Notes under the pieces: model-generated
Told to the model about the DNA's origin: nothing
Seen by the model: only the letters and a program-made list of their open reading frames with translations
The model's database searches: none
Assembly (NCBI GenBank): GCA_963675665.1
Contig: OY776510.1
Span: 3,392,001 to 3,456,000 of the forward strand
Source of the DNA: Spirochaetia bacterium
Lineage (GTDB): Bacteria > Spirochaetota > Spirochaetia > UBA9216
DNA length: 64,000 nt
Reading direction: 5' to 3'
Part shown: piece after piece, positions 1 to 64,000 of the stretch
Position numbering within the stretch: the stretch's first letter is position 1
Layout: each line of letters begins with the position of its first letter
Program-made: the position numbers and the translations under genes

Positions 1-2
1 GG

Positions 3-710
3 AACAGAAAGCGTGCAAATATTCAGACTATTGCGGCAAATATTGATCTTCTGGTATGTATTATTTCTCCAATATCTCCGCCTTTCAAGCCGAGGTTTGT
101 TGATCGGGTACTGGTCAATTCGGAGGACAACCTTCCGGTATTAATTGTACTGAACAAAACAGATCAGGGATTAGCAGAAGAGGCTGTTCACAGAATAAAC
201 AACTGGAAACAAATGGGCTATGAAGTTATCCTGACCTCCGTGAAAACAGGCGAAGGTATTGAAGACGTAAAAAAGATTATTAAAGGCAGAACAGCAGCTT
301 TTGTAGGACAGTCGGGTGTGGGGAAGTCTTCCATTTTGAATAAAATTGAACCGGGTTTGAACTTCAGGGTCGGAAGCGTCTCCGAGAAATTCAACAAGGG
401 GACCCATACTACGTGTTTTGCTGTGCTTGAATCCTGGCAGAGCGGATTTATCATAGATACACCGGGAATAAAGGAAATAGATCCTGTAGGTATAGAGCCA
501 GAAATACTCTCACATTTCATGCGTGATTTTAAACCGTTTATCGGAAAATGTCTGCACAATGTTTGTCTTCATAAAAATGAACCTGGTTGTGCTGTTAAAA
601 AGGCGGTAGAAGACGGTGTTATTATTGAAGAACGTTACGACAGTTATTTAAGAATGCTTCAGGATCTTGAAAGCCGCATAAAAAGAAATAAATATCGCAA
701 GGAGGGATAA
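3..710 (+). CDS. rsgA: Ribosome small subunit-dependent GTPase A (5'-truncated by window edge)
   Basis: Frame is open from nt 3 (QTIAANID...NKTD). Circularly permuted GTPase motifs NKTD, GQSGVGKSS, GTHTT, DTPG; C-terminal Zn site CxxxxCxHxxEPGC. Confidence 0.95.
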   Translation, partial: NRKRANIQTIAANIDLLVCIISPISPPFKPRFVDRVLVNSEDNLPVLIVLNKTDQGLAEEAVHRINNWKQMGYEVILTSVKTGEGIEDVKKIIKGRTAAFVGQSGVGKSSILNKIEPGLNFRVGSVSEKFNKGTHTTCFAVLESWQSGFIIDTPGIKEIDPVGIEPEILSHFMRDFKPFIGKCLHNVCLHKNEPGCAVKKAVEDGVIIEERYDSYLRMLQDLESRIKRNKYRKEG

Positions 711-712
711 AA

Positions 713-3082
713 CTGGAACGCCAAACGCTGGAACTTCTCGAGTTTGACAATATAAGAAATACAATATCCTCATATGCACGATCACCGGGTGGAGCGGCAC
801 TGATAAAAAAACAGGATTTCGATAACGATTTCGAAATTCTTGAAAACCGGAAGGATATAGTTTCCGACTGGAAAATACTGCTGGGATCGGATTTAAAAAC
901 GCCGGACTTGTTTTTTCCGGAAATCCTTTTTCTGGAACGGCTTAACATTTCAGGAAGTGTTCTTGAAGGATTGGAGCTTGCGGATGCAGCAGCATATATA
1001 AAATCAGCAGTGCTGATGAAAAAATTTTGCTGTAAAGAACCGGATAATATTACTTTGAGCGGAGCTCTTCGAAAAGAAGCGGAACTGCTGCCTGATCTGG
1101 TTGAATATGCTGAAGCAATTCTGAAAGAGTTGAATCCTGACGGCAGTGTGAAGGATAATCATCCGCTGTTAAAAAAGGCAAGGGCCCGGATAGCAGGATT
1201 ACACGGCCGGATAAATAAAATAACGTCCGTATATATGGCTGAGAACAGGGATATATGGCAGGCGGCAGTGCCTTCGCAGCGGGACGGCAGAATAGTTCTT
1301 CCGTTGAAATCGAATTTCAGGGGAAGGGTAAAAGGCCTGGTTCACGAGGTTTCGACAAGCGGAGCAACGGTTTTTATTGAGCCTTTCGACCTGGTCGAAC
1401 TCAATAATGAAATGACTTTCGAGCAGAATCAGCTTAATCAGCAGGTAATAAAAATATACAGAGGGCTGACTGACAAACTCCGCGAAGGGGTAGACGAACT
1501 TGATACGCTAAACCGTCAGGTTTCCTATCTCGATTCCTGGTATGCCCGTGCTGAATACAGTATCAGAAATAAATGTATACGACCACAAAACTGTGAAAAC
1601 GGGATTGTAATAAAAAAGGGACGTCATCCGTTGCTGGGAGAATCTGCAGTACCTATCAGTCTTTCATATAATGATGAGATAAGTATTCTGATTATAACAG
1701 GGCCCAATGCCGGAGGTAAAACGGTAACGTTGAAAACCTGCGGGATTTTTGTTTTGATGAATCAGTTTGCCTGTGAACTTCCTGCAATGGAAGGAACTGC
1801 AATAGGAATGTATGATGATGTATTTGCAGATATAGGTGATGACCAGTCTATAGAAGAATCGCTGTCAACTTTCTCCGGACACATGAAAAGAATAAGTGAA
1901 ATAACCAAAAAGGCAGGAAGCAGTTCGCTTGTACTGCTTGATGAGCTTGGTTCCGGAACCGACCCATCCCAGGGTTCGGCTATTGCGATGGGAATTCTCG
2001 AACATCTGAGAACAAACAGTATTTCAACAATTGTCACAACGCATCATGCTGCTGTTAAAAATTTCGGTTATACACACAAAGGTGCGGTAAACGCATCAGT
2101 TGCTTTTGATGCGGTTACAATGAAGCCCACCTACGAAATAATTGAAGGAGTGCCAGGAGAAAGCCATGCGTTGGAGATAGCACAGTCTATAGGACTGCCT
2201 GAAGAAATAATCAGCAAAGCCGGACAATATATGGAAAGCGGAGACGTTACCGTATCAGAAATGATCAGGGAACTGGAACGCAGGCAGAACCTTATTTTTG
2301 AACGCGACAGAAAGCTGGCCGAAGCGGAGAAGGAAATTCGTGAAGATCGCAGGGCTCTTGATCTTGCCAAGTTGAGGTTGAGACAGTCCCAGCATGAAAT
2401 AGGTCTTGATGATTATGGAAAGATGAAATCATTTCTTAAGGAATCAAGAAAAGAACTTGAAAATCTTGTGAGGGAATTGCGAGAAGGCGAGATAACCAGG
2501 GTTAAAACAAAAAAAGTCAAAAATTTTGTTGCATCAGTAGAAGAAAAGCTTGATATAGAGAAAGCTGAAATAGAAAAGACAGAGGAAGAAATTGCCCTGT
2601 ATAATTCGGATGATGAAAATGGTACTGACGACGGTGTTATTAAGTTGCAGCCGGGGACGGAAGTAAAATACAGGAAAAACAATAAAACGGGTATCCTTGT
2701 TGAGGAAAGGAAAAAAGACTCCTGGCTTGTTGCATTCGGAAATGTAAAACTGACCATAAAAACCAGGGACCTGACGGCAATAAAAAGCAGCGGAAAGAAA
2801 AAGGCTGTGAAAGCATCAGGTGTAGCGGGGTTCACCGCAAGAGCTGTTTTTGAGCTGGACCTGCGTGGAATGAGGGCGTATGAAGCAGAATCAGCACTGA
2901 TTAAGCAAATAGATTCTGCATTACTGAGCGGTATGAACGAATTCAGCATTATTCACGGACTTGGTGAAGGTGTTCTGCAGAAAACAGTACAGGACTTCCT
3001 TCGTTCCTGCGAAGCTGTAAAATCTTTTTCTTTTTCAGATCCTGAACAGGGCGGATTCGGGAAAACAATAGTAAGGTTATAG
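713..3082 (+). CDS. mutS2: Endonuclease MutS2 (probable CTG start at 713)
   Basis: Walker A TGPNAGGKT, QSIEESLSTFSGH, LLDELGSGTDP, coiled coil, C-terminal Smr domain (LDLRG...IIHGLGEG...GGFG). Frame is open upstream of 908 to CTG 713, giving the typical N-terminus ERQTLELLEFDNIR; GGAGG at 701-705. Confidence 0.93.
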   Translation: MERQTLELLEFDNIRNTISSYARSPGGAALIKKQDFDNDFEILENRKDIVSDWKILLGSDLKTPDLFFPEILFLERLNISGSVLEGLELADAAAYIKSAVLMKKFCCKEPDNITLSGALRKEAELLPDLVEYAEAILKELNPDGSVKDNHPLLKKARARIAGLHGRINKITSVYMAENRDIWQAAVPSQRDGRIVLPLKSNFRGRVKGLVHEVSTSGATVFIEPFDLVELNNEMTFEQNQLNQQVIKIYRGLTDKLREGVDELDTLNRQVSYLDSWYARAEYSIRNKCIRPQNCENGIVIKKGRHPLLGESAVPISLSYNDEISILIITGPNAGGKTVTLKTCGIFVLMNQFACELPAMEGTAIGMYDDVFADIGDDQSIEESLSTFSGHMKRISEITKKAGSSSLVLLDELGSGTDPSQGSAIAMGILEHLRTNSISTIVTTHHAAVKNFGYTHKGAVNASVAFDAVTMKPTYEIIEGVPGESHALEIAQSIGLPEEIISKAGQYMESGDVTVSEMIRELERRQNLIFERDRKLAEAEKEIREDRRALDLAKLRLRQSQHEIGLDDYGKMKSFLKESRKELENLVRELREGEITRVKTKKVKNFVASVEEKLDIEKAEIEKTEEEIALYNSDDENGTDDGVIKLQPGTEVKYRKNNKTGILVEERKKDSWLVAFGNVKLTIKTRDLTAIKSSGKKKAVKASGVAGFTARAVFELDLRGMRAYEAESALIKQIDSALLSGMNEFSIIHGLGEGVLQKTVQDFLRSCEAVKSFSFSDPEQGGFGKTIVRL

Positions 3083-3086
3083 TTCA

Positions 3087-3485
3087 ATGATTTACAGCCG
3101 GAAAATACTGCAGTTTGACAGCACACTAAAAAAAATATTTGATATGATTGACGATTTTCTGGAAAACAATTATGGTAATAATTATCATTTGCATCCCAAC
3201 AGACCTGTGCGGGGCAGTACGGCAAATAAGGCCAGCGACGGACTGTTTAATGTGGGAGCAAGCTTCAGCGCCGGTTACGGTTCTGTTTACGGCAGAGGAT
3301 ATGTTGTAGATGTAGATCTGGCAACTCTGGATCATGTTCCTGAAAAAGTTCAGATTGATATAGAAAACGAGGTAGCGGACTTACTGAGTGAAATAATTCC
3401 GCAGTACTTTCCGGGACAGGATATCAGAATCAGTCGCGACGGCGGCGTTTTAAAGATTTACGGTGAGTTGATCTTGAAAGAATAG
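3087..3485 (+). CDS. Hypothetical protein, 132 aa
   Basis: ORF starts 4 nt after the mutS2 stop; no recognised domain. Confidence 0.75.
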   Translation: MIYSRKILQFDSTLKKIFDMIDDFLENNYGNNYHLHPNRPVRGSTANKASDGLFNVGASFSAGYGSVYGRGYVVDVDLATLDHVPEKVQIDIENEVADLLSEIIPQYFPGQDIRISRDGGVLKIYGELILKE

Positions 3486-3518
3486 TATGAAAATCATTTG
3501 GCTTTATTGCTGAAAAGC

Positions 3519-3547
3519 TTGCATCGGCATTAAAGGTCTTATAAAAT
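3519..3547 (+). promoter_or_regulatory. Putative sigma70 promoter of the V-ATPase operon
   Basis: TTGCAT(3519-3524)-17 nt-TAAAAT(3542-3547); GAGG RBS before ATG 3581. Confidence 0.6.
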
Positions 3548-3580
3548 TAAATTAACAGAAATTGTTATTGTGAGGAAAAT

Positions 3581-4186
3581 ATGGATGTTCAACTCAAAGA
3601 GCTTTTAGAAAAAATCAATAAGGATGGTGTTGAAACTGCTGAGCAGAAAGCTTCGGTGATCATTACTGACGCAGAAAAAAAAGCTGAAGAAATTGTCTCA
3701 AAAGCCAGGAAAGAGGCGGATAAAATTGTTGCGGAAGGCAAATCCAGGGCTGCCAGAGCAGAATCCGGCGGAAAAGCTGCTGTTGCCCAGGCCGGCAGAG
3801 ACCTTGTTCTTAAAGTAAAGAAGGAAATTGAGAATCTTTTTGATCAGATTATTTCTGCAGACACCGGAAAAGCGATGAGCGGTAAAATTCTGGAAGAAGC
3901 TGTTGTGATTATTGTAAAAGCATGGGCTGAAAAAGGCGAATATAATGTTCAGCTTTCGGAAAAAGATTTTTCAGAAATAGGTAAATCATGCATTTCGAAA
4001 CTTGTCGCTGAATTGAAGGGCGGAACAGAGATAAAGCCTTTCCCGGGAGTTGAACACGGATTTCGTTTGAGTGAAAAGGATGGAGGGGCTTACTATAACT
4101 TTACTGCCGAAGCAGTTGCGGCAAACCTTGCTGAACTTTTAAATCCAAAACTTGCTGAAATTATCCAGACTTCGTCAGAGGAGTAA
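3581..4186 (+). CDS. V/A-type ATP synthase subunit E
   Basis: MDVQLKELLEKINKDGV N-terminus, Ala/Glu/Lys-rich coiled coil, first gene of the operon. Confidence 0.9.
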   Translation: MDVQLKELLEKINKDGVETAEQKASVIITDAEKKAEEIVSKARKEADKIVAEGKSRAARAESGGKAAVAQAGRDLVLKVKKEIENLFDQIISADTGKAMSGKILEEAVVIIVKAWAEKGEYNVQLSEKDFSEIGKSCISKLVAELKGGTEIKPFPGVEHGFRLSEKDGGAYYNFTAEAVAANLAELLNPKLAEIIQTSSEE

Positions 4187-4189
4187 GTT

Positions 4190-4744
4190 TTGGCAGAATA
4201 TTATTATACGGTTGCATCATTACCGATGCTGACCATTAATCAGGATCCGCCGATAACAATAGATTATTTCACGGAAACATGCAGATACACTATGTCCGAA
4301 CAGGATTTCAGAACTCTTATGACTGCTGAAATAGCTCCTGTAAATCCGTCGACCCAAAAAACAATTGAAATGTGGCAAAACTGGGAAAGATCATTAAGAA
4401 ATGAGCTTGCCAGGATACGATCGCAAAAGACCGGGATTGATGCCGAACGGTATTTAAGGGAAGGTGATACTTCAACGGGAGTTTTTGATGCGGCAAGAGA
4501 AGCCGCAGGAGCAGTAAATCCGCAGGCGGGAGAAGATATCCTTGATAATGCGAGATGGAGATATCTTGACGAGCTGGAAAGCAGTCATAATTTTGATTTG
4601 ACAAAACTGATTGTTTATTATCTGAAACTTCAAATTGCAGAACGAAAAAAAAGCATGAACACTGAAAACGGCTCGGAAAAATACAGGGAAATATATAACG
4701 GAATTACGGATAAAATACATCAATCTTACGATGGAGAATTATAG
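4190..4744 (+). CDS. DUF2764-family protein (V-ATPase subunit C-like)
   Basis: YYYTVASLP N-terminus, WERSLRNELA, RWRYLDELE..HNFD..LIVYYLKL; lies between subunits E and A; TTG start. Confidence 0.85.
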   Translation: MAEYYYTVASLPMLTINQDPPITIDYFTETCRYTMSEQDFRTLMTAEIAPVNPSTQKTIEMWQNWERSLRNELARIRSQKTGIDAERYLREGDTSTGVFDAAREAAGAVNPQAGEDILDNARWRYLDELESSHNFDLTKLIVYYLKLQIAERKKSMNTENGSEKYREIYNGITDKIHQSYDGEL

Positions 4745-6511
4745 ATGGCAGTAAGTAAAGGCAAAGTAATAGGTGTAAATGGAAACATGGTAACCGTAGA
4801 GGTTGAAGATGTTGTTTCCATGAATGAAGTTGCCTATATAGAGGTAGGCGAACAGAGGCTGAAAGCCGAGGTTATCAGGATAAAGGGTGATCGGGCAGAA
4901 CTCCAGGTATTTGAAATGACCGAAGGCATCGGTATCGGCGATAAGGTAAGTTTCTCCGAGGATATGCTTTCTGTACAGCTTGGGCCGGGATTGCTGGGAC
5001 AGGTTTTTGACGGGCTGCAGAACCCGCTTCCGAAGCTTGCGGAGGAATGCGGTTTCTTTCTTGAAAGGGGTGTTTATCTTGAAGCGCTTCCTGCAGACAG
5101 GAAATGGGATTTTACACCGGCGCTTGCAGCCGGCGCTACCGTTGAAAAAGCAGATACTTTGGGAACTGTTCCCGAAGGTATCTTTGAACACCGAATTATG
5201 GTTCCTTTCAACTGCTATGACAGATATACAGTCAAAAAAATTGCAGCTGCAGGTTCATACACCGTCAAGGATGTTATAGCAGAGCTTGAAGACAGCAAAG
5301 GCAATCTGACTGAAATTACAATGAGTTTCAACTGGCCGGTAAAAAGGCCGATATCCGAATATGTTGAAAGATTGCGGCCTGTAAAACCGATGGTAACCAA
5401 GCTCAGGCTGGTTGATACATTTTTTCCTGTTGCTTTGGGTGGAACATATTGTATACCGGGACCTTTCGGCGCAGGTAAAACCGTTCTCCAGCAGGTTACA
5501 AGCAGAAATGCGGATGTTGATATAGTAATAATTGCCGCTTGCGGTGAGCGCGCAGGCGAGGTTGTTGAAACTCTTAAGGAATTTCCTGAGCTTATAGACC
5601 CGAAAACAGGCAAATCGCTGATGGAAAGAACAATTATTATCTGTAATACATCATCAATGCCTGTTGCAGCCCGTGAGGCATCAGTATATACGGCAGTTAC
5701 GCTCGCGGAATATTACCGCCAGATGGGACTGAATGTACTTCTTCTTGCAGACTCAACATCAAGATGGGCGCAGGCAATGCGTGAAATGTCCGGACGTCTT
5801 GAAGAAATACCCGGAGAAGAGGCTTTTCCTGCATATCTTGAGTCAACCATCGCAGGTTTCTATGAGAGAGCAGGACGCGTCAAGCTGAAAGACGGCAGCG
5901 AAGGTTCGGTTACAATCGGCGGAACAGTCTCTCCGGCAGGAGGAAACTTCGAGGAGCCGGTAACGCAGGCTACCCTGAAAGTTGTTGGAGCCTTTCACGG
6001 CCTTTCCAGAGAGCGCTCGGATGCTAGAAAATATCCCGCAATTCACCCGCTTGAGAGCTGGAGTAAATACAGGGGAATTCTCGACGAGGAAAAGACCGAG
6101 ATTGCCCGTGCAATCATATTCAGGGGAAATGAAGTTGAACAGATGATGAAGGTTGTCGGTGAAGAAGGCACAAGTACGGACGACTACATTATATATCTGA
6201 AAGGCGATTTCATCGATTCAATTTACCTGCAGCAGAATTCATTCGACCCTGTAGACAACTCGGTATCTACCGAGCGTCAGGAACATGTTTTTAATATGAT
6301 GTTTGATATAATTACTTCGAAACTTCAGCTTGAAAGCAAGGAAGCGGCCAGAACCTGGTTTTACCAGTTAAGGCAGCGATATCTTGATTACAACGGCGCA
6401 GAGTGGAACAGCAAGGACTTCAAGAAACTGGAAGAAGAGATACTTTCGATGATAAAAGCCAAAAAAAACGGTGTGGATGAAAGTCTCCTGATGCAGCAGG
6501 GAGAGGAGTAG
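4745..6511 (+). CDS. atpA: V/A-type ATP synthase subunit A
   Basis: P-loop [47 protein letters not shown]. Confidence 0.97.
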
Positions 6512-6515
6512 AAAA

Positions 6516-7811
6516 ATGCGGAAAGTGTACAGTAAAATAGAATCAATTGCCGGAAACGTAATTACGGTAAAGGCGGATGGAATAAAATACGGTGAGCTTG
6601 CCGAGGTTACAACATCTTTCGGAAAATCTCTTGCCGATGTAATAAGGCTTGACGGCGAAACCGTATCATTGCAGGTATATTCAGGAGGCCGCGGAGTTTC
6701 AACAGGTGATGAAGTAAGATTTCTCGGCCACCCGATGAGGGTTTCTTTTTCGGATAATCTTCTCGGACGTATTTTTACGGGAAGCGGAAAACCCAGGGAC
6801 AACGGGCCTGAGCTGACTGAGAACATGATTGAAATCGGGGGGCCGTCGGTAAACCCCGCAAAAAGAATTATCCCGAGAAACATGATCAGGACCGGGTTGC
6901 CGATGATAGACGTTTTCAACTCGCTTGTTGAATCGCAGAAGCTACCGATATTCTCTGTTTCCGGAGAGCCGTACAATGAGCTTCTTGCAAGAATAGCCAT
7001 GCAGGCCGAAGTAGATATGATTATTCTCGGGGGGATGGGGTTAAAATATGATGATTACCTGTTTTTCCGCGACACACTGGAAGAAGGCGGGGCTTTAAGC
7101 AGAACAATATTCTTTGTTCATACAGCAGCAGATCCTATCGTAGAATGTCTGCTTGTGCCGGACATTTCTCTTGCCGTAGCAGAAAAATTTGCCCTGAAGG
7201 GAAAGAAGGTGCTTGTGCTGTTAACGGATATGACGAACTTTTCGGACGCAATGAAAGAAATTGCAATTACGCAGGAACAGGTGCCGTCTAACCGCGGTTA
7301 CCCCGGAGACCTTTACAGCCAGCTTGCTTCAAGATATGAAAAAGCCGTCGACTTTGAGGGGGCGGGTTCGATAACGATTCTCGGAGTTACAACAATGCCC
7401 GGCGATGATGTTACCCATCCGGTGCCTGACAATACGGGATATATAACCGAGGGCCAGTATTATCTTAAAAACGGACGTATAGAACCCTTCGGCTCGCTGT
7501 CAAGGCTTAAACAGCAGGTTAACGGAGATACGAGAGAAGACCACCGGGCGCTGATGGACGGAATGATCAAGCTGTACGCTGCCTATCTTGAGTCCGTTGA
7601 AAAGAAATCAATGGGTTTCAGAATGTCCGACTGGGACACGAAACTTCTGAAATACGGCGTTATTTTTGAAAAGGAAATGATGGATCTGACGGTTAACATC
7701 CCGCTTGAAGGCGCTTTGGACAAGGGGTGGGAAATTCTTGCAGATTGTTTTACTCCTGAGGAGACCGGTTTAAAAACGGATCTTTTGAAGAAGTTCTGGC
7801 CGTCGAAATAA
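6516..7811 (+). CDS. atpB: V/A-type ATP synthase subunit B
   Basis: [47 protein letters not shown]. Confidence 0.97.
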
Positions 7812-7826
7812 ATACGGAAGGTAAAC

Positions 7827-8423
7827 ATGGCTAAAGTAAAGCTTACCAAAAATGAGCTTAAAAAACAGAAAGACTCGCTGAAGCGCTTTACCCGATATCT
7901 TCCGACGCTGCAGCTGAAAAAACAGCAGCTGCAGATGGTAATACGCCAGGTGGAAAACGACATCGAAGAAAAACGACGAGAGATAAACAGGTATGAAGAA
8001 ACCCTGAATGAATGGATCAGTGTTTTCGGAGAAGATACCGGAATAGGCGATATTATCAGGATTAAGGAAATCGGGAAAGACAAGGGGAATATTGCCGGTG
8101 TGGATATTCCTGTTTTTAAAAAGCTTGAATTCGAACCGGTAGAATATGATCTGTTTTTAATGCCTCTTTGGGTTGACCAGGGTGTAAATACTTTGAAAGA
8201 ACTTGCCGCCCTGAATGCGGAAATAGAAGTTCTTCTCGAGCAGAAAGAACTTCTTGATAATGAACTACGCACTACTACACAGAGGGTTAATTTGTTCGAA
8301 AAGGTAAAAATACCCGAAACAAGGGAAATAATCAGAAAGATAGGGATTTATCTCGGAGATCAGCAGACTGCTGCAGTTGTGCGGGGTAAGATGGCCAAGG
8401 GAAAAGTGGTTAAGGTATCATAA
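7827..8423 (+). CDS. atpD: V/A-type ATP synthase subunit D
   Basis: LTKNELK...LPTLQLKKQQL; TTQRVNLFEKVKIP. Confidence 0.95.
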   Translation: MAKVKLTKNELKKQKDSLKRFTRYLPTLQLKKQQLQMVIRQVENDIEEKRREINRYEETLNEWISVFGEDTGIGDIIRIKEIGKDKGNIAGVDIPVFKKLEFEPVEYDLFLMPLWVDQGVNTLKELAALNAEIEVLLEQKELLDNELRTTTQRVNLFEKVKIPETREIIRKIGIYLGDQQTAAVVRGKMAKGKVVKVS

Positions 8424-8424
8424 T

Positions 8425-10242
8425 ATGGCAATAGTTAAGATGAAAAAGGTTTCCCTTGTGTTGTTTGACAAGTACAGGGAAGAATCGCTGGAAAAGTTGA
8501 GAGAAATCGGGGTTGTGCATCTTGAAAAGCTTGAAGGCCGGGGAGAGTATTACGACAGGCTTCATTCTACAGCTGAACAGCTGAAAAATGCAGGAGTGCT
8601 GCTGTCGCCCGACAAGGAAATACTGCAGTCGGAATACAGGGGCGTTGAAGACGCCGTAGAAAAAGCAAAAGAAGTTCTGTCAGTAATTGAACAGAAGAAG
8701 AGCCTTTCTGATAAAGTAAACGGCTGTTTAAAGGAGATAGAACGACTTGAACCGATAGGTGATTTTGAACCTGAAACAGCCGGTACGCTGGCGGAAAAGA
8801 ACCTCGGGTTAACATTGTTTTCTGTCAATAAAACGGATGCAGTGCTTTTTTCCGGAAAAGGCGCCTTCAATGTCGGGGGAACAAAAAGCAAAATGTTTTT
8901 TGCCGTAATCGGAGAAGTTCCTGAAGAGTTAAAAGATTTCGATAAATTCGATCTGCCTGAAAAGTCAATCAGCACGCTAAGAAAGGAAATGTCTGATGCA
9001 GAAGAAGGTATTGCGGAATCTGAAGAAAAAATCAGGAATATGTCAGCATACAGAACTGCTATCCAGAAGGCAGTTGAAGATGTTGAATCTGATATTGATT
9101 TTGAAACAGTACGATCGGGGATCAATATTACCGAAGAACTTTCATATCTGAGAGGATACTGTCCTGAACCTGCAACAGGTAAACTGCAAAAAGAAGCTTC
9201 GGCAAACAGCTGGGGGCTTGTGACGGAAGATCCTTCTGAAGATGATGAGGTGCCGACCCAACTAAAACTGGGCAAGTTCGCATCTTTGCTTGAGCCGGTT
9301 ACAAACTTTCTCGGAATCCTGCCGGGATACCGGGAGTATGATATAAGCTTCTTTTTTCTTTGTTTTTTCTCAATATTTACGGCAATGCTTATAGGCGATG
9401 CCGGATACGGTTCACTGTTTCTAATCATTACAATCGCAGGAATGATTGCTTACAGGGCAAAGAAAGGGAATGTGCCGTGGATATTTTTTCTGCCGCTGCT
9501 TTTAAGTGTAACGACAATAATCTACGGTGCAATTTCCGGAACATGGTTTGCAAGCAAGTCGATTATGGAAATAAGTTTCTTCGACAGTTTGAAACTTGAT
9601 GCTTTCAGGGTGGATTCGGACGCACAGATATCGCTTGTAATGGGAATAAGCTTTTTTCTCGGTATTATTCAGCTTTTAATAGGTGTTGTACAGAATTTTA
9701 AAAAGAATTTTCCCAAATTAAGCAGTTTTGCACAGATAGGATGGTTTGCCGTTCTTGTTGCAATCTATTACCTTGTGCTGACTCTCGTAGTAAAGCGGGA
9801 AGGACTTGAAACATATCCGCAGGAAATGCTTTATGTACTTCTCGGCGGTGTTGTGATCATATTTTTGTTCGGCGCCCAGGAAGAAGGCAGGAGTTTTATC
9901 AGGGGAATAATAAGTTCACTGACAAATTTCCTTCAGCTGTTTCTTGATGTAGTAGGAACTTTTTCGGATATAATGTCTTATGTTAGGCTGTTTGCCGTTG
10001 GTCTTGCATCCGTTAAAATTGCAGAAACATTTAATCAGCTGGGCGCGCAGATGTCGGACGGTCCCATAATAATATTCGGAATTGTAATTGTCATACTAGG
10101 ACATACAATTAATATTGTACTTGGACTGATGGCTATTCTTGTGCATGCCGTCAGGCTTAATATCCTTGAATACTCAGGCAAAGTTGGTGTTGAGTGGTCA
10201 GGGTTTAAATACGAACCTTTCAAAATAAATAAGGAGAATTAA
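8425..10242 (+). CDS. atpI: V/A-type ATP synthase subunit I (a)
   Basis: ATG at 8425 (MAIVKMKKV), soluble N-half, multi-TM C-half with GDAGYG, SDIMSYVRLFAVGLA, HAVRLNILE. Confidence 0.95.
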   Translation: MAIVKMKKVSLVLFDKYREESLEKLREIGVVHLEKLEGRGEYYDRLHSTAEQLKNAGVLLSPDKEILQSEYRGVEDAVEKAKEVLSVIEQKKSLSDKVNGCLKEIERLEPIGDFEPETAGTLAEKNLGLTLFSVNKTDAVLFSGKGAFNVGGTKSKMFFAVIGEVPEELKDFDKFDLPEKSISTLRKEMSDAEEGIAESEEKIRNMSAYRTAIQKAVEDVESDIDFETVRSGINITEELSYLRGYCPEPATGKLQKEASANSWGLVTEDPSEDDEVPTQLKLGKFASLLEPVTNFLGILPGYREYDISFFFLCFFSIFTAMLIGDAGYGSLFLIITIAGMIAYRAKKGNVPWIFFLPLLLSVTTIIYGAISGTWFASKSIMEISFFDSLKLDAFRVDSDAQISLVMGISFFLGIIQLLIGVVQNFKKNFPKLSSFAQIGWFAVLVAIYYLVLTLVVKREGLETYPQEMLYVLLGGVVIIFLFGAQEEGRSFIRGIISSLTNFLQLFLDVVGTFSDIMSYVRLFAVGLASVKIAETFNQLGAQMSDGPIIIFGIVIVILGHTINIVLGLMAILVHAVRLNILEYSGKVGVEWSGFKYEPFKINKEN

Positions 10243-10243
10243 T

Positions 10244-10663
10244 ATGGATTTTGGTATTATCGGACAGGCCGGAGCTTTAGGACTTGCTGCTGTAGGATCG
10301 GCATTAGGATGCGGTACAGCCGCGCAGGCCGCCGTCGGTTCATGGAAAAAGGCGCTTGTCGCCAATAAAGCTCCCAGTATGCTGCTTGCTGCGTTTGTCG
10401 GGTTCCCGCTTTCACAGACACTTTACGGCTTCCTGGTTATGCTTGTTGTAGTTCCCGCAAAAACCGGCGACATGAAACAGCTTGCTACAGGTCTATTCGG
10501 AGGACTTGCCATAGGCATGTCGGCATGGTTTCAGGGTAAGGCTGCAGCAGCAGCTTGTGATGCCCAGACTGAAACCGGTAAGGGTACTGCACAGTATGTT
10601 CTTGCGCTTGGTATAGTTGAATCAATAGCCATTCTGGTATTGGCGTTCCTCTTCCTTATATAA
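10244..10663 (+). CDS. atpK: V/A-type ATP synthase rotor subunit K (4-TM c subunit)
   Basis: Gly/Ala-rich four-helix proteolipid with PLSQTLYG, SAWFQG, GIVES; AAGGAG RBS. Confidence 0.93.
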   Translation: MDFGIIGQAGALGLAAVGSALGCGTAAQAAVGSWKKALVANKAPSMLLAAFVGFPLSQTLYGFLVMLVVVPAKTGDMKQLATGLFGGLAIGMSAWFQGKAAAAACDAQTETGKGTAQYVLALGIVESIAILVLAFLFLI

Positions 10664-10670
10664 AATACAG

Positions 10671-10696
10671 CAGGGGTATTCATCAGAATGCCCCTG
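10671..10696. terminator. Stem-loop after the V-ATPase operon (pause, terminator or stabiliser)
   Basis: CAGGGGTATTC-ATCA-GAATGCCCCTG inverted repeat; no U-tract on + strand. Confidence 0.5.
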
Positions 10697-10702
10697 AAAA
10701 AT

Positions 10703-11755
10703 ATGGATAGAAAAAAAACCGAATCTGTAACTGTCGGCAATAATAAAATCGGCGGCGGCAGCAGAATTACTGTTCAGACAATGTGGAAGAAGAGCCTGCA
10801 TAATCTGTCTGAACAGGATATCAATGAAATAAGGACTATTGAAAATCTCGGTTGCGACATAATCAGGTTTTCAGTTCCGGATATTAAAAGCGCCGGTATA
10901 CTTAAAGAATTAAAAAAACATATAAATATGCCTCTTGTCGCTGATATACATTTCGACTACAGGATTGCGCTTGAATGTATCGGGTTCGGAATAGATAAAA
11001 TACGAATAAATCCGGGTAATATAGGCGCTTCATGGAAGGTTGAAGAAGTTTTAAAATCTGCAGCTGATAAGAATGTCCCGATAAGAATAGGTATTAACAG
11101 CGGTTCAATGCCGAGAAAACTGTCAGATATGGACGACAAGGCTGAAGCTATGCTGAAAGCCGCAGATGATGAAATTGAGATACTTGAAAAAAACAGATTC
11201 GGGAATGCCGTATTTTCCCTGAAATCTTCAAATGCAGAGGCCACTATACGGGCCAACAGAAAATTCTCATTAAAATATAATTATCCTTTGCATCTTGGAA
11301 TTACCGAAGCCGGTCCTTTAACAGCCGGGCTTGTAAAATCTTCCATTGCCTTATCAAAACTGCTGGATGAAGGAATAGGTGACACCCTGAGAGTTTCATT
11401 GTCCGACACTCCCGCCAATGAGGTCATTGCCGGCCGCGAAATACTCAGGGCATGCGGATTGTCGGAGTACGGCGTAAATATCATATCCTGTCCAAGATGC
11501 GGACGATCGACATTTGATACCCATAAATTCCTGGAGTCAATTTTTGATGAGCTGTACCTGATAAAAGAACCGTTGAATATTGCTGTAATGGGTTGTGTGG
11601 TTAACGGACCCGGAGAAGCTTCGGAAGCGGATATCGGGATAACCGGAATCGGTAATAAAATTGTAATTTTTAAACATGGTAAGATTTTCACTAAAATTGA
11701 CGAGAATAAAGGCAGGGAAGAATTCCTGAAACTACTGAAAAGCTTTCAAAGCTAG
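10703..11755 (+). CDS. ispG: (E)-4-hydroxy-3-methylbut-2-enyl-diphosphate synthase
   Basis: PLVADIHFDY, RINPGNIG, RIGINSGS, PLHLGITEAG, GIGDTLRVSL, 4Fe-4S ligands CPRCGR and MGCVVNGPGE. ATG 10703 preferred because 10688 lies inside the hairpin. Confidence 0.95.
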   Translation: MDRKKTESVTVGNNKIGGGSRITVQTMWKKSLHNLSEQDINEIRTIENLGCDIIRFSVPDIKSAGILKELKKHINMPLVADIHFDYRIALECIGFGIDKIRINPGNIGASWKVEEVLKSAADKNVPIRIGINSGSMPRKLSDMDDKAEAMLKAADDEIEILEKNRFGNAVFSLKSSNAEATIRANRKFSLKYNYPLHLGITEAGPLTAGLVKSSIALSKLLDEGIGDTLRVSLSDTPANEVIAGREILRACGLSEYGVNIISCPRCGRSTFDTHKFLESIFDELYLIKEPLNIAVMGCVVNGPGEASEADIGITGIGNKIVIFKHGKIFTKIDENKGREEFLKLLKSFQS

Positions 11756-11769
11756 ATTGCGGAGTTTTT

Positions 11770-12723
11770 TTGAAAAATAATCTGTGTAGAATATTTATAT
11801 TTTCTTTGCTTTTAATATTTATTTCTGCAGCATTTGTGTCGGCTCAGGATTTAAGAGAACAGGAAAAAATTAAAAAAATTGAAGAATCATACCGGCTGAA
11901 TATCCCTGTCTGGCTTCTTTACGAGTACGGACGCCAGGCATATGAGCTTGGTGAATACGGTCTTGCATCAAGAGTTTTTCGTGAAGCTATCGACAGGGCG
12001 GGTATTGCCCCTGAAGCAGAGATTTGGCTGGCAAGAATCTTTGAAAATGAAGGTGAATACAACCTGGCAGAAAAACAGTATCTCAAAGCTCTTGAATATA
12101 AAAACGACTTATACGTTATAGAAGAAGAAATTGATTTGCTGTACAGTCTTGCAGAGATCTATCGGAAAACTGATCAATACGGAAAATATGAAAAAACCCT
12201 GATCTCGGTAATTGAAAATGATTCTGAAATACGAATAAATATGAACCTTCAGTACTCAATGATTGATGTATTGAAGAAACGCGGTATTGATAAAATGTTT
12301 GAGCTGTATCGTTACGAAAAAACAAAATATAATAGCGCAAGAACGGGCCTGGGAATATTTTATTATCGTACAGGAAGATATTCGGAAGCTGAAATAAATT
12401 TGATTCTGCCGCTGGTATCAGTTGCGACCACAGGATTTAATTACATATACGATAAAACTGCGAATTATGAATTTACAAATATTCTGTCACATATAAAACG
12501 AATGCTTGAATACCCTGAACTTTCGCAATTTCTTGAAACATATGAGTTTTTTCAAACATTATATTATCTTGCAGCGTCACTGTATGCAGACGGGTTTTAT
12601 GATTCAGCATCAGAAATATGGATGATAATAACGGAATGCGACAAAGATGACAGCACCTGGACAAAACGTTCTGAAAGGCAGCTTGAAGATCCGTTTATAG
12701 AACCTGTTATCCGGCAGCGTTAA
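11770..12723 (+). CDS. Exported tetratricopeptide repeat protein
   Basis: Signal-peptide-like N-terminus (ends VSA-QD); TPR-like helices ([29 protein letters not shown]). Confidence 0.75.
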
Positions 12724-12775
12724 TAACATGCGGCACTTGAACAGCAAAGAAATTAATCGTACTTTCTGAATATCT

Positions 12776-15595
12776 ATGGATAAAATAATCATTAAAGGTG
12801 CCCGTGAGCACAATCTTAAAAATATTGATCTTGAGCTTCCCCGAGACAAGCTGATTGTCATATCCGGTATCAGCGGCAGCGGGAAATCATCATTGGCATT
12901 TGATACAATATTTGCTGAGGGGCAGCGCAGGTATGTTGAATCACTGTCCTCTTACGCAAGACAGTTTCTGGGAAGGCTTGATAAGCCGGATCTTGACTAT
13001 ATTGAAGGGCTGTCCCCTGCAATTTCAATTGAACAGAAGACAACTCATCGAAATCCGCGATCAACAGTCGGAACAGTCACTGAAATATATGATTACCTGA
13101 GATTGTTGTTTGCAAGAATAGGTAAACCGCACTGCCCTGAATGTGGAAAGGAAATAAAGGAGCAGTCGGTTGATCAGATAATTGATACGCTGATGACATA
13201 TCCTGTCAATTCAAAAATTATGCTTCTTGCTCCTGTTATAAGAGCAAAAAAGGGAGAACATCAGAAAATTATTGATGACGCCAGAAAAGCGGGGTTTGCA
13301 AGAGTCAGAATTGACGGGCTGACTGTAAGCCTTGAAGATGAGATAAATCTTGAGAAAAATAAAAAACATACAATCGAAATTATTGTCGACAGGATTAAAA
13401 CCGGCGAAAACGTACGGAAAAGGATAGCTGAATCAGTTGAAACATGTCTGGATATTGCCGACGGCCAGGTTATTGTCGTAAAAAAAGAGGAAAACGGAGA
13501 GCATTCGGAATACTTTTCAAGAAAAAATTCCTGCCCTGATTGCGGAATTAGTATCCCGGAACTTCAGCCGAGACTGTTTTCATTCAACAATCCCGAAGGC
13601 GCCTGCCCGGAATGTTCGGGATTGGGCATAATGATGGAATTTGACAGGGATTTGGTTATTCCCGATATGAGTTTGTCGTTTAATGAAGGTGCTGTAAAAA
13701 CACATAACCCGGAAGCAAACTGGCACAGAAGCTGGTTTGAAGCTTTGGCGGATTATTATAAATTCAGCCTTGACACTCCTTTTAATAAGCTTCCTGAAAA
13801 AATAATAGATATTATTCTGTACGGCACGGACGACAAGATAGATGTAACTTACGTTAATAAAAAGAACACGGGGAAATTCGAATACAGCAGCAGTTTTAAG
13901 GGAATTCTCTCCGAGCTGAAACGTCGCTATAAAGAATCGTCAAGCAGTTACATAAGAGAATGGCTAGACGGATTTATGAGTCAGAGTGTATGTAACGCGT
14001 GCGGAGGAAAACGTCTCAGGCGTGAAAGCCTGGCTGTAAAGATTAATAAAAAGAATATATTTGATACGACACTCATGTCGGTAAGCGAAGCATGTAATTT
14101 TTTTATGAACCTGCAACTGACTGAAACAGAACGTAAAATATCATCACAAATCCTTAAAGAAATTAATTCCAGGCTTCATTTTATGCAGAGTGTAGGTCTC
14201 GACTATCTTACACTGGAAAGAAAGGCTTCAACGCTGTCGGGGGGAGAAGCTCAGAGAATCAGGTTGGCCACACAGATAGGGGCATCGCTTGTCGGTGTCC
14301 TGTATATTCTTGATGAACCGACAATAGGTCTTCACCAGAGAGATAATACCAGACTGATCGAAACGCTTGAGCATCTGCGCGATATTGGTAATACCCTGAT
14401 AGTAGTTGAGCATGACGAGCAGACTTTAAAAACTGCCGACTATATTGTTGATCTCGGCCCGGGCGCCGGAGTACATGGAGGTTTTGTTACAGCCCAGGGT
14501 ACATATGAAGAAGTGCTGAAGAACAGCAACAGCCTGACGGGGCGTTACCTTTCCGGAGAAATATCAATAAAAATTCCGGAGAAAAGACGCAATGGAAACG
14601 GCAGTAAAATTACAATAACAGATGCTTCGGAGCATAACCTGAAAGGAATAACGGCTGAATTCCCGCTTGGAGAATTGATTGTTATTACAGGTGTTTCCGG
14701 CTCCGGGAAATCGACCTTGATGGGAGATATCCTTTATCCGGCCCTTTTCAATTCGGTTAACAGGCATCACAGGGCTTGCGGCAGTTTCGGAAGTATAAGC
14801 GGAACTGAAAATATCGACAAAATAATCAATATTGATCAGAGCCCGATTGGACGTACGCCGAGATCCAATCCGGCAACCTATGTGGGTTTGTTTACACCGA
14901 TACGTGAACTTTTTGCGTCGCTGCCGGAATCCAAAGCCAGAGGATACAAACCCGGCAGGTTTTCATTCAACGTTAAAGGCGGGCGGTGTGAACATTGCCA
15001 GGGCGACGGAACAAAAAAGATCGAAATGCATTTTCTTTCGGATGTATATGTAACCTGTGACGTTTGCGACGGAAAACGTTTCAACAGGGAAACCCTTGAT
15101 ATACGGTATAAGGGCAAAAATATTTATGAAGTTCTTGAAATGACAGTTGAAGAAGGCTTGAGTTTTTTCAGAAATATTACAAAAGTACGGCAGAAACTTC
15201 AGACCCTGTGTGATGTCGGTCTTGAATATATAAAGCTTGGACAATCTGCATTGACGTTGTCCGGAGGCGAAGCCCAGAGAATCAAACTTGCTCTTGAACT
15301 GTCGAAAAGAAATACCGGGAAAACATTTTATATTCTGGATGAACCTACAACAGGTCTGCATTTTGCTGATGTTAAAAAACTTCTGGAAGTACTTCAAATG
15401 CTCGTTGACAAGGGTAACACAATTGTACTGATAGAACATAACCTTGATGTTATAAAGCAGGCAGACCATATTATTGATCTGGGCCCGGAAGGCGGCGACA
15501 AGGGCGGCAAAATAATAGCTGAAGGAACTCCGGAAGAAATCGTAAAAAACAAAAAATCATATACAGGTTATTATCTCAAAGAGGTTTTAATATAG
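12776..15595 (+). CDS. uvrA: Excinuclease ABC subunit A
   Basis: Two ABC cassettes ([27 protein letters not shown] twice), Zn fingers, [10 protein letters not shown]. Confidence 0.98.
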
Positions 15596-15597
15596 TT

Positions 15598-18500
15598 TTG
15601 AAAAAGACCATAACGGCTATAGTTTTTTTAATGCTCGCAACGATATTATTTGCTGAAGCTGCAAAAAACAGTTCCCTGTTTATGGATACAATTACAGCTG
15701 ATATTGAAACTTCTGATTACTATGAGCTGACAACCTGGTGCAACAGGCTTGGACTGAATAACAGCGGCTCTGCTGATGAACTTAGAAAAAGGCTTTTAAA
15801 GCATTATAAAAAAGAATCAGATGTGGTTGAAACCGAAACCCGGATGCAGCACATTACTATTGAATCTGCAGATAACCTTGATTACTTTAAAATAGAAAAA
15901 GTTGATGAAAACTATGTCAGAATAACCGGTAATGTAATCATAACAATTGATAAAACCAGGGGTTCGGATGGAGGAGAACAGCATAAAATTAAAGCTGATT
16001 CAGTACTGTTCAATTTTAAGGAAAATTATCTTACTGCGGAAGGAAATATAGAATATGTTCTTGAAGGCGAAACAAAAACAGAAAACTTCAGAGGCGACAA
16101 AATCACCTTCAACATTGACACCGAAGAAGGGCTGTTTGATAAAGGTATTACCGAGCAGGAACAGGAAATTGATGAAAATGAAATAACCTTTTATTTTAAA
16201 GGTGATCAAATTAATAAAACAAAAGAAAATTATGTTCTTCTGGAAAATGGTGAGATAACCTCATGTGATTTTGATGATCCGCATTATAAAATCAAAGCTA
16301 AAAAGCTGTGGCTTTTGGCCAGTAATGAATGGGCTGTATTAAACGGTCTCGTATATATCGGAAGAGTTCCGATCTTTTATATTCCCGCATTTCTTTATGC
16401 CGGAGATGATATATTTATTAATCCGTCGTTTGGCTACAGAAATGATTCCGGATACTATATGCATACTACAACTTATTTTATTGGTGAAAAAAAAGAAGAT
16501 GAGGATTCTGCATTTTCATTCATGCAAAGTGAAACTGAAAACAAGTATTACAAACGTGAAGGGCTGTTTTTGACGGAAGACAAAAATCCGACAGCTTCTT
16601 CAAAAGCCTTGCAGGATTATGGAGGGACTGAATCAAATTATATAAAGCTGATACTTGACTATTATACAACACTTGGGTTTTATTCAGCTCTGGATCTTAA
16701 GCTTGGCGTACCCCCCGGGGATATGAAAATCGGAAGTATAGCCGAATCGATCTTTTCTTTTTTATCGGTTATAGAGAATGCAGATTTGTTTATCTCCATA
16801 GCAAGAACAAGAAAGGTCAAGCAAACAGAAACAAGTTATACTTATCTGTTTCCGGATGAAAAAGGGAAATACAGCAGTATCTGGGAAAAGTCTTATTTAT
16901 TTGATTTTCCGATTCCGTTCAGGTATGGACTGGATTTTGACTCGGGTATTGATGTTTCATGGCTGAAAATAGACTTTACTGTTGATTTATGGTCGGACAG
17001 GGATTATAAAATAGATTTTTCGGAAAGGAGTGAAAACCTCGATCTGCTTTCTCTGCTTAGCCTTGATACTGAATCTGAAGAAACAACCGCATCGGAGGTA
17101 ACAACGGGAAATGTAAATTTCTCAGCCGAGTTTTCGCCAGATATAAAAATATTGAATCCGTGGATTACAAGTCTGAATGTAAAGACAGAATCGTATTATA
17201 ATCTGTTATCAAAAGAAATTGATAATTCCAATGGTGATTTTAATGAATTTGTTGATTACTTTTTTTATCCGGACAGCAGAATGATGCCTGATATTTCAGG
17301 AAAAATAGGGGGAACTCTTCTGCCTTTAAATTTAAAAACGGATAATGAAAAATCCGGCGCAGAGAAACAAAGCAGTGATAAAAAGATTGTATTGAAATCC
17401 CCACTTGAGAACCGGGAAGAACAATATGAAAATAATAACGAAGAAGAAAATATTCATGCGGCAATGGCTGATATTAATATAATTACAGAAGATTTCTGGC
17501 AGGCATCAGATGTTTTTTCAAACAAGATGACATACAGCGTTTCTCCGGATTTTTCAGATAAAAATCAACTGAATAATGATGAATGGGAAGATCCTCTTGA
17601 TATTGATATGCAGGATATTGAATATTCATTTCAAACTGCAACAGTAAACGGCGCATTGGACTATTCTGCAAATATTTTTGAAAATCTGATAAGTCTGAAA
17701 AACAATGTCAAAATAAATTGGGGTTATAACAAGCATTACAATATGGATGAACTTGAAGAGGAAACAATAAGCCAATATTTACTTGAAGATAAACAATCAA
17801 CAGAAATGAAAATGCTTAATAATCTTCAGCTGAGCACCTGTCCTCTGGCCTATAATGAAGTTCTGGAAAATTTCAAATTTACTTATAATTTTAACAGCAT
17901 CATATATGAATATGATTACAACCCGGAATCAGAAGTTTTTGCCGGTACTTTTATAGAATTCAGCGATGATTATATTACAAGTCATAAGCTGGGCGTAATA
18001 ATGCCTCTGGAATTCGGGGATTTTAGTCAGAGTCTTACTTTGAATACAACATTGCCTCCGCTTAATTTTACTGCAGACGGGTCACTGAAAATTGACTATA
18101 AAATCAGTTCATCTGAATTTAATACTTCAATGACACAGGATGAAGAGACCTGGACATACGAGCCTTTAACATTTAATGAAAAACTAACTTTTAATGATAA
18201 CCTGTGGCTTTCAAACAGTATCAGCTATAATTATTCAGACAGTTATTTTGAACAGAATATTCTCTCAGGTGAAGTTACGTTTCTTGACGGAAAAATCTCG
18301 GCTGAATCACAGATGATTTATGATGTTGAAAATGAGAAATTCTCAAAATTTAAATCCCAGTTGAATATTTTTGATCTTTTAATAAGTTATACGGCAGAAG
18401 ATACATACGATTATTTTTTTGATTCTGAAACAGGATGGGAACAGGCTGAGCAGAAAAGTTTTATTCCGTCGCTGTTTACAACCCGCTTGAATATTTCGCC

Positions 18501-19002
18501 TGAACCGATGCTCTTCTGGAAAAACAGAAACAACCTTGAATACACAGTTGATACAAATCTCAATATGAACCTGATACGTTTTACAGATTCAAGTTTGACA
18601 TTTTCATTATCCTTTAATTTCAGCATATTCGAATTTCTGACGCTGGATTTCAGCTCAACAAGTGAAAATAGCGCTGTTTTCAGGTACTTTCCGTCATACT
18701 GCAGCGAGGTCGGCGTTAACAACCTTAGTTTTTTTGGAGATTTAATAAAATCTTTTAATTTTTTTAAAATTGACGACAGATACGAATCAAATTTCAATTT
18801 AAAAACAATCAGTATAGGTTTTACGCATGATTTACATGACTGGGATTTGAAGGTTGAATATTCCGGATCTCCGTTCGTAAATGATGAAGAGGATTATCCG
18901 TTTTACGACTGGGAAAGCAAACTTAATATATATCTGGCCTGGAAAGCAATTCCGGATATAAAAACTGATATGAAAATAGATAATGAAGATATCAGTTTTT
19001 AA
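15598..19002 (+). CDS. LptD-like outer-membrane assembly protein
   Basis: Signal peptide; N-terminal beta-jellyroll-like region with ITSCD..PHYKIKAKKLW and GRVPIFYIP motifs; aromatic beta-strand-rich C-terminal region ending in Phe. Confidence 0.75.
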   Translation: MKKTITAIVFLMLATILFAEAAKNSSLFMDTITADIETSDYYELTTWCNRLGLNNSGSADELRKRLLKHYKKESDVVETETRMQHITIESADNLDYFKIEKVDENYVRITGNVIITIDKTRGSDGGEQHKIKADSVLFNFKENYLTAEGNIEYVLEGETKTENFRGDKITFNIDTEEGLFDKGITEQEQEIDENEITFYFKGDQINKTKENYVLLENGEITSCDFDDPHYKIKAKKLWLLASNEWAVLNGLVYIGRVPIFYIPAFLYAGDDIFINPSFGYRNDSGYYMHTTTYFIGEKKEDEDSAFSFMQSETENKYYKREGLFLTEDKNPTASSKALQDYGGTESNYIKLILDYYTTLGFYSALDLKLGVPPGDMKIGSIAESIFSFLSVIENADLFISIARTRKVKQTETSYTYLFPDEKGKYSSIWEKSYLFDFPIPFRYGLDFDSGIDVSWLKIDFTVDLWSDRDYKIDFSERSENLDLLSLLSLDTESEETTASEVTTGNVNFSAEFSPDIKILNPWITSLNVKTESYYNLLSKEIDNSNGDFNEFVDYFFYPDSRMMPDISGKIGGTLLPLNLKTDNEKSGAEKQSSDKKIVLKSPLENREEQYENNNEEENIHAAMADINIITEDFWQASDVFSNKMTYSVSPDFSDKNQLNNDEWEDPLDIDMQDIEYSFQTATVNGALDYSANIFENLISLKNNVKINWGYNKHYNMDELEEETISQYLLEDKQSTEMKMLNNLQLSTCPLAYNEVLENFKFTYNFNSIIYEYDYNPESEVFAGTFIEFSDDYITSHKLGVIMPLEFGDFSQSLTLNTTLPPLNFTADGSLKIDYKISSSEFNTSMTQDEETWTYEPLTFNEKLTFNDNLWLSNSISYNYSDSYFEQNILSGEVTFLDGKISAESQMIYDVENEKFSKFKSQLNIFDLLISYTAEDTYDYFFDSETGWEQAEQKSFIPSLFTTRLNISPEPMLFWKNRNNLEYTVDTNLNMNLIRFTDSSLTFSLSFNFSIFEFLTLDFSSTSENSAVFRYFPSYCSEVGVNNLSFFGDLIKSFNFFKIDDRYESNFNLKTISIGFTHDLHDWDLKVEYSGSPFVNDEEDYPFYDWESKLNIYLAWKAIPDIKTDMKIDNEDISF

Positions 19003-19003
19003 C

Positions 19004-19033
19004 TTGACTCAGGTGTCACTGATTAGCTACACT
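19004..19033 (+). promoter_or_regulatory. Putative sigma70 promoter for the phoH operon
   Basis: TTGACT(19004-19009)-18 nt-TACACT(19028-19033); AAGGAG RBS before TTG 19051. Confidence 0.5.
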
Positions 19034-19050
19034 GATGCCAAGGAGAAGTT

Positions 19051-20007
19051 TTGAGCAATAGTCTTACGATTGTTCTTGAAGATCATAATAAACTCACCGA
19101 AATGTGCGGTGTAAATGATGAGAATTTAAAGACAATTGAGAAACTGATCGGCACGCATGTGTATTCAAGAGGAAACGAAATACATCTCGAGTCTGATGAG
19201 AAAACAACGCAGGCTTTTTTCAGGGAAATTATAGATAAAATGCAGATTTACCAGGATGAAGGCAGGCTTATAGATCCGCCGCTGATAAACGCTGTGGCGG
19301 AGTCGCTGAAGAACGACAGGGATGAAGAAAAAGCTCTTTTTGAAAAAAAGTCAATAATTTTACCCGGCGGAACAAGGGTATATCCAAGATCTTCCAGACA
19401 GGCTTCATATATTGAAGCTATAGAAAATCAGGAAATTGTTTTTGGTGTAGGTCCGGCAGGCACCGGGAAAACTTACCTGGCGGTTGCCACAGCATTACGA
19501 GAAGTTCTCGGGAAAAATAAAAGAAAACTTATAATTACCAGGCCTGTTGTTGAAGCTGGAGAAAGTCTGGGTTTTCTCCCGGGAGATTTGGCACAGAAAC
19601 TGAATCCCTATCTTAAACCAATATATGATGCTATGGACAGTTTTCTTTCATATGAAGCAATATCGAAAATGGAAGAGAGCAGATTGATTGAAATAGCTCC
19701 GCTTGCATATATGAGAGGGCGCAGCCTTACAAACAGTTTTATTATCCTTGATGAAGCTCAGAATACAACTAAAGCACAGATGAAAATGTTTCTTACAAGA
19801 ATAGGAGAAGGATCGCAGGCAGTTATTACCGGCGATATTACACAGATTGATTTGCCTTCAAATTCAAAATCAGGGTTGATTCATGCAGTTGAAATCCTGA
19901 AGGGTATTGAAGGTCTGTCATTTACTTTTTTTGATACACGAGATGTTGTCAGAAAAAAAATTGTAAAACAAATTATACAGGCTTATGAAAGAAACAGCAA
20001 AAAATAA
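19051..20007 (+). CDS. phoH: PhoH-family ATPase (YbeZ-like)
   Basis: GPAGTGKTYLA, TRPVVEAGESLGFLPG, PLAYMRGRSL, LDEAQN, GDITQIDL. Confidence 0.95.
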   Translation: MSNSLTIVLEDHNKLTEMCGVNDENLKTIEKLIGTHVYSRGNEIHLESDEKTTQAFFREIIDKMQIYQDEGRLIDPPLINAVAESLKNDRDEEKALFEKKSIILPGGTRVYPRSSRQASYIEAIENQEIVFGVGPAGTGKTYLAVATALREVLGKNKRKLIITRPVVEAGESLGFLPGDLAQKLNPYLKPIYDAMDSFLSYEAISKMEESRLIEIAPLAYMRGRSLTNSFIILDEAQNTTKAQMKMFLTRIGEGSQAVITGDITQIDLPSNSKSGLIHAVEILKGIEGLSFTFFDTRDVVRKKIVKQIIQAYERNSKK

Positions 20008-22213
20008 AAGCAAAAAACCGGTGTTCAAGAAAATCCTGAAGTTTTTCATGGAAGACAGGTTGTTCAGTCTGGCTATTTTACTAACATTTTTAATCTTTTA
20101 TGCAGCGTTAATATTTATTTCCGGAAGCGGATTATTTACATCAGGCGTCAGAATATCTGATTATGAAGTAGGAAAAGTAGCTGAAAAAGATATAGTCGTC
20201 GATCGCGATATTGAGTATGAAGATAAAAAAGCAACTGAATTGAAACGTGAAGCACAGGAACTTCTGGTGCCCCCTGTCTTTACTGTTGCTGAAAATATCA
20301 GCGAACGGGTACTGTCTTCATATGACCAGTTTATGAATTTATATATCAAGCTGCTGAACGACAGTAAGTCATCTTCAGAGATTTATCTTGAAATCCAGTC
20401 GGTTCTGCCAGGGTATATACCGGAAAAGGAAGTAGAGCAGCTTCTGACAGTGATTGATCCTACGGATCTTCTTTATGATACAAGAGAAATTGTAATAAAT
20501 ATTATGCAGTCAGGTGTTGTCAGCCTGCCGGAGAACCTGAAAATAAAAGGCGACTCAATTGAAATTCTTAAATGGAGCAACGGTGAAAAAGTAACAGAAG
20601 AAATTTCACTTGAAAAAGTAATTACCCTTGGTAATGTTAATGAGCGTCTTGAGAATTTCTACGATTCAGAGGAGTCAACTGAATCAGCAAATGATTTTAT
20701 AAAAATTATCCTTAATGACTTTATCGAAGAGAATGCTTTTTATGATTCGAAACTGACTGATGAAAACAAGCTCAGAGCGAGAGAACAGGTTGATCCTGTA
20801 ATAAAAAAGCTTGTAAAAGATGAAGTAATAGTAAAACGCGGTTTCATTATTACGGAAGAAAATATGATAAAGGTTGAAGCTCTGGGAAATTACTCCGACA
20901 GCCTGAGCTTTACAATCTTTATTGGAAAACTTTTTCTGCTTATTTTTCTATTTATTATAACATTCAAGCTTTTTTCTCCTCCGGTACTTCTTAAAACACC
21001 GGCAAAGAGCAGGATGTATCTTATTTTGGCATTATTTACCATTTATATAATAAGTGTTTCTCTGGTAACAAGATATTTAACTGATGCAGAGGGACGTCCG
21101 GCGGCAGTATTTATACCTGTTGCACTGTTTACAATGCTTATTTCTATTCTGGTTAATACACGAACCGGAATTTTAAGTGCGGTGATATTAAGTTTTTCAT
21201 TATTTCTGCTTCCTGGCGAACAAGTTGAAAATTTTATTTTTACTTTTATATCAGGGATTTTCGGAAGCATAATCGTGTATAAAGCAGAACATAGAATAAC
21301 ATTAATCAAGGCAGGCTTGATAATATCTGTTGTAAATGCATTGGTAGTAATTACTCTTGGATTAATAAATAATTTCGAAATAACATACTATCCTAATGTA
21401 ATTTTGATATCGATTATTAACGGTTTTATGTGCGGAATATTTACGCTTGGGTTGCTTCCCATTCTTGAGCATATTCTTAATGCGCCTACACCGTTCAGGC
21501 TTATGGAGCTGTCCGATCTGAATACGCCGCTTTTCAAAAGGATGCTTATTCTTGCGCCGGGAACTTACAGCCATAGTGTAAGTGTGGCTAATCTGGCTGA
21601 AACCGCAGCCAAGGAAATAGGCGCAAATGCGCTTCTTGCAAGGGTTGGTGCTTATTATCATGATATCGGAAAAATAGACCAGGCGGAGTATTTTATTGAA
21701 AACCAGAAAGATGGAAATAAGCATGATGAACTTAAGGCAACATTGTCGACTGCAGTAATCAAAAGCCATGTGAAGATTGGATATGAAAAAGCGAAGGAAC
21801 TGGGGTTGCCTGATGAGGTTATGGAAATAATCTCTCAACATCACGGAAGCGGAAAGATAAGCTATTTTTATATGAAAGCGCTGAAAGAACATAAAACTGA
21901 ACAGAAACTTTCTCCGGAAGATTTTTCATATAACGGAACGCCGCCTGTAAGCAGGGAAGCAGCGGTTGTAATGCTGGCGGATACAGTCGAAGCTGCTACA
22001 AGAACACTTAAAAATCCGACAATGGCTAAACTCGACCGGTTTGCATGGGAATTAATAATGGAAAAAGTTTCTTCGGGACAGATGAAAAACTCGGGTTTGA
22101 CTTTTAATGATCTTGAAACAATCAAGAAGAGTTTTGTTCAGATAATCGGCGGAAGCTTTCACACAAGAATTGAATATCCCAACCAGAACGGTAAAAAAGA
22201 AAAAGATGAATAA
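19985..22213 (+). CDS. 7TM receptor with intracellular HD hydrolase (PgpH-like cyclic di-AMP phosphodiesterase family)
   Basis: N-terminal TM, extracytoplasmic domain, 7 TM helices, then APGTYSHS...YYHDIGK...HV..G...QHHG...MLADTVEA; classic phoH-HD-ybeY context. Confidence 0.88.
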   Translation: MKETAKNKSKKPVFKKILKFFMEDRLFSLAILLTFLIFYAALIFISGSGLFTSGVRISDYEVGKVAEKDIVVDRDIEYEDKKATELKREAQELLVPPVFTVAENISERVLSSYDQFMNLYIKLLNDSKSSSEIYLEIQSVLPGYIPEKEVEQLLTVIDPTDLLYDTREIVINIMQSGVVSLPENLKIKGDSIEILKWSNGEKVTEEISLEKVITLGNVNERLENFYDSEESTESANDFIKIILNDFIEENAFYDSKLTDENKLRAREQVDPVIKKLVKDEVIVKRGFIITEENMIKVEALGNYSDSLSFTIFIGKLFLLIFLFIITFKLFSPPVLLKTPAKSRMYLILALFTIYIISVSLVTRYLTDAEGRPAAVFIPVALFTMLISILVNTRTGILSAVILSFSLFLLPGEQVENFIFTFISGIFGSIIVYKAEHRITLIKAGLIISVVNALVVITLGLINNFEITYYPNVILISIINGFMCGIFTLGLLPILEHILNAPTPFRLMELSDLNTPLFKRMLILAPGTYSHSVSVANLAETAAKEIGANALLARVGAYYHDIGKIDQAEYFIENQKDGNKHDELKATLSTAVIKSHVKIGYEKAKELGLPDEVMEIISQHHGSGKISYFYMKALKEHKTEQKLSPEDFSYNGTPPVSREAAVVMLADTVEAATRTLKNPTMAKLDRFAWELIMEKVSSGQMKNSGLTFNDLETIKKSFVQIIGGSFHTRIEYPNQNGKKEKDE

Positions 22214-22667
22214 AATTGATTTAATTGATCGTGATTCCGGTTTAGAATACAATACAGAAACAGTTGAATTATTCTGTAATGCAGTTCTGAGGCATCTTGA
22301 AATTGACGGTTGGGAACTTTCATTGATGATATGTGATGATGAGTTTATAGCGGAACTGAACAGCAAATACAGGCAAAAGGAAGGACCGACGGATATTTTA
22401 ACATTTTGCAACGCAGATACTGAACCGGGATGGGCCTTGAATAATGATGAAACGGCTTTTTATGCCGGAGATATGGTTATCTCAAGTGAAATGCTGAAAA
22501 GAAATTCGGAATATTTTAAGGTTGATGTTGAAGAAGAATTGAAAAGACTGATTATACACGGGATACTGCATTTAAACGGTATGGAACATAGAACCAATAA
22601 TGCCGATGAGGAGATGCTGGTCCTTCAGGAGAGAATTCTAAAAGATTTTGGAGATTTTAAATTTTGA
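22206..22667 (+). CDS. ybeY: rRNA maturation RNase YbeY
   Basis: LNSKYRQKEGPTDILTF and IIHGILHLNGMEH metal motif; ATG 22206 overlaps the upstream gene end. Confidence 0.93.
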   Translation: MNKIDLIDRDSGLEYNTETVELFCNAVLRHLEIDGWELSLMICDDEFIAELNSKYRQKEGPTDILTFCNADTEPGWALNNDETAFYAGDMVISSEMLKRNSEYFKVDVEEELKRLIIHGILHLNGMEHRTNNADEEMLVLQERILKDFGDFKF

Positions 22668-23449
22668 AAAAGAAGGGATTTTGGGAAAGACTAATAAAGA
22701 AAGAAGATGAGGATGACGACACATTTCAACATTTGAATTCAATTGAAAAGGACATGATAAAAGGGGTTGTTGAACTGTCCGATACGACTGTGAAGGAAGT
22801 AATGGTTCCCAGAATCGATGTTGTTTTCGTTTCACTTGATACAAATGTTCAGGAAGCAGTGCAAACTCTTATTGAGTGCGGGCATTCCCGGGTTCCTGTA
22901 TACAATGAAACCATCGATAATGTTGCAGGCGTTTTATATGCAAAAGATCTTCTGAAACTGTTTTTAACCGAAGATAAAGAAAACCAGAAGGTTAAACTTG
23001 AAAATGTTATTCGAAAGCCGTTTTTTGTGCCTGAAAGTAAAAAGCTTGACTCGCTGCTTATAGAGTTTAAACGTAAAAAAGTCCATATTGCCGTAGCAGT
23101 AGATGAATACGGCGGAGTTTCGGGTATCGTATGTATGGAAGATATTATCGAGGAAATTGTAGGCGAAATTCAGGATGAATTTGATAATGAAGATGAAGAA
23201 ATTCTGAAAATAGGCGATGGTGTTTACCTGTGTGATGCAAGAGTGAATATCGAAGATCTTAATCAGGAAATAAATACCGAAATTCCGGCTGAAGAGTTTG
23301 ATACATTAGGCGGGTGGGTTTTTGATTTATTTGGAAAAATACCAGTTAAATTTGAAAAAGTATCTGCTGAAGATATGGATTTTATTATTCAGGAAGTTGA
23401 CGGGCATAAAATAAATAAAATTAAGATAATTAAAAAGGCTGCCCAGTGA
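22664..23449 (+). CDS. CBS-pair/CorC_HlyC protein (YbeX/CorC/TlyC-like)
   Basis: VKEVMVPR, GHSRVPVY, FVPESK, VDEYGG..GIVCMEDIIEEIVGEIQDEFD, FDTLGG. Confidence 0.9.
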   Translation: MKKKGFWERLIKKEDEDDDTFQHLNSIEKDMIKGVVELSDTTVKEVMVPRIDVVFVSLDTNVQEAVQTLIECGHSRVPVYNETIDNVAGVLYAKDLLKLFLTEDKENQKVKLENVIRKPFFVPESKKLDSLLIEFKRKKVHIAVAVDEYGGVSGIVCMEDIIEEIVGEIQDEFDNEDEEILKIGDGVYLCDARVNIEDLNQEINTEIPAEEFDTLGGWVFDLFGKIPVKFEKVSAEDMDFIIQEVDGHKINKIKIIKKAAQ

Positions 23450-25425
23450 GAAGAATTATCATAATTTTAATAATAATTACAATATTTAATATAAACATAT
23501 CAGCTGATGAGCATGACGCGGTTGATTATTATGCACTGGGAAAAAACGCGGAAACCGAAGGGGATTTTTTTAAAGCTGTAGAAATGTATAAGTCCGCACT
23601 AATCATGAACGAAAAATACTTCGATGCAGTTTGCGGACTTGCACATGCGTATTACGGACTTGATGAATTCGACGAATCTTTAAAATATGCTCTGGAAGCT
23701 GAAAAGCTCGACTCCGGGAATACGGACTTGATGAATCTTAAAGGCAGAATATTTTTGAATCTGGGAGAGTTTGAAACCGCAAGAGGGATTTTCAGTTCAG
23801 TATTACAGATTGAGGAAAACAATATCAATGCTGAATTCGGCCTGGCTGAACTTGATATTGCTTCCGGGCGCATTTCAACAGCTGAAAACAGGTTCAGACA
23901 AGTACTGCTTGTATCTCCGGAAAGCAGAAAGGCTCTTCTGGCTTTAGTTATGATTAACGACAATAATGGAAATATGCAGGCAGCGGAAGAGTATCTTAAA
24001 CAGGCGCTGCAGTATTATTCTGATAATGCATTTGTAAGATATACAGCTGCCGAACATTTTTTTAAATCCGGAAATACTGAAGAAGCACTGTATCACTTAA
24101 AAACAGCTTTGTTTTTGCAGCCTGATTTTCTTGATGCTTCAATATTGAGCGCAGAAATAAACATGGAAAAATCCAATTACAACGAATCAGTATTGGAAAT
24201 AGAAAAAGTTATCGGTAATTATGAAAACGAACCTCTGTTGTGGTATATACTCGGCCGTTCCTACGAGAATTTAAAAAACACTGATAAAGCAGTAATGAGT
24301 TATGCAAGAAATATAGTTATCAGACCTGATGACGATCTGACGCGTATAGCGCTTGAAAATGAAATAATTGAAAATACAGAGCTGGATAATCCACTGCGTG
24401 AAAGATACTCGGATTACCATATAGATCTTGGCAGAAAATACGAAGCAAGAAACATGCTTGAGAAAGCCCTGAATGAATACAGAAGATCACTGGTTATTAA
24501 TCCATATTCAATAGATGCAAGGCTGCTTTATGCTGATATTTTTAAACGAAAGGGTTATATCGAACGGTATCTGCTTATTTTATCAGCACTTGTTGAAGAG
24601 GGGTTTGGAAATCTGAATATTCTTGATGAAATAGAAATCCAGAAAAGTATGCAGGACAGTACAGTATCAGAAAAATGGAATATTAATCAGTTTTCAATAG
24701 AAAAAGAAAAAAATCACATTTCAATTTTCTTTTCAGACTATGGAATGAGCCATAATGAAGGAGAAGCCATAATCAGTAAATATGTGGAATACCTGCTTCT
24801 CGGATATGAGAATATATATGTTGATTCCAATCAAATAAATGACAATTTTGCTGAATGCTTCAGAATCTCCAGGGAAAATGAGTCGGATTATTTTATAATA
24901 TTCAAATGTACCGAGAATGAAAGAGCCGTATCCCTTACTGCCGAGATTTATCTTGCATCAACAGGAAGCAAACTGAAAACTGTACGGATTGTAAGAACCG
25001 GAAATCAGATGATCCCCGAAGCGGGAAGAGCTGTTGTAAATGAAGTACATAGCATGCTTCCGGTTTATGGAAGGATAATCAACAGGAAATTTGATCAGAT
25101 AATTGTAAATTTGGGAAAGAAAGACGGACTGGCTGAGGGTTCCGAATTACTGATAATAAAGAAGGGTGAACTGAGAAAGTCGCAAGACAGTTTTAATCTT
25201 GAATATGACAAAAGCGCAGTAATAGGAAAATACAATGTCGACCAGGCGGATGAACTTGTTTCGGAAGGCGGAATAACACTAAGTATATTTTTTGATATGA
25301 TAAATCCGGGAGACTTTGCCTTTATGCCGCCGGAAACGGATGACGCTGAAATAACGACTGAAGAAGAGACTGAACAAATGTTCTATATAGGAAACCTCTT
25401 TAATTCAGTTGCCAATATACCATAA
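23446..25425 (+). CDS. Exported TPR-repeat protein
   Basis: Signal peptide, about 10 TPR-like units, C-terminal beta domain (VNLGKKDG motif). Confidence 0.8.
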   Translation: MRRIIIILIIITIFNINISADEHDAVDYYALGKNAETEGDFFKAVEMYKSALIMNEKYFDAVCGLAHAYYGLDEFDESLKYALEAEKLDSGNTDLMNLKGRIFLNLGEFETARGIFSSVLQIEENNINAEFGLAELDIASGRISTAENRFRQVLLVSPESRKALLALVMINDNNGNMQAAEEYLKQALQYYSDNAFVRYTAAEHFFKSGNTEEALYHLKTALFLQPDFLDASILSAEINMEKSNYNESVLEIEKVIGNYENEPLLWYILGRSYENLKNTDKAVMSYARNIVIRPDDDLTRIALENEIIENTELDNPLRERYSDYHIDLGRKYEARNMLEKALNEYRRSLVINPYSIDARLLYADIFKRKGYIERYLLILSALVEEGFGNLNILDEIEIQKSMQDSTVSEKWNINQFSIEKEKNHISIFFSDYGMSHNEGEAIISKYVEYLLLGYENIYVDSNQINDNFAECFRISRENESDYFIIFKCTENERAVSLTAEIYLASTGSKLKTVRIVRTGNQMIPEAGRAVVNEVHSMLPVYGRIINRKFDQIIVNLGKKDGLAEGSELLIIKKGELRKSQDSFNLEYDKSAVIGKYNVDQADELVSEGGITLSIFFDMINPGDFAFMPPETDDAEITTEEETEQMFYIGNLFNSVANIP

Positions 25426-25518
25426 AATATTACTACATAATGAATTGAATGTATTACATCTGTTAAAAAGCACCGTGAGCGGCAAAAAATGGCTAATTTT
25501 ATAATTCAGACATAATAA

Positions 25519-26586
<1,068 letters not shown>

Positions 26587-26593
26587 TAACAGA

Positions 26594-26656
26594 GAGGAAT
26601 GATTTTATCATTCCTCAGATAAAATTTACGCAGAAAACGATTTTCTGAGTAAATTT
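26594..26656 (+). terminator. Two tandem stem-loops between gap and pgk
   Basis: GAGGAATGAT-TTT-ATCATTCCTC (26594-26616) and AAATTTACgCAGAAAA-CGA-TTTTCTGaGTAAATTT (26622-26656). Confidence 0.6.
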
Positions 26657-26669
26657 ATAGGAGTCATGC

Positions 26670-27851
26670 ATGGGTCTTAAAACTGTAAAAGATATCGACC
26701 TGAAAAACAAACGCGTTCTTATCAGAGTGGATTTTAATGTTCCTCTGAAAGACGGAAAAATTACTGATGATACAAGAATACAGGCGGCGCTTCCGACTAT
26801 CAAGTATATTCTTGAGCAGGAAGGTGCAAGTCTGATTGTTATGAGCCATTGCGGAAGACCGAAGGGTGAAAAGAATCCCGAGTTCAGTCTGAAACCGGCC
26901 GCCAACAGGCTTGCCGAATTGATAGACAGCGAAGTAATAATGGCTTCGGATGTTATTGGTCCGGATGTTGAAAAAGAATCTGCAGATCTTAAACCCGGAC
27001 AGGTACTTGTTCTGGAAAATACCCGGTTTTACAACGAAGAAACAGAAAACGACATGGGTTTTGCCGAGAAAATCGCAAAGCTTGGTGATGTATTTATAAA
27101 CGACGCATTCGGTACTGCACACAGGGCTCACGCTTCAACTGAAGGAGTTAGTCATTTTCTGCCGTCTGCAGCAGGTTTTCTTATTGAAAAGGAATGCCTT
27201 TTTTTTGACGGTATTCTTGATAATCCCAAAAAGCCGTTTGTCGCAATAATCGGCGGAGCCAAGGTCTCTTCAAAAATCGGTGTTTTGGAATCGCTTCTTG
27301 AACGGGCCGATACTTTGATAATCGGCGGCGGCATGGCATACACTTTTTTGTTTGCTCAGGGCCACAGTATAGGGAAATCATTATTTGAAGAAGATTATCT
27401 CGATACTGCAAAAAATCTGCTTTCGAAAGCCGCCATGAAAGGTGTTGAAATTATTCTGCCGGAAGATCATATAGCTGCAAAAGAATTTAACGAAAATGCG
27501 GAAGCTGTAAAAATCGACGGACTTGATATACCTGATGACATGTTAGGCATGGATATAGGCGAAAAAACTCTTGATAAAGTCAAAGATAGAATTCTTTCTG
27601 CAGCATCCGTTATCTGGAACGGCCCGATGGGAGTATTTGAATTTGAGGCCTTCTCGGCCGGTACGCTCAAGGTCGCTGAGTGGGTAGCTGAATGCAAAGG
27701 TGTTACGGTTGTAGGCGGAGGAGACTCTGTTGCAGCTGTAAATAAATTCGGTTTGGCAGACAGAATTGATCATGTTTCAACCGGTGGCGGAGCCTCGCTG
27801 GAGTTCCTTGAAGGCAAGGTTCTTCCCGGAATTGAAGCTTTAAGAAATTAA
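26670..27851 (+). CDS. pgk: Phosphoglycerate kinase
   Basis: [49 protein letters not shown]. Confidence 0.98.
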
Positions 27852-27865
27852 GATAAGGATAAATT

Positions 27866-28618
27866 ATGAGACAATCATTTATAGCCGGAAACTGGAAAAT
27901 GCATAAGACGCCTGCTGAGGCATGTGCGCTTGCTGAAGAACTGATAGCGGGTCTTGCAGGGTGCAGGCACAAGCTGCTGATAGCTCCCAGTTTTACTGCA
28001 CTTGAATCAGTTGCAAAAGTAGTTAAAGGAAGTAATATTCTTTTAGGCGCGCAGAATATGGCGACAGAAGAACAGGGCGCACATACCGGAGAGACATCAG
28101 TACTGATGCTGAAGGCAATCGGTGTTGACGTAGTTATTCTCGGGCATTCCGAAAGACGCCATGTCTACGGTGAAACCGATGAAATGATAAACAAGAAAGT
28201 AATGCTTGCTCTTGCAAACGGTCTCGAGGTTATTCTGTGTGTAGGCGAAACTCTTGAAGAGAGAGAAGCCGGAAAGGCGGAAGAAGTTGTAAAAACACAG
28301 ACAGAAGCGGGACTTGCGGGTGTAAGCGAAGCTGAACTTGCAAAAGTTACAATAGCTTACGAGCCGGTCTGGGCTATCGGCACAGGTAAAACAGCAACTC
28401 CCGATGATGCTGATTCAATTCACAAGGTTACGCGTGATACCGTAAAATCACTTTATTCGGCAGACGCTGCTGAGAAAATGGTTATTCAGTACGGCGGATC
28501 AGTAAAACCCGACAATGCCGCAGAGTTGATGGGTATGGAAAATATTGACGGAGCGCTTGTCGGCGGAGCATCTTTAAAAGCAGATTTGTTTTTACCTATA
28601 GCCTTATACGATAAATAA
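27866..28618 (+). CDS. tpiA: Triosephosphate isomerase
   Basis: AGNWKM, GHSERR, AYEPVWAIGTG, YGGSV, VGGASL. Confidence 0.98.
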   Translation: MRQSFIAGNWKMHKTPAEACALAEELIAGLAGCRHKLLIAPSFTALESVAKVVKGSNILLGAQNMATEEQGAHTGETSVLMLKAIGVDVVILGHSERRHVYGETDEMINKKVMLALANGLEVILCVGETLEEREAGKAEEVVKTQTEAGLAGVSEAELAKVTIAYEPVWAIGTGKTATPDDADSIHKVTRDTVKSLYSADAAEKMVIQYGGSVKPDNAAELMGMENIDGALVGGASLKADLFLPIALYDK

Positions 28619-28630
28619 GTGTATACTGGG

Positions 28631-28656
28631 TTCCATCTGTATAATTGCAGATGGAA
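28631..28656 (+). terminator. Stem-loop between tpiA and secG
   Basis: TTCCATCTGTA-TAAT-TGCAGATGGAA inverted repeat. Confidence 0.5.
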
Positions 28657-28680
28657 TCAATAATTTTACTGGAGTTTTAA

Positions 28681-28998
28681 ATGGGTGCAGTTGGAGTTGC
28701 GTTGCTGGTGCTTTTTTGTATAAGCGCTGTTCTACTTATTATTATAGTTATGCTGCAGGATGAGCAGGGCGAAGGCCTCGGAGGTATATTCGGCGGAGGC
28801 AGTTCGTCAGCTTTCGGAAGCCGCAGCGGAAATATTCTTACAAAATTTACATCAATACTCGGAGCAATTTTTATTATAACAGCCTTTTCCATGGCATGGT
28901 ATAACAGAACTATCGATGACAGTGATCTTTTGAAAGCTGCAAAAGAGAATACCGAAGTGCAGGAAACCGGTGAGTGGTGGGACGTTCCTGAAAACTAA
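28681..28998 (+). CDS. secG: Preprotein translocase subunit SecG
   Basis: TM-LQ...GLGGIFGGGSSSAFGS...LTKFT-TM; canonical position after tpiA. Confidence 0.92.
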   Translation: MGAVGVALLVLFCISAVLLIIIVMLQDEQGEGLGGIFGGGSSSAFGSRSGNILTKFTSILGAIFIITAFSMAWYNRTIDDSDLLKAAKENTEVQETGEWWDVPEN

Positions 28999-29007
28999 TC
29001 AGCGGGC

Positions 29008-30096
29008 ATGGTAGTGAATTTTAAAAAAAATAATTTATTATTAATAATTTTTCTTTGTTTTGGTTCTGTTTTATTCGGACAGTCTATTTCAATAGCGAAA
29101 CCTGCCGCATCAATAAATCTTGTTAAACCGGAACTGGTTTCCGTTCAGCAGCTTAATGCGCAGATTGAAGCTATAACAGCATTGAGAATGCGGGCAGGTC
29201 AGACCGCCGGTATAAGTACAAAAGCGGAAAAGCTGGAAGTCCTCGATATGATGATATCGGACATCCTGATTATGCAGGGTGCTGAAAGAGACGGTATAAA
29301 AGCTGAAAAATCAGAGGTGGATACTGCTGTTGCAAATCAGAAGTCACAATATGAACAGCAGAAGCGAAGAGCCTATTCAGATACTGAATTCAGAAATGAA
29401 GTTCTAAGAGAAACGGGATACAGCTGGGATAAATATGTAGACCAGCTTGAAAAGCAAATCGTTCAGCAAAAATATATTGTCGCAAAAAAGCAGGCGGATA
29501 TTCAAAAAATGATGAAAATGCCTGATAATAACGATATTGCAAAATTCTATCGTGAAAACAAAACAAAATTTTCAAATCCTGACATGGTCCGTTACAGCCA
29601 GATATTTATCAGTTCAATCAATATGGATTCAAATAAAAAGAAAGAAGCGGAACAGCGTGCTGAAGAAGCATATAGAAAATATCAGAACGGATCTGCGACT
29701 TTTGAGCAGCTTGTTAATGATTATACTGAAGATCAGAATGCAAAATACAGAAACGGTGATTCAGGTTATATAGCGTATAATGATTCTTCCGCATTGGGAT
29801 ATCTTGGAAAGACATTTATGGATGCTCTTTTTTCTACTGAAACAGGAGAAGTAAGCGGAGTTATAAAATCAAACATAGGTTATCATATAATAAAAATAAC
29901 TGATTATCGTGAAGCAAGGTTATTGACCCTTGACGATAATATTCTTCCAACCATTAATCAGTCAGTCAGGGAATATATAGCGCAGCAGCTTATTGTGCAG
30001 GCACAGAACACAGCATTGTCGCAAGCGTTGAAAGATCTTGTGGAAGACTTAAAGAAAGACGCCGATATAAGGATTTTCGAGGGAAATATCGACTGA
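29008..30096 (+). CDS. SurA/PrsA-like parvulin peptidyl-prolyl isomerase
   Basis: Signal peptide, helical SurA-N region, parvulin motifs FEQLVNDYTED..GDSGY, GEVSGVIKSNIGYHIIK. Confidence 0.85.
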   Translation: MVVNFKKNNLLLIIFLCFGSVLFGQSISIAKPAASINLVKPELVSVQQLNAQIEAITALRMRAGQTAGISTKAEKLEVLDMMISDILIMQGAERDGIKAEKSEVDTAVANQKSQYEQQKRRAYSDTEFRNEVLRETGYSWDKYVDQLEKQIVQQKYIVAKKQADIQKMMKMPDNNDIAKFYRENKTKFSNPDMVRYSQIFISSINMDSNKKKEAEQRAEEAYRKYQNGSATFEQLVNDYTEDQNAKYRNGDSGYIAYNDSSALGYLGKTFMDALFSTETGEVSGVIKSNIGYHIIKITDYREARLLTLDDNILPTINQSVREYIAQQLIVQAQNTALSQALKDLVEDLKKDADIRIFEGNID

Positions 30097-30509
30097 TGGG
30101 CATCAGGAGAAAAGGCAGAGTTATTGCATTCCAGACTGTTTTCAGCTGGGATGCAAACAAAAGCAGTCTGGAAGAACTTCTAAAATTCCAATGGCTTGAT
30201 TCAGATGATTATAAAAAAAGCCAGAACGCACTTGATTTTGCGAGGTTGCTTGCCGCAGGAACAGTAGAAAATATCGATATTGTAGACAGTACCATAAATG
30301 AAAATCTTGTAAACTGGAAATTCAGCCGGCTGTCGCGTGTAGATTTGGCGATACTCAGGATAAGTGTATACAGTTTATTGTTTCGTGATGAGATTCCCAG
30401 AAAAGTTACTATCGATGAAGCTGTTGATATCGCAAAAAGTTATGGAAGCGACGAGTCTTATAAATTTGTAAACGGGGTATTGGACAGCATAAAAAAAGGG
30501 AATGATTGA
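30096..30509 (+). CDS. nusB: Transcription antitermination factor NusB
   Basis: RRKGR..AFQ, WKFSRLSRVDLAILR, IDEAVDIAKSY, FVNGVLD. Confidence 0.95.
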   Translation: MGIRRKGRVIAFQTVFSWDANKSSLEELLKFQWLDSDDYKKSQNALDFARLLAAGTVENIDIVDSTINENLVNWKFSRLSRVDLAILRISVYSLLFRDEIPRKVTIDEAVDIAKSYGSDESYKFVNGVLDSIKKGND

Positions 30510-32127
30510 TTTTATAAAAAAAAATAAAATTATAATTTCTATTGCAATCGTTCTGATTATCTCAGGTGTATTTTTTATTTTATTTAATAGTAAAAACAAG
30601 AAAGAAGTTTTTTTTAAAGAAATTAATGCCATTGATAAAAATATAGATTCCGGATTTTATCGAAATGCTTCCGAACAGCTTGATGAATTATATCATGAAA
30701 TTAATAACAGTAAAGATGCAATTATATTTTTAAAACGGGCGTATAAATTAGCATCGGAAGAAAATAACTACAGGAATTTATCAATTTATGCTGAAAAATT
30801 GAGTATAAGATTTAAAAATAATATTGAAATAATTGCAGTAAACACTTTTGCCAAACAGAAAACAGGAAATTACGGAAAAGCATTGGAGATATCCGAAAAA
30901 AAAACTTCCAGGTCTGATTACAGCAGTCTGTATTACCTGAGTGTACTCAAGACAGGGTTAGTAATAGATGATAAAAGTATTATAAAAAGTATACCTGAAG
31001 AGTTTTTATTTTTATTTGAAAATACAATGATTACACCGGATATTCTGCTGAAATCCGCCGGTCTGAATTATGATGAGAGATATTATCTTGATGCATCACT
31101 TCTTTATTTAACAGAAGGATTACGGGAAGAAGCCTGGAATTGTATTAATAAAATAAAACAGGACTCATATAATGAATTTAAAATGTATTTGGCTTACGAT
31201 AATGAAGATTTTACAGGTGCTGAAAAGTATTTCAGGCAGATGAATGATCTTGAGAGAAACGATTATTATAATATGCTTACCGGATGCGACATTCTGCTGA
31301 GAAACGGAAAATCTGTTGAGGCTTCCGAATATTATAAAAAAATGATCAGCGAAAACTCGTTCGAATCAAGTATTCCTTTTCGTAATCTTTATTCAATGGA
31401 ACGCAGTAATGGTACCGGTTATAAATGGCTTGCAGAAGGATTAAAAATATTTCCGGAAAATGAAGAATTAATTCTTGCCTTTTCATGGGAGATTTTTATA
31501 TCAAATGATATGGAAAGACTTTCTGCACTGCCTTATTTTACCGGTGAAAACAATAATGAATTAATAAAATTGTTTGAAGTCAGTTTACTTCATGGAAATA
31601 GAAGTCCTGAATATCTAATCGGGAGTTACTGGAATCTTTTTAACATGAAACCGCAATCTGAAAGTATAGCCGTGGCATTTGCAAATTTTCTGATAAAAAA
31701 TCGACAATATAACCAGTTGCGACTGCTTGTCGAAAAATATAATAAAACAAACGGTATTTCAGCCTGGACTGAAGAATATTCGGCAATTTTAAATGCTCTG
31801 GAAGGAAATATTGAGGAAGCAATTCTTTATTCAGAATCTGCATTGTCAATAAAAGAAAATACAAGGAATTTATTTAACCACGCAGTAATTAATGAGCTTA
31901 ACGGAAATTATAAAAAGGCAATTGAAACACTCGAACGGGTTCTGCTTGAAGAAGAGTCGATTCAAACAGATAAAGATGTTATAGGAAAAACTTGTTACAA
32001 ATTAGCAGAAATACACTATAATCTTAATGAAAAGGATATTGCCTATAATTATCTTAAAAAGTCTCTTGATAACGATTATGATAAGTTAAAGTGCAGTTTA
32101 TTACTTAGAAGAATACAGGACAAATAG
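30502..32127 (+). CDS. Membrane-anchored TPR-like protein
   Basis: N-terminal TM helix; helical repeats with TPR-like pattern near the C-terminus. Confidence 0.7.
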   Translation: MIDFIKKNKIIISIAIVLIISGVFFILFNSKNKKEVFFKEINAIDKNIDSGFYRNASEQLDELYHEINNSKDAIIFLKRAYKLASEENNYRNLSIYAEKLSIRFKNNIEIIAVNTFAKQKTGNYGKALEISEKKTSRSDYSSLYYLSVLKTGLVIDDKSIIKSIPEEFLFLFENTMITPDILLKSAGLNYDERYYLDASLLYLTEGLREEAWNCINKIKQDSYNEFKMYLAYDNEDFTGAEKYFRQMNDLERNDYYNMLTGCDILLRNGKSVEASEYYKKMISENSFESSIPFRNLYSMERSNGTGYKWLAEGLKIFPENEELILAFSWEIFISNDMERLSALPYFTGENNNELIKLFEVSLLHGNRSPEYLIGSYWNLFNMKPQSESIAVAFANFLIKNRQYNQLRLLVEKYNKTNGISAWTEEYSAILNALEGNIEEAILYSESALSIKENTRNLFNHAVINELNGNYKKAIETLERVLLEEESIQTDKDVIGKTCYKLAEIHYNLNEKDIAYNYLKKSLDNDYDKLKCSLLLRRIQDK

Positions 32128-32128
32128 A

Positions 32129-32878
32129 ATGATTAAACTTAAAAATGAAGACGAAATAAACAGAATAAGAGAATCTTGTAAAATGCTCGCTGATGTATAT
32201 GATAATCTGGTTGGTAATATAGCTGAGGGTATAACTACCAATGAAATCAACAAGTTAAGTTATGATCTCATTGTTAAACGCGGAGGTAAACCTGCGTTTC
32301 TTAATTATAACGGTTATCCTGCAACAATATGCATTAGTATAAATGAAGAAGTAATTCACGGCATACCTTCCGAACGGAAATTAAAAGACGGAGATATCGT
32401 CAGCCTGGACCTCGGAATCAACCTGAAGGGTTACTTCAGTGATGCAGCAAGGACGCTCTCAATTGGCAGAATTCCCGAAAAGACGGCAAAACTTCTTGAG
32501 GTAACGCAAAATGCACTTAATGCCGGTATTGACGCATGCAGATACGGCGGCCGGATAAAGGACATTTCATCTGCTGTTTATAAAATTGCAAAAAAGTATA
32601 ATTACGGTGTTGTCAGGGAATTCTGCGGACACGGAGTAGGTTTTGAAGTACACGAAGCTCCTCAAATTCCGAATTATGTTCATCCCGGGCCAAATCCAAG
32701 AATAAAAAAGGGTATGGTTCTGGCCATAGAGCCCATGATAAACCTTGGAACTGAAAAGGTAAATATTCTTGATGATGACTGGACAGTGGTTACTGCAGAC
32801 GGAAAACCTTCCGCTCATTTTGAACATACAGTAGCTGTTTTTGAAGATCGCACTGAAATACTTACTGTTGCAGATTAA
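32129..32878 (+). CDS. map: Methionine aminopeptidase type I
   Basis: CISINEEVIHGIP, DGDIVSLD, FSDAART, GHGVG..HE, AIEPMIN, SAHFEHT. Confidence 0.97.
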   Translation: MIKLKNEDEINRIRESCKMLADVYDNLVGNIAEGITTNEINKLSYDLIVKRGGKPAFLNYNGYPATICISINEEVIHGIPSERKLKDGDIVSLDLGINLKGYFSDAARTLSIGRIPEKTAKLLEVTQNALNAGIDACRYGGRIKDISSAVYKIAKKYNYGVVREFCGHGVGFEVHEAPQIPNYVHPGPNPRIKKGMVLAIEPMINLGTEKVNILDDDWTVVTADGKPSAHFEHTVAVFEDRTEILTVAD

Positions 32879-32893
32879 AATACCGGAGGAAAC

Positions 32894-34339
32894 ATGATTT
32901 TTAAGACAGCTGACAAAAAATATTTTAAATTAAATATTCTATTGTTCGGAATAATTATTGGTATGGCGGTTTCGTTACTGATATCCGGAAAAGATATTAT
33001 AAAGCCGGTTGAAGCCGGTCAAACTGATTTAAAGGATATGCAGTATACATTCAGAGCAGTAGCAGAAGATGTTCTTCCGGTTGTTGTTGAGATACGTGTT
33101 GTTGATGTAAAAATACAGGAAATGCCGGAAGGCTACAGCTGGCCCTTTAACTATATTGAACCGGACAACGAAACTGACTCTCCGTCTGAAAAACAGGAAT
33201 ATGAAACGGAAGGACTTGGAAGCGGCGTAATTGTTAAAAGAAACGGCTCAACATATTATGTGCTGACTAATAATCATGTTATTGAAGACGCAGACAGAAT
33301 ATCTGTTAGGCTTCACGATAAATCCGAAATAAACGCAAAAATAACGGGTGTTGATGAAAGAAAGGACCTTGCTCTCGTCTCATTCGAATCAGACATGGAT
33401 CTTGATATTGCAGTTCTCGGGAATTCCGATGAGCTTTTTGTCGGCGACTGGGTGCTTGCCGTAGGAAGTCCTCTTGGATATGATTCCACTGTAACGGCAG
33501 GCATCGTAAGTGCAATAGGGCGCAACGGACCTGAAAACAATATAAGTGATTTTATACAGACCGACGCTTCAATTAATCACGGGAATTCCGGAGGGGCTCT
33601 TGTTAACCTTGACGGCGAAGTTGTCGGCATAAATACCTGGCTGGCAACAACTACAGGAGTAAATATAGGTCTCGGGTTTTCCATTCCTGTTAACAATGTA
33701 AAGAACGCAGTTGATGATTTTATAAAATCTGGTTCTGTCCGTTATGGTTGGCTTGGTGTTACAATTGCAAATGCGGATAAATTAACAGCAGAACAGCTTG
33801 AAATCAGCGGCAGGAAAGGTGCCCTGATTTATAATCTCTATGAGGATAGTCCGGCAGGTAAGGCAGGTATTCTTCCGGGAGATTTTATAACGGAAGTCGA
33901 CGGGGTAATGATAAATGACTATAAGCACTTTACAAGACTGGTAGGCGATATAAAAGCAGGTGATAAGATTATACTGAAACTCGTCAGGAATAAAAAAGAA
34001 ATCACCAAAACCGCGGAAATTGAATTAAGAAAGGAAAAAGACGAGATAATAGGACTTTACGAAAAAATATGGCCCGGAATAACTGCAATACCGCTTGATG
34101 ATGAAATAAAGACAGATTTCGGACTTTCCGGCAATGTCGGCGGTGTAATGATAAATGTAGATACGGCTACAAGAGCTTTTAACAGCGGTTTAAAGAATTT
34201 TGATATAATAACTGAAATAAACGGTGTTGATATTAATAATATGTTGGATTTTTTCAACACAATTAACGATAAAAAAGATAACTACAAGATTAAAGTTATA
34301 AGAAATAATCTTGAATTATATATAGATCTTGAAAGATAA
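32894..34339 (+). CDS. HtrA/DegP-family serine protease with two PDZ domains
   Basis: GSGVI, LTNNHVI (His), DLAL (Asp), QTDASINHGNSGG (Ser), PDZ domains. Confidence 0.93.
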   Translation: MIFKTADKKYFKLNILLFGIIIGMAVSLLISGKDIIKPVEAGQTDLKDMQYTFRAVAEDVLPVVVEIRVVDVKIQEMPEGYSWPFNYIEPDNETDSPSEKQEYETEGLGSGVIVKRNGSTYYVLTNNHVIEDADRISVRLHDKSEINAKITGVDERKDLALVSFESDMDLDIAVLGNSDELFVGDWVLAVGSPLGYDSTVTAGIVSAIGRNGPENNISDFIQTDASINHGNSGGALVNLDGEVVGINTWLATTTGVNIGLGFSIPVNNVKNAVDDFIKSGSVRYGWLGVTIANADKLTAEQLEISGRKGALIYNLYEDSPAGKAGILPGDFITEVDGVMINDYKHFTRLVGDIKAGDKIILKLVRNKKEITKTAEIELRKEKDEIIGLYEKIWPGITAIPLDDEIKTDFGLSGNVGGVMINVDTATRAFNSGLKNFDIITEINGVDINNMLDFFNTINDKKDNYKIKVIRNNLELYIDLER

Positions 34340-34350
34340 CAGAGGTTCTT

Positions 34351-34956
34351 ATGTCAAAGATTTTTTTGGAATATAATACTGTAAGAAATAATGCAATAAA
34401 GCTTGCGCATAAGATACTGAAAGACGGATTCATACCTGATGTTATATATGTTTCGTTAAGAGGCGGTGCGTACATCGGTAATGTTATAAGCGAATATTTT
34501 AAAATTGTAAGAACTGAAAGGCCAGTGCTGTACGCTGCAGTTGTTGCGAGATCGTATGTTGACGTTCATAATCATGACGAAGTCAGAATTGACGGCTGGA
34601 CATATAATCCTGAATATTTAAGGCAGGGAGACAAAATTCTGCTAGTCGATGATATTTTTGATTCAGGAAGAACAATAAACTACCTTGCTGATGTTCTGCT
34701 TCGCAGAGGCGTACCGAGAAAGGATCTTAAAATTGCCGTACATGACTATAAATATTTCAGTTACAGAGATGATTTACACCAGTTTAAACCCGATTATTTC
34801 TGCTGCAAGCATGTTATTGATTCGCTGGATGAAGATGTATGGATTCATTATATGAGTCATGAACTTGTCGGATTAAGACAGGATGAACTGGAGAAAAAAT
34901 ATTATGAAGAAGATCAATTATTAAGAGAGGCATTGGATATCCTTGATCAAAAATAA
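34351..34956 (+). CDS. Type I phosphoribosyltransferase
   Basis: SLRGG and PRPP-binding loop ILLVDDIFDSGRT. Confidence 0.85.
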   Translation: MSKIFLEYNTVRNNAIKLAHKILKDGFIPDVIYVSLRGGAYIGNVISEYFKIVRTERPVLYAAVVARSYVDVHNHDEVRIDGWTYNPEYLRQGDKILLVDDIFDSGRTINYLADVLLRRGVPRKDLKIAVHDYKYFSYRDDLHQFKPDYFCCKHVIDSLDEDVWIHYMSHELVGLRQDELEKKYYEEDQLLREALDILDQK

Positions 34957-37900
34957 AGCAAAACGTGCTTTACTGATATTATTCGGTATCTCTGTATTGA
35001 CCGTTCCAGTTTTGGCGGATAGTTATATTGACCATGCTTCCGGTATATATTCTCAGGATATTTTTATTGCAATAAATAATTTTTCAGGTAATGATAAAAT
35101 ATTTTACAGTTTTGGTAATAACGAGAATATGCCGTCAAATCCATATACCGGTGGTTTGTTGTTAAGCGCATTACCCGGTGAGGAAAGAGAATATATTTTC
35201 AATCTTTCAATCGGAAATGAACGTTATACATATAATTATTTAATAGATAAAAGACCGCCGGAAAAACCCGTACCGGAATTAATAGATAATGAAAACGGAT
35301 ATGGATATATATTCACTAATCCGTCGGATAAAGAGATATATTATGGTTTTGAAGATTATAATAAAGGCGAAAAATATAAATGGTCTTCTGAAGTAATATC
35401 TCCGCCGAAATCCGGATTCATATATTATTTTGCAATTGACTCTGCAGGAAATGAAAGTGAAACTGGTATGATATATCCTGTAGAGGATAATGAAACATCG
35501 GGCAGGGTTGTTCTTAATATAAAAAGTCCGGTTGAGGGTGAGTTTTCAAATACTCAATTGCTTTTTATTGATAAGGGAAAGTTTGAATGGATAAAATATA
35601 CGCTTAACGGAGAAGATCCTGTCGGTTCAGGTGTGAAATACACAGTTCCGGTTGAAATAAGAAGATATGGAAATGTTAATTTAAAAGTCTCGGCAAAGCT
35701 TGCCGATTCGGGTAAAATAATTACAAAAGAAATAAACTATAGAGTAAATACAAAAGCCCCCCTGAAAAATATTCCTCCGAGCGGTATATATTCGGGAAGT
35801 ATCAATATAAAAAGTTCGCTTGCCGGGTACAGATACAGTATTGAAGACCGGCTGCCAGGCTCTGAAGACCCTGTTTTTGAAGGCGAACTGAATATTAATC
35901 CCGTATACGGCGGGGTTAAATACACTACTATACGATTAAAAAAAACGGATGAAGAAGATTCAGACTTCCGTTATTTTTATGTTATCGACGATAGAATTCC
36001 CGCTGTCCCGATAATTGATTTTTACAGCAGATTGCCGAATGAAAATATAGTTGATGTAAAAATATCCGGTCCGGAATATGCTGATATCTTTTATACAACC
36101 GACGGATCCTCTCCGGGAAAATCATCATTAAAATATGATTCTGAATTTTCGTTGTCTGTTCCTGAAGACAAAAATGCAGGTTCGATAATTGTAAAAGCAC
36201 GTGCTGTTTCACTTAATGGAAAAAGCGGAGAAATTGTATCAAGTTTTATTACTTATGATACAAAAGAACCTGATGTACCTGATGTATCTATAAATAAAGA
36301 TGAAAATGATGGTTTATATAAAATATCTTATAATCTTGAATCAGGAGATAAGCTTTACTATAGACTGGAAGATTCAATAAACGGTTTTTACCCTGTTGAA
36401 AATGATAACTTTTTTCTTGATATACCCGAAGGATGTTCAAGAGAATTTCGTTTTATTTTTGCTGCCGTGGATTCTGCAGGAAACTGGTCGGATTTTACTG
36501 ATGTTGTACAAATCAAAATAAATAAACTGATTCCGGAAGCGCCGGAAGTAAATTTGATTGAGAATAAAATTATTATAGAAAGTGAGTATCACGTAGTTTA
36601 TAAATATACTGCTATTTTTAACGGAAAAGTTTTTGCAGAAGAAAGCGGCTCATACCTGGATAAAATAGATTTAACGGAAATAATTGTGCCCGGTTCGAGT
36701 TTAAAGTTAAATTTAATAATAACAGATGAATCAGGAAATATTCTTGAAACTGAAAATGATTTTTATTTTCCGGTTGCTGAAGAAAAGAAGGAAGCAGTAC
36801 TTTTTTCAAAAAAACCGGAGAATATTTATACTGGTTCAGAGGTTGAATTTTTTGCATATCCTGATGGTATAGAAGATAAACTTTATTATTACCTTACAGA
36901 AAAAAAGACTGACGGAGAAAATATAACCGAAGGTCCTTTTGAAACAGACGGTAATATTATTGTTCCTGGAAAAGAAAACAGAAGAATCGATTATTTTCTT
37001 GAGATATTTTCTATAAATGAAATGTCCGGCATAAAGTCGCAGGTTAATACCTACAATTTTACTATTGATAATGAAAAACCTGCTTTGCCGGTATTAAAAG
37101 GAATAGAGAATGGCGCTGTTGTAAACAGCAAAGTCATTCTTACTGCTGAAAGCGACGGTGACTCTGTAATTTTTATGAATTATGCGAATGACCCGGATAA
37201 AATAGGAACTCTTTTCAGCAAATCATCAATTATTTTTAATAAACCAATAATATTTGATTCGCCTGTCGGAAAATCCAGAAGTTTTTATCTGATTACGGGG
37301 GCTGGAGATTCAGCAGGAAACAGTTCGGTAAATGATAATGTTTTCAGTTTTACAATCGATAAAACTCCGCCGGTTATAAATGATATAATTGTTGAAAATG
37401 AGAAAGTGGTTTTTAAGGGTGAAGAAAATTTAAAATATTACTATGAAACGGGTTTTAAAGGAACATCAGTAAGAACGCCGGATTTGGAATCGGATTATTT
37501 TACTGAAAGTTTTGAATTTAACCGTACAGAAGATGACGAAAACATTTACATTTTAAAAGTCGTTCCTTACGACCAGGTAGGAAACAAAATAACTTATCCA
37601 TATTCATTTATGTTTAGAATTGATAATAAAAAACCGAAAGCTCCGGAAGAGCCTTTGGTGACTGTAAATGAAAAAAGCAGAAAGGTTTATCTAAGTTGGG
37701 ATAAAACTCAAAATAACATTATATATACGCTTAATAATGAATCTAATGAATATAAACACCCATTTTCAATAAAATATTCATCTGATATAACTGAAATGAA
37801 AATAACTTACCATTCTGTTGACTCTGCAGGAAATGAAAGTGATGACAAGTTGTTAGTTATTAATCTTCCGGGTATTTCAAATACAGAGCTTGTTACCGGT

Positions 37901-39970
37901 ATAAATAATAATTCTTTCTACAGAACCGACCTGGAGTTAAAGTCGGTTAAACCGGGTAGTTTAATTAGATATGAAATAAGCACGGAACAGATTTTCCCAC
38001 CCGAAGTAACAGTTTTCTCCCCGGAACTGCCTGAGAAATTACCGTTTAAAATTGAAGATGGTGAAAGTATTAATTTTATTGTCAGTATGAAAGAATTCAG
38101 GGACAGAAATGATAAAAAGGGCGGAGCAGAACAGGTTTTAAGATTTACCATAGATAAACAACTTCCTGAACCTCCTGAAATCAGCGGAATTAATGACGGA
38201 GAATACTATCTGAACGACTGCACTGCTTTTTTTAAACCATGTGAAGACGACATTTTTTATTCGGTAAGCAGCTATATCGGAAGTCAGGAAATATATGAGA
38301 AGTATTCCGATGCTTTTAAAATCGAATCTCCAGAAGGAACATATAAAAGTTTTGTAATTAATGCTTATACACAGGATTATGCAGGTAATAAAAGCAGTAT
38401 AAAAAGCTGGGAAATAACCATTGATAAAGAAATTATATATGTGTCGAAAAACGGAAAGGATTATTATACCGGAACAAGATCCTGGCCTTATAAAAGTATC
38501 AATAAAGCTATTGAACAAATCAAGAACTCGGATCGTAAAACAATTTTTATAGAAGAAGGACAGTATAATTTAAATTCACCGGCTGTTGTTGATGAAGCGG
38601 TGTCAATATACGGAGGATTCAAAGAAGGCAGCTGGCAGGATAAATCCGGAAGTACGGTTATAACAGTTGATAAAAGTTTCCCTGCAGATAACCCGGCTTT
38701 TTATATATATGGAGGAAACCTGACGCTTGACAATATTAACATTCTAAACGAAGAATCGATTAAAAATAATCTTTTTGTTGTTAATAAAGGGAATCTAAGC
38801 CTTATAAACTCCAGAATTGAATTGAAACTCTCCAAAGGAATATCATTTATAAAGCAGAATTATGGAAAATTAACATTATCCAATATTGAATTAAGCGGTT
38901 ACGGATCCGATGTTCCTGTTGTAGACAGTAATTATGGTGTTGTAAACATTAATAATTGCGGAATAAAATTTGGATCTGAATTTTCACAGTCAACAATTTT
39001 GGAAATTGATAACAGTTCAGATTATTCGTTGACATCAACAGAAATAAATGCTGAAAAAGGTAAAAATATTACAGCAATAGGAATAAAAAACAGCAGTGTT
39101 AATATTAAAAATACAGTAATTAATTGCAGCGATATAGGGATGTCATTTACCGGAATAGAAAGCGTCGACAGTAAATTATCAATGCAATACAGTAAAATTA
39201 TAAGCAGTAAAAATATCCGGTTGTATCGTTCGATTGTATCAGAAGATAGTATTCTTGATATAAAAGCAAATAATTTTAATATAGGCTCTGTTTCTGGTGT
39301 AATTGGTTTTAAAATTACAGGCGGTACCAGCTTCTTTGCAAATAACAGAATAAAAATTGGCAGTGTTAAAGATTTTATTTATGTATATCTTCTTGAAAAG
39401 GGAATGCATAGTATTGAAACTAATATTTTTCAGATTGGCGAATCCGATGAAATTATAAATATAAGAGCAAAAAACTCATCGGTTGATTATTTAAATAATA
39501 CCGTAACAACTGAAAGCGCGAAAAACGGGATTATTATGTTTAAACCTGAAGATAATTCAATTAACCGTATAATAAATAATATAATTATTAATTATAAATC
39601 ATATGGAAAAAATAATATGATTTATAATTCTTATGAAAACTCAATGATATCGTTTAAAAATAACTGTGTTTACGGCTGTGATATTTATCTTGACGGTTTA
39701 ATCAAGGCACAAGATATTATCAGTCTTGATCTTGTAGACGGTATCTATTCTGCAGGACGATTTTCCGGAAACATTGAGGAAAGTCCTGATAAAGTTTTTG
39801 CCGGAACTGACGCTTACTCTTTATCTTCCGAGTCAGAATGTATTGATGCCGGATATGATCTAAAAAATATTATTAAAAACAACACCGATATAGACGGTGA
39901 TATCAGGCCGAACCGTGGTTTAAACAGCAATCCGGCGTATGATATCGGTGCAGATGAATTTTATAATTGA
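34943..39970 (+). CDS. Large exported protein: tandem Ig/FN3-like repeats plus C-terminal right-handed beta-helix
   Basis: Signal peptide; recurring DxAGN and ID(K/N)xxP(E)xP motifs; YTTDGSSP and YTLNGEDP (CHB_HEX_C/Fn3_assoc-like); IYVS...GT...PYKSINKAI beta-helix start; C-terminal CIDAG...DIDGDIRP...YDIGADEF. Confidence 0.75.
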   Translation: MIKNKAKRALLILFGISVLTVPVLADSYIDHASGIYSQDIFIAINNFSGNDKIFYSFGNNENMPSNPYTGGLLLSALPGEEREYIFNLSIGNERYTYNYLIDKRPPEKPVPELIDNENGYGYIFTNPSDKEIYYGFEDYNKGEKYKWSSEVISPPKSGFIYYFAIDSAGNESETGMIYPVEDNETSGRVVLNIKSPVEGEFSNTQLLFIDKGKFEWIKYTLNGEDPVGSGVKYTVPVEIRRYGNVNLKVSAKLADSGKIITKEINYRVNTKAPLKNIPPSGIYSGSINIKSSLAGYRYSIEDRLPGSEDPVFEGELNINPVYGGVKYTTIRLKKTDEEDSDFRYFYVIDDRIPAVPIIDFYSRLPNENIVDVKISGPEYADIFYTTDGSSPGKSSLKYDSEFSLSVPEDKNAGSIIVKARAVSLNGKSGEIVSSFITYDTKEPDVPDVSINKDENDGLYKISYNLESGDKLYYRLEDSINGFYPVENDNFFLDIPEGCSREFRFIFAAVDSAGNWSDFTDVVQIKINKLIPEAPEVNLIENKIIIESEYHVVYKYTAIFNGKVFAEESGSYLDKIDLTEIIVPGSSLKLNLIITDESGNILETENDFYFPVAEEKKEAVLFSKKPENIYTGSEVEFFAYPDGIEDKLYYYLTEKKTDGENITEGPFETDGNIIVPGKENRRIDYFLEIFSINEMSGIKSQVNTYNFTIDNEKPALPVLKGIENGAVVNSKVILTAESDGDSVIFMNYANDPDKIGTLFSKSSIIFNKPIIFDSPVGKSRSFYLITGAGDSAGNSSVNDNVFSFTIDKTPPVINDIIVENEKVVFKGEENLKYYYETGFKGTSVRTPDLESDYFTESFEFNRTEDDENIYILKVVPYDQVGNKITYPYSFMFRIDNKKPKAPEEPLVTVNEKSRKVYLSWDKTQNNIIYTLNNESNEYKHPFSIKYSSDITEMKITYHSVDSAGNESDDKLLVINLPGISNTELVTGINNNSFYRTDLELKSVKPGSLIRYEISTEQIFPPEVTVFSPELPEKLPFKIEDGESINFIVSMKEFRDRNDKKGGAEQVLRFTIDKQLPEPPEISGINDGEYYLNDCTAFFKPCEDDIFYSVSSYIGSQEIYEKYSDAFKIESPEGTYKSFVINAYTQDYAGNKSSIKSWEITIDKEIIYVSKNGKDYYTGTRSWPYKSINKAIEQIKNSDRKTIFIEEGQYNLNSPAVVDEAVSIYGGFKEGSWQDKSGSTVITVDKSFPADNPAFYIYGGNLTLDNINILNEESIKNNLFVVNKGNLSLINSRIELKLSKGISFIKQNYGKLTLSNIELSGYGSDVPVVDSNYGVVNINNCGIKFGSEFSQSTILEIDNSSDYSLTSTEINAEKGKNITAIGIKNSSVNIKNTVINCSDIGMSFTGIESVDSKLSMQYSKIISSKNIRLYRSIVSEDSILDIKANNFNIGSVSGVIGFKITGGTSFFANNRIKIGSVKDFIYVYLLEKGMHSIETNIFQIGESDEIINIRAKNSSVDYLNNTVTTESAKNGIIMFKPEDNSINRIINNIIINYKSYGKNNMIYNSYENSMISFKNNCVYGCDIYLDGLIKAQDIISLDLVDGIYSAGRFSGNIEESPDKVFAGTDAYSLSSESECIDAGYDLKNIIKNNTDIDGDIRPNRGLNSNPAYDIGADEFYN
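35436..37842 (+). repeat. Identical 25-bp direct repeat at 35436-35460 and 37818-37842 within the large exported protein
   Basis: TTGACTCTGCAGGAAATGAAAGTGA occurs twice, encoding DSAGNES. Confidence 0.85.
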
Positions 39971-39998
39971 GATTATTTTAAAGAAAAGTCCATAAAAA

Positions 39999-41189
39999 CT
40001 ACTCTTTGCATTCACTGTCCCAGAAACGGGCAGTACCCTGTAAGCTGTTTTTCCATAAACCGGAATTATAACCAAGAGCAAATACCTTTTCAGAATCTGT
40101 AGCTTCGTCAACAAAAAAATCAAGAATTATACTGTCGCTTAATTCAATGCTGGAATATTGAATATAATTGGTAAGATCTGATGCTGCCAGTTTAGGCGAT
40201 ATGAAAGATTTATTCTCAATGGTGTTGTCTGCATCCATTTCATAATAACCAGATTCTGACGCAGCAAGAATGATGTCGATATCTGTGCCGACAGTGAAAC
40301 GTTTTATTCCGTAAAGAGATTCAAAAAGACCGTCATCATCATATGTATTTTCCAATATTTCCCAGGCGCCGTTTTTTCTTACAAGAAGAACTCCTTCTTC
40401 TGAAGTGAGGTAAACCTCGGTTCCTGCGGCAGGATCCGCATCAGTACATAAAATGCCGGTGAAACCGTCGCCCTTTAAATAAGCCGATTCGGATTCGGAG
40501 TATACATCTGCAGTAACATTTGAGGTTCCGGATTGTGTACCGTCGCCGCTGTAAAGCCTGTTGCCGAAAATAATCCAGTACTCAGAACCATCATAGTCTG
40601 CTTTCAATTCGCCGCCAACGGTTAAGTCTGAAGCGATTATTTCCAGGGGAGTTGTCTCGCTGAAACCGTTTATTGGTCCTGAATATATGGAATATCTGGA
40701 AGAAGAATCAACGGTGCTGAGGAACAGAAGACTGCCGGCTTTAGTAAAATCAATAACTTTCTCGTCTGTGCCGGCGGTGTCGCTTACAGTTAAAGGAGAA
40801 GACCATTTGAGACCGCTGTCAATAGAAGACGTATCAGCTTTGACGAGTATGTAATCAGAACCGTCGGTGCTAAAAAAAGAAGCGAAAGTGTATCCGTCGG
40901 TAAGTATCATGTTATAACAAAGATAATCTTTATATTCGCCTGCAGGCTCACAGATGCTCCATTCCGTATCATTGTCGGCATCAACTTTTCTGTATTGGAA
41001 TTCACCTGTTGCAATTAAATAATAATTTCCGCTCTTTTCCATTGAGCCTATAGTTATGTCTTTCTCAAGCGTGCCGTTGCTTATTGCCGTTTCCTGTTCA
41101 AGACTGTAAAAAAGTCCGCCGGCCTGGTCGGTACAGGACCATAAAAACGATGCTGAAATGATTATTATAAATAAAATAAAATTTCTCAT
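39999..41189 (-). CDS. Lipoprotein, possibly beta-propeller (resembles treponemal TP0136-type lipoproteins)
   Basis: Lipobox-like FLWS-C, followed by GLFYSLEQE; beta-rich acidic body ending GLWK...W. Confidence 0.6.
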   Translation of the reverse strand: MRNFILFIIIISASFLWSCTDQAGGLFYSLEQETAISNGTLEKDITIGSMEKSGNYYLIATGEFQYRKVDADNDTEWSICEPAGEYKDYLCYNMILTDGYTFASFFSTDGSDYILVKADTSSIDSGLKWSSPLTVSDTAGTDEKVIDFTKAGSLLFLSTVDSSSRYSIYSGPINGFSETTPLEIIASDLTVGGELKADYDGSEYWIIFGNRLYSGDGTQSGTSNVTADVYSESESAYLKGDGFTGILCTDADPAAGTEVYLTSEEGVLLVRKNGAWEILENTYDDDGLFESLYGIKRFTVGTDIDIILAASESGYYEMDADNTIENKSFISPKLAASDLTNYIQYSSIELSDSIILDFFVDEATDSEKVFALGYNSGLWKNSLQGTARFWDSECKE

Positions 41190-41198
41190 AATTTTTCC

Positions 41199-41828
41199 TT
41201 AAAAATGATAGACAGCAGAAAGATTCAGCTGAAGAAAATTGGCAATTCTGCTTTGATAGGCATAATCTTCCGAAAAATAAAGATCAGGTATAAACCAGTA
41301 ATCAACATTAATGCCGAAAGCCCATTCTCCGTTAAAATTCCAGTAAGCGCCTGCTCCGGGTTTAATAATCGGATTCACCCTGAAATATTCATCCAGAGTA
41401 TTAAGGGATAGACCTGCATTAATGTAAACAGGGAACTCAAAAGGGTATTTTATAAAGTAATACGACGCAACAAAAGAGATCGGTATCATCGCCAGTGTAC
41501 GGTTATCCGTTGTTGCAAACATGCCGCTTAATTCAGCCCCGATAAGCAGGTTGTCTTTAATAAATGAACCCCATTTAAGGCTTCCTGCAATACCGATGTT
41601 TACAGTATCTATCGAGCCGTACCAGGGTTCATCGTCGGTATGAAAAGGCGCAAAATTTATTAACGGGAAAATTGCTCCGGCATTCAAAGAAAAGATTTGT
41701 TCTCCCTTACTGTAAGAAACAACACCTATGTAATCATCATCCTCAGGAACCTGTTCCTGGTCCTGCGCTGAAAGAGGGATAAGCATTACAAGCAAAAAAC
41801 AAATGAAAGTAATAATTTTTTTAGTCAA
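41199..41828 (-). CDS. Small outer-membrane beta-barrel protein (TP0733/OmpW-like)
   Basis: Signal peptide, alternating hydrophobic strands, FEFPV, IKPGAGAYW, terminal SAVYHF (BAM-type C-terminal Phe); TTG start with GAGG RBS. Confidence 0.75.
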   Translation of the reverse strand: MTKKIITFICFLLVMLIPLSAQDQEQVPEDDDYIGVVSYSKGEQIFSLNAGAIFPLINFAPFHTDDEPWYGSIDTVNIGIAGSLKWGSFIKDNLLIGAELSGMFATTDNRTLAMIPISFVASYYFIKYPFEFPVYINAGLSLNTLDEYFRVNPIIKPGAGAYWNFNGEWAFGINVDYWFIPDLYFSEDYAYQSRIANFLQLNLSAVYHF

Positions 41829-41944
41829 AGTTTTACCTCAGTGAAATATGAAAAAAATAGTACCATCTAAGAACTCTTTTTTCAAGGATATGTTGAAATT
41901 CAGGACTTTTCCATGATAAAAAGAATATCAAAACGGGGGATAAT

Positions 41945-42613
41945 ATGCAATTGAACAGAGTCACAAAGATTGACGATAAAGTTTTAATAAATAATATTTT
42001 GATAAGCGTTGCCGACAAGGCTAATCTTGAAGAGTTGGTAAAAGGACTGACCGAAATTAATCCCGATATAAATATTTTTTCTACCGGCGGCACATATTCC
42101 AGGATAAGCGGGATACTCGGTGAAAATCATAAAAAGAATCTGAAAAGCGTTTCCGAATATACAGGGCAACCCGAAATGCAGGGAGGATTGGTAAAAACAC
42201 TTGATTTCAAGATTTATCTGGGTTTGTTAAGTGAAACCTATAATGATGCTCACAAGGCAGACCTGGAAAGGACGGGTGCAGTGGGTATTGATATGGTTAT
42301 TGTGAATTTATATCCTTTTAAAGAAACAATTTCACAAAAAGATGTTACTCTGGAAGATGCTCGTGCTAATATAGACATCGGCGGTCCATGCATGTTGAGA
42401 GCGTCGGCAAAAAACTTTCTGAGAGTTGTTTCAATCTGTGATCCGTCAGACTATTCAACCGTTCTGGATGAAATGAGGAAAAATAATGGAACTGTTTCAT
42501 TAAATTCAAGATTGAATTACGCCAAAAAAACTTTCGGTCATACCGCTTCTTATGATAAGGCAATTGCGGAATATCTTTTTAAACAGGACGGCAAAGGGGT
42601 TTATAATGTCTGA
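41945..42613 (+). CDS. Stand-alone IMP cyclohydrolase (PurH N-terminal MGS-like domain)
   Basis: LISVADK, STGGT, GGLVKTL, VNLYPF, NIDIGGP, RASAKN, F.HTASYD. Confidence 0.85.
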   Translation: MQLNRVTKIDDKVLINNILISVADKANLEELVKGLTEINPDINIFSTGGTYSRISGILGENHKKNLKSVSEYTGQPEMQGGLVKTLDFKIYLGLLSETYNDAHKADLERTGAVGIDMVIVNLYPFKETISQKDVTLEDARANIDIGGPCMLRASAKNFLRVVSICDPSDYSTVLDEMRKNNGTVSLNSRLNYAKKTFGHTASYDKAIAEYLFKQDGKGVYNV

Positions 42614-43859
42614 AAAAAAGCTATCATCAATGTACAGCAGAATTATCAAAGACCTTTTCCCGGAGAACATGGAAATGTCTTTTTATAATAATGCCGACGA
42701 TAAACAGACTTTGCATTATAAAAAAGCTACATGGACGATTGACGGCGATGAAAAAGGCCTTCGGTACGGTGAAAATCCTGACCAGGAAGCTGCTTTATAT
42801 AAACTCACAAACGGAAATATAACTTTGGGCGAGGTTTCAACAATCTTACCCGGGAAGTATCTTGCTTCGGATATTGAACTGATTCAGTCGGGAAAACACC
42901 CGGGAAAAACAAATATTACTGATATTGATAACTCTTTGAATATACTTCGGTATTTCAGGGATGAGCCGGTAACTGTTATTGTTAAGCATAACAATCCGTG
43001 CGGCGTAGCAACAGGGCCCACTCTTTCAGAATCATATTATAAAGCTTTAATGGCTGACAGAATTGCTGCCTTCGGAGGTGCAATTGCTGTAAACCGGGCC
43101 CTTGACAGGGAAACTGCCGAACTTATTACAGCCAGCTATTCGGAAGTTGTTGCCGCCCCGGATTTTGAGGATGGGGTTATGGATATACTTTCAAAAAAGA
43201 AAAATCTCAGGGTAATGAAAATTGAAAACATGAATCGGTTAAACGAGTTTATAGGAAACAGATTTATTGATTTTAAATCCCTGATTGACGGCGGGCTGAT
43301 TGCTCAATGGTCGTTTGTTCCAAAGATGTCAAAAGAAGACTTTTTACCCGCAGAGACTGAGTATAAAGGCAAACTTTACACTGTAAACAGACAGCCTACT
43401 GAAAATGAATGGAAAGATATGATCTTCGGCTGGCTGATTGAAAGCGGAATAACAAGTAATTCCGTAATTTATGTTAAAGACGGTGCTACGGTTGGAATCG
43501 GTACAGGAGAACAGGACAGGGTAGGCGTGGCGGAAATAGCACGTGACAAGGCATACAGAAAATATGCCGACAGAATTTGTTTTGAAGAATACAAAACACC
43601 TTTAAGCTTGATTAAAGATGAGGATGTATTAAAAAATATACAAAAACAAACAGATCAAGCACACGGCGGAATGAAAGGAAGTGTTATGGTTTCAGACGCT
43701 TTTTTCCCTTTCCGGGACGGAATTGAGGTGGGTTTAAAAGAAGGCGTTTCTGCTGTTATACAGCCCGGTGGTTCGCTCAGAGATTTCGAAAGTATTGAAG
43801 CATGTAATGAATTTAACGCGACAATGGTTTATACCGGACAAAGGAGCTTCAAACATTAA
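42606..43859 (+). CDS. Stand-alone AICAR transformylase (PurH C-terminal domain)
   Basis: LRYGENPDQ, catalytic VKHNNPCG, AFGG, SDAFFPFRDG, IQPGGS, RSFKH; own ATG at 42606. Confidence 0.88.
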   Translation: MSEKKLSSMYSRIIKDLFPENMEMSFYNNADDKQTLHYKKATWTIDGDEKGLRYGENPDQEAALYKLTNGNITLGEVSTILPGKYLASDIELIQSGKHPGKTNITDIDNSLNILRYFRDEPVTVIVKHNNPCGVATGPTLSESYYKALMADRIAAFGGAIAVNRALDRETAELITASYSEVVAAPDFEDGVMDILSKKKNLRVMKIENMNRLNEFIGNRFIDFKSLIDGGLIAQWSFVPKMSKEDFLPAETEYKGKLYTVNRQPTENEWKDMIFGWLIESGITSNSVIYVKDGATVGIGTGEQDRVGVAEIARDKAYRKYADRICFEEYKTPLSLIKDEDVLKNIQKQTDQAHGGMKGSVMVSDAFFPFRDGIEVGLKEGVSAVIQPGGSLRDFESIEACNEFNATMVYTGQRSFKH

Positions 43860-45896
43860 ATGCTGAATAAAAAAATAAAGATTACACTGGCGGCGGTTTC
43901 AGCAGCAATAGTTTTTATACTTGCAGCTGTTATTGTTATAAACAGTTTCAGACTTTCAAGTTTAAAAAATCTCATAGAAAAACAAAACAGTCTGATTCTC
44001 AAGGAAACTGCAGAGAATCGTGAAACAAGTGATTATCTAAATAATATAAACAGCATGCTTGCATATGATTTAAACAGAACTCGTGCATCATTAGGACTGC
44101 CGCTTGTAGATTACCCTATAAAAGATATTACTAACGGGCCGGAGAATGAACTGTTAGACGAAAAAAGAGATGAAGAACTTCAGGACGCTGTAATAGCGCT
44201 TTTGGAAGCGGAAAATATCAATAAAAAATCCGGGACAATTGGAAAATTTATACGGAATGAGCTGATTAGCGAGTATTTTATTTCGGAAGATATAAAATGT
44301 GAAAAGAAGAGCAACACGCTGTTTGAACTTGAGTATTTAAACAGGGTATTCACTTCCATTAATGCTTTTTCTGAATCAGAAATTCTTCTTACAGGAATAG
44401 ACGGTCAGGATTTAACTGTCGCAGCAGCTTCCAGGGAAGCAGTTTACTTTATCAATCAGAATCTTGAAAAACTTAAAATATTAAATATCGCTATAGATGA
44501 TGCTTACAAAAAACTGGAGAATCTCTCAAAATCAGATGAATTAATCGAAGCTGCCGGGAGTTCAGGCGTTATAAATATTTCAGACCGGAATATTACAGTC
44601 GGTAACAGAATAAATACAAATACAATATCGGGCATATTTGAAGAAAGAGGAGACAGTATCTTATACCGGATAAATCCCGGTAATCAGGAATACACGGAAT
44701 TCGAGTCTTTTCGTGAACATTTGATAATCTCTGCGGCGAAAATGGATAAAAGAAAACCGGATTTGATTCTGCTTGATAAAATAAAAGAAGATTTCCAAAA
44801 ACGTCTGGATGATGAATTTTTTATACAATATCTGAACAGCATGGATTTGAAGATAAATAATCAGCCAAGAGAAGATATTGATTATTATTACTATGACCTG
44901 AACCATTCTGACGGTACAAGGCTGGGCTCATTTTCCATTTTGAAGAAACTGGGTGAAATATATCTTGTAGATGCCGACGAAGTCCCGGTTTCCTCGTTAA
45001 AAACACTTTCAGTTAAAAAGATTCTGGACAGGGAAAACCGGAGGAATTTCATAATTCCTGAAAACATCCCGAAAATTGAAGGTTTGTATTCAAAAGATGA
45101 TTCAATTACTTTTTTACTGGTTGGAAACCATGAGAAAAATACGGACACAATGATTCTTGCGCATGCTGATAAAACAAGCGGAAAAGCTCACCTGATAGGG
45201 ATTCCGAGAGATCTATACTGGAAGGGAAGAAAGATAAACAGTATATATCTGAATTATGGTGCTGAGCAGTTTAAAAACGAATTATCCGAAATTACGGGAC
45301 TTGATATAAAGAATTTCATTATAGTTGATATGTACGCATTTATTGATATCGTAAATATTTTAGGCGGAATAGAAGTTACTCTTGAAGAAGATCTTGTCGA
45401 TCCGACATACCGGACACGCGAAAACGGTGAATGGTCTACTCTGAATTATACTAAAGGAACATATAATTTAAATGGTGTTGAAGCTCTGAGAGTAGCAAGA
45501 TCAAGACATGGTTCCAATGATTTTGAGCGATCAAAAAGGCAACAGCAAATTCTTGAAGCTTTTTATCAAAAAATTATTAACCTGAAGGTTACCGATGCAA
45601 ACAAGGTTTATGCCATGCTGCAGGTTCTGTTTGATTATATTGATACTGATTTCTCGTTTATAGAAATATTGAGTATATTTAACGAGTACAGTGATATTGA
45701 CATATCCGGTAAACATGTACTGAGTTTTGACAATATTCTTTATGACACATACAGCAATATTTATATGCTTGAAGATCAGGACATTGAATTCGATGAAGAT
45801 TTCAATAAAGGCGCATGGATACTTCTGCCGAGAGATAACGACTGGAATAATATACGCTGGTATATCAGAGGAATAATTAATGGAGAAATCCAGTGA
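43860..45896 (+). CDS. LytR-CpsA-Psr (LCP) family protein with long N-terminal extension
   Basis: N-terminal TM; C-terminal LCP motifs NTDTMIL, IPRDLY, KINS, VNILGGI, LNGVEAL..ARSRH..NDFERSKRQQ. Confidence 0.88.
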   Translation: MLNKKIKITLAAVSAAIVFILAAVIVINSFRLSSLKNLIEKQNSLILKETAENRETSDYLNNINSMLAYDLNRTRASLGLPLVDYPIKDITNGPENELLDEKRDEELQDAVIALLEAENINKKSGTIGKFIRNELISEYFISEDIKCEKKSNTLFELEYLNRVFTSINAFSESEILLTGIDGQDLTVAAASREAVYFINQNLEKLKILNIAIDDAYKKLENLSKSDELIEAAGSSGVINISDRNITVGNRINTNTISGIFEERGDSILYRINPGNQEYTEFESFREHLIISAAKMDKRKPDLILLDKIKEDFQKRLDDEFFIQYLNSMDLKINNQPREDIDYYYYDLNHSDGTRLGSFSILKKLGEIYLVDADEVPVSSLKTLSVKKILDRENRRNFIIPENIPKIEGLYSKDDSITFLLVGNHEKNTDTMILAHADKTSGKAHLIGIPRDLYWKGRKINSIYLNYGAEQFKNELSEITGLDIKNFIIVDMYAFIDIVNILGGIEVTLEEDLVDPTYRTRENGEWSTLNYTKGTYNLNGVEALRVARSRHGSNDFERSKRQQQILEAFYQKIINLKVTDANKVYAMLQVLFDYIDTDFSFIEILSIFNEYSDIDISGKHVLSFDNILYDTYSNIYMLEDQDIEFDEDFNKGAWILLPRDNDWNNIRWYIRGIINGEIQ

Positions 45897-47194
45897 CTGA
45901 ATCTTTTTTTATAGAGACTTACGGATGTCAGATGAATACTGCCGAATCTTCCGCTGTGGCCGCAAGTCTGGTAAAAAAAGGATGGTCGCCTGCAGAAAAA
46001 CCTGAAGAGGCATCATTAATAATAATCAATACATGTTCTGTAAGAAAGACTGCCGAAAACAGAATTTGGGGCAGACTGGGTTATTATAAACGACTACGTA
46101 ATTATCAAAATTTCAAACTGATTATAATTGGCTGCATGGCTGAAAGGCTGAAAGATTCCATAAAAGAGAATTTCCCGGTTGTAAGTCATGTCGTAAGTAA
46201 TTTTAAAAAAGTAAAGATTGCCGATCTCGTAAAAAAAAATATGGATGAAATTTCAGCCGAACTGGATACCATCGATGAAAAATATGATTTTTTTGATAGT
46301 CATGGAAAGGTTACGGATTCACATTCAATGATTCCGATAATGAACGGTTGCGACAACTATTGCAGTTATTGCATTGTTCCGTACGTTCGGGGCCATGAAA
46401 TTTCAAGGGATGTAAAATCAATTATTTCTGAAATAAAAACGTTGTATGAATCCGGTATTTCCGAAATAACCCTGCTTGGACAGAACGTTAATTCATATAA
46501 AAATGAAGAATATGATTTTTCGGATCTGCTGAAAAAAATACTTGAAGAGACAGGAATAAAATGGCTGAGGTTTACAAGCTCCAATCCCCAGGATTTTACA
46601 GATAAACTCGTAAAAACCATTGACGATGAAGAGCGTATCTGCAGTTTTATACACCTGCCGGCACAGCACGGTTCGAACATAGTATTAAAAAGAATGAATC
46701 GTAAATATACAGCGGAGCAATACATCGATCTTGCACTGAAACTAAAGAATCTTGACAAAAAAGTATCAATATCCACCGACTTGATGGTAGGTTTCCCGGG
46801 TGAAACAAATAATGATTTTTTGCTTTTAAAACAGTTGATGCAGACAGTAAAATTTGAAGAAGCGTTTACATATTATTATAATCCGAGAGAAGGAACTGAA
46901 GCTTATAAATTTTACGATGATGTACCTCAGGAAGTAAAACTTGACAGATTGTCGGAGATTATAAAAATTCAGCAGAAAATTACATTTGAAGAAAAAAGAA
47001 AACGGCTGGGAACAGTTGAAGAAGCAGTTGTTGAAGGCGTTTCAAAAAAAGACAGTAATGAAATTCTGGCCCGTACCGAAAAAAATAGTATGATTGTTTT
47101 TCCCGGAAAATATAAAAAGTCTTCAGAATATGTTAAGATAAGACTGAAAGATTTAAAGGGAAACACATATATAGGAGAGGCTGTTTATGTTTAA
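45893..47194 (+). CDS. miaB: tRNA-2-methylthio-N6-dimethylallyladenosine synthase
   Basis: ETYGCQMN, NTCSVR, GCMAE, radical SAM GCDNYCSYC, LLGQNVNSY, VGFPGET, C-terminal TRAM domain. Confidence 0.93.
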   Translation: MTESFFIETYGCQMNTAESSAVAASLVKKGWSPAEKPEEASLIIINTCSVRKTAENRIWGRLGYYKRLRNYQNFKLIIIGCMAERLKDSIKENFPVVSHVVSNFKKVKIADLVKKNMDEISAELDTIDEKYDFFDSHGKVTDSHSMIPIMNGCDNYCSYCIVPYVRGHEISRDVKSIISEIKTLYESGISEITLLGQNVNSYKNEEYDFSDLLKKILEETGIKWLRFTSSNPQDFTDKLVKTIDDEERICSFIHLPAQHGSNIVLKRMNRKYTAEQYIDLALKLKNLDKKVSISTDLMVGFPGETNNDFLLLKQLMQTVKFEEAFTYYYNPREGTEAYKFYDDVPQEVKLDRLSEIIKIQQKITFEEKRKRLGTVEEAVVEGVSKKDSNEILARTEKNSMIVFPGKYKKSSEYVKIRLKDLKGNTYIGEAVYV

Positions 47195-47486
47195 GCTGGT
47201 TTTTTTTCTGACTGGACTTGCAGTTGCGATTCTCTTCAGCGCATTTAATATCGGAAATACAACAGATATTTCTTTCGGATTTACAGTCCTTGAAGAAATT
47301 CCTGTATTTCTAAGCATAGCCATTGCTTTTCTTGCAGGTGCAATATTCACGCTTCCTTTTGCATTCTATGTAAGTATTGGTAATAAAAAAGCAAGAAAGA
47401 AAAAAGAAAAGGAAAAGGCAAGATTCATTTCGGATGAAGCACCGGAAGAGTTTTTGCAGCCTGAAAATATCAGGGATGAGACATAA
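47187..47486 (+). CDS. Small two-TM membrane protein (LapA/DUF1049-like)
   Basis: TM-FN...ISFGF...PVF..I..AFLAG-TM, then basic tail. Confidence 0.6.
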   Translation: MFKLVFFLTGLAVAILFSAFNIGNTTDISFGFTVLEEIPVFLSIAIAFLAGAIFTLPFAFYVSIGNKKARKKKEKEKARFISDEAPEEFLQPENIRDET

Positions 47487-48387
47487 TCTTGTTTTACTAA
47501 TAATATTAATATCTCTGACACCGGCAACTATACAGGCAGAAGAAGAGACAGGGAGAAGCCCGGAGGCATATGTTAAAGAATTACTGTCGGAAATTGAGTC
47601 TTTACCAGAAAGCGATAAACATAAAGCTTATATAGAGATTGCTGAAATAAAATGCGCGTTGGGGGAATTGGCAGAAGCAGCGGAGTATTTTGAAAAAGCT
47701 TCGCTTTCTGTGAAAGGAAAAAAAGATTTTACATCTCTTTACAGAGCGGCTGAAATAAATGTTGAAACAGCATGTTATAGAGAAGCGGAAGCCCAGATAC
47801 GGGCAATTATGACATTTGCAGATGACCTTGGCCTGCGGATAAAATCAGAGGTACTGTCCGCAAGAATTAAATCAAATATTGACTTAATTGATGATGCAAT
47901 TCTGATATTGAATAATATTATTAAGGCAACTGATAGTATACCAATGGAGGCTGTAAGGTTTATTGATGATTTTTATCAGAAAAATTCAAAAAAATACGAA
48001 TTGCCGGAAATTGCCGACTTCCTGAAAAAGCGAAGTGAAATGATACCATATCAACAAGTGGCAAGAATAATCTCACCTGAAATGTTTTTCAGTAATGAAA
48101 AACTAGATATACAGTTTATTGACAATAACCGGGAAACTGTTAGCCTGGACGATGATGCAGATATAAATGTCTTTTATATACAGCTTGGTTCATTTTCAGT
48201 AAAAGAAAATGCTGAAGATCTTTTTAAGAGGGCTACAGAAAAAGGATATAAAGCTGAAATAAGAACAAAAAACGTAAACGGAAAAGATTATCTCATTGTA
48301 GCAGTGCCGGTGACGGAAGCCGGAGGAGAACAGGAGCTGATAATAAAACTTAAGGAAGACGGTTTTGAAGGTTATCCGGTTTATTGA
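47476..48387 (+). CDS. Exported TPR plus SPOR domain protein
   Basis: ATG 47476 with signal peptide; TPR-like helices; C-terminal SPOR motif YIQLGSFS.KENA. Confidence 0.8.
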   Translation: MRHNLVLLIILISLTPATIQAEEETGRSPEAYVKELLSEIESLPESDKHKAYIEIAEIKCALGELAEAAEYFEKASLSVKGKKDFTSLYRAAEINVETACYREAEAQIRAIMTFADDLGLRIKSEVLSARIKSNIDLIDDAILILNNIIKATDSIPMEAVRFIDDFYQKNSKKYELPEIADFLKKRSEMIPYQQVARIISPEMFFSNEKLDIQFIDNNRETVSLDDDADINVFYIQLGSFSVKENAEDLFKRATEKGYKAEIRTKNVNGKDYLIVAVPVTEAGGEQELIIKLKEDGFEGYPVY

Positions 48388-48398
48388 ATCGGGATTGA

Positions 48399-49907
48399 TT
48401 ATTCGATATTATCATTGTTTATTTCAAGAGTTTCTGTCTGCGTTAATCTGAGAAACTCGGAGTCAAACGGGCGAAACCCGTAAATGCTTAATGCTCCCGG
48501 AGTAAGCACAAGCGTTCTCTCTATAGACATTTCTTTCTGTTCTTCCGTATAACCAAGTGCATAGGAACGTTCTTCAATGACTATCCCGCGGTCGTCAAGA
48601 ATCTTTAAACTGAGAATATTGATATCTGCTTTATAGACTGCGAATCCTCCGGTGATTTCTTCAAAAGAGTTTTTCATATAAAAATCTGAGCCGTAAAACT
48701 CAATAATATCACCGGAACCGCTGATATATTGTCCGGAAAGTTCCGGTAATGATGTATAGTCGATTACCCGATCCAAATCCAGGACAGTTTCTTCCTGCAT
48801 ATCCGCACTCATGCGGGTATAATTTCCTGTCCAGATATCATTGGACCCCTTTGTTCTGGTTTGGCTGTCGATATCCCTGACGGTAACGTTTATTTCGTTC
48901 AGATCAAGAATTTTAATATAAAATTCATTTTCAATATAATTAATTATCTCATTTCTGCACCGGACATAGAGCAGGTTGCTGAGAACTTTATAGGAGTTTA
49001 TCCAGCTGTAATTTTCCTGGATATCATCAAGGTAAAAAGTTGAAGCTTTATTCACGGGATCAAAATAAATTATTTTATCGTCATCGTACCACGGGCCTTC
49101 GATAAAATCATAAAAAGCCAGTTCATCGCCGGTGAACAGTTCCTCAAGCTGATTTTCTGCTACAACAGTATTTTCGATTCTTTCCTGTGAAAGAAGAAGA
49201 TATTTCTTCAAAGGAAAATCCCAATAGTATCTGGAAACAATAAGCTCGTTTTCATCTGCTTCGCTTGTTACTGTAATTGTATAACTGATCCCGTTTTTAA
49301 GGCCCTGATGGTACCCTCTTGAACGTTCAAGTTGATTAATCTCTATTGTTCCGCGTTCAGCAATATTAAAGACAGGCAGATATACCGGCTGGTTTCTTTC
49401 GGTTGTATTCTTCCAGAAAATATCAAGCGTTGTATTGCCGTCGGAATCACGGCCGGAGCATACAATCTCGGAGTTATGATCTCCGATAATATCATCAAGA
49501 TAAACAATAAATGATCTGATGTTTTCGGCTTTGGTCCGGCCATTCCAGACGCGTGAATAACTATTCTGGACATTGTCAAAATCGGCAATGGCAATATGTA
49601 TAAAACCGTCGGGATTGGATCGTTCACGGAATACAAGCATCTGTTCTTCCTGGGCATCAAGATCTATGTTCAGGTTAATTGTAGAAATAAGGATCTCATC
49701 AGAACCGAGAGGAATCAGCGGCTTGTCCGAATCAGTGTCGAACGCGCTGCTGTTATATATATTGTCAATTGAATCGCCGTCTTCTGCAGAGGGAGTAATA
49801 TCAGTAACCATTTCAGGAGATTTGTATTCTTCATCCTTGTCCATGCATGAAAGGACAATCAATAAAAAAAATATAACAGAAAAAATATGTAAACTATATC
49901 TAATCAT
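48399..49907 (-). CDS. Pallilysin (TP0751)-related lipoprotein
   Basis: Lipobox IVLS-C; NIDLDAQEEQ, DIIGDH..EIV..G, GTIEI..ERS..Y, Y.WD motifs; genomic position beside vWA and cfpA as in Treponema. Confidence 0.65.
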   Translation of the reverse strand: MIRYSLHIFSVIFFLLIVLSCMDKDEEYKSPEMVTDITPSAEDGDSIDNIYNSSAFDTDSDKPLIPLGSDEILISTINLNIDLDAQEEQMLVFRERSNPDGFIHIAIADFDNVQNSYSRVWNGRTKAENIRSFIVYLDDIIGDHNSEIVCSGRDSDGNTTLDIFWKNTTERNQPVYLPVFNIAERGTIEINQLERSRGYHQGLKNGISYTITVTSEADENELIVSRYYWDFPLKKYLLLSQERIENTVVAENQLEELFTGDELAFYDFIEGPWYDDDKIIYFDPVNKASTFYLDDIQENYSWINSYKVLSNLLYVRCRNEIINYIENEFYIKILDLNEINVTVRDIDSQTRTKGSNDIWTGNYTRMSADMQEETVLDLDRVIDYTSLPELSGQYISGSGDIIEFYGSDFYMKNSFEEITGGFAVYKADINILSLKILDDRGIVIEERSYALGYTEEQKEMSIERTLVLTPGALSIYGFRPFDSEFLRLTQTETLEINNDNIE

Positions 49908-50892
49908 TTCCCGGCTGCGCAAAGTATTTATTAAGCATATCTAACACTTTTACCTTGATTTCTTCAAGTGGGTATTTGCTTTTAAATCCTGCCGCGGTTT
50001 TATGACCTCCGCCGTTATAAATCTGGGCAATGAATGCTACGTCAATATTACCCTTTGAACGGAGAGAACAACGGAGGATGCCTTCAAGATTTTCCTTGAA
50101 AAAAACCGATACTTTGATCTCTTCACTTTTAAGAGGAATATTAATAAGAGAATCAGCTTCTTCATAAAGGGCGCCGCTCTCAATAATATCTTCTTTGCGC
50201 ATTGTCTGAACAGCAACATGATTGTCATAGAAGAACTCAAGAGTTGAAAGAACTTTGGACTGAAGCATAAGCGATGATATTGAATTGCTCTCATAAAGTT
50301 TTGAGTAAATGAAATTCGGGTTAACTCCGAGTCTTACACATGATTCTGCGATTGAGAAAGTCCTTGCTGTTGTTTTGGGATAAATAAAAGAACCAGTGTC
50401 GTAGACAATGCCCAGATAGATTGCAACGGCCATCTCGTATGAAATTTCAATCTTCATTTCATTAAAAAGCTCAAACAGCATTTCGCATGTCGAGGAAGCT
50501 TCGCTTTCAATATGATTTGCTGTCGAAACCGAATCTCCGCCCTCGTGGTGATCGAAAATAAAATAGTTTTTTACTTTGGAAAGAACGTTTAATTTTATGG
50601 AACCGATATTGTTTATATCGTTTGTATCAAGAATGAGAAGCACCCAGTCGGATATATCATCAGGAAGCTGACTATCATCCTTGTAAAGTTCAATTATATT
50701 GTCGATATCAAGAAAATAATATTTTTCCGCCATAGGATCAGCATTAATTATCTTTATCGTTTTACCTAAAGTTTTTAGAGCAAGATATGCAGCAATCTCG
50801 CTGCCTATTGCGTCGCCGTCAGGGGTTTCATGTGCAGTGAGAATGAACTTGTCATGATTATTAATAAAATCAGCTATCGCTTGAAATCTCAT
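49900..50892 (-). CDS. DHH/DHHA1 phosphoesterase (NrnA/DhhP-like)
   Basis: HETPDGDAIGS, LDT, FDHH, ASST, YDTGSF, SLRS, GGGHKTAAG. Confidence 0.92.
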   Translation of the reverse strand: MRFQAIADFINNHDKFILTAHETPDGDAIGSEIAAYLALKTLGKTIKIINADPMAEKYYFLDIDNIIELYKDDSQLPDDISDWVLLILDTNDINNIGSIKLNVLSKVKNYFIFDHHEGGDSVSTANHIESEASSTCEMLFELFNEMKIEISYEMAVAIYLGIVYDTGSFIYPKTTARTFSIAESCVRLGVNPNFIYSKLYESNSISSLMLQSKVLSTLEFFYDNHVAVQTMRKEDIIESGALYEEADSLINIPLKSEEIKVSVFFKENLEGILRCSLRSKGNIDVAFIAQIYNGGGHKTAAGFKSKYPLEEIKVKVLDMLNKYFAQPGND

Positions 50893-52051
50893 TAGTTTTA
50901 TTTTTTTTCCTTTCATCGTCGTCTTTATGCAGAATAAGGTTCCTGATAAGTATAAAGGCTATTATACCTGCAATGACAAGAATTACTATAATAATTATAA
51001 GCCAATTGAATCCGCCGATCACGTCTTTTGATTCATTTTTTTCGTTTTTTATTACGTTTTCAGTTTTACTGGCTATTTCAGAATTCTTCTCCGAACCCAA
51101 GTTACAGGAAAAGACAGCCGGAAGAAAGGGGGTGTCTCCTTCAAATTTGAAGATGACTGTACCATCAGTATTTTCAGGTATAATTCCGTTGAGCACTTCC
51201 GATGATAATGTGATATGAATATCGATTGAACTTTCAGGACTTATTGTAGTCGAGTATTTATTATCAAGCAGATGATAATTGCCGCTGCTGTTCTGGAATG
51301 TGATTTGTTCTATGATGACAGTCCTTTCCGATACATAACCTTCGCTGGAAAGAGAAAGGCTTAGAACGCCCCTGGTAATTTCGAAATTATCTGCTGTTAC
51401 CCTGCCGATAATTTCCGACTGACTGATTGGCGGCGGGAGTTCACCGGTAAAATCAAGCGTTTTGTGTGTAGTCGCAAGTTCTTCGGCAAGTTCTTCTACG
51501 GCCGTATCTGTTCCAATCCCCAAAATCATAATTTTCCAGCCTTCGCGCTGAATGGTTTTTGTGTTTTCAAGAAATTTGTGATTAAAGCTGCCGTCCGGGG
51601 TGTAATAGGGACTTTCAGGTGGGGCTTCCTGTTTGCCGTCGGTCAGCAGGATAAGATATTTTCGGTCGAAACGCTGTTGCGTGTCGTTTACAGCAGAATC
51701 AAGCCTGTCAAGAGCATTTCCGATATCTGTAAACCGGCCGTCGGCAGGTATAGCCTTTATAGTATTCATTATGCTGTAAATATTATTTTCTTTGACTATG
51801 CCGTCAAATACAAGATCAGCGTTACCGTAGAACTGAATGAAAACAAGACGATCTCCGGGAATGAGAAAGTCGCTGATAAAATATTCGTTTATATAGGACG
51901 TAACATCATCGATCTCTTCTACCATGGATTTGCTTTTGTCAACGACCAGAAACAGTTCGATATTCTCTGTTCTGGTATCTGCCGAAACGGTAATGACATT
52001 TGCCAGTAATAGAAATAAAGCCGTTATTAAAATTGTAAATTTTTTATACAT
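50870..52051 (-). CDS. vWA-domain membrane protein (TP0750-like)
   Basis: Signal peptide, MIDAS motif VDKSKSM, FTDIG, LLTDG; C-terminal TM anchor. Confidence 0.88.
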   Translation of the reverse strand: MYKKFTILITALFLLLANVITVSADTRTENIELFLVVDKSKSMVEEIDDVTSYINEYFISDFLIPGDRLVFIQFYGNADLVFDGIVKENNIYSIMNTIKAIPADGRFTDIGNALDRLDSAVNDTQQRFDRKYLILLTDGKQEAPPESPYYTPDGSFNHKFLENTKTIQREGWKIMILGIGTDTAVEELAEELATTHKTLDFTGELPPPISQSEIIGRVTADNFEITRGVLSLSLSSEGYVSERTVIIEQITFQNSSGNYHLLDNKYSTTISPESSIDIHITLSSEVLNGIIPENTDGTVIFKFEGDTPFLPAVFSCNLGSEKNSEIASKTENVIKNEKNESKDVIGGFNWLIIIIVILVIAGIIAFILIRNLILHKDDDERKKNKTNEISSDS

Positions 52052-52113
52052 GCGTTTTCCTGTTAAAATAATAGTAACACGATGTTTTTTGATTAAAAAG
52101 CCTTAAAACTTAT

Positions 52114-52127
52114 AAAAAAAAAAAAAA
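52114..52127. repeat. A14 homopolymer in the divergent vWA/cfpA intergenic region
   Basis: Fourteen consecutive A residues, just upstream of a possible cfpA promoter TTTACA(52133-52138)...GATAAT(52155-52160). Confidence 0.9.
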
Positions 52128-52193
52128 CTTACTTTACATATCAGCATGGTTATTGATAATCTGTATACTGATAAAACTAGTAAGGAGAGTCAA

Positions 52194-54248
52194 ATGGGAA
52201 GCGTAGATTTACCAAAAAGTCCAATGGTATTCCACCCGGAAAAAAGAAGTGCGGTGGGTTCCAGGAACTCTCTTGCCCAGGAAAGCAGGGACCAACAGGC
52301 TGAAGTAGAACGGCTGCTTGAAGAAGAAGTCGACAAAGTAATAAACCATATGACAGCAAAATTACCCGATGAAGTTCTTTCAGAACTTGATGTAATGGGA
52401 GGTTTGAAAGAAAAGGTTTATAATTACTTCAACCAGAATTACCAGAACATGTTCAACCGTTATATTGTAACTGCTGAAGATGAAATGGTAAAAAAGGTAA
52501 GAAACTTCGTTGATAAAGAGGAAATGAAGGTTCTTACAAGATACACCCCGAAAGAAATAGCTACACTGCTTGAAGAAGTAGGTGGAATGGATCGCTTCAA
52601 TACCGGCGAAATTGAGAAATCAATTGTAAACATGTACGGACACCTGCAGGGACATATACAGCGTGGTATGAATGATCTTGAAAACCTGACCAATTCACTG
52701 CTGAGACAAAAAACGGATGTTGGTGCTTTTATCAGAGGCGAGAACGCGTATTCGGTTGTAAAATGTTCATTCAAGGACAGTATTCAGAAACCTAAAACTG
52801 TATGCAACGTAAAACTGTCAGTCAATATTCTTGATTCGGAACTGATAAGTCCAATCTTTCATTATCAGGCAACTGTAGAGTATTTGATTAAGGATTTGAT
52901 TTCAAAACAGATTATCGATGCAATCGATAAGGAAATCGAAGTTTTCAAGGATGAAAGACTCGACAAGGGGCTTGAAGAATTAAACGACAGTGAAATAATC
53001 TTCACCAAGATGGGGAAGGTTGAAAACCACACATCCGATGATGTCAACAATGCAAAATCAGCACGGTACAGCTACATTTCAAAGAGCATAATGGAAAAGG
53101 TTGAAGGCCTTCGGGCCGAGATTGATCCTGAAGAATTCGATCCGCTTAATATCAGGGAAAATCTTAAAAAGATTATGGATATCGAGAATATTCGTAACAG
53201 AGGGTATAATACCGCCATTAACTCAATTACAAGTATTCTTGATACTTCAAAGATGGGTTATCAGTATATAGAGAACCTTAAAAATGCACGCGAGCTTGTA
53301 ATTCGTGAATACGAAGATACAGACGATGCAACTTTACCTGATGAACGTTACAAAATAAGAATGAAATACTACGATAATGCACAGCTCATCGAAGAAAGAA
53401 AAGCCTATGATGTACAGGTTAAATCTTTTGAGGTTGAAGTTGAACACATCTGGGACGTTCTTGAAATGGTATACGTAGACGGAAAGAGAATGAAAAGAGT
53501 CACTGACTTTGAAGATCTCTCTAAAATCTACAAAAACAAGGTTAAGAAAAAAATAAAGGTAAAAACCGGTGATCCGGTTTACGAAGATATAGAAAAAAGC
53601 TGGGATGAAGTATCTTTTGTAGATGCTGCTGAAACTGAAGTAGAAAAAATGAACAGGACTTATGTTTTCCAGAAAGATAAACTGCATAAGAAACTTGTTA
53701 TGATGAGAGAAAAACTTCAGGAGATGTACGGTTACAGGTATCCGGTTCAGAGAAGGGTAATGGAAGACAGACTGGCTTTTCTTACTTCTGAATTTGCGAA
53801 ATTTGATTACATCATTAATCCGTATCATATTCAGCCGGGACTCCTTCTTGATGTTGATATTACTTCAATAAAAAGAAAGAAAGCGACTCTGGACGGTATG
53901 GCTAATGTTCTCAATGAATTCCTGCACGGTGTTTCCAAAGGTTTTCAGGATGCAGCATTCGCAGCCTTCTCAAGAAGAAGATCGACCGTACGTGAAGATA
54001 TAGACATGAGCTTTTCATCAGATCTTGAAGAAGAAGATGCGGGGCACCAGCAGTCTTTGGGTTCATCATATCTTGATATGTTGAATGCGCCTGCAGAAAG
54101 CAGTCCTGCTGAAACAACAATTAAAGAAAAAGCACCGGCCAAAAAAACAAAAGCTAAATCTACTGCCAAATCAAAAGGCGTTGTGGATAATGATAAAACA
54201 AAAACTAGACGTGGCAGGCCCAGGAAGAGTAATTTGGATACTATCTGA
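52194..54248 (+). CDS. cfpA: Cytoplasmic filament protein A
   Basis: [24 protein letters not shown]-terminus, [40 protein letters not shown], matching treponemal CfpA as recalled; AAGGAG RBS before ATG 52194. Confidence 0.9.
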
Positions 54249-54270
54249 ATTACTATCTAATTAAAATAAT

Positions 54271-54298
54271 AATCCCCTGTTGAGAAACAGGGGATTTT
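54271..54298 (+). terminator. Intrinsic terminator after cfpA
   Basis: AATCCCCTGTT-GAGA-AACAGGGGATT followed by a short T run. Confidence 0.7.
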
Positions 54299-54316
54299 AA
54301 ATTGAGGTTGCCAAAT

Positions 54317-55318
54317 ATGAATAAAATACTTCGCGTTTATGATAACCTATCAAGCAGGCAGGGGTTTAATGACTCTTTGCTTCATTTTCAGTCTGTAATG
54401 GACATAATTTCTGATTTTGAAGAGGGATATAATCTTGCAGATATACTTAACAGTCTTTTATCTGCCAAAGATATTCAACAGGGGCAGGTAGCTTCAATTG
54501 TTTCGGCTCTTCTGAATGATAAATACGGCTATTACAGCAAATCCGGAAACCTTTCAGTAACAACACACGATTTTGAAACTATTAAATCGGAATTAAAAAA
54601 ACTAAAGGCATTTGATTCTGTTATATGCTATCACCATCCCGAATTGGGATATCTTGTTATTAATCCAAAAAATGAACAAAGCTGGGATGTAACCAACGAG
54701 TTGAGAAAAAATGAGTTTGTTACTGTTTTTGTAGGTACCTTTTCAGACGAGAAAAGAGAAAATGTTCCCAGGGACAAAGTAGCGGAAAAGATCTTTGAAA
54801 TAATAAACGGCAAGAAATCAGTTTTATCTGATGTTATGAAAAAGGGCAGTTATAAGTATACTCCTTATGAAGCTTATGAAGATGAAGAAGAGTATGAAGA
54901 TGAACAGGAATATGAAGATGAAACGGAACCGGATGAGGAAGTAGAAACAGTACAGCCTAAACAGGAGCCGCAAAAGAGCAGCGGATCACAAAAAATGACG
55001 CCGATGTATTCAGTTCCTGTTACCAACGAGTTGTTTCATAACGGTAATGTTGAGGCCTGGAAAAGAATTATTCAGAGTTACAATGCAAAAAATCCGAATC
55101 TTGAAGTACATATTTTTTATGATGGAGAGAGGATTTTAAATATCGCTTCGCTTTTCAAGTGGGGAAAAGTAAAACACGGCAGTGCTATTTTGTTTGCCGT
55201 AGCAGGGGATGATATAAAGGATGTAGCAAAACTTCAGAAATATTTGAAACAGGGTGCAAGTCATCAGTTCGAAGCTTTTCTGAAATTCCCTGTTAATACG
55301 GTAATAAATCTTTTCTAG
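54317..55318 (+). CDS. Protein with unknown N-terminal domain, acidic linker and C-terminal HPr-like domain
   Basis: ATG 54317 after GAGG. C-terminal ~90 aa align by eye to HPr (VTNELFH ~ [19 protein letters not shown] ~ [24 protein letters not shown] ~ [14 protein letters not shown]). Confidence 0.7.
   Translation: [333 protein letters not shown]
54875..54928 (+). repeat. Three tandem 18-bp units encoding YEDE(E/Q/T)E
   Basis: TATGAAGATGAAGAAGAG / TATGAAGATGAACAGGAA / TATGAAGATGAAACGGAA. Confidence 0.8.
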
Positions 55319-55334
55319 AAAAACGAGGAAAAAA

Positions 55335-57971
55335 ATGGATATAAAAGAAAATACATATTTTATCACTAATAAAGCTTCAGCGAAAAAAACACCTGATTCA
55401 AATAAAATAGGTATTAGGGGGCAGCACGCATATGATCTTATGAAAATGGGTCTTCCTGTAGTACCTGGATTTATTATTAATACGGTAGCTTCGCCGCGGC
55501 TGGAAAAAGAAGATGATCTGATTAGTATTTTTAAACCTTTTTTCGATTATTACCGTAAACTTTCAGGCAAGGTTTTTGACAGTGAAGACAACCCCATGCT
55601 TTTAAAGATTGTACTGAGTTCAAATCTTGCAATAGCTTCTTATCCGACGTTGCACAATTTCGGTCTTGCAGATAACACCTTTGAAGGTTTCAGCAAATAT
55701 GTTGGAAAAGATTTTGCAAACCATGAATTCCTGTTCATGCTGAACGGTCTTTTTCAGGTTGAATTGAGAATTGCTGAACTTCTTGAAGATAATAAAGCGA
55801 TCGACAGATACCGTAAAAATCTTAAAAAGCTGAAAGTTCTGAATTCCGAAGATAAAAAGGTTGATTATAACAAGATACTGGAAGGTTTCAAGAATGAACT
55901 TGAACCCGGTCTGTTTAAAAGCGCATCGGAACAGATGAAGATTGTGCTTAAAAGAGTAAGTTATCTGATTAAACTTGAAGATGTGGAAGACACAGGAGTT
56001 GCTATTCTTGTGCAGCCGATGGTATACGGCAATTACGGTAAAGACAGTTATTCGGGCTATTTTTCAACAAGAAACGCAATAACCGGAGATGCTGTTCTGG
56101 ATGGCGAGTTTTTCCAGAATAAATTCAATTCTGCCGAATCAACAGGAAAAGATATCAACAAGATTGACAGGAAATATCTTGATGAATTTAAAGAAATTGC
56201 AGTTAAGCTTGAAGATGAATATCGTGAAATCAGAAAAATAGGTTTCACTATTGAAAGCGGGCGATTATCGCTGATAAACCAGAATCCTGTAAATGAAAAA
56301 TCAACGAGAGCAGATATTAAACTGCTACTGGATCTTTACAATAACAAAACTATTGATCAGAAAGAAGTAATAACAGGTATCAAACCTTCGCAGCTAAACG
56401 AGTTGCTGCATCCGGTTATTGATATGAAATCAGTTCAGAATTTAAAGAAAATCGACGGCGGTATTTCCGGGGCTCCGGGGGCAACCATAGGAAGAGTCTT
56501 TTTCTCTACCGAGGCGCTTCTCGATGAGTTTAAAAATGCCAGACTTAATGATATGGACGACAGGCTTATACTTTGTCTGACTTCCAGTTTTGCAGAAGAC
56601 GTAAAGGCAATTGAAGTTTCATCGGGGGTCCTTTCTTCTGAGGGAGGCTATTCAGCTCATGCATCGGTAGTAGCACGTCAGTACGGGAAGGTTTCGCTTG
56701 TAAATCCCGCTATGAAAATCAGCGGAAATAAAGCGGTAATCGGTGATGTTACCATAAAAGAAGGCGATGTAATAACGTTGAATGTTCCGGACTTTGCCGC
56801 GCCGAGCATATATCTTGGCCAGGCAGGCCTGATACAACCGGATCCTGCAAAAAACGGTTTGATTGAATTTTCAAAAATTGTAAAGGAAAATATAGAAAAC
56901 TTTGAAATCAGGGCAAACTGCGACAAGGCAAACGACGCCAAGCTCGCGCTGGCGTTCGGAGCTGACGGTATAGGTCTCTGCAGAACAGAGCATATGTTTT
57001 TTGACGAGTCACGGATTAATGTTTTCAGAGAAATGATTTTTTCAGAGGATGACTCGAAAAGAAAAGCTGTTCTCAAGAAATTAAAAACAATGCAGAAAAA
57101 AGATTTTACCGATCTGCTGAGCGTAATGGCCGGCAAAGAGGTAAACATCCGACTGCTTGATGCTCCATTGCATGAATTTCTGCCCCATAATAAAGCAGAG
57201 ATAAAAGCTTTTTGTGATTATATGAAAAAATCAACGGGAAAGAGCTTTACCGAGAAAAATCTTCAGGAAAAATCGGAGAGTCTTAGGGAATTTAACCCGA
57301 TGCTCGGGCACCGCGGTTGCAGAATAGCAGTATCATACCCGGAAATATATCAAATGCAGGTTGAAGCCATATTTGAAGCTGCTTATGAGCTGCAGGCAAA
57401 GAAAATAGTTGTCAAACCGGAAATCATGGTGCCTTTGATTATGAATGAAGCAGAACTGAAGATGATTCTATACGGAAAGAAAATCGAAGGTTCGCAGTAT
57501 CCGGGTCTTCTTGAAGTAGAAAAGGAAATTCGCGAGAAGATGAAAGCCAAACCGCTAAAATTTAAAGTCGGAACGATGATTGAACTTCCTGCAGCCGCCC
57601 TGTCCGCCGGTAATATTGCGCGTTATGCTGAATTCTTTTCATTCGGTACAAATGATCTTACCCAGACTACACTTGGCCTTTCAAGAGATGATTTCACTTC
57701 TTTTATGCCTGATTACACCTTGTACGACATTATAAGCGGAAATCCTTTCAGAACACTTGAAAAGCCGGTAAAGGAACTTATTGCACGCGCTATACAGCGC
57801 GGAACAATAACAAGACCGGACTTGCTGAAAGGACTATGCGGCGAGCATGGAGCAGCCCCTGAAAATATAGATTTCTGTATCAATGTTGGGCTTGATTATG
57901 TTTCATGTTCTACATATTCGGTGCCTATTGCCGCATTATCCGCTGCACAGGCATTGATTAAAAGAAAATAG
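55335..57971 (+). CDS. Pyruvate phosphate dikinase-like PEP-utilising protein with degenerate ATP-grasp domain
   Basis: PPDK three-domain layout; phospho-His loop GGYSAHASVVAR; intact PEP/pyruvate barrel (GIGLCRTEHMFF, RLLD.PLHEF, NPMLGHRGCR, MIE, FSFGTNDLTQ, CGEHG); nucleotide-site motifs altered. Confidence 0.85.
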   Translation: MDIKENTYFITNKASAKKTPDSNKIGIRGQHAYDLMKMGLPVVPGFIINTVASPRLEKEDDLISIFKPFFDYYRKLSGKVFDSEDNPMLLKIVLSSNLAIASYPTLHNFGLADNTFEGFSKYVGKDFANHEFLFMLNGLFQVELRIAELLEDNKAIDRYRKNLKKLKVLNSEDKKVDYNKILEGFKNELEPGLFKSASEQMKIVLKRVSYLIKLEDVEDTGVAILVQPMVYGNYGKDSYSGYFSTRNAITGDAVLDGEFFQNKFNSAESTGKDINKIDRKYLDEFKEIAVKLEDEYREIRKIGFTIESGRLSLINQNPVNEKSTRADIKLLLDLYNNKTIDQKEVITGIKPSQLNELLHPVIDMKSVQNLKKIDGGISGAPGATIGRVFFSTEALLDEFKNARLNDMDDRLILCLTSSFAEDVKAIEVSSGVLSSEGGYSAHASVVARQYGKVSLVNPAMKISGNKAVIGDVTIKEGDVITLNVPDFAAPSIYLGQAGLIQPDPAKNGLIEFSKIVKENIENFEIRANCDKANDAKLALAFGADGIGLCRTEHMFFDESRINVFREMIFSEDDSKRKAVLKKLKTMQKKDFTDLLSVMAGKEVNIRLLDAPLHEFLPHNKAEIKAFCDYMKKSTGKSFTEKNLQEKSESLREFNPMLGHRGCRIAVSYPEIYQMQVEAIFEAAYELQAKKIVVKPEIMVPLIMNEAELKMILYGKKIEGSQYPGLLEVEKEIREKMKAKPLKFKVGTMIELPAAALSAGNIARYAEFFSFGTNDLTQTTLGLSRDDFTSFMPDYTLYDIISGNPFRTLEKPVKELIARAIQRGTITRPDLLKGLCGEHGAAPENIDFCINVGLDYVSCSTYSVPIAALSAAQALIKRK

Positions 57972-57986
57972 TCAGCTTTTTGATAA

Positions 57987-58027
57987 AAAAAAGCCGGTTG
58001 TTAAAAGATGTTACAACCGGCTTTTTT
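57987..58027. terminator. Bidirectional intrinsic terminator between convergent genes
   Basis: AAAAAAGCCGGTTGT...ACAACCGGCTTTTTT. Confidence 0.85.
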
Positions 58028-58041
58028 GAATTTAAAATCGA

Positions 58042-58590
58042 TTAGAAAATGCTGAATTTTTTTATAGCCTCAATAACAAGTTTTGCTGCTTCCTGAGCGT
58101 CCCTTTTGGGAACCTGAGCTTCCCTGTTGAATGTTTGAACAAAAAAGAACTCAATTGTTTCAAAAACATCCGGAAGATTATAAAAACAAAGTGCGAAGTT
58201 AATACCGGTCGGTTTTAAAATTGTAAATGAAGAATAGGTGACAAGAGGTTCTTTCGGGACCATAATCTTGTACTGATTTTTGGCATTATGTATATTCAGT
58301 TCACTGAATCTGAAGGGGATGGAACTTCCATGTTCACGGGATACGGGCTCCACATATTTTCTTGAATACATGGTTGGTTCAACAAGAATGTACAGTTTGC
58401 AGCCGTCAGTCTGAAAAGTAATACCTTCGTCGCTTGCAGTAATATTTTTAACACCGCCGTAAGCAACAACTTCATATATAGAGTAAGGTGAATTATTCTT
58501 AAAAAAGGACGACACTATATAACCGCCGTCATGCGGAAGCTTACCTTCATGATAAGCCTGAAAAAGATCCAAAGCTTTTGTTTGAGCCAT
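58042..58590 (-). CDS. Hypothetical protein, 182 aa
   Basis: Clean ORF with AGGAGG RBS and a near-consensus promoter; no recognised domain. Confidence 0.8.
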   Translation of the reverse strand: MAQTKALDLFQAYHEGKLPHDGGYIVSSFFKNNSPYSIYEVVAYGGVKNITASDEGITFQTDGCKLYILVEPTMYSRKYVEPVSREHGSSIPFRFSELNIHNAKNQYKIMVPKEPLVTYSSFTILKPTGINFALCFYNLPDVFETIEFFFVQTFNREAQVPKRDAQEAAKLVIEAIKKFSIF

Positions 58591-58607
58591 TTTTTCCTCC
58601 TGATGTT

Positions 58608-58636
58608 ATTATAATTTACACAACTTTAATTCGCAA
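58608..58636 (-). promoter_or_regulatory. Putative sigma70 promoter for the 182-aa gene
   Basis: Minus strand TTGCGA-17 nt-TATAAT. Confidence 0.7.
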
Positions 58637-58641
58637 TAAAG

Positions 58642-60531
58642 TTATTTTTTTTTTGATTGTTCAGCCTTTTTACTGTACATCTCAGCCCATTCGATAAGAC
58701 CTTTCTTGCGGTAGATTACACTCATATTATAATAAACTCTTCGGTCGCTGATTCCGTTGTAAATGCATTTTTGAAAAACATTGAGAGCTTCTTCATCCAT
58801 ACCGTTTTTATAAAGGGTTACTCCGTAAACAAGAAGAAGGTCTACAGACGGTTTTTTGAAAGCCTCTATGGCGCTTTTCAGTAAAGGAAGAGTTTCAGAA
58901 TCTCTGCCTTCTTTTCTCATGCAGAAAAGAAGCAGTTTCAGATATTCCTCATTGAAAGGTGAATTTGAAAGCAGCTGTCGATAGAGAATCGATGCTTCCC
59001 TGTAAATTCCGGCCTTGCGGCAACAATATGCCAGCTTTTTAATGTAAAAAATTTCATTTGAGAGAGAAGCTATAATTCTATACTGGTCTGATGCAGTCCT
59101 GTAATCACCGTTTCTGACAAGCATTCCGGCGTAAAGAATCCTTCTTTCGGTATCATTTTCATAAAAAGAAAGATATTTCTTAAGTACTGGCAACAATGGT
59201 TTTCCGGCAGGTTCTGCCGATTCTATCAGTCCGTTCCAGGCATCGCTCAGACTGTTCTCAATTTTTAATGCATTTTTGAATGAACTGTAAGCGCGCAAAT
59301 AATCAGATACGGACATTTCACCATATCCTTTTGCTGTGAGCAGCCAGCCGTCTTTCTCTTTTTTTAAACGGTTTTCGACGGCGGGTTTCCAGGTATTATA
59401 ATCTTTGTTCAGCTTCCAGCTGCATAATATGCGGTAGTATTCCGCAAAATCATCGTCCGGATTCTTTATTTCGATTATATCAAGTTCGGAATCAACTCCT
59501 GAATAATCATTCTCAAGCCATCTTACTGATGCTCTGCCGTAATGCGGTTCTACGGTTTTTTTATTAATTTCTGAAGCACGGGTGAAATGATTATATGATT
59601 CTTCAAGCCTTCCGCTGTTTTTGAGACATTCGCCGGCAAGAAGATGCATGTCGTAAGTCCGTTCTTTTTTTAAAGAAGAAATTGCGTAATACAGGGCGGT
59701 GCTGTAATCTTTTTTTAGCCAGAAGGCGACGGCAAACGATTGCCCGGTATTATCCAGGGTGTTTAAAAAAGATTTTATTTCGTCCTGCTCTTTATATGTT
59801 GACAGTAATTCAAAGGCACTGTCGATATCACCGACCAGCATGTATAATTCAGCAAGAATGTTTTTTACAAGGGAATCTTCAGGTACAATACTCGCTGCAT
59901 AATATATATATTTGGCAGCTTTGACATATTCTTTTAATTCTTTATAGATTATGCCCGTATATAATTTTGTCGTAAGAGAAGTGAAACCTGAATCTTCAAG
60001 AAAAAGAAGCCCCTTTAAAGCTTTTTGGTAATTTTCATTCCTGAATTCCTTAAGAGATAAAACAAGAATGCTGTTTATATACATCGTATTGACTTTTTTG
60101 TTATTTGGTTCTTCAGCGATAGCTTTTGAAAGGTAATCTACAGCCTTTTCAGGACATCCGCAGCGCAGCATCGCATATCCAAGGTAGACAAGCGAAGGCG
60201 CAAAATCAGGTTTTAACCGCAAAGCCTCATTAAAGCAAGATGCGGCACGGTGGAATTTGCCTGTTGCTATGTAGGTTCTGCCGAGATAGAAATAACCTGC
60301 ACCGGATTTTGGAGCTTTTGTAATATAAAGCCTCAGAGAAATAATGGCGTCATCAAAATTTCCAAGCTCGTGGCAGGCACGTCCAAGGTAAAGCAGCGCT
60401 TCGGGTATATCATCCGAAAGATTTAAAACATTTCTGAGTTTTATTACGGCTGCCGCGTAATTGCGCCTGCGTCCGTCTTCGATTGCATTTTGGAATAAAT
60501 TATTAACCCTGTTTTTTGAATTTACCACCAA
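58642..60531 (-). CDS. Cytoplasmic tetratricopeptide repeat protein
   Basis: Multiple TPR units (ALLYLGRA, GYFYLGRTY, SLVYLGYA, VYYNMSVIY); no signal peptide. Confidence 0.85.
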   Translation of the reverse strand: MVVNSKNRVNNLFQNAIEDGRRRNYAAAVIKLRNVLNLSDDIPEALLYLGRACHELGNFDDAIISLRLYITKAPKSGAGYFYLGRTYIATGKFHRAASCFNEALRLKPDFAPSLVYLGYAMLRCGCPEKAVDYLSKAIAEEPNNKKVNTMYINSILVLSLKEFRNENYQKALKGLLFLEDSGFTSLTTKLYTGIIYKELKEYVKAAKYIYYAASIVPEDSLVKNILAELYMLVGDIDSAFELLSTYKEQDEIKSFLNTLDNTGQSFAVAFWLKKDYSTALYYAISSLKKERTYDMHLLAGECLKNSGRLEESYNHFTRASEINKKTVEPHYGRASVRWLENDYSGVDSELDIIEIKNPDDDFAEYYRILCSWKLNKDYNTWKPAVENRLKKEKDGWLLTAKGYGEMSVSDYLRAYSSFKNALKIENSLSDAWNGLIESAEPAGKPLLPVLKKYLSFYENDTERRILYAGMLVRNGDYRTASDQYRIIASLSNEIFYIKKLAYCCRKAGIYREASILYRQLLSNSPFNEEYLKLLLFCMRKEGRDSETLPLLKSAIEAFKKPSVDLLLVYGVTLYKNGMDEEALNVFQKCIYNGISDRRVYYNMSVIYRKKGLIEWAEMYSKKAEQSKKK

Positions 60532-60561
60532 ATAAGGTTAACATATAATTGATATTTATAC

Positions 60562-60590
60562 TTGTGGATTTTTATTAAAAATGATATAAA
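60562..60590 (+). promoter_or_regulatory. Putative promoter upstream of the Moco-like RNA
   Basis: TTGTGG(60562-60567)-17 nt-TATAAA(60585-60590) with extended TG; predicted start about 60597. Confidence 0.5.
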
Positions 60591-60601
60591 TATTCAACGG
60601 A

Positions 60602-60703
60602 TTTTCTCCGAATTATTTCAGCTAAGGCATTTATCGCTATGCAGGAATAATCGATGGGTATTGATGGAAACGTTAATGCCTCCCGCACTTGGAAAGGAGA
60701 GGG
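60602..60703 (+). ncRNA. Moco/Wco (molybdenum/tungsten cofactor) riboswitch-like RNA, apparently lacking P3
   Basis: P1 TTCTCC/GGAGAG; P2 ATTATTTC/GGAATAAT containing a GAAA-receptor-like GCTAAG...CTATGC; P4 GGTATTGATG-GAAA-CGTTAATGCC; 3' signature GCCTCCCGCACTTGGAAAGGAG. Confidence 0.8.
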
Positions 60704-60719
60704 ATTATGGCAGAAACTT

Positions 60720-60770
60720 GCCCGCTCCTTCTTTTGGAAGCGGGCGTATTTTTGCCTTTTTATAAAGGCA
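60720..60770 (+). terminator. Terminator-like hairpins downstream of the Moco-like RNA
   Basis: GCCCGCT(60720-60726)...AGCGGGC(60739-60745) followed by GTATTTTT; second hairpin TGCCTTT/AAAGGCA (60753-60770). Confidence 0.65.
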
Positions 60771-60926
60771 GAATTTAAAATATCATAGTTCGGGTCGATC
60801 GCAAAAAAGGTTTGTATATAGTTTCCACCATAATCCTTCCGTATATGAACAGCGATTGGCCCGTTTTTTCCAACAACCACTTTGTTTTTATCTTCACATT
60901 TAATGCGCTTTCTGATACATTTCGGT

Positions 60927-62354
60927 ATGGAAGACAAGAGTATATTCAGAAATATTTCACCGCTCGATCACCGATATTATTTATCAAATCGACAGATTTT
61001 CGATTCATTAGCTGACTACATCAGTGAAGAAGCAAGCATTATGTATTGCATCAAGGCGGAAGCTGCGCTGCTTAAAAGTCATATGAGCCTGTACGGCGAA
61101 AAATATGCAGAGTTTTCCAGTATTGTTGATACGCTGGCTGACTCAATAAAACCTGAAGAAGTTTATGAGGAAGAAGAAAAGACCCAGCATAATATCAGGG
61201 CCCTTGTCAATGTGATGAAGAACAAGGTGCCGGATGAACTAAAACCTTTTATTCATCTTGGAGCAACATCAGTAGATATTCTTGATACTGCATCGTCAAT
61301 GAAGTACCGGGATGCAGTCAGAAAGGTGATTCTGCCGCAGCTTATAAAACTGGAAAAGCAGCTTGCCGAAATCGCTTCAAATGAGGCCTGTACCCCGCAG
61401 GTAGGAAGAACCCACGGGCAGCATGCAGTTCCAATTACCCTCGGCTTTGCTTTGTCGGAATATGTATCCAGACTCGGTAAATCAATTGTTGAAATAGAAA
61501 GGCTCTCGAAGGAACTGAGAGGAAAACTGGCAGGCGCTGTAGGATCATACAATTCAACCAGCATGATAGTCAGCGATCCTTTTGATCTTGAAGAACGATA
61601 TCTTGATTTTCTCGGTTTGAAAGCCTCCGAACATTCAACCCAGATGGTGGAACCGGAATATCTGTTGAGACTTCTTACCGAGATAAATACCGCTTTCGGA
61701 ATAATTGCAAATCTTGCCGATGACCTGAGAAACCTGCAGCGTTCGGAGATATCGGAGCTGAGGGAAATGTTTACGGCCACCCAGGTTGGGTCATCAACAA
61801 TGCCGCAGAAAAGAAATCCGTGGAATTCCGAACATGTTAAAAGCCTGTGGAAGGCGTTCAGTCCCCGCGTGATTACATTTTTCATGGACCAGATCTCGGA
61901 ACACCAGAGGGATCTGTCAAATTCTGCATCAACCCGGTTTATTGCTGATTACCTTGCAGGATTCACTGCGGCAGTTGCCCGTATGATAAAAATTACTGCA
62001 ACACTTTATGTCGACAGGGAAAGACTTTCAGCAAATCTGAATTTCACCGGGGACCTTGTATTAGCTGAAGCTGCATACATTCTTCTGTCATGCGCAGGAG
62101 AACCGGACGCCCATGAGGTTATCCGGAAAGTAACGCTAGAGTGTGAGAAAAATAAAACTACTCTGGCTGTTGAACTGCCGAAAAAACCGGAAACATGGAA
62201 AAAAATCTCTACGCAGCTGAAGACTGTTACTGGTCAGGATGCTTCAGATTTCTTTTCAAAGCCGGAGATGTACCGGGGCAAATCAGCTGAAAAGGCTGAG
62301 GCCATATCAGCAAAATATAAGGAAACAATGAAAAAACTTGAGGAGAGCCTTTAA
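60927..62354 (+). CDS. purB: Adenylosuccinate lyase
   Basis: ISPLDHRY, HLGATSVD, GRTHGQHA, GAVG, signature GSSTMPQKRNP, HQRDLSNS; ATG 60927. Confidence 0.93.
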   Translation: MEDKSIFRNISPLDHRYYLSNRQIFDSLADYISEEASIMYCIKAEAALLKSHMSLYGEKYAEFSSIVDTLADSIKPEEVYEEEEKTQHNIRALVNVMKNKVPDELKPFIHLGATSVDILDTASSMKYRDAVRKVILPQLIKLEKQLAEIASNEACTPQVGRTHGQHAVPITLGFALSEYVSRLGKSIVEIERLSKELRGKLAGAVGSYNSTSMIVSDPFDLEERYLDFLGLKASEHSTQMVEPEYLLRLLTEINTAFGIIANLADDLRNLQRSEISELREMFTATQVGSSTMPQKRNPWNSEHVKSLWKAFSPRVITFFMDQISEHQRDLSNSASTRFIADYLAGFTAAVARMIKITATLYVDRERLSANLNFTGDLVLAEAAYILLSCAGEPDAHEVIRKVTLECEKNKTTLAVELPKKPETWKKISTQLKTVTGQDASDFFSKPEMYRGKSAEKAEAISAKYKETMKKLEESL

Positions 62355-63793
62355 TGAATATAAAAGAATCACTCAGTTACGACGACGTTCTGCTAGTTCC
62401 GGGATATTCTGATGTTCTGCCGCATACCGCCGATGTCCGAACCAGGCTTGTAAAAGACATTTACCTGAATTCTCCGATTATTTCAGCGGCAATGGATACC
62501 GTAACGGAGGAAGAGCTTGCAATAGCGCTGGCGCTTGAAGGAGGAGCCGGAGTTATTCACAGGAATTTAAGCCCGAAAGAGCAGGCCTCTCAGGTGGCCT
62601 CTGTAAAGCGTTTTCTTAACTGGATAATAGAGAAACCCGTCACAGTGCTTGAAGACACGCTGATAGGCGATGTGAGACGGCTGAGAGAAGAATACGGGGT
62701 GTCAGGCTTTCCCGTAACAAATACCGAAGGAATTCTGACGGGTATAATTACCGGAAGAGACCTCAGATTTCTGGAAGACGACAACCTTCATGTAAAAGAT
62801 GTAATGACTCCGAATCCGGTTATTGCAGAAGGGGTGCCGACCCCGGAAAGCGCCAGAATAAAATTTAATAAACACAAGATAGAAAAACTGCCAGTAATAG
62901 ACAAAGACGGAAAAATAACAGGATTAATTACCGTAAAGGATATGGAAAAGCATGGAGATCACCCTGAGGCGGCAACTGATTCATCAGGAAGACTTATAGT
63001 GGGCGCAGCAATTTCCCCGCAGGATTATGACCGAAGGCTTCCGCTTCTTGTGGAGAGCAAGGTTGATTTTGTAGTGCTTGATACCGCCCATGGCGACGCA
63101 AAAAGCGTCAGCGACGCGATAAGCGATATTAAACGCAAATACAGTGTCCCGGTTGTGGGCGGAAATGCAGCTACCGCAGAGGCTACAAGACGTCTTATAG
63201 ATGCAGGCTCCGATGCGGTTAAAGTAGGCGTCGGTCCGGGGTCAATCTGTACTACAAGAATTGTAGCCGGAATCGGAGTCCCTCAGTTTTCAGCCGTTTC
63301 ATGGTGCGCGGAAGAAGCAGAAAAAGACAATATCCCGGTGATTGCCGACGGCGGCATAAAGTTTTCGGGTGATATTCCGAAAGCAATAGCTGCAGGGGCA
63401 TCGTCTATAATGGTCGGCAATCTTTTTGCAGGGTTAAAGGAAGCTCCCGGCAGCGAAATAATATTTGAAGGCAGAATCTTCAAACAGTACAGGGGAATGG
63501 GCTCGATCGGGGCAATCAAGGAAGGCAGCGGAGATCGCTACCAGATGAAGAAAGGTGATACTCCGGTACCGGAAGGAATCGAGGGGCGTGTGCCGTATAA
63601 GGGCGAGCTCAGGGCTTTTCATCATCAGCTGATAACCGGTCTGAAAAAAGGGATGACCTATTGCGGTTGTTCGAACATAGAAGAATTGCGTAAATATCAG
63701 AATTTTGTTAAGATTTCGCCGGCCGGTTTAAGAGAGAGTCATGCTCACGATATCATGATTACTCAGGAAGCGCCAAACTACTCGAAAAACTAA
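62354..63793 (+). CDS. guaB: IMP dehydrogenase (with CBS pair)
   Basis: [23 protein letters not shown], catalytic [32 protein letters not shown]. Confidence 0.97.
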
Positions 63794-63803
63794 GAGGTAT
63801 TTT

Positions 63804-64000
63804 ATGAATCTTGTTGTTGTCGGAGCTCAATGGGGAGACGAAGGCAAAGGAAAAATTGTTGATTATCTTGCTGAAGAATCTGATCTTATCGTAAGATTTT
63901 CGGGCGGCGCGAATGCCGGCCATACAATCGTTGCCGGAGATGTTACTTACAAGCTTCATCTCGTTCCGTCAGGTATTATTTACGACGACAAAAAGGTTGT
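63804..64000 (+). CDS. purA: Adenylosuccinate synthetase (3'-truncated by window edge)
   Basis: [22 protein letters not shown]...[13 protein letters not shown]...LHLVPSG; GAGG RBS. Confidence 0.95.

Follow-up and report, generated by a model that had tools for sequence, protein, structure and literature searches.

The window, the whole 64,000-nucleotide stretch analysed from contig OY776510.1 of a Spirochaetia bacterium, encodes on its forward strand a cytoplasmic filament protein, followed by a terminator-like hairpin and a further conserved gene (Table 1). The source organism is a free-living spirochaete with a 5.15-Mb genome and belongs to a separate small order of 11 genomes. The ORF at 52146-54248 (+) matches the NCBIfam profile NF040882 (cfpA_ASD) with E = 0 and 1183.3 bits against a cut-off of 500, with all profile positions (1-605 of 605) aligned to aa 21-625 of the ORF. 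Its product is a true CfpA and hence the presumed building block of the cytoplasmic filament ribbon of spirochaetes, and the genome carries a single copy of the gene. The start of the protein is likely to be ATG 52194 rather than the listed 5' end of the ORF, which would give a length of 684 aa. This codon is preceded by AAGGAG at 52183-52188, and the CfpA proteins of Marispirochaeta and Sediminispirochaeta begin at the matching position, the N-terminus of the homologues being MGS(I/V)DLPKSP. Residue numbers below follow the 700-aa ORF and not the 684-aa protein. The conserved core is modelled by AlphaFold2 at a pLDDT mostly of 70-94, and a Foldseek comparison of the CfpA model with the PDB retrieved no solved fold at E <= 0.001, only coiled-coil noise. 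A search for longer fused CfpA forms of 1226-3500 aa returned none at E <= 1e-10, which by the tool's own account is weak evidence. Upstream of cfpA lie genes coding for VWA- and pallilysin-domain proteins, and downstream of it the conserved ORF, which matches no Pfam or NCBIfam family, is followed by the gene for pyruvate phosphate dikinase (PPDK).

Table 1. Features of the cfpA locus, with positions counted from the first letter of the window
Feature	Positions	Strand	Remarks
cfpA ORF	52146..54248	+	listed length 700 aa; 684 aa from the probable true start, ATG 52194
Conserved CfpA core, aa 21-625	52206..54020	+	NF040882 match; mostly helical with three small sheets (model)
C-terminal tail, aa 626-700 (75 residues)	54021..54245	+	beyond the family profile; predicted disordered
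Acidic patch DLEEED, aa 626-631	54021..54038	+	read from the translation
YLDMLN motif, aa 642-647	54069..54086	+	sole helix predicted within the tail (639-646)
Lys/Ala-rich spacer, aa 660-677	54123..54176	+	18 residues, of which 8 K and 4 A
GVVD motif, aa 678-681	54177..54188	+	conserved across the phylum
AT-hook core RRGRPRK, aa 688-694	54207..54227	+	codons AGA CGT GGC AGG CCC AGG AAG
C-terminal peptide NLDTI	54231..54245	+	family-wide form G-L-x-x-[LI]-COOH
CfpA stop codon	54246-54248	+	read from the sequence
G+C-rich terminator-like hairpin	54271..54296	.	directly 3' of the cfpA stop; 11-pair stem, 4-base loop
Downstream ORF, 333 aa from ATG 54317	54317..55318	+	conserved, syntenic with cfpA

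As the NF040882 match ends at aa 625, the remaining residues constitute a tail beyond the conserved core, and this tail is predicted to be intrinsically disordered: the AlphaFold2 model has pLDDT < 50 at aa 602-640, 648-691, and 693-700, with no secondary structure predicted at aa 648-691 and 693-700. Judged by its motifs, the tail is an assembly of short elements, viz., the acidic patch, YLDMLN, and a Lys-rich spacer, followed by GVVD, a basic cluster, and a C-terminal peptide that is conserved. Of 302 unique tails, 186 contain a YLDMLN-like motif and 232 a G-x-[VILA]-[DN] motif; the C-terminal peptide has L at position -4 in 249 and L or I at position -1 in 274. The elements conserved phylum-wide are G-V-V-D and the C-terminal G-L-x-x-[LI], and not the hook; the spacer varies in sequence among relatives while retaining a basic composition. 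The sequence-only reading of this DNA had described a conserved core, an acidic patch, and a Lys/Ala-rich tail, all of which are borne out by the profile match and the translation. Its likening of the Lys/Ala stretch to histone H1 has composition alone behind it, the stretch being one 18-residue segment and not a long AKKA, PAKK, or KPAA repeat array; longer tails rich in A, P, and K were seen only in the distant CfpA-like proteins P0148 and P0161. Searches of the tail against wider collections were negative. In Pfam-A, hmmscan at E <= 10 assigned the 75-aa tail to no family, AT_hook (PF02178) included, its filters discarding most weak matches, and phmmer found no PDB sequence that matched the last 40 aa at E <= 10. 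Both are weak negatives for a 7-residue motif worth few bits; an ESM Atlas feature search with aa 650-700, among named clusters only, gave no usable match.

The basic cluster was read earlier as an AT-hook-like motif close to the CfpA C-terminus, and both the codons and the translation confirm RRGRPRK at that place. In the source lineage this cluster is in its form a genuine HMGA-type AT-hook (R-R-G-R-P-R-K), with a canonical R-G-R-P core preceded by R688, followed by R693 and K694, and lying in a segment predicted to be disordered. It is the sole occurrence of [RK]GRP[RK] among the 6207 ORFs of at least 100 aa in the genome. The bare 5-mer is expected about 3.1 times genome-wide by composition, against one seen, and is therefore unremarkable alone; what is remarkable is the full 7-mer [RK][RK]GRP[RK][RK] (expected 0.037 times, seen once) together with its conservation. 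Upon shuffling the source tail in 200,000 trials, GRP with at least two flanking K/R residues arose in from 0.09% of the cases with the whole 86-aa tail up to 0.27% with the last 20 aa, and the strict 7-mer in 0.001-0.006%. The basic half of the tail has all four of its Arg inside the hook; of its 11 Lys, 10 are outside. A terminator-like match on the minus strand (54223-54205) overlies the hook codons; we take it to be chance, since no converging gene lies there and the codons vary synonymously among relatives.

In a sample of relatives spread evenly over the class (among the matches listed, with families f70, f71, f73, f87, and f108 left out), 64 of 144 complete tails of CfpA carry the hook, which is represented in 20 of 40 family codes. 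It is also present in 71 of the 120 closest protein clusters (the best 120 of 2775 matched) and in 48 of 76 complete tails from the genomes of named species, including Marispirochaeta and Sediminispirochaeta. It is present in 98 of 248 unique tails, as against a mean of 0.5 and a maximum of 4 in 1000 composition shuffles. In the 115 hook-bearing tails among the 302 unique ones, a set defined by the G, R, and P, the position ahead of the G holds Arg in 95% and Lys in 0%, and the flanks have K or R in about 80-90% (position -2, K 43% and R 38%; +3, K 55% and R 35%; +4, K 71% and R 19%). This demand for Arg only at the site where an AT-hook requires it, next to flanks at which K and R are exchangeable, goes beyond what plain electrostatics would need. 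The R:K ratio across the 98 hook-bearing tails is 273:171 inside the motif versus 297:888 outside it. In the source's family (seven genomes), the RRGRPRK codons differ synonymously at six of the seven positions with one K-to-R as the only replacement, and the bordering residues vary (T/P/Q on one side and S/N/D on the other), which indicates that selection on the hook acts at the protein level there. The position of the motif is similarly constrained, with the G of GRP 11-16 residues from the C-terminus in 111 of the 115 tails; eight of these have two hooks, and RG arrays appear in some tails (L251, L262). Within the large CfpA clade, 92 of the 105 rows have an R-G-R core. Distant CfpA-like proteins, namely P0194 and P0206 (25-28% identity) and P0161, display K/RRGRPKK at other positions (-69 in P0194 and -53 in P0161). 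By these comparisons, the hook is not a chance feature and is kept by selection in many, though not all, relatives.

The sequence-only reading made its case depend on whether related CfpA proteins share the motif and called for a survey of their tails. Other CfpA orthologues do have the motif, and its distance from the C-terminus is fixed; however, it is missing from 20 of the 40 class families and from every tail read outside the class (0 of 60 tails, and 0 of 8 comprising L099, L103, and L105-L110), and the hook is on this account dispensable for CfpA as such. It is also evolutionarily labile, as judged from trees: with 116 cores in a FastTree tree its state changes at least 15 times, and starred branches force at least 10 of these changes, whereas an IQ-TREE quick tree of 115 rows needs 14. 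At the same place, other relatives have basic clusters of the form KKKK, RSRKK, RGRKKK, or RRRR, and families f98, f8, f11, and f28 have acidic tails devoid of any basic cluster. The tails of Treponema pallidum (KGRRGRRS) and T. denticola (GRGRRKAK) contain R-G-R without the proline. A tendency of hooks to track AT-rich genomes was ruled out, the median local G+C being 0.466 both with and without the hook. The raw median charge of the spacer is +3 in tails with the hook, +5 in those with R-G-R only, and 0 in those with neither; for co-evolution of a basic spacer with the hook the median p is 1, the phylogenetically independent pairs being too few to tell.

We consider it an evenly balanced proposition that the filament uses the AT-hook in the CfpA tail to hold DNA and to hold or position the edge of the nucleoid. 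The R-G-R-P core would fit into the narrow minor groove of AT-rich duplexes, with phosphate contacts from the Lys residues near the hook. A single AT-hook is expected from work on HMGA proteins to bind weakly, and that of CfpA would do the same; polymerisation would then set out one hook per subunit along a cell-length ribbon beneath the membrane, and the filament could become a multivalent rail that holds or positions the nucleoid edge. DNA is the ligand that we infer for the hook, and nucleoid tethering is a plausible role. The division and nucleoid defects invoked in the sequence-only reading for treponemal cfpA mutants are upheld for T. denticola, whose mutant is described, second-hand, as showing chromosome condensation and filamentation (PMC3398590), but the treponemes in which the nucleoid phenotype is reported lack the proline of the hook. 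The step from the motif to a chromosome tether is accordingly weakened by the patchy distribution of the hook, by the treponemal tails without Pro, and by the phylum-wide conservation of other parts of the tail (GVVD and G-L-x-x-[LI]). A limited full-text search of the literature found no link of CfpA with AT-hooks.

The filaments lie just beneath the cytoplasmic membrane, as a figure legend in PMC13398306 states, and the anionic lipids at that membrane are an alternative polyanion to DNA. The basic cluster might then be a generic polycationic linker that binds by charge only, either to the anionic phospholipids of the inner membrane or to the acidic surfaces of neighbouring CfpA subunits with bundling of the ribbon via DLEEED, the G and P being incidental. 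Besides the location of the filaments, such a linker would be compatible with the other basic clusters that stand where the hook sits, with the acidic patch ahead of the tail's basic half, and with the 14-15 state changes on the trees. Yet charge offers no account of the near-exclusive Arg at position -1 beside flanks that swap K and R, of a G and a P that stay unchanged in the source's family while their codons turn over synonymously, or of the tandem duplication of the whole hook. The AlphaFold2 model, moreover, predicts no amphipathic or hydrophobic membrane anchor in the tail, and the families lacking any basic cluster argue that charge is no general requirement. We regard the linker as an unlikely explanation that nonetheless deserves some weight.

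Given the phylum-wide conservation of GVVD and the C-terminal peptide, the primary role of the CfpA tail may be protein docking. Taken further, the hook could form with these two elements a composite docking peptide read by a protein partner, e.g., the product of the downstream ORF or a membrane anchor or bridge of the ribbon, so that its ligand would not be DNA. In keeping with this, the hook always falls between the two conserved elements at a fixed distance, cfpA has a homologue of the downstream ORF as its neighbour in 127 of the 134 loci above 3 kb, and in P0133 the N-domain of the downstream ORF is fused to a CfpA core in place of the tail (BLASTP E = 1e-23). Against it, of the three elements the basic cluster shows the lowest phylum-wide conservation, although a conserved partner should preserve its contact residues, and in the distant CfpA-like proteins P0194 and P0161 the hook is far from the C-terminal peptide. 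The pairing of the basic CfpA tail with an acidic linker of the downstream ORF was rejected as a general explanation; the occurrence of this linker is confined to some lineages and is not correlated with that of the hook (Spearman rho 0.17, p 0.06). A predicted complex of the downstream ORF with CfpA tail aa 615-700 returned a score of 0.00, i.e., no answer, in two runs without controls and counts neither way. A hook that belongs to such a docking peptide is, in our estimate, improbable.

AT-hook variants and RGG boxes bind RNA, and in some relatives RG/RGG-like arrays replace the single hook (L251, L262, L065, L075), raising the alternative of a tail that binds RNA, as an extended AT-hook or in the RG/RGG manner, and so places RNA or ribosomes along the ribbon. 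However, the source motif is a short canonical core of the DNA type with immediate K/R flanks, and the mutant phenotype reported in PMC3398590 is chromosomal; we give an RNA ligand little probability. That the motif has no specific function, being a lineage-specific accident of a low-complexity basic tail inherited by descent, might be countenanced from the approximately 3 bare [RK]GRP[RK] expected by chance in a proteome of this size, the lability of the hook, and its absence from half of the sampled families, but is highly improbable in light of its excess over the shuffled tails (98 of 248 versus 0.5), the rarity of the strict 7-mer (0.037 expected genome-wide), the Arg specificity at its core, the synonymous turnover with but one K-to-R, its fixed position and occasional duplication, and its recurrence in CfpA-like proteins of 25-28% identity.

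Returning to the AT-hook as a DNA-binding element, the R-G-R-P motif of HMGA-type hooks is described in PMC4466236 as a 'narrow crescent'. The CfpA tail resembles HMGA1 and HMGA2 in its core, which is identical and likewise bordered by K/R at either end, in the disordered segment (predicted in CfpA), and in an acidic stretch within the same polypeptide. It differs in that those proteins have three hooks, as opposed to one per CfpA chain (two in a few relatives), in that their acidic stretch is C-terminal rather than upstream of the hook, and in that the putative DNA-binding hook of CfpA is on a polymerising cytoskeletal protein. A bacterial parallel is furnished by the C-terminal HMGA-like domain of Myxococcus xanthus CarD, in which a disordered, highly acidic region precedes RGRP hooks; the review in question adds that such hooks are rare in bacteria and that the CarD domain can be substituted by basic disordered domains of the histone-H1-like kind (PMC8156234). 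The acidic region ahead of the hook is common to both proteins, and the H1-like replacement parallels the K/A-rich spacer plus hook of CfpA. In contrast, CarD has four hooks, an RNA-polymerase-binding module, and a role in transcription, whereas CfpA is a filament protein with no sequence relation to CarD beyond the motif. H-NS and Lsr2 insert a 'Q/RGR' R-G-R core into the AT-rich minor groove (PMC4466236), and an R-G-R core is the form found in the CfpA tails of T. pallidum and T. denticola; there, however, the motif is in a loop of a folded domain, as against a predicted disordered tail with a proline in the source CfpA. The two treponemal proteins (e.g., CFPA_TREPA of T. pallidum) belong to the same NF040882 family and share with the source CfpA the gene neighbourhood, including the downstream ORF, and the tail plan, viz., F/YxDMxN, G-x-V-D, a basic cluster, and a C-terminal [GA]-I-[KR]-E-[LI], but in addition to lacking the Pro their spacer is shorter and less Lys-rich. 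The bactofilin-PadC-ParB, PopZ-ParB, and DivIVA-RacA systems are filament or polar-scaffold tethers that position the chromosome via adaptors. In these, a separate folded protein binds DNA, unlike the candidate short motif on the filament subunit itself in CfpA.

More tentatively, and in our view possible though doubtful, the CfpA ribbon as a whole might be a chromosome-organising cytoskeleton, i.e., an intermediate-filament-like polymer bearing one AT-hook or R-G-R per subunit that would spread and partition the nucleoid in long helical cells without adaptors, as a bacterial counterpart of the tethering of chromatin by lamins. How the chromosome is spread and partitioned in the very long, thin cells of spirochaetes is poorly understood, and the condensed chromosome and division block upon the loss of CfpA in T. 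denticola have so far had no known molecular explanation. A putative minor-groove-binding motif on the filament subunit itself offers a simple and directly testable hypothesis: if it is correct, the lost contact between CfpA and DNA would explain the condensed chromosome of cfpA mutants, and the R-G-R tails of the treponemes would provide the residues to mutate in a genetically tractable species. It would also represent a rare bacterial use of an HMGA-type AT-hook and, to our knowledge and within a limited full-text search, the first such motif on a bacterial cytoskeletal polymer. Should the DNA reading fail, YLDMLN, GVVD, and the C-terminal GLxx[LI] would still be candidates for the bridging or anchoring contacts of the ribbon.

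The window holds a long ORF (+ strand) whose 700-residue translation is CfpA, the spirochaete cytoplasmic filament (ribbon) protein, scoring 1183.3 bits against the NCBIfam equivalog NF040882 (cfpA_ASD; cut-off 500), with residues 21-625 matching the entire 605-position profile. Since that profile ends at residue 625, the remainder is a tail outside the conserved core. A Pfam search with the window protein gave no match, and the precomputed label of its homologs is PF27473 in 120/120 matches listed. The gene is present once in a 5.15-Mb one-contig genome whose order is small, at 11 genomes. The listed start is probably wrong and the true start is probably the downstream ATG (see table), because AAGGAG lies 6 nt before the latter, a promoter-like TTTACA-16-GATAAT overlaps the former, and the homologs from Marispirochaeta and Sediminispirochaeta begin at the corresponding MGSIDLPKSP; residue numbers in this text are those of the 700-residue ORF. 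The sequence-only reading of an AT-hook-like RRGRPRK ending the tail was right in both residues and coordinates, the seven codons AGA CGT GGC AGG CCC AGG AAG (hereinafter the hook) being found exactly at 54207-54227.

Coordinates of the features in and around cfpA
Feature	Position	Strand	Remark
VWA protein (C-terminal membrane segment), DHH/DHHA1 phosphoesterase, pallilysin-domain protein	48399-52051	-	upstream of cfpA, divergent
Promoter-like TTTACA-16-GATAAT	52133-52160		overlaps upstream ATG
cfpA ORF	52146-54248	+	from listed start, ATG 52146
AAGGAG	52183-52188		
Probable cfpA start, ATG	52194		
G-[VI]-[VI]-D motif	54177-54188		tail
Terminator-like site	54205-54223	-	taken as chance
Hook	54207-54227		tail
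G-L-x-x-[LI]-COOH motif	54231-54245		tail
Hairpin	54271-54296		between cfpA and downstream ORF
Downstream ORF, 333 aa	54317-55318	+	no known family in Pfam or NCBIfam

Modelled with AlphaFold2 from an alignment of 60 rows (mean pLDDT 69.6), the protein is predicted to have a mostly helical core, a short helix at 639-646 covering a YLDMLN motif, and pLDDT < 50 for residues 602-640, 648-691, and 693-700; the hook therefore sits in a predicted disordered segment. Comparison of 302 unique tails brings out a shared layout. After ...RRRST come an acidic stretch and then YLDMLN, FEAAYK, or YQMNFLEE as an aromatic/hydrophobic motif; a variable spacer separates this from G-[VI]-[VI]-D, which is followed by a basic cluster and a C-terminal G-L-x-x-[LI], with Leu at position -4 in 249/302 and Leu or Ile at -1 in 274/302. 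G-[VI]-[VI]-D and G-L-x-x-[LI]-COOH are phylum-wide (tails L082-L294) and look like short protein-docking motifs. What varies is the basic cluster lying between these two motifs, and in the window it has the form of a canonical AT-hook; the basic half of the window tail has 11 Lys, and all four Arg lie inside the hook. One genome (G005, family f17) encodes three CfpA paralogs (L113-L115), two of them tail-less and ending just after the core.

Among the 120 matches listed from CfpA clusters at 73-91% identity, 71 have the hook and 95 have R-G-R. In named species-representative genomes (including Marispirochaeta sp., Sediminispirochaeta sp., Spirochaeta sp., and many 'Spirochaetales bacterium' MAGs) the corresponding figures are 48/76 and 67/76 complete tails. 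An evenly drawn sample of the class has CfpA in 208/401 genomes; 146 tails were read among the 150 matches listed, 144 of them complete, with families f70, f71, f73, f87, and f108 outside those matches. Absence of the motif from related CfpA proteins, which the sequence-only reading named as counting against it, is not what is seen: 64 of the 144 complete tails listed have the hook, in 20 of the 40 family codes. None of the 60 tails read from a phylum-wide sample (CfpA in 148/401 genomes; 59 of the tails from families labelled 'same phylum') has it. Among the class-sample matches listed, the hook is found in f1 (9/10), f68 (14/14), f69 (7/7), f92 (7/7), f85 (6/8), and f86 (2/2), and is absent from f2 (0/13), f6 (0/8), f98 (0/8), f104 (0/7), and f74 (0/5), the last having RGRK[KP]K. 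Tails L099, L103, and L105-L110 have the hook in 0/8; these and the 60 phylum-wide tails have a short Lys cluster (...KGSVDLSPKSKKKSSGLKEL) or no cluster (...PEGIVDVSKDDDGLSEI). Among 50%-identity cluster representatives of at least 480 aa, 4/53 have the hook (P0123, P0161, P0194, P0206). In the phylum and class search tallies, CfpA itself was not found in several large families (f20, 0/75; f25, 0/38; f5, 0/37; f12, 0/44) and occurs in only 14/50 genomes of f2, where one genus has it in 9/9 and another in 0/24.

With expectations taken from the amino-acid composition of all 6207 ORFs in the genome that reach 100 aa, the short pattern [RK]GRP[RK] is by itself unremarkable (expected about 3.1 times, seen once, in CfpA), and the 7-mer [RK][RK]GRP[RK][RK] is expected 0.037 times and seen once. 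When the window tail is shuffled, only 0.09-0.27% of trials yield a flanked GRP and 0.001-0.006% the 7-mer. The real weight of the evidence against chance lies with the relatives: in 98/248 unique tails GRP is flanked by two or more K/R, as against a mean of 0.5 (maximum 4) in 1000 composition-preserving shuffles and of 1.3 (maximum 7) when shuffling is confined to the last 30 residues, figures that are evidence of non-randomness and not a probability, the relatives not being independent.

Hook-bearing tails were defined solely by GRP and two flanking basic residues, K or R alike (n=115 unique tails). The residue preceding G is Arg in 95% and Lys in 0%, whereas the flanks admit both (-2, K 43% and R 38%; +3, K 55% and R 35%; +4, K 71% and R 19%); Arg:Lys is 273:171 within the motif versus 297:888 in the rest of these tails. 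In 111/115 the G of GRP is found 11-16 residues before the C-terminus. Across seven genomes from the family to which the window belongs, the hook codons vary synonymously at six of seven positions (CGT/CGC/CGG, GGC/GGA/GGT, AGG/AGA, CCC/CCT/CCA, and others), the only replacement is one K-to-R change, and the adjoining residues vary (T/P/Q before, S/N/D after). The variation of the codons indicates that the constraint acts on the protein rather than on a nucleic-acid element. Judged from these alignments, the pattern is that expected of a selected R-G-R-P core, unlike a merely positive patch.

On a FastTree tree of 116 unique CfpA cores with the tails removed, hook versus no hook requires no fewer than 15 changes (starred branches force at least 10 of these), as against about 39 (minimum 27) for shuffled labels. 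A quick IQ-TREE tree (LG+G4, 115 rows, L179 excluded for an internal stop) gives 14 changes for hook versus no hook and 10 for R-G-R-or-hook versus neither. The large clade (105 rows, support 100) divides into 59 rows with the hook, 33 with R-G-R only, and 13 with neither, the misread L179 among the last; these counts and the fewer changes point to R-G-R as the deeper, more stable feature, the proline after it being gained and lost across tails (RGRP, RGRK, RGRS, RGRL, RGRG). Exact sequence look-up identifies CfpA of T. pallidum and of T. denticola (tail ...GSVDSGRGRRKAKSGIREI) among the f2 proteins, so the species with studied CfpA have the R-G-R form. Elaborations also occur: two hooks in 8/115 hook-bearing tails (e.g., RRRGRPPAKAKRGRPRKGS in f92); long Arg-Gly arrays (GRGRGRS..., RGGRGRGG) replacing the single hook in L251 (G723), L262 (G557), L065, and L075, similar to the RG/RGG boxes of eukaryotes; KRGRPKK differently spaced from the C-terminus in P0194 and P0206, CfpA-like proteins with only 25-28% identity to the query; and tails of histone-H1-like composition in the distant P0161 (486 aa; RKGRPRK then AKAPKKAGAPPKAK, an AKAPKK-type tail, with about 137 residues following the core motif TSIKRK) and P0148 (803 aa; an A/P/V/K-rich tail, with about 360 residues following that motif). 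Together these suggest that candidate nucleic-acid-binding-type tails were added repeatedly to the CfpA scaffold.

A homolog of the downstream ORF follows cfpA in 127 of the 134 loci longer than 3 kb, and in one representative (P0133, 841 aa) its N-terminal domain is fused to the CfpA core, replacing the tail (BLASTP E = 1e-23, 33% over 153 residues). This synteny and fusion suggest that its product is likely a functional, filament-associated partner of CfpA, and its acidic linker (YEDEEEYEDEQEYEDE...) shows no co-variation with the hook. A pyruvate phosphate dikinase gene comes next, and the divergent genes upstream form an arrangement that we take to resemble the one around cfpA in T. pallidum. 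The minus-strand terminator-like site, an imperfect palindrome of the hook codons, was set aside, since relatives vary these codons synonymously.

The eukaryotic HMGA AT-hook has an R-G-R-P motif described as a narrow crescent, and H-NS and Lsr2 are said to employ a Q/RGR version of it (PMC4466236). In bacterial CarD, the C-terminal domain is disordered and combines four RGRP hooks with a preceding acidic region; it binds AT-rich minor grooves and can be replaced by an H1-like basic disordered domain, and hooks of the RGRP type are termed rare in bacteria (PMC8156234). The CfpA tail shares with the CarD domain an acidic patch and an RGRP core in a (for CfpA, predicted) disordered segment, and it also has a K/A-rich basic stretch, comparable with H1-like domains in composition. 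The cytoplasmic filaments are placed along the cell length directly beneath the cytoplasmic membrane (PMC13398306), and a T. denticola cfpA mutant is described as having chromosome condensation and filamentation (PMC3398590). For a tail with this motif, predicted disorder, and selective constraint, we infer DNA as the ligand and propose, with about even confidence, a DNA-binding module: one hook would bind weakly, polymerization of CfpA would multiply the affinity, and the ribbon would hold the periphery of the nucleoid. Against this, CfpA does without the hook in half of the families sampled, the hook is labile on the tree, the studied treponemes lack its proline, and the parts of the tail conserved phylum-wide are the docking-like GVVD and C-terminal peptide. 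Hook presence shows no relation to local G+C, and Pfam and PDB-sequence searches with the tail gave no match, weak negatives for seven residues. The ribbon also adjoins a membrane rich in anionic lipid, and a charge-only linker to the membrane or to acidic protein surfaces is a less probable but appreciable alternative, against which stand the Arg-specific core and the synonymous codon turnover. That the hook is part of a composite docking peptide is improbable, and binding of RNA by the tail is as doubtful. A hook devoid of specific function is the least probable, and the same Arg-specific core and codon turnover argue against it.

Looser word-start matching of the literature returned, among the matches listed, pancreatic-cancer papers only, in which 'cfpa' is presumably a cell-line name. 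A full-text search by whole words found no paper with both CfpA and AT-hook, and older CfpA papers (You 1996; Izard 1999, 2001, 2004, 2006) might carry a remark. By these searches, the CfpA hook places a motif known for DNA binding on a scaffold new to it, a polymer of the bacterial cytoskeleton.

What the first reader, a model, noticed from the sequence alone, without database searches (positions are those of the whole stretch)
54995..55318. Unannotated HPr-fold domain with His15 and Ser46 equivalents
The C-terminus [81 protein letters not shown] aligns end to end by eye with Bacillus HPr ([79 protein letters not shown]). His (55037-55039) matches His15, and NIAS Ser (55148-55150) matches NLKS Ser46, the HPrK/P site. 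HARP is replaced by HNGN, which would likely hide it from standard profiles and may insulate it from canonical Enzyme I and EIIA. It is fused through an acidic linker to a ~185-aa unknown N-terminal domain that could be the output.
Basis: partly seen in the sequence, partly recalled or inferred. Interest (0 to 1): 0.85.

Follow-up and report, generated by a model that had tools for sequence, protein, structure and literature searches.

The report
HPr-like domain beside PPDK-like enzyme
The tail of a conserved spirochaete protein of unknown function is predicted to fold like the sugar-system phosphate carrier HPr, keeps a histidine at the carrier's active position, and is always encoded next to an altered pyruvate-phosphate-dikinase-like enzyme, so the two may form an undescribed phosphate relay.

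Summary
It belongs to the spirochaete-only TP_0747 family, whose N-domain is Pfam PF27497.

At sequence level the "by eye" HPr alignment is chance (BLASTP, Pfam, hhalign, shuffle z). Two AlphaFold models nevertheless put HPr/Crh first in all five fold searches (Z 6.2-7.8, whole HPr chain aligned). His246 caps helix A as His15 does and is kept in 74 of 77 relatives. The "Ser46" is not conserved (S37/T19/A18/N1/E1), so the HPrK idea fails.

The new context matters more:
- The downstream "ppdK" is not the genome's true PPDK, which lies elsewhere. It is a paralogue that keeps the catalytic His and the PEP domain but has lost most invariant ATP-grasp residues.
- In a 401-genome sample, cfpA, this gene and the paralogue co-occur almost perfectly, even where they are unlinked.

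Best reading (about 0.4): an Enzyme-I/HPr-like pair derived from PPDK and tied to the CfpA cytoplasmic filament. Phosphotransfer is inferred, not shown. The complex prediction gave only weak support.

The parts
52146..54248 (+). cfpA, cytoplasmic filament protein A (700 aa)
   Evidence: NCBIfam NF040882 cfpA_ASD scores 1183 bits against a cut-off of 500. It lies upstream of the gene in 76 of 80 related loci; the other 4 are cut by the contig end.
54271..54296 (+). 11-bp GC-rich hairpin followed by a U-rich stretch, between cfpA and the next gene (terminator- or attenuator-like)
   Evidence: Pattern scan. RNA fold gives -18.6 kcal/mol, z -3.47, and 0 of 200 shuffles fold as well.
54317..55318 (+). 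TP_0747-family gene (333 aa from the ATG; 338 aa from the TTG at 54302). Residue numbers in this report use the 338-aa form.
   Evidence: ORF. 3025 homologues at E<=0.001 among 4519 candidates, and all 120 listed carry PF27497. AlphaFold model has mean pLDDT 88.5.
54317..54856 (+). N-terminal domain (residues 6-185): four helices, then a beta-alpha-beta-beta-alpha-beta-alpha unit. This is Pfam TP_0747_N.
   Evidence: Precomputed PF27497, named. Secondary structure. Residues 76-170 align to NPr 5t17 at Z 5.1, rmsd 2.6, 81 of 85 residues, which is a weak match.
54857..54994 (+). Low-complexity linker (residues 186-231). It is acidic here, and basic or Pro-rich and of variable length in relatives.
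   Evidence: pLDDT is 56-72. The alignment columns are variable.
54995..55318 (+). C-terminal HPr-like domain (residues 232-338). The part that aligns to the whole HPr chain is residues 233-325 (54998-55276).
   Evidence: Domain model has pLDDT 93 and pTM 0.87. Foldseek ranks 1-14 are HPr/Crh. VIA ranks 1-28 are HPr/Crh at Z 6.2-7.8. VIA-wide ranks 1-4 are HPr.
55037..55039 (+). His246 codon (CAT), at the N-cap of helix A. This is the candidate phospho-acceptor.
   Evidence: Sequence. DSSP helix starts at residue 247. His in 74 of 77 relatives. In the structural alignments it lies within one residue of His15 if the first segment is ungapped.
55148..55150 (+). It is not conserved.
   Evidence: S37/T19/A18/N1/E1 of 77.
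55335..57971 (+). PPDK-like paralogue (878 aa). The catalytic-His swivel domain and the PEP/pyruvate domain are intact; the ATP-grasp domain is degenerate or re-purposed.
   Evidence: TIGR01828 scores 633 bits against a cut-off of 843. It is 33% identical to the genome's canonical PPDK. Domain-wise loss of invariant residues is shown. It starts 16 nt after the upstream stop codon, preceded by a GAGGA motif. It lies directly downstream in 80 of 80 loci.
56658..56660 (+). Catalytic His442 codon of the PPDK-like enzyme (motif GGYSAH)
   Evidence: Translation. His is kept in 77 of 77 paralogues at the column of the canonical catalytic His.

Best explanation
The gene encodes the spirochaete TP_0747-family protein. 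Its C-terminal ~95 residues form an HPr-like open-faced beta-sandwich with a nearly invariant histidine (His246) at the N-terminus of helix A.

Proposed mechanism: it works with the enzyme encoded 16 nt downstream. That enzyme is a PPDK paralogue that has kept what Enzyme I has (a PEP-binding barrel and a swivelling catalytic His) but has lost the ATP/AMP site of its ATP-grasp domain.
1. The enzyme takes the phosphoryl group from PEP onto its own His442.
2. Having no nucleotide to pass it to, it hands it to His246 of the HPr-like domain.
3. The N-terminal TP_0747_N domain, tethered by a flexible linker, couples this state to the CfpA cytoplasmic filament, or passes the phosphate on.

Shown here: the predicted fold, the conservation of the His, the identity and altered residue pattern of the partner enzyme, and the conserved three-gene module.

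Inferred, not shown: binding, phosphotransfer, and the link to CfpA.
For: Fold:
- HPr/Crh are the top hits with both models and both aligners. Full model, Foldseek: top hit Crh 1zvv_J, probability 0.96, TM(target) 0.62.
- Full model, VIA-wide over 48,161 chains: ranks 1-4 are HPr, Z 7.1-7.6, rmsd 2.4-2.8, 80-81 residues aligned of 84-88.
- Domain model, Foldseek: ranks 1-14 are HPr/Crh, probability up to 0.99, TM(target) up to 0.67.
- Domain model, VIA: ranks 1-28 are HPr/Crh, Z 6.2-7.8. VIA-wide: ranks 1-4 are HPr, Z 6.6-7.1.

His and surface:
- His246 is present in 74 of 77 relatives.
- The most conserved blocks are the His loop (5 of 7 columns >=90%), helix A (9 of 17) and the loop after helix B (6 of 10). 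By recall, this is the face HPr uses for its partners.

Partner enzyme:
- The genome's canonical PPDK is elsewhere (1317.8 bits; L096).
- Of columns invariant in 21 canonical spirochaete PPDKs, the 77 paralogues keep 100 of 126 in the PEP domain but only 23 of 128 in the nucleotide domain, where 71 are lost in >=90% of paralogues.
- The catalytic His is kept in 77 of 77.
- Residues that by recall bind Mg-ATP in C. symbiosum PPDK are replaced: R92 to V in 75, G101 deleted in 72, R135 to F in 72, D321 to S in 44, E323 to R in 65, Q335 to D/E in 72.
- In one genome (G347) the paralogue has no N-domain at all: 586 aa, with only the mobile and PEP domains, and a start that overlaps the upstream stop.

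Linkage:
- The paralogue lies directly downstream in 80 of 80 loci. It stays there in 7 further loci fetched (6 where cfpA is unlinked, plus L093, cut by its contig end).
- In 401 Spirochaetota genomes the gene was found in 145, cfpA in 148 and the paralogue's N-domain in 142. Gene and cfpA together in 144; gene and paralogue together in 141 (cross-tabulated by reading the tables).
- In 7 genomes of family f47 all three are present on different contigs.
- T. denticola TDE0842-0844 (cfpA, hypothetical, putative PPDK) are co-repressed (PMC3914990 Table 5, passages read).
- One predicted ORF fuses CfpA to the TP_0747 N-domain (P0249).

Complex prediction: verdict 'weak support'.
- Score 0.45 (runs 0.45, 0.39, 0.45); best of 3 controls 0.00.
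- The mark was reached by 116 of 157 solved complexes and 2 of 215 mismatched pairs. Scores of 0.60 or under were reached by only 18 of those 157 and by both passing mismatches.
- The runs share >=54% of contacts and the partner pLDDT is >=79.
- My own alignments were used, so the counts hold only roughly.
- No interface was returned. EI-HPr complexes are solved, so likeness may contribute.
Against: - No sequence or profile similarity to HPr.
- Z of 7-8 is what models without true relatives often reach. The first non-HPr chain (phosphoglucosamine mutase domain, Z 6.1-6.4) is only 1.0-1.7 below the best HPr.
- With ungapped offsets, His246 aligns to HPr residue 14, not 15.
- HPr's Arg17 is absent: the motif is H-N-G-N.
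- One full-length relative has Ser in place of the His (P0147), and two short stand-alone relatives lack it.
- The whole His loop is conserved, not just the His, so the His could be structural.
- The paralogue's N-domain is not decaying. 56 of 321 columns are >=90% conserved and several substitutions are to new invariant residues, so it could bind a nucleotide or another substrate in a new way.
- G102 is a 1.1-Mb genome that I infer to belong to the T. pallidum group. In it the paralogue is the only PPDK-type gene and no pyruvate kinase was found. The literature treats TP0746 as the glycolytic PPDK (PMC10013896, passages read). A GTP-PEPCK is present as another exit from PEP.
- The genes are adjacent, so joint loss can be a single deletion, and co-occurrence among kin is not independent.
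- The roles of the PPDK residues are recalled; I found no paper in the library to cite for them.
Confidence: 0.4

Rival explanations
1. The HPr-like domain is a non-phosphorylated binding or regulatory subunit of the PPDK-like enzyme. It docks on the enzyme, for instance on its altered N-domain or His domain, to regulate it, complete it or localise it. The enzyme remains a dikinase of some kind, and His246 is a contact or structural residue.
For: - The same linkage data as for the best explanation and the same weak complex support (score 0.45, best control 0.00, with the caveats given there).
- The whole His loop and the 'FKWGKV' loop are conserved, as expected for an interface.
- The paralogue's N-domain carries new invariant residues rather than decay.
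- In G102 the paralogue is the only PPDK-type gene and no pyruvate kinase was found, which fits a metabolic enzyme. The literature assumes this (PMC10013896).
Against: - The Mg-ATP ligand positions are replaced in most paralogues.
- One lineage lacks the N-domain altogether.
- A His exactly at the helix-A N-cap of an HPr fold, beside a PEP-utilising enzyme, is what a carrier would look like.
Confidence: 0.3
2. The protein is an accessory of the CfpA cytoplasmic filament, such as a bridging or anchoring component. The resemblance of its C-domain to HPr is a common alpha/beta sandwich arrangement, and the neighbouring PPDK-like gene is only an operon companion.
For: - Near-perfect co-occurrence with cfpA: 144 genomes with both, 1 with the gene only, 4 with cfpA only, of 401.
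- cfpA is upstream in 76 of 80 loci.
- A CfpA + N-domain fusion ORF exists (P0249).
- The Z-scores are middling and other folds lie within 1.0-1.7 Z.
- There is no sequence homology to HPr.
Against: - Where synteny breaks, the gene stays with the PPDK-like gene rather than with cfpA (L086-L090, L092).
- Spacing to the PPDK-like gene is 0-210 nt in 80 of 80 loci, whereas a hairpin separates it from cfpA.
- The paralogue itself co-occurs with the gene in 141 genomes.
Confidence: 0.2
3. It is an ordinary, very divergent PTS HPr paralogue. It would be phosphorylated on His by Enzyme I and on the NIAS serine by HPr kinase.
For: - HPr-like fold and a conserved His.
- The genome has Enzyme I and HPrK.
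Against: - The Ser is not conserved; it is Ala in 18 of 77.
- There is no HPr signature around the His or the Ser.
- The genome already has two canonical HPrs, one of them next to hprK.
- HPr is found in 60 of 61 sampled Spirochaetota genomes, but this gene in only 145 of 401, in step with cfpA and the paralogue.
Confidence: 0.03

Closest known systems
HPr / NPr / Crh, the PTS histidine phosphocarriers (Pfam PF00381)
   Same: Predicted beta-alpha-beta-beta-alpha-beta-alpha fold with the whole HPr chain aligned (rmsd 2.0-3.0 A over 77-84 residues). A conserved His sits at the N-terminus of helix A. The gene is encoded beside a PEP-utilising enzyme with a swivelling His.
   Different: No detectable sequence or profile similarity. 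The motif is H-N-G-N rather than the G-I-H-A-R-P of the genome's own HPr. There is no conserved Ser46. The domain is fused behind a 185-aa domain and a linker. The partner is not Enzyme I. The range is confined to Spirochaetota that carry cfpA.
Enzyme I / EI-Ntr of the PTS (TIGR01417), as the analogue of the partner enzyme
   Same: The neighbouring enzyme keeps a PEP-binding barrel and a mobile His domain (Pfam PF02896 at 228 bits, PF00391). By its residues it seems to have no working nucleotide site.
   Different: By sequence it is a PPDK derivative (TIGR01828 633 bits against TIGR01417 102 bits). It has a full-length, altered ATP-grasp domain in place of EI's helical HPr-binding subdomain (the latter by recall).
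Canonical pyruvate, phosphate dikinase (TIGR01828)
   Same: The same three-domain order, colinear at 33% identity. The catalytic His and PEP-site motifs are kept.
   Different: Below the family cut-off (633 against 843 bits). 71 of 128 invariant nucleotide-domain residues are lost in >=90% of paralogues. Most genomes that have it also have a canonical PPDK elsewhere.
VadK of Mycobacterium tuberculosis, a PPDK-derived regulatory histidine kinase (PMC13400623, abstract only)
   Same: It is a precedent that a PPDK paralogue can leave central metabolism and act through its autophosphorylated His on partner proteins.
   Different: Different lineage and partners. I read only the abstract, so I cannot say which domains VadK keeps. 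No HPr-like partner is mentioned there.
TP_0747 family (Pfam PF27497, TP_0747_N; T. pallidum TP0747, T. denticola TDE0843)
   Same: The window's protein is a member and has the same gene order cfpA - gene - 'ppdK'.
   Different: None. The family has no published function in the library searched: searches for TP0747, TP_0747, TDE0843 and TDE_0843 found only one expression table.

Membership tests
HPr family (PTS phosphocarrier, PF00381) | Open-faced beta-sandwich, beta-alpha-beta-beta-alpha-beta-alpha | tested here: met
   Predicted models only. The secondary-structure order is as stated. HPr/Crh are the top structural neighbours, Z 6.2-7.8 with the whole chain aligned (Foldseek).
HPr family (PTS phosphocarrier, PF00381) | Active-site His at the N-cap of helix A | tested here: met
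   His246 immediately precedes the DSSP helix 247-263. It is His in 74 of 77 relatives. Ungapped structural offsets put it one residue before His15.
HPr family (PTS phosphocarrier, PF00381) | Sequence signature around the His (including Arg17) and a match to the family profile | tested here: not met
   No PF00381 match at E<=1. hhalign probability 0.7% and 0.4%. The motif is H-N-G-N, whereas H15, R17 and P18 are invariant in 31 spirochaete HPrs.
HPr family (PTS phosphocarrier, PF00381) | Regulatory Ser46 (Lys45-Ser46), the HPrK/P site | tested here: not met
   Position 283 is S37/T19/A18/N1/E1 of 77. In HPr, K45 is invariant and S46 is >=90% conserved.
HPr family (PTS phosphocarrier, PF00381) | Phosphorylated by Enzyme I and donates to EIIA | not testable with these tools
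   This needs biochemistry.
TP_0747 family (PF27497 TP_0747_N) | Match to the family's N-terminal domain model | tested here: met
   The precomputed Pfam column lists PF27497.1 for the window's own protein (P0002) and for all 120 homologues listed. The model is not in the local Pfam copy, so I could not rescore it.
Pyruvate, phosphate dikinase (TIGR01828), for the neighbouring gene | Score over the curated cut-off | tested here: not met
   633.2 bits against a cut-off of 843.45. The genome's other copy scores 1317.8.
Pyruvate, phosphate dikinase (TIGR01828), for the neighbouring gene | Catalytic His on the swivel domain, and PEP/pyruvate-site residues | tested here: met
   His kept in 77 of 77 paralogues. 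100 of 126 canonical-invariant columns of the C-domain are kept.
Pyruvate, phosphate dikinase (TIGR01828), for the neighbouring gene | ATP-grasp nucleotide/Mg site | tested here: not met
   23 of 128 canonical-invariant columns are kept and 71 are lost. Positions equivalent to R92, G101, R135, D321, E323 and Q335 are replaced (their roles are recalled). Pfam PPDK_N scores 20 bits against 186 bits in the canonical copy.
Enzyme I (TIGR01417), for the neighbouring gene | Score over the curated cut-off; N-terminal HPr-binding domain | tested here: not met
   102 bits against a cut-off of 341.7, and only the PEP domain matches. So the gene 'works like' Enzyme I at most; it is not a member.

The most novel reading that the evidence does not exclude
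Spirochaetes that build CfpA cytoplasmic filaments carry a third kind of PEP-dependent phosphorelay, alongside the sugar PTS and PTS-Ntr. A PPDK-derived, Enzyme-I-like enzyme (the TP0746/TDE0844 family) phosphorylates His246 of an HPr-fold domain in the TP0747/TDE0843 protein. That protein's N-domain reports the PEP/pyruvate state to the filament. As a corollary, the protein annotated as the only 'pyruvate phosphate dikinase' of the syphilis-group treponemes would not be a dikinase.
Probability: 0.3. Interest if true: 0.9.

Novelty: new variant of a known kind. Interest (0 to 1): 0.75.

Why it matters
- TP0747/TDE0843 is a highly conserved protein of unknown function. It is found in at least 573 species' genomes, including the treponemes of syphilis and periodontitis. 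No function for it was found in the library searched.
- If the reading holds, it gives this protein and the unexplained CfpA filament a testable biochemical handle.
- It would also show a second, independent route by which a PEP-utilising enzyme acquired an HPr-type carrier.
- It would call for re-examining the last step of glycolysis assumed for T. pallidum, where the paralogue is the only PPDK-type gene and no pyruvate kinase was found.
- Even if phosphotransfer is wrong, one result stands on residue counts alone: the X-linked 'ppdK' is a distinct paralogue with an altered nucleotide domain.

Tried and rejected
- PF27497 is not in the local Pfam or genome-search library, so I could not rescore it.
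- The Atlas does not hold the window's exact protein. I used homologue P0099 instead; only the family's own clusters came back.
- A profile of the family searched against PDB sequences gave only chance-level hits, E >= 0.071.
- hhalign of the N-domain alpha/beta part against the C-domain gave probability 0.5%, and against HPr 1.8%. There is no detectable internal duplication.
- Earlier findings of this scan: nothing by place or by sequence.
- Sequencing runs: no RNA holder was listed, so I did not lay reads and nothing can be said about expression in this organism.
- Literature search for the C. symbiosum PPDK site residues found 0 papers, so their roles remain recalled.
- A search combining HPr-like, PPDK, phosphocarrier and spirochete found nothing relevant.
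- I considered that the neighbouring gene is the organism's real PPDK. I rejected this because a canonical copy lies elsewhere.
- I considered the classical HPr/HPrK reading and rejected it (see rivals).
- No coordinates of the models or of the predicted complex are available to me. I therefore could not measure His246 exposure or a His-His distance.
- The N-domain was not folded alone (prediction cap reached), so its fold is only weakly tested.
- One mistaken coordinate set gave stop codons and was corrected.
Full report
**What is at the coordinates**

The + strand carries an ORF from 54302 (TTG) or, more likely, 54317 (ATG, with GAGG 8 nt upstream) to 55318. CAT at 55037-55039 encodes His246 and TCG at 55148-55150 encodes Ser283, in 338-aa numbering. 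An acidic, low-confidence linker (about residues 186-231) separates a ~185-aa N-domain from the C-domain.

The gene's neighbours are:
- Upstream: cfpA at 52146-54248 (NF040882, 1183 bits), followed by an 11-bp hairpin at 54271-54296.
- Downstream, 16 nt on: an 878-aa 'pyruvate phosphate dikinase'-like gene at 55335-57971.
- Further upstream: VWA, DHH and pallilysin-domain genes.

**Is the by-eye HPr alignment more than chance?**

At the level of sequence it is not. I used the genome's own two canonical HPrs, which score 109.5 and 95.9 bits to PF00381 (one lies next to hprK), and 29 HPrs from other Spirochaetota.
- BLASTP gave E 0.72 over six residues, and nothing at E<=100.
- Pfam PTS-HPr gave no match at E<=1.
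- hhalign of two family alignments against 31 HPrs gave probabilities of 0.7% and 0.4%.
- Global-alignment z-scores against shuffles averaged 0.58 (range -1.23 to 3.13), against 26 for HPr versus HPr.

**The family**

The protein has 3025 homologues at E<=0.001 among 4519 candidates. In a library clustered at 50% identity it has 188 cluster representatives. At least 573 species' genomes encode it, and all 80 loci kept come from Spirochaetota records. Its N-domain is Pfam PF27497, named TP_0747_N in Pfam 38.1. The protein is therefore the orthologue of T. pallidum TP0747 and T. denticola TDE0843. No paper in the searchable library discusses its function. The only mention is an expression table in which TDE0842 (cfpA), TDE0843 and TDE0844 (putative PPDK) are repressed together (PMC3914990, passages read).

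**Fold**

An AlphaFold2 model of the whole protein (64-row alignment) has mean pLDDT 88.5. A model of residues 225-338 alone (77 rows) has pLDDT 93 and pTM 0.87. The C-domain's secondary-structure order is beta-alpha-beta-beta-alpha-beta-alpha, followed by a short extra helix.

| Search | Model | Result |
|---|---|---|
| Foldseek vs PDB | full | HPr/Crh are the best and most frequent hits; 1zvv_J E 0.14, probability 0.96, TM(target) 0.62 |
| Foldseek vs PDB | domain | Ranks 1-14 all HPr/Crh; E 0.02-0.07, probability up to 0.99, TM(target) up to 0.67 |
| VIA-align vs 48,161 representatives | full | Ranks 1-4 HPr; Z 7.1-7.6, rmsd 2.4-2.8 A, 80-81 of 84-88 residues |
| VIA-align vs 48,161 representatives | domain | Ranks 1-4 HPr; Z 6.6-7.1 |
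| VIA-align on Foldseek's top 995 chains | domain | Ranks 1-28 HPr/Crh; Z 6.2-7.8, best 1opd at rmsd 2.0 A over 78 of 85 |

Caveats on the fold:
- No Foldseek E-value reaches 0.001.
- Z of 7-8 is the range the tool says unrelated models often reach.
- The first non-HPr chain (a phosphoglucosamine mutase domain, Z 6.1-6.4) is only 1.0-1.7 Z below the best HPr.

I therefore take the HPr-type topology as likely (about 0.8). Common descent from HPr is open.

**The two residues**

His246 sits immediately before helix A (DSSP helix from residue 247), where His15 sits in HPr. If the first aligned segment has no gap, the structural alignments put it opposite HPr residue 14, one residue off. It is His in 35 of 35 relatives, 30 of 30 and 74 of 77. 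The exceptions are one full-length protein with Ser and two short stand-alone relatives.

The most conserved parts of the domain are the His loop (5 of 7 columns >=90%), the first half of helix A (9 of 17) and the loop after helix B (6 of 10). By recall, that is the face HPr offers to its partners.

The proposed Ser46 equivalent fails. Position 283 is S37/T19/A18/N1/E1 of 77, and there is no Lys-Ser signature.

**The neighbour is not the genome's PPDK**

The genome has a canonical PPDK elsewhere (1317.8 bits to TIGR01828; 889 aa). The gene next to ours scores 633 bits, below the cut-off of 843, and is 33% identical to the canonical copy, though colinear with it.

I aligned 77 such paralogues with 21 canonical spirochaete PPDKs and took the columns that are >=95% invariant in the canonical set.

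| Domain | Canonical-invariant columns | Kept in >=90% of paralogues | Lost in >=90% of paralogues |
|---|---|---|---|
| PEP/pyruvate domain | 126 | 100 | 11 |
| Linker + His domain | 47 | 21 | 23 |
| Nucleotide (ATP-grasp) domain | 128 | 23 | 71 |

The catalytic His is kept in 77 of 77 paralogues (window His442, GGYSAH).

Positions that I recall as the Mg-ATP site of C. symbiosum PPDK are changed as follows. The numbering offset fits the canonical invariants exactly, but I found no paper to cite for their roles.
- K22 to R in 77 of 77.
- R92 to V in 75.
- G101 deleted in 72.
- R135 to F in 72.
- D321 to S in 44.
- E323 to R in 65.
- Q335 to D/E in 72.
- R337 kept in 63.

Several replacements are themselves invariant, so the domain looks re-purposed rather than decayed. 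In one genome (G347) the paralogue is 586 aa with no N-domain at all, and its start overlaps the upstream stop by 4 nt. What remains in common is a PEP barrel plus a swivelling His, which is what Enzyme I has.

**Linkage of the three genes**

Synteny:
- In 80 of 80 related loci the paralogue starts 0-210 nt downstream on the same strand.
- cfpA is upstream in 76 of 80; the other four are cut by contig ends.

Co-occurrence in an even sample of 401 Spirochaetota genomes (I cross-tabulated by reading the tables):

| Feature | Genomes with a match (of 401) |
|---|---|
| The TP_0747-family gene | 145 |
| cfpA | 148 |
| Paralogue's N-domain | 142 |
| Any PPDK | 282 |
| Gene and cfpA together | 144 (1 gene only, 4 cfpA only) |
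| Gene and paralogue together | 141 (4 gene only, 1 paralogue only) |

The odd cases are mostly genomes 80-90% complete or genes at contig ends.

Because the genes are adjacent, joint loss could be a single deletion, and kin are not independent. Two lineages are more informative:
- In genus g40 and a few others, cfpA has moved away but the paralogue stays directly downstream (L086-L090, L092).
- In seven genomes of family f47, all three genes are present on three different contigs (flanks checked for three of them).

One predicted 841-aa ORF fuses CfpA to the TP_0747 N-domain (P0249). This is a single metagenomic observation and could be an artefact.

**Complex prediction**

I submitted the paralogue (30-row alignment) and the C-domain (rows from the same loci in the same order). 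The verdict was 'weak support'.
- Score 0.45 (runs 0.45, 0.39, 0.45); best of three controls 0.00.
- The mark was reached by 116 of 157 solved complexes and 2 of 215 mismatched pairs.
- Scores of 0.60 or under were reached by only 18 of those 157 and by both mismatches that passed.
- The runs share >=54% of contacts and the partner pLDDT is >=79.
- My own alignments were used, so the counts hold only roughly.
- No interface was returned. Because EI-HPr complexes are solved, likeness may contribute.

**How it most likely works**

Inference, about 0.4:
1. The PPDK-derived enzyme autophosphorylates His442 from PEP.
2. Lacking a nucleotide site, it passes the phosphoryl group to His246 of the HPr-like domain.
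3. The tethered N-domain couples this to CfpA or to a further acceptor.

The logic resembles the regulatory PTS-Ntr.

Main rivals:
- The domain is a non-phosphorylated subunit or regulator of an enzyme that is still some kind of dikinase (0.3).
- The protein is a filament accessory and the fold likeness is incidental (0.2).
- It is a classical HPr served by EI and HPrK (0.03).

One fact weighs against a purely regulatory relay. G102 is a 1.1-Mb genome that I infer to belong to the T. pallidum group. In it the paralogue is the only PPDK-type gene and no pyruvate kinase was found. The literature treats TP0746 as the glycolytic enzyme (PMC10013896, passages read). A GTP-PEPCK is present there as another exit from PEP. 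The window's own genome, by contrast, has two pyruvate kinases, a canonical PPDK, at least two full Enzyme I genes and two HPrs. The module is therefore not needed for central metabolism in this organism.

**Comparison with what is known, and novelty**

- The C-domain works like HPr at most. It is not a member of the HPr sequence family, because the signature and the Ser site were tested and not met.
- The partner is a PPDK derivative, not an Enzyme I.
- PPDK paralogues re-used as regulatory His kinases have a recent precedent in M. tuberculosis VadK (PMC13400623, abstract only).
- I found no description of an HPr-fold protein paired with a PPDK-type enzyme.
- I rate it a new variant of a known kind, with interest 0.75.

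Noticed in passing
window 54527-54811 (residues 76-170 of the same protein): The alpha/beta part of the N-domain has the same beta-alpha-beta-beta-alpha-beta-alpha order. It aligned to NPr (5t17) at Z 5.1, rmsd 2.6, 81 of 85 residues. No sequence sign of an internal duplication was found (hhalign 0.5%). Its conserved Y-x-H-P...N-P-K-N motif is unexplained.
   Followed up: partly
L089 4594-6354 (-), genome G347: The PPDK-like paralogue here is only 586 aa. It has the mobile His and PEP domains but no ATP-grasp domain, and its GTG start overlaps the stop of the TP_0747-family gene by 4 nt.
   Followed up: partly
P0249 (metagenomic protein, 841 aa): One ORF reads CfpA (residues 8-594, 627 bits) straight into the TP_0747 N-domain (620-760) and ends in the linker. 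It is either a real fusion or a lost stop.
   Followed up: partly
L094 6044-6957, genome G332: The N- and C-domains of the TP_0747-family gene lie in two different frames (open frames of 274 and 126 aa). The gene is either split or frameshifted. The sister genome G380 has a single match.
   Followed up: no
genome G102 (1.1 Mb): No pyruvate kinase match. Enzyme I matches only in three pieces within one frame. The divergent paralogue is the only PPDK-type gene, and a GTP-PEPCK is present.
   Followed up: partly
window 54271-54296: A strong palindromic hairpin lies between cfpA and the next gene (-18.6 kcal/mol, z -3.47). No such structure lies between that gene and the PPDK-like gene. This suggests partial termination after cfpA and co-transcription of the downstream pair.
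   Followed up: partly
window 48399-52051 (- strand): Genes with pallilysin beta-barrel, DHH/DHHA1 and VWA domains are arranged divergently from cfpA. Parts of this order recur in many related loci.
   Followed up: no
window 58042-58590 (-): A 182-aa ORF with no Pfam match lies between the PPDK-like gene and a large TPR protein.
   Followed up: no
families f28, f14 and f36 of the genome sample (e.g. G056:C80, G018:C2, G104:C113): The paralogue sits in a ~965-972-aa frame and its N-domain matches in two pieces. This suggests an insertion of ~90 residues in the altered ATP-grasp domain.
   Followed up: no
P0267 and P0270 (115-118 aa): These are short stand-alone relatives of the C-domain (31-35% identity) that lack the His (Ile, Glu). 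Their origin and context are unknown.
   Followed up: no

Follow-up and report, generated by a model that had tools for sequence, protein, structure and literature searches.

The Moco RNA motif has 176 described members, 58 of which are without P3, and these P3-less members have been tied to tungsten-cofactor genes (Regulski et al. 2008, PMC2408646). Some Moco RNAs have a ribosome-binding-site platform and others a terminator platform, a tetraloop/receptor feature forms part of the motif, and repression of a reporter by the E. coli Moco RNA in vivo was dependent on the moa and moe genes and on tungstate (PMC2408646). The RNA analysed here lies upstream of purB-guaB-purA in a 64,000-nucleotide stretch of DNA (the window) from a spirochaete, a group that is absent from the list of phyla given in the same article (PMC2408646). 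It has the aptamer consensus described there for the P3-lacking class, the same absence of P3 and, by prediction, the OFF-type intrinsic-terminator platform used by some of the members. As in the tandem Moco RNAs of Syntrophomonas wolfei (PMC2408646), a P3-less aptamer is followed by successive terminators; unlike those RNAs, no second aptamer precedes the distal terminator, T2, and the second module contains no known RNA family (the best Rfam E-value within positions 60690-60960 was 0.53). Tungsten-type genes are likewise found in the organism, where they are under sister copies of the riboswitch. The copy in front of purB differs from the P3-lacking class in that neither a Mo/W gene nor any open reading frame follows the aptamer and in having an extra terminator hairpin whose invariant element is complementary to the flanks of P1.

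Riboswitch-gated or riboswitch-derived regulatory RNAs include SreA and SreB (SAM, Listeria) and EutX and Rli55 (B12, Enterococcus/Listeria). The unit described here is like them in its own promoter and terminator and in a predicted product that is a noncoding RNA (ncRNA) rather than an mRNA leader; it is unlike them in ligand class and in that the genome-wide duplex scan described below found no convincing target at a gene start. We know of no counterpart of its self-complementary clamp, and a full-text literature search returned no title or abstract describing this arrangement for the Moco riboswitch class.

Results

The features of the locus, in the coordinates of the window, are the following.

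60562-60590, forward strand: putative riboswitch promoter, TTGTGG, 17-nt spacer, TGaTATAAA (read by eye and from the homologue alignment)
60594-60715, forward strand: Moco/tungsten-cofactor aptamer of the P3-less subclass (RF01055 score)
60696-60718, forward strand: invariant aptamer tail of 23 nt, GGAGAGGGAUUAUGGCAGAAACU (alignment of five homologues)
60720-60754, forward strand: intrinsic terminator T1, GCCCGCTCC..GGAAGCGGGC (60720-60745) and then GTATTTTTG
60791-60863, forward strand: second module, stem S and an A/U stem around the invariant element (covariation)
60811-60845, forward strand: C-rich element with core AGUUUCCACCAUAAUCCUUCC (60820-60840), invariant in all five homologues
60864-60869, forward strand: T tract of T2, directly 3′ of stem S in all five homologues
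60893-60921, forward strand: putative purB promoter, TTCACA, 17-nt spacer, TGaTACATT (promoter scan)
60927-64000, forward strand: purB-guaB-purA operon, with purA running off the window (NCBIfam and Pfam matches)

When the whole window was searched with cmscan, the sole match was to RF01055, the Moco/tungsten-cofactor riboswitch family, at positions 60594-60715 of the forward strand. The match extended over the full model (positions 1-135) and scored 78.4 bits (E-value 2.8e-17), where the gathering score of the family is 36 bits, and the 15 model positions of P3 were deleted. P1 is formed by positions 60604-60609 and 60696-60701. Reading of the sequence located the GAAA loop of P4 (GGAAAC at 60667-60672) and, in P2, a receptor-like bulge, CUAAGG...CUAUG, which we take to be the tetraloop receptor motif. 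The core strands CUCCGA, GCCUCCCG and UGGAAAGGAG, common to the sister copies, are all in place. An earlier note on this DNA had proposed a Moco/Wco-class RNA without P3, with a GAAA-loop P4, a receptor-like P2 and the last two of these core strands; the family match, together with the P4 loop, the P2 bulge and the core strands, confirmed that observation. The range assigned to it, 60602-60770, enclosed a real element, the aptamer and the first hairpin, but clipped 8 nt from the 5′ end of the aptamer and missed both the second hairpin and terminator module at 60791-60869 and the long-range complementarity described below.

Five homologous units, including that of the window, were folded together with RNAalifold. 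Fourteen of the 68 predicted pairs were compensated among these homologues, which are close kin and therefore not independent. Changes on both sides of a pair were found in P2 (20/57, 21/56, 22/55 and 26/51) and in P4 (68/83), and P1 was invariant. The RF01055 scores of the homologues ranged from 67.9 to 81.1 bits. The RNA upstream of purB genuinely belongs to the Moco riboswitch family, in its P3-less (tungsten-cofactor) class. As a representative of this known family it is ordinary, and what is unusual is its arrangement.

The genome, a single contig of 5.15 Mb, contains 11 RF01055 matches above the cut-off. The usual Mo/W context was found for 10 of them; the exception is the copy before purB, with purB, guaB and purA as the next genes. 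The departure is one of gene context rather than of the RNA. Two of the ten other copies precede TupA-like and ModA-like ABC transporters, each with a TOBE ATPase, and five (L011, L012, L014, L018 and L019) precede FecCD/Peripla_BP_2-type transporters, two of these with genes for large radical-SAM proteins. The FecCD/Peripla_BP_2 type corresponds to siderophore/B12-like ABC transporters, which differs from the classic ModABC/TupABC context. The remaining three copies precede, respectively, a ferredoxin with an aldehyde:ferredoxin oxidoreductase, a binding protein adjoining a gene with a molybdopterin-oxidoreductase domain, and an NAD-type aldehyde dehydrogenase (Aldedh, 469 aa; locus L016). 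At this last locus the riboswitch occupies 2461539-2461671 of the reverse strand and its GGAG doubles as the ribosome-binding site of the Aldedh gene. The enzyme may stand in, independently of the cofactor, for the tungsten aldehyde oxidoreductase, and may be repressed in the presence of the cofactor. None of the 11 RF01055 sites belongs to moaA and moaC, which are adjacent at 100142-101573 (reverse strand); in this genome the making of the pterin itself appears to escape control by an RF01055 riboswitch.

The earlier note had listed a variant with altered ligand specificity among its inferences, and one such possibility is that this copy recognizes a purine-related ligand in place of the cofactor. 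The gene neighbourhood by itself (purB-guaB-purA) is what speaks for such a change. Five other P3-less copies, located before the aldehyde:ferredoxin oxidoreductase gene, the TupA-like gene and others, were aligned, and every position invariant among them was kept in the purB copy, which therefore gives no sign of a changed ligand. These other P3-less copies include those that precede tungsten-type genes, namely the aldehyde:ferredoxin oxidoreductase and the TupA-like transporter. Against a purine ligand stand also the score of the purB copy, the second highest of the 11 in the genome, and the position of purB itself, which in the best reading of the locus is outside direct aptamer control. 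Altered ligand specificity thus found no support, and we consider a purine-sensing variant extremely improbable.

The upstream promoter mentioned in the earlier note was recovered as boxes at 60562-60567 (TTGTGG) and 60582-60590 (TGaTATAAA) that are conserved in this genome and in three relatives (G003, G001 and G004) and retained in a deletion derivative (G005). The top-ranked promoter of the scan tool, at 60521-60549, differs from the conserved one. The transcript would start at about 60596-60598, just 5′ of the sequence ACGGA. At the other end of the aptamer, the tail was invariant in all five homologues save for one A>G change in G003 that keeps a G.U pair. Its purine tract would form an antiterminator against T1, and the tail is also complementary to the downstream C-rich element. 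The terminator-like hairpin noted before corresponds to T1, whose stem pairs 60720-60728 with 60736-60745 and is followed by a T tract at 60749-60753. The hairpin and the T tract were kept in five of five homologues despite sequence change (2 of 16 pairs compensated). A small protein encoded after the aptamer was considered and rejected. The candidate, a frame of 23 aa from the ATG at 60707, varies in length and frame among the homologues when translated by eye, and is therefore not a gene. The spacer between T1 and stem S could not be aligned and is shorter in the four other homologues than in this genome, which alone carries an extra small hairpin in it, TGCCTTTTTATAAAGGCA, at 60753-60770.

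The folding of the nascent RNA suggested how T1 may be controlled. When the RNA was folded up to the 3′ arm of T1, the minimum-energy structure was the antiterminator in five of five homologues: the purine tract GGAAAGGAGAGGG paired with the pyrimidine-rich 5′ half of T1, and the aptamer sequence CCUCCCGY paired with GCGGG in the 3′ arm. Once P1 was forced and two core strands were barred from other pairings, T1 formed in all five; the energy gaps of 12-16 kcal/mol obtained from folding with the aptamer held in this way are inflated by the crude constraint. Since the free fold is the antiterminator and the held aptamer lets T1 form, the riboswitch is predicted to be a transcription-termination OFF switch of classic design, a direction that we infer from these folds. 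Cofactor binding would hold the conserved strands GCCUCCCG and UGGAAAGGAGAG in the aptamer, T1 would form and a transcript of about 155 nt would end there. When the cofactor is missing, these strands would instead occupy T1, both its 5′ half, rich in pyrimidines, and its 3′ arm, GCGGG; with T1 blocked, RNA polymerase would continue for about 115 nt and halt at T2.

Stem S, formed by 60791-60802 and 60852-60863, has three sequence versions among the five homologues and all of them pair, with 7 of 23 predicted pairs compensated. Because a T tract follows immediately, the stem S hairpin was taken to be a terminator, T2, at which transcription would end. The C-rich element, of about 33 nt, forms the apical loop of T2 and is enclosed by stem S. 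Both the tail and the element were invariant in five genomes while the adjoining spacers could not be aligned.

In the fold chosen by RNAalifold for the whole unit of the five homologues, the tail and the element were joined by a long-range pairing, referred to here as the clamp. It joins ACGGA at the predicted 5′ end (60597-60601) to UCCGU (60838-60842), GGGAUUAUGG (60701-60710) to CCAUAAUCCU, and GAAACU to AGUUUC. About 22 bp thus flank P1, the element being complementary to ACGGA and to the tail at 60701-60718. The clamp and the T2 hairpin are mutually exclusive in a nested fold, and in each of the five homologues their energies differed by 0-2 kcal/mol. Shuffled versions of the element paired as well with the upstream RNA in 3 of 2000 cases, and 95 of 2000 random genomic 32-mers reached the energy of the clamp. 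Covariation is absent from the clamp because both of its strands are invariant. Support for this predicted pairing is moderate.

The distribution of the unit was followed through the purB loci of relatives. Of the 29 loci scanned, 26 were orthologous and 3 were weak matches. Besides this genome, the unit was kept before purB in three of five other species of the genus (G003, G001 and G004) and in one metagenome contig (L064), and among the 29 loci no RF01055 match was found before purB outside those three relatives. In G002, of the same genus, the contig begins inside purB and the upstream region lies outside it. G005 (L024, reverse strand) bears the scar of a deletion that removed the aptamer, T1 and the invariant element and brought the riboswitch promoter directly up against the 3′ arm of stem S, with its T tract, while leaving purB, its promoter and the proximal upstream block untouched. 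In a neighbouring genus, two genomes (G008 and G010) have only about 80 nt between a divergent TPR-repeat gene and purB and are without the riboswitch; a TPR-repeat gene, divergent from the riboswitch unit, also lies upstream in the window. When metagenomes were scanned with the invariant element, 12 loci matched; only L064 was a true homologue (riboswitch score 81.1 bits), the other 11 being chance matches inside unrelated sequence. Of 401 genomes of the class, four, this one included, carry the exact element. Matches elsewhere, three with 2 mismatches and the others with 3 (L052, L053, L058 and L075-L077), had no RF01055 nearby. A repeat or mobile element was ruled out, as the element is single-copy in this genome and exact in so few of the class. 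The lineage-specific, protein-free unit at 60562-60869 is a putative transcription unit. Elsewhere in the window, a gene for the cytoplasmic filament protein CfpA, a spirochaete marker, was recognized at 52146-54248 (NF040882, 1183 bits).

The next genes in the same orientation had been named purB, guaB and purA, an assignment that NCBIfam and Pfam matches bore out. The purB product (60927-62354) has Lyase_1 and ASL_C domains, guaB (62354-63793) matched TIGR01302 with 542 bits, and purA, which starts at 63804 and continues past the end of the window, encodes 407 aa in the genome. Orthologues of purB were found across the class at 55-88% identity and the only other match to the query in this genome was a lyase relative of 26% identity at 4685717; the gene at 60927 is therefore the ordinary purB of the organism. 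Although purB is the only orthologue conserved across the class, its TIGR00928 score, 249 bits, is below the cut-off of 326, and automatic naming may miss it.

Between the end of the purB promoter and the A of its start codon lie 5 nt. No Shine-Dalgarno sequence was found at purB, whereas guaB has GAGGAG and purA has AAGAGG. The same promoter layout was read by eye in about 23 of 26 class loci (L023-L048), being ambiguous in L040, L047 and L048. Its typical form is cTTTGACAaa, 17 nt, an extended -10 box, 5 nt and ATGGAA, with no Shine-Dalgarno sequence, and it was also found in G005, G008 and G010, all without the riboswitch. This layout predicts that the purB mRNA is leaderless and starts from its own promoter, older than the riboswitch unit. 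Leaderless translation needs a 5′-terminal AUG, and a transcript reading through from the riboswitch would therefore serve purB poorly. A metatranscriptome contig of 216 nt (depth 2.4, 5 differences) covers 60880-61095 and so includes 47 nt in front of the purB ATG that a strictly leaderless mRNA would lack; assembled contigs of this kind prove neither transcription nor strand nor ends, and this one may be DNA carry-over or read-through of T2. Among 12 public runs, the one RNA run (X10) gave three assembled pieces, none of which covers 60702-60879; one of them is a 37-nt match to another aptamer copy.

Discussion

The leaderless layout and the promoter of purB, the two terminators and the deletion in G005 favour a self-contained unit. 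The explanation that we regard as best, with about an even chance of being correct, is a riboswitch-gated ncRNA unit with two terminators, insulated from an independently promoted, leaderless purB operon. The unit from the promoter to T2 (60562-60869) would yield a cofactor-gated regulatory RNA, and a separate promoter would drive purB-guaB-purA as a leaderless mRNA. The features expected of an ncRNA unit are present, namely an own promoter, a riboswitch terminator and a protein-free extension to a further terminator, and the persistence of purB and its promoter in G005 points to a dispensable unit. Among the three inferences made in the earlier note, an orphan element is the one that fits best, with two conserved terminators behind the aptamer and a purB promoter 5 nt before an ATG that has no Shine-Dalgarno sequence. 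The fact that the unit always adjoins purB counts against insulation, as a cis-regulator would show the same.

In this explanation, the read-through extension would display the invariant C-rich element, either in the loop of T2 or zipped onto both P1 flanks by the 22-bp clamp. In being C-rich and placed in an apical loop, the element resembles the seeds found in many small RNAs. Over 13,729 seeded sites, a duplex scan of the genome found no convincing trans target at a gene start; the cis site ranked about 30th genome-wide and the best other site was inside a frame of 3678 aa. Pairing of the element with the 5′ end of purB was considered and rejected, since its energy, -9.3 kcal/mol, was reached by 30% of random 40-mers. 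With no convincing target and purB pairing at chance level, a regulatory role of the long RNA is something that we infer. A tentative extension of the idea is that the tungsten-cofactor riboswitch gates a bistable regulatory RNA, a single aptamer governing the synthesis of a trans-acting molecule as well as its activity state: at low cofactor, read-through would add the C-rich element, which would then sit in the terminator loop or be clamped onto the flanks of P1.

The main rival of the insulated unit is a two-step attenuator. T1 would be read through at cofactor shortage and transcription would feed purB-guaB-purA, with the tail:element clamp as the antiterminator of T2; the genes mainly helped would be guaB and purA, each of which has a ribosome-binding site; the purpose would be more purine nucleotides for pterin synthesis from GTP, which the genome carries out as judged from the presence of moaA and moaC. 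In five of five homologues the unit lies next to purB and in the same orientation, the near-equal energies and mutual exclusion of clamp and T2 are those of an antiterminator/terminator pair, and the metatranscriptome contig does extend 47 nt upstream of the purB ATG. However, two conserved terminators separate the aptamer from purB, stem S could still form as a pseudoknot beside the clamp, and the class-wide purB promoter is one for a leaderless mRNA without a Shine-Dalgarno sequence, so that a leadered transcript would be poorly translated into PurB. In addition, G005, G008 and G010 run purB without the unit, and the GTP drain of cofactor synthesis is tiny relative to nucleotide pools. We regard this attenuator as possible but rather doubtful, and the pterin-cofactor feedback on GTP supply proposed in the earlier note was not supported.

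It is also conceivable that the riboswitch once led a Mo/W gene that was lost, leaving a functionless remnant in which the ribosome-binding site and ATG of the lost gene survive at 60696-60709. A well-spaced GGAG and ATG do follow the aptamer, as in copies that lead real genes (L016, L017 and L018), and the loss of the unit in G005 is what might be expected of a remnant. Nevertheless, the 23-nt tail and the 33-nt element have stayed invariant in five genomes between spacers that cannot be aligned, compensatory changes have accumulated in P2, P4, T1 and stem S, and the antiterminator logic is kept in all five homologues. No relative with the presumed ancestral gene was present among the purB loci scanned. 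Such a remnant is improbable.

Gene neighbourhood is the usual route to riboswitch regulons and to guesses at the ligands of orphan riboswitches. At this locus, a high-scoring aptamer directly upstream of purine genes is probably not what controls them. The class-wide leaderless purB promoter will be useful for annotating these genomes. If the read-through RNA of the insulated unit is a regulator, the Mo/W cofactor would join SAM and B12 as metabolites that gate ncRNAs via riboswitches, and the RNA would offer a handle on tungsten physiology in free-living spirochaetes.
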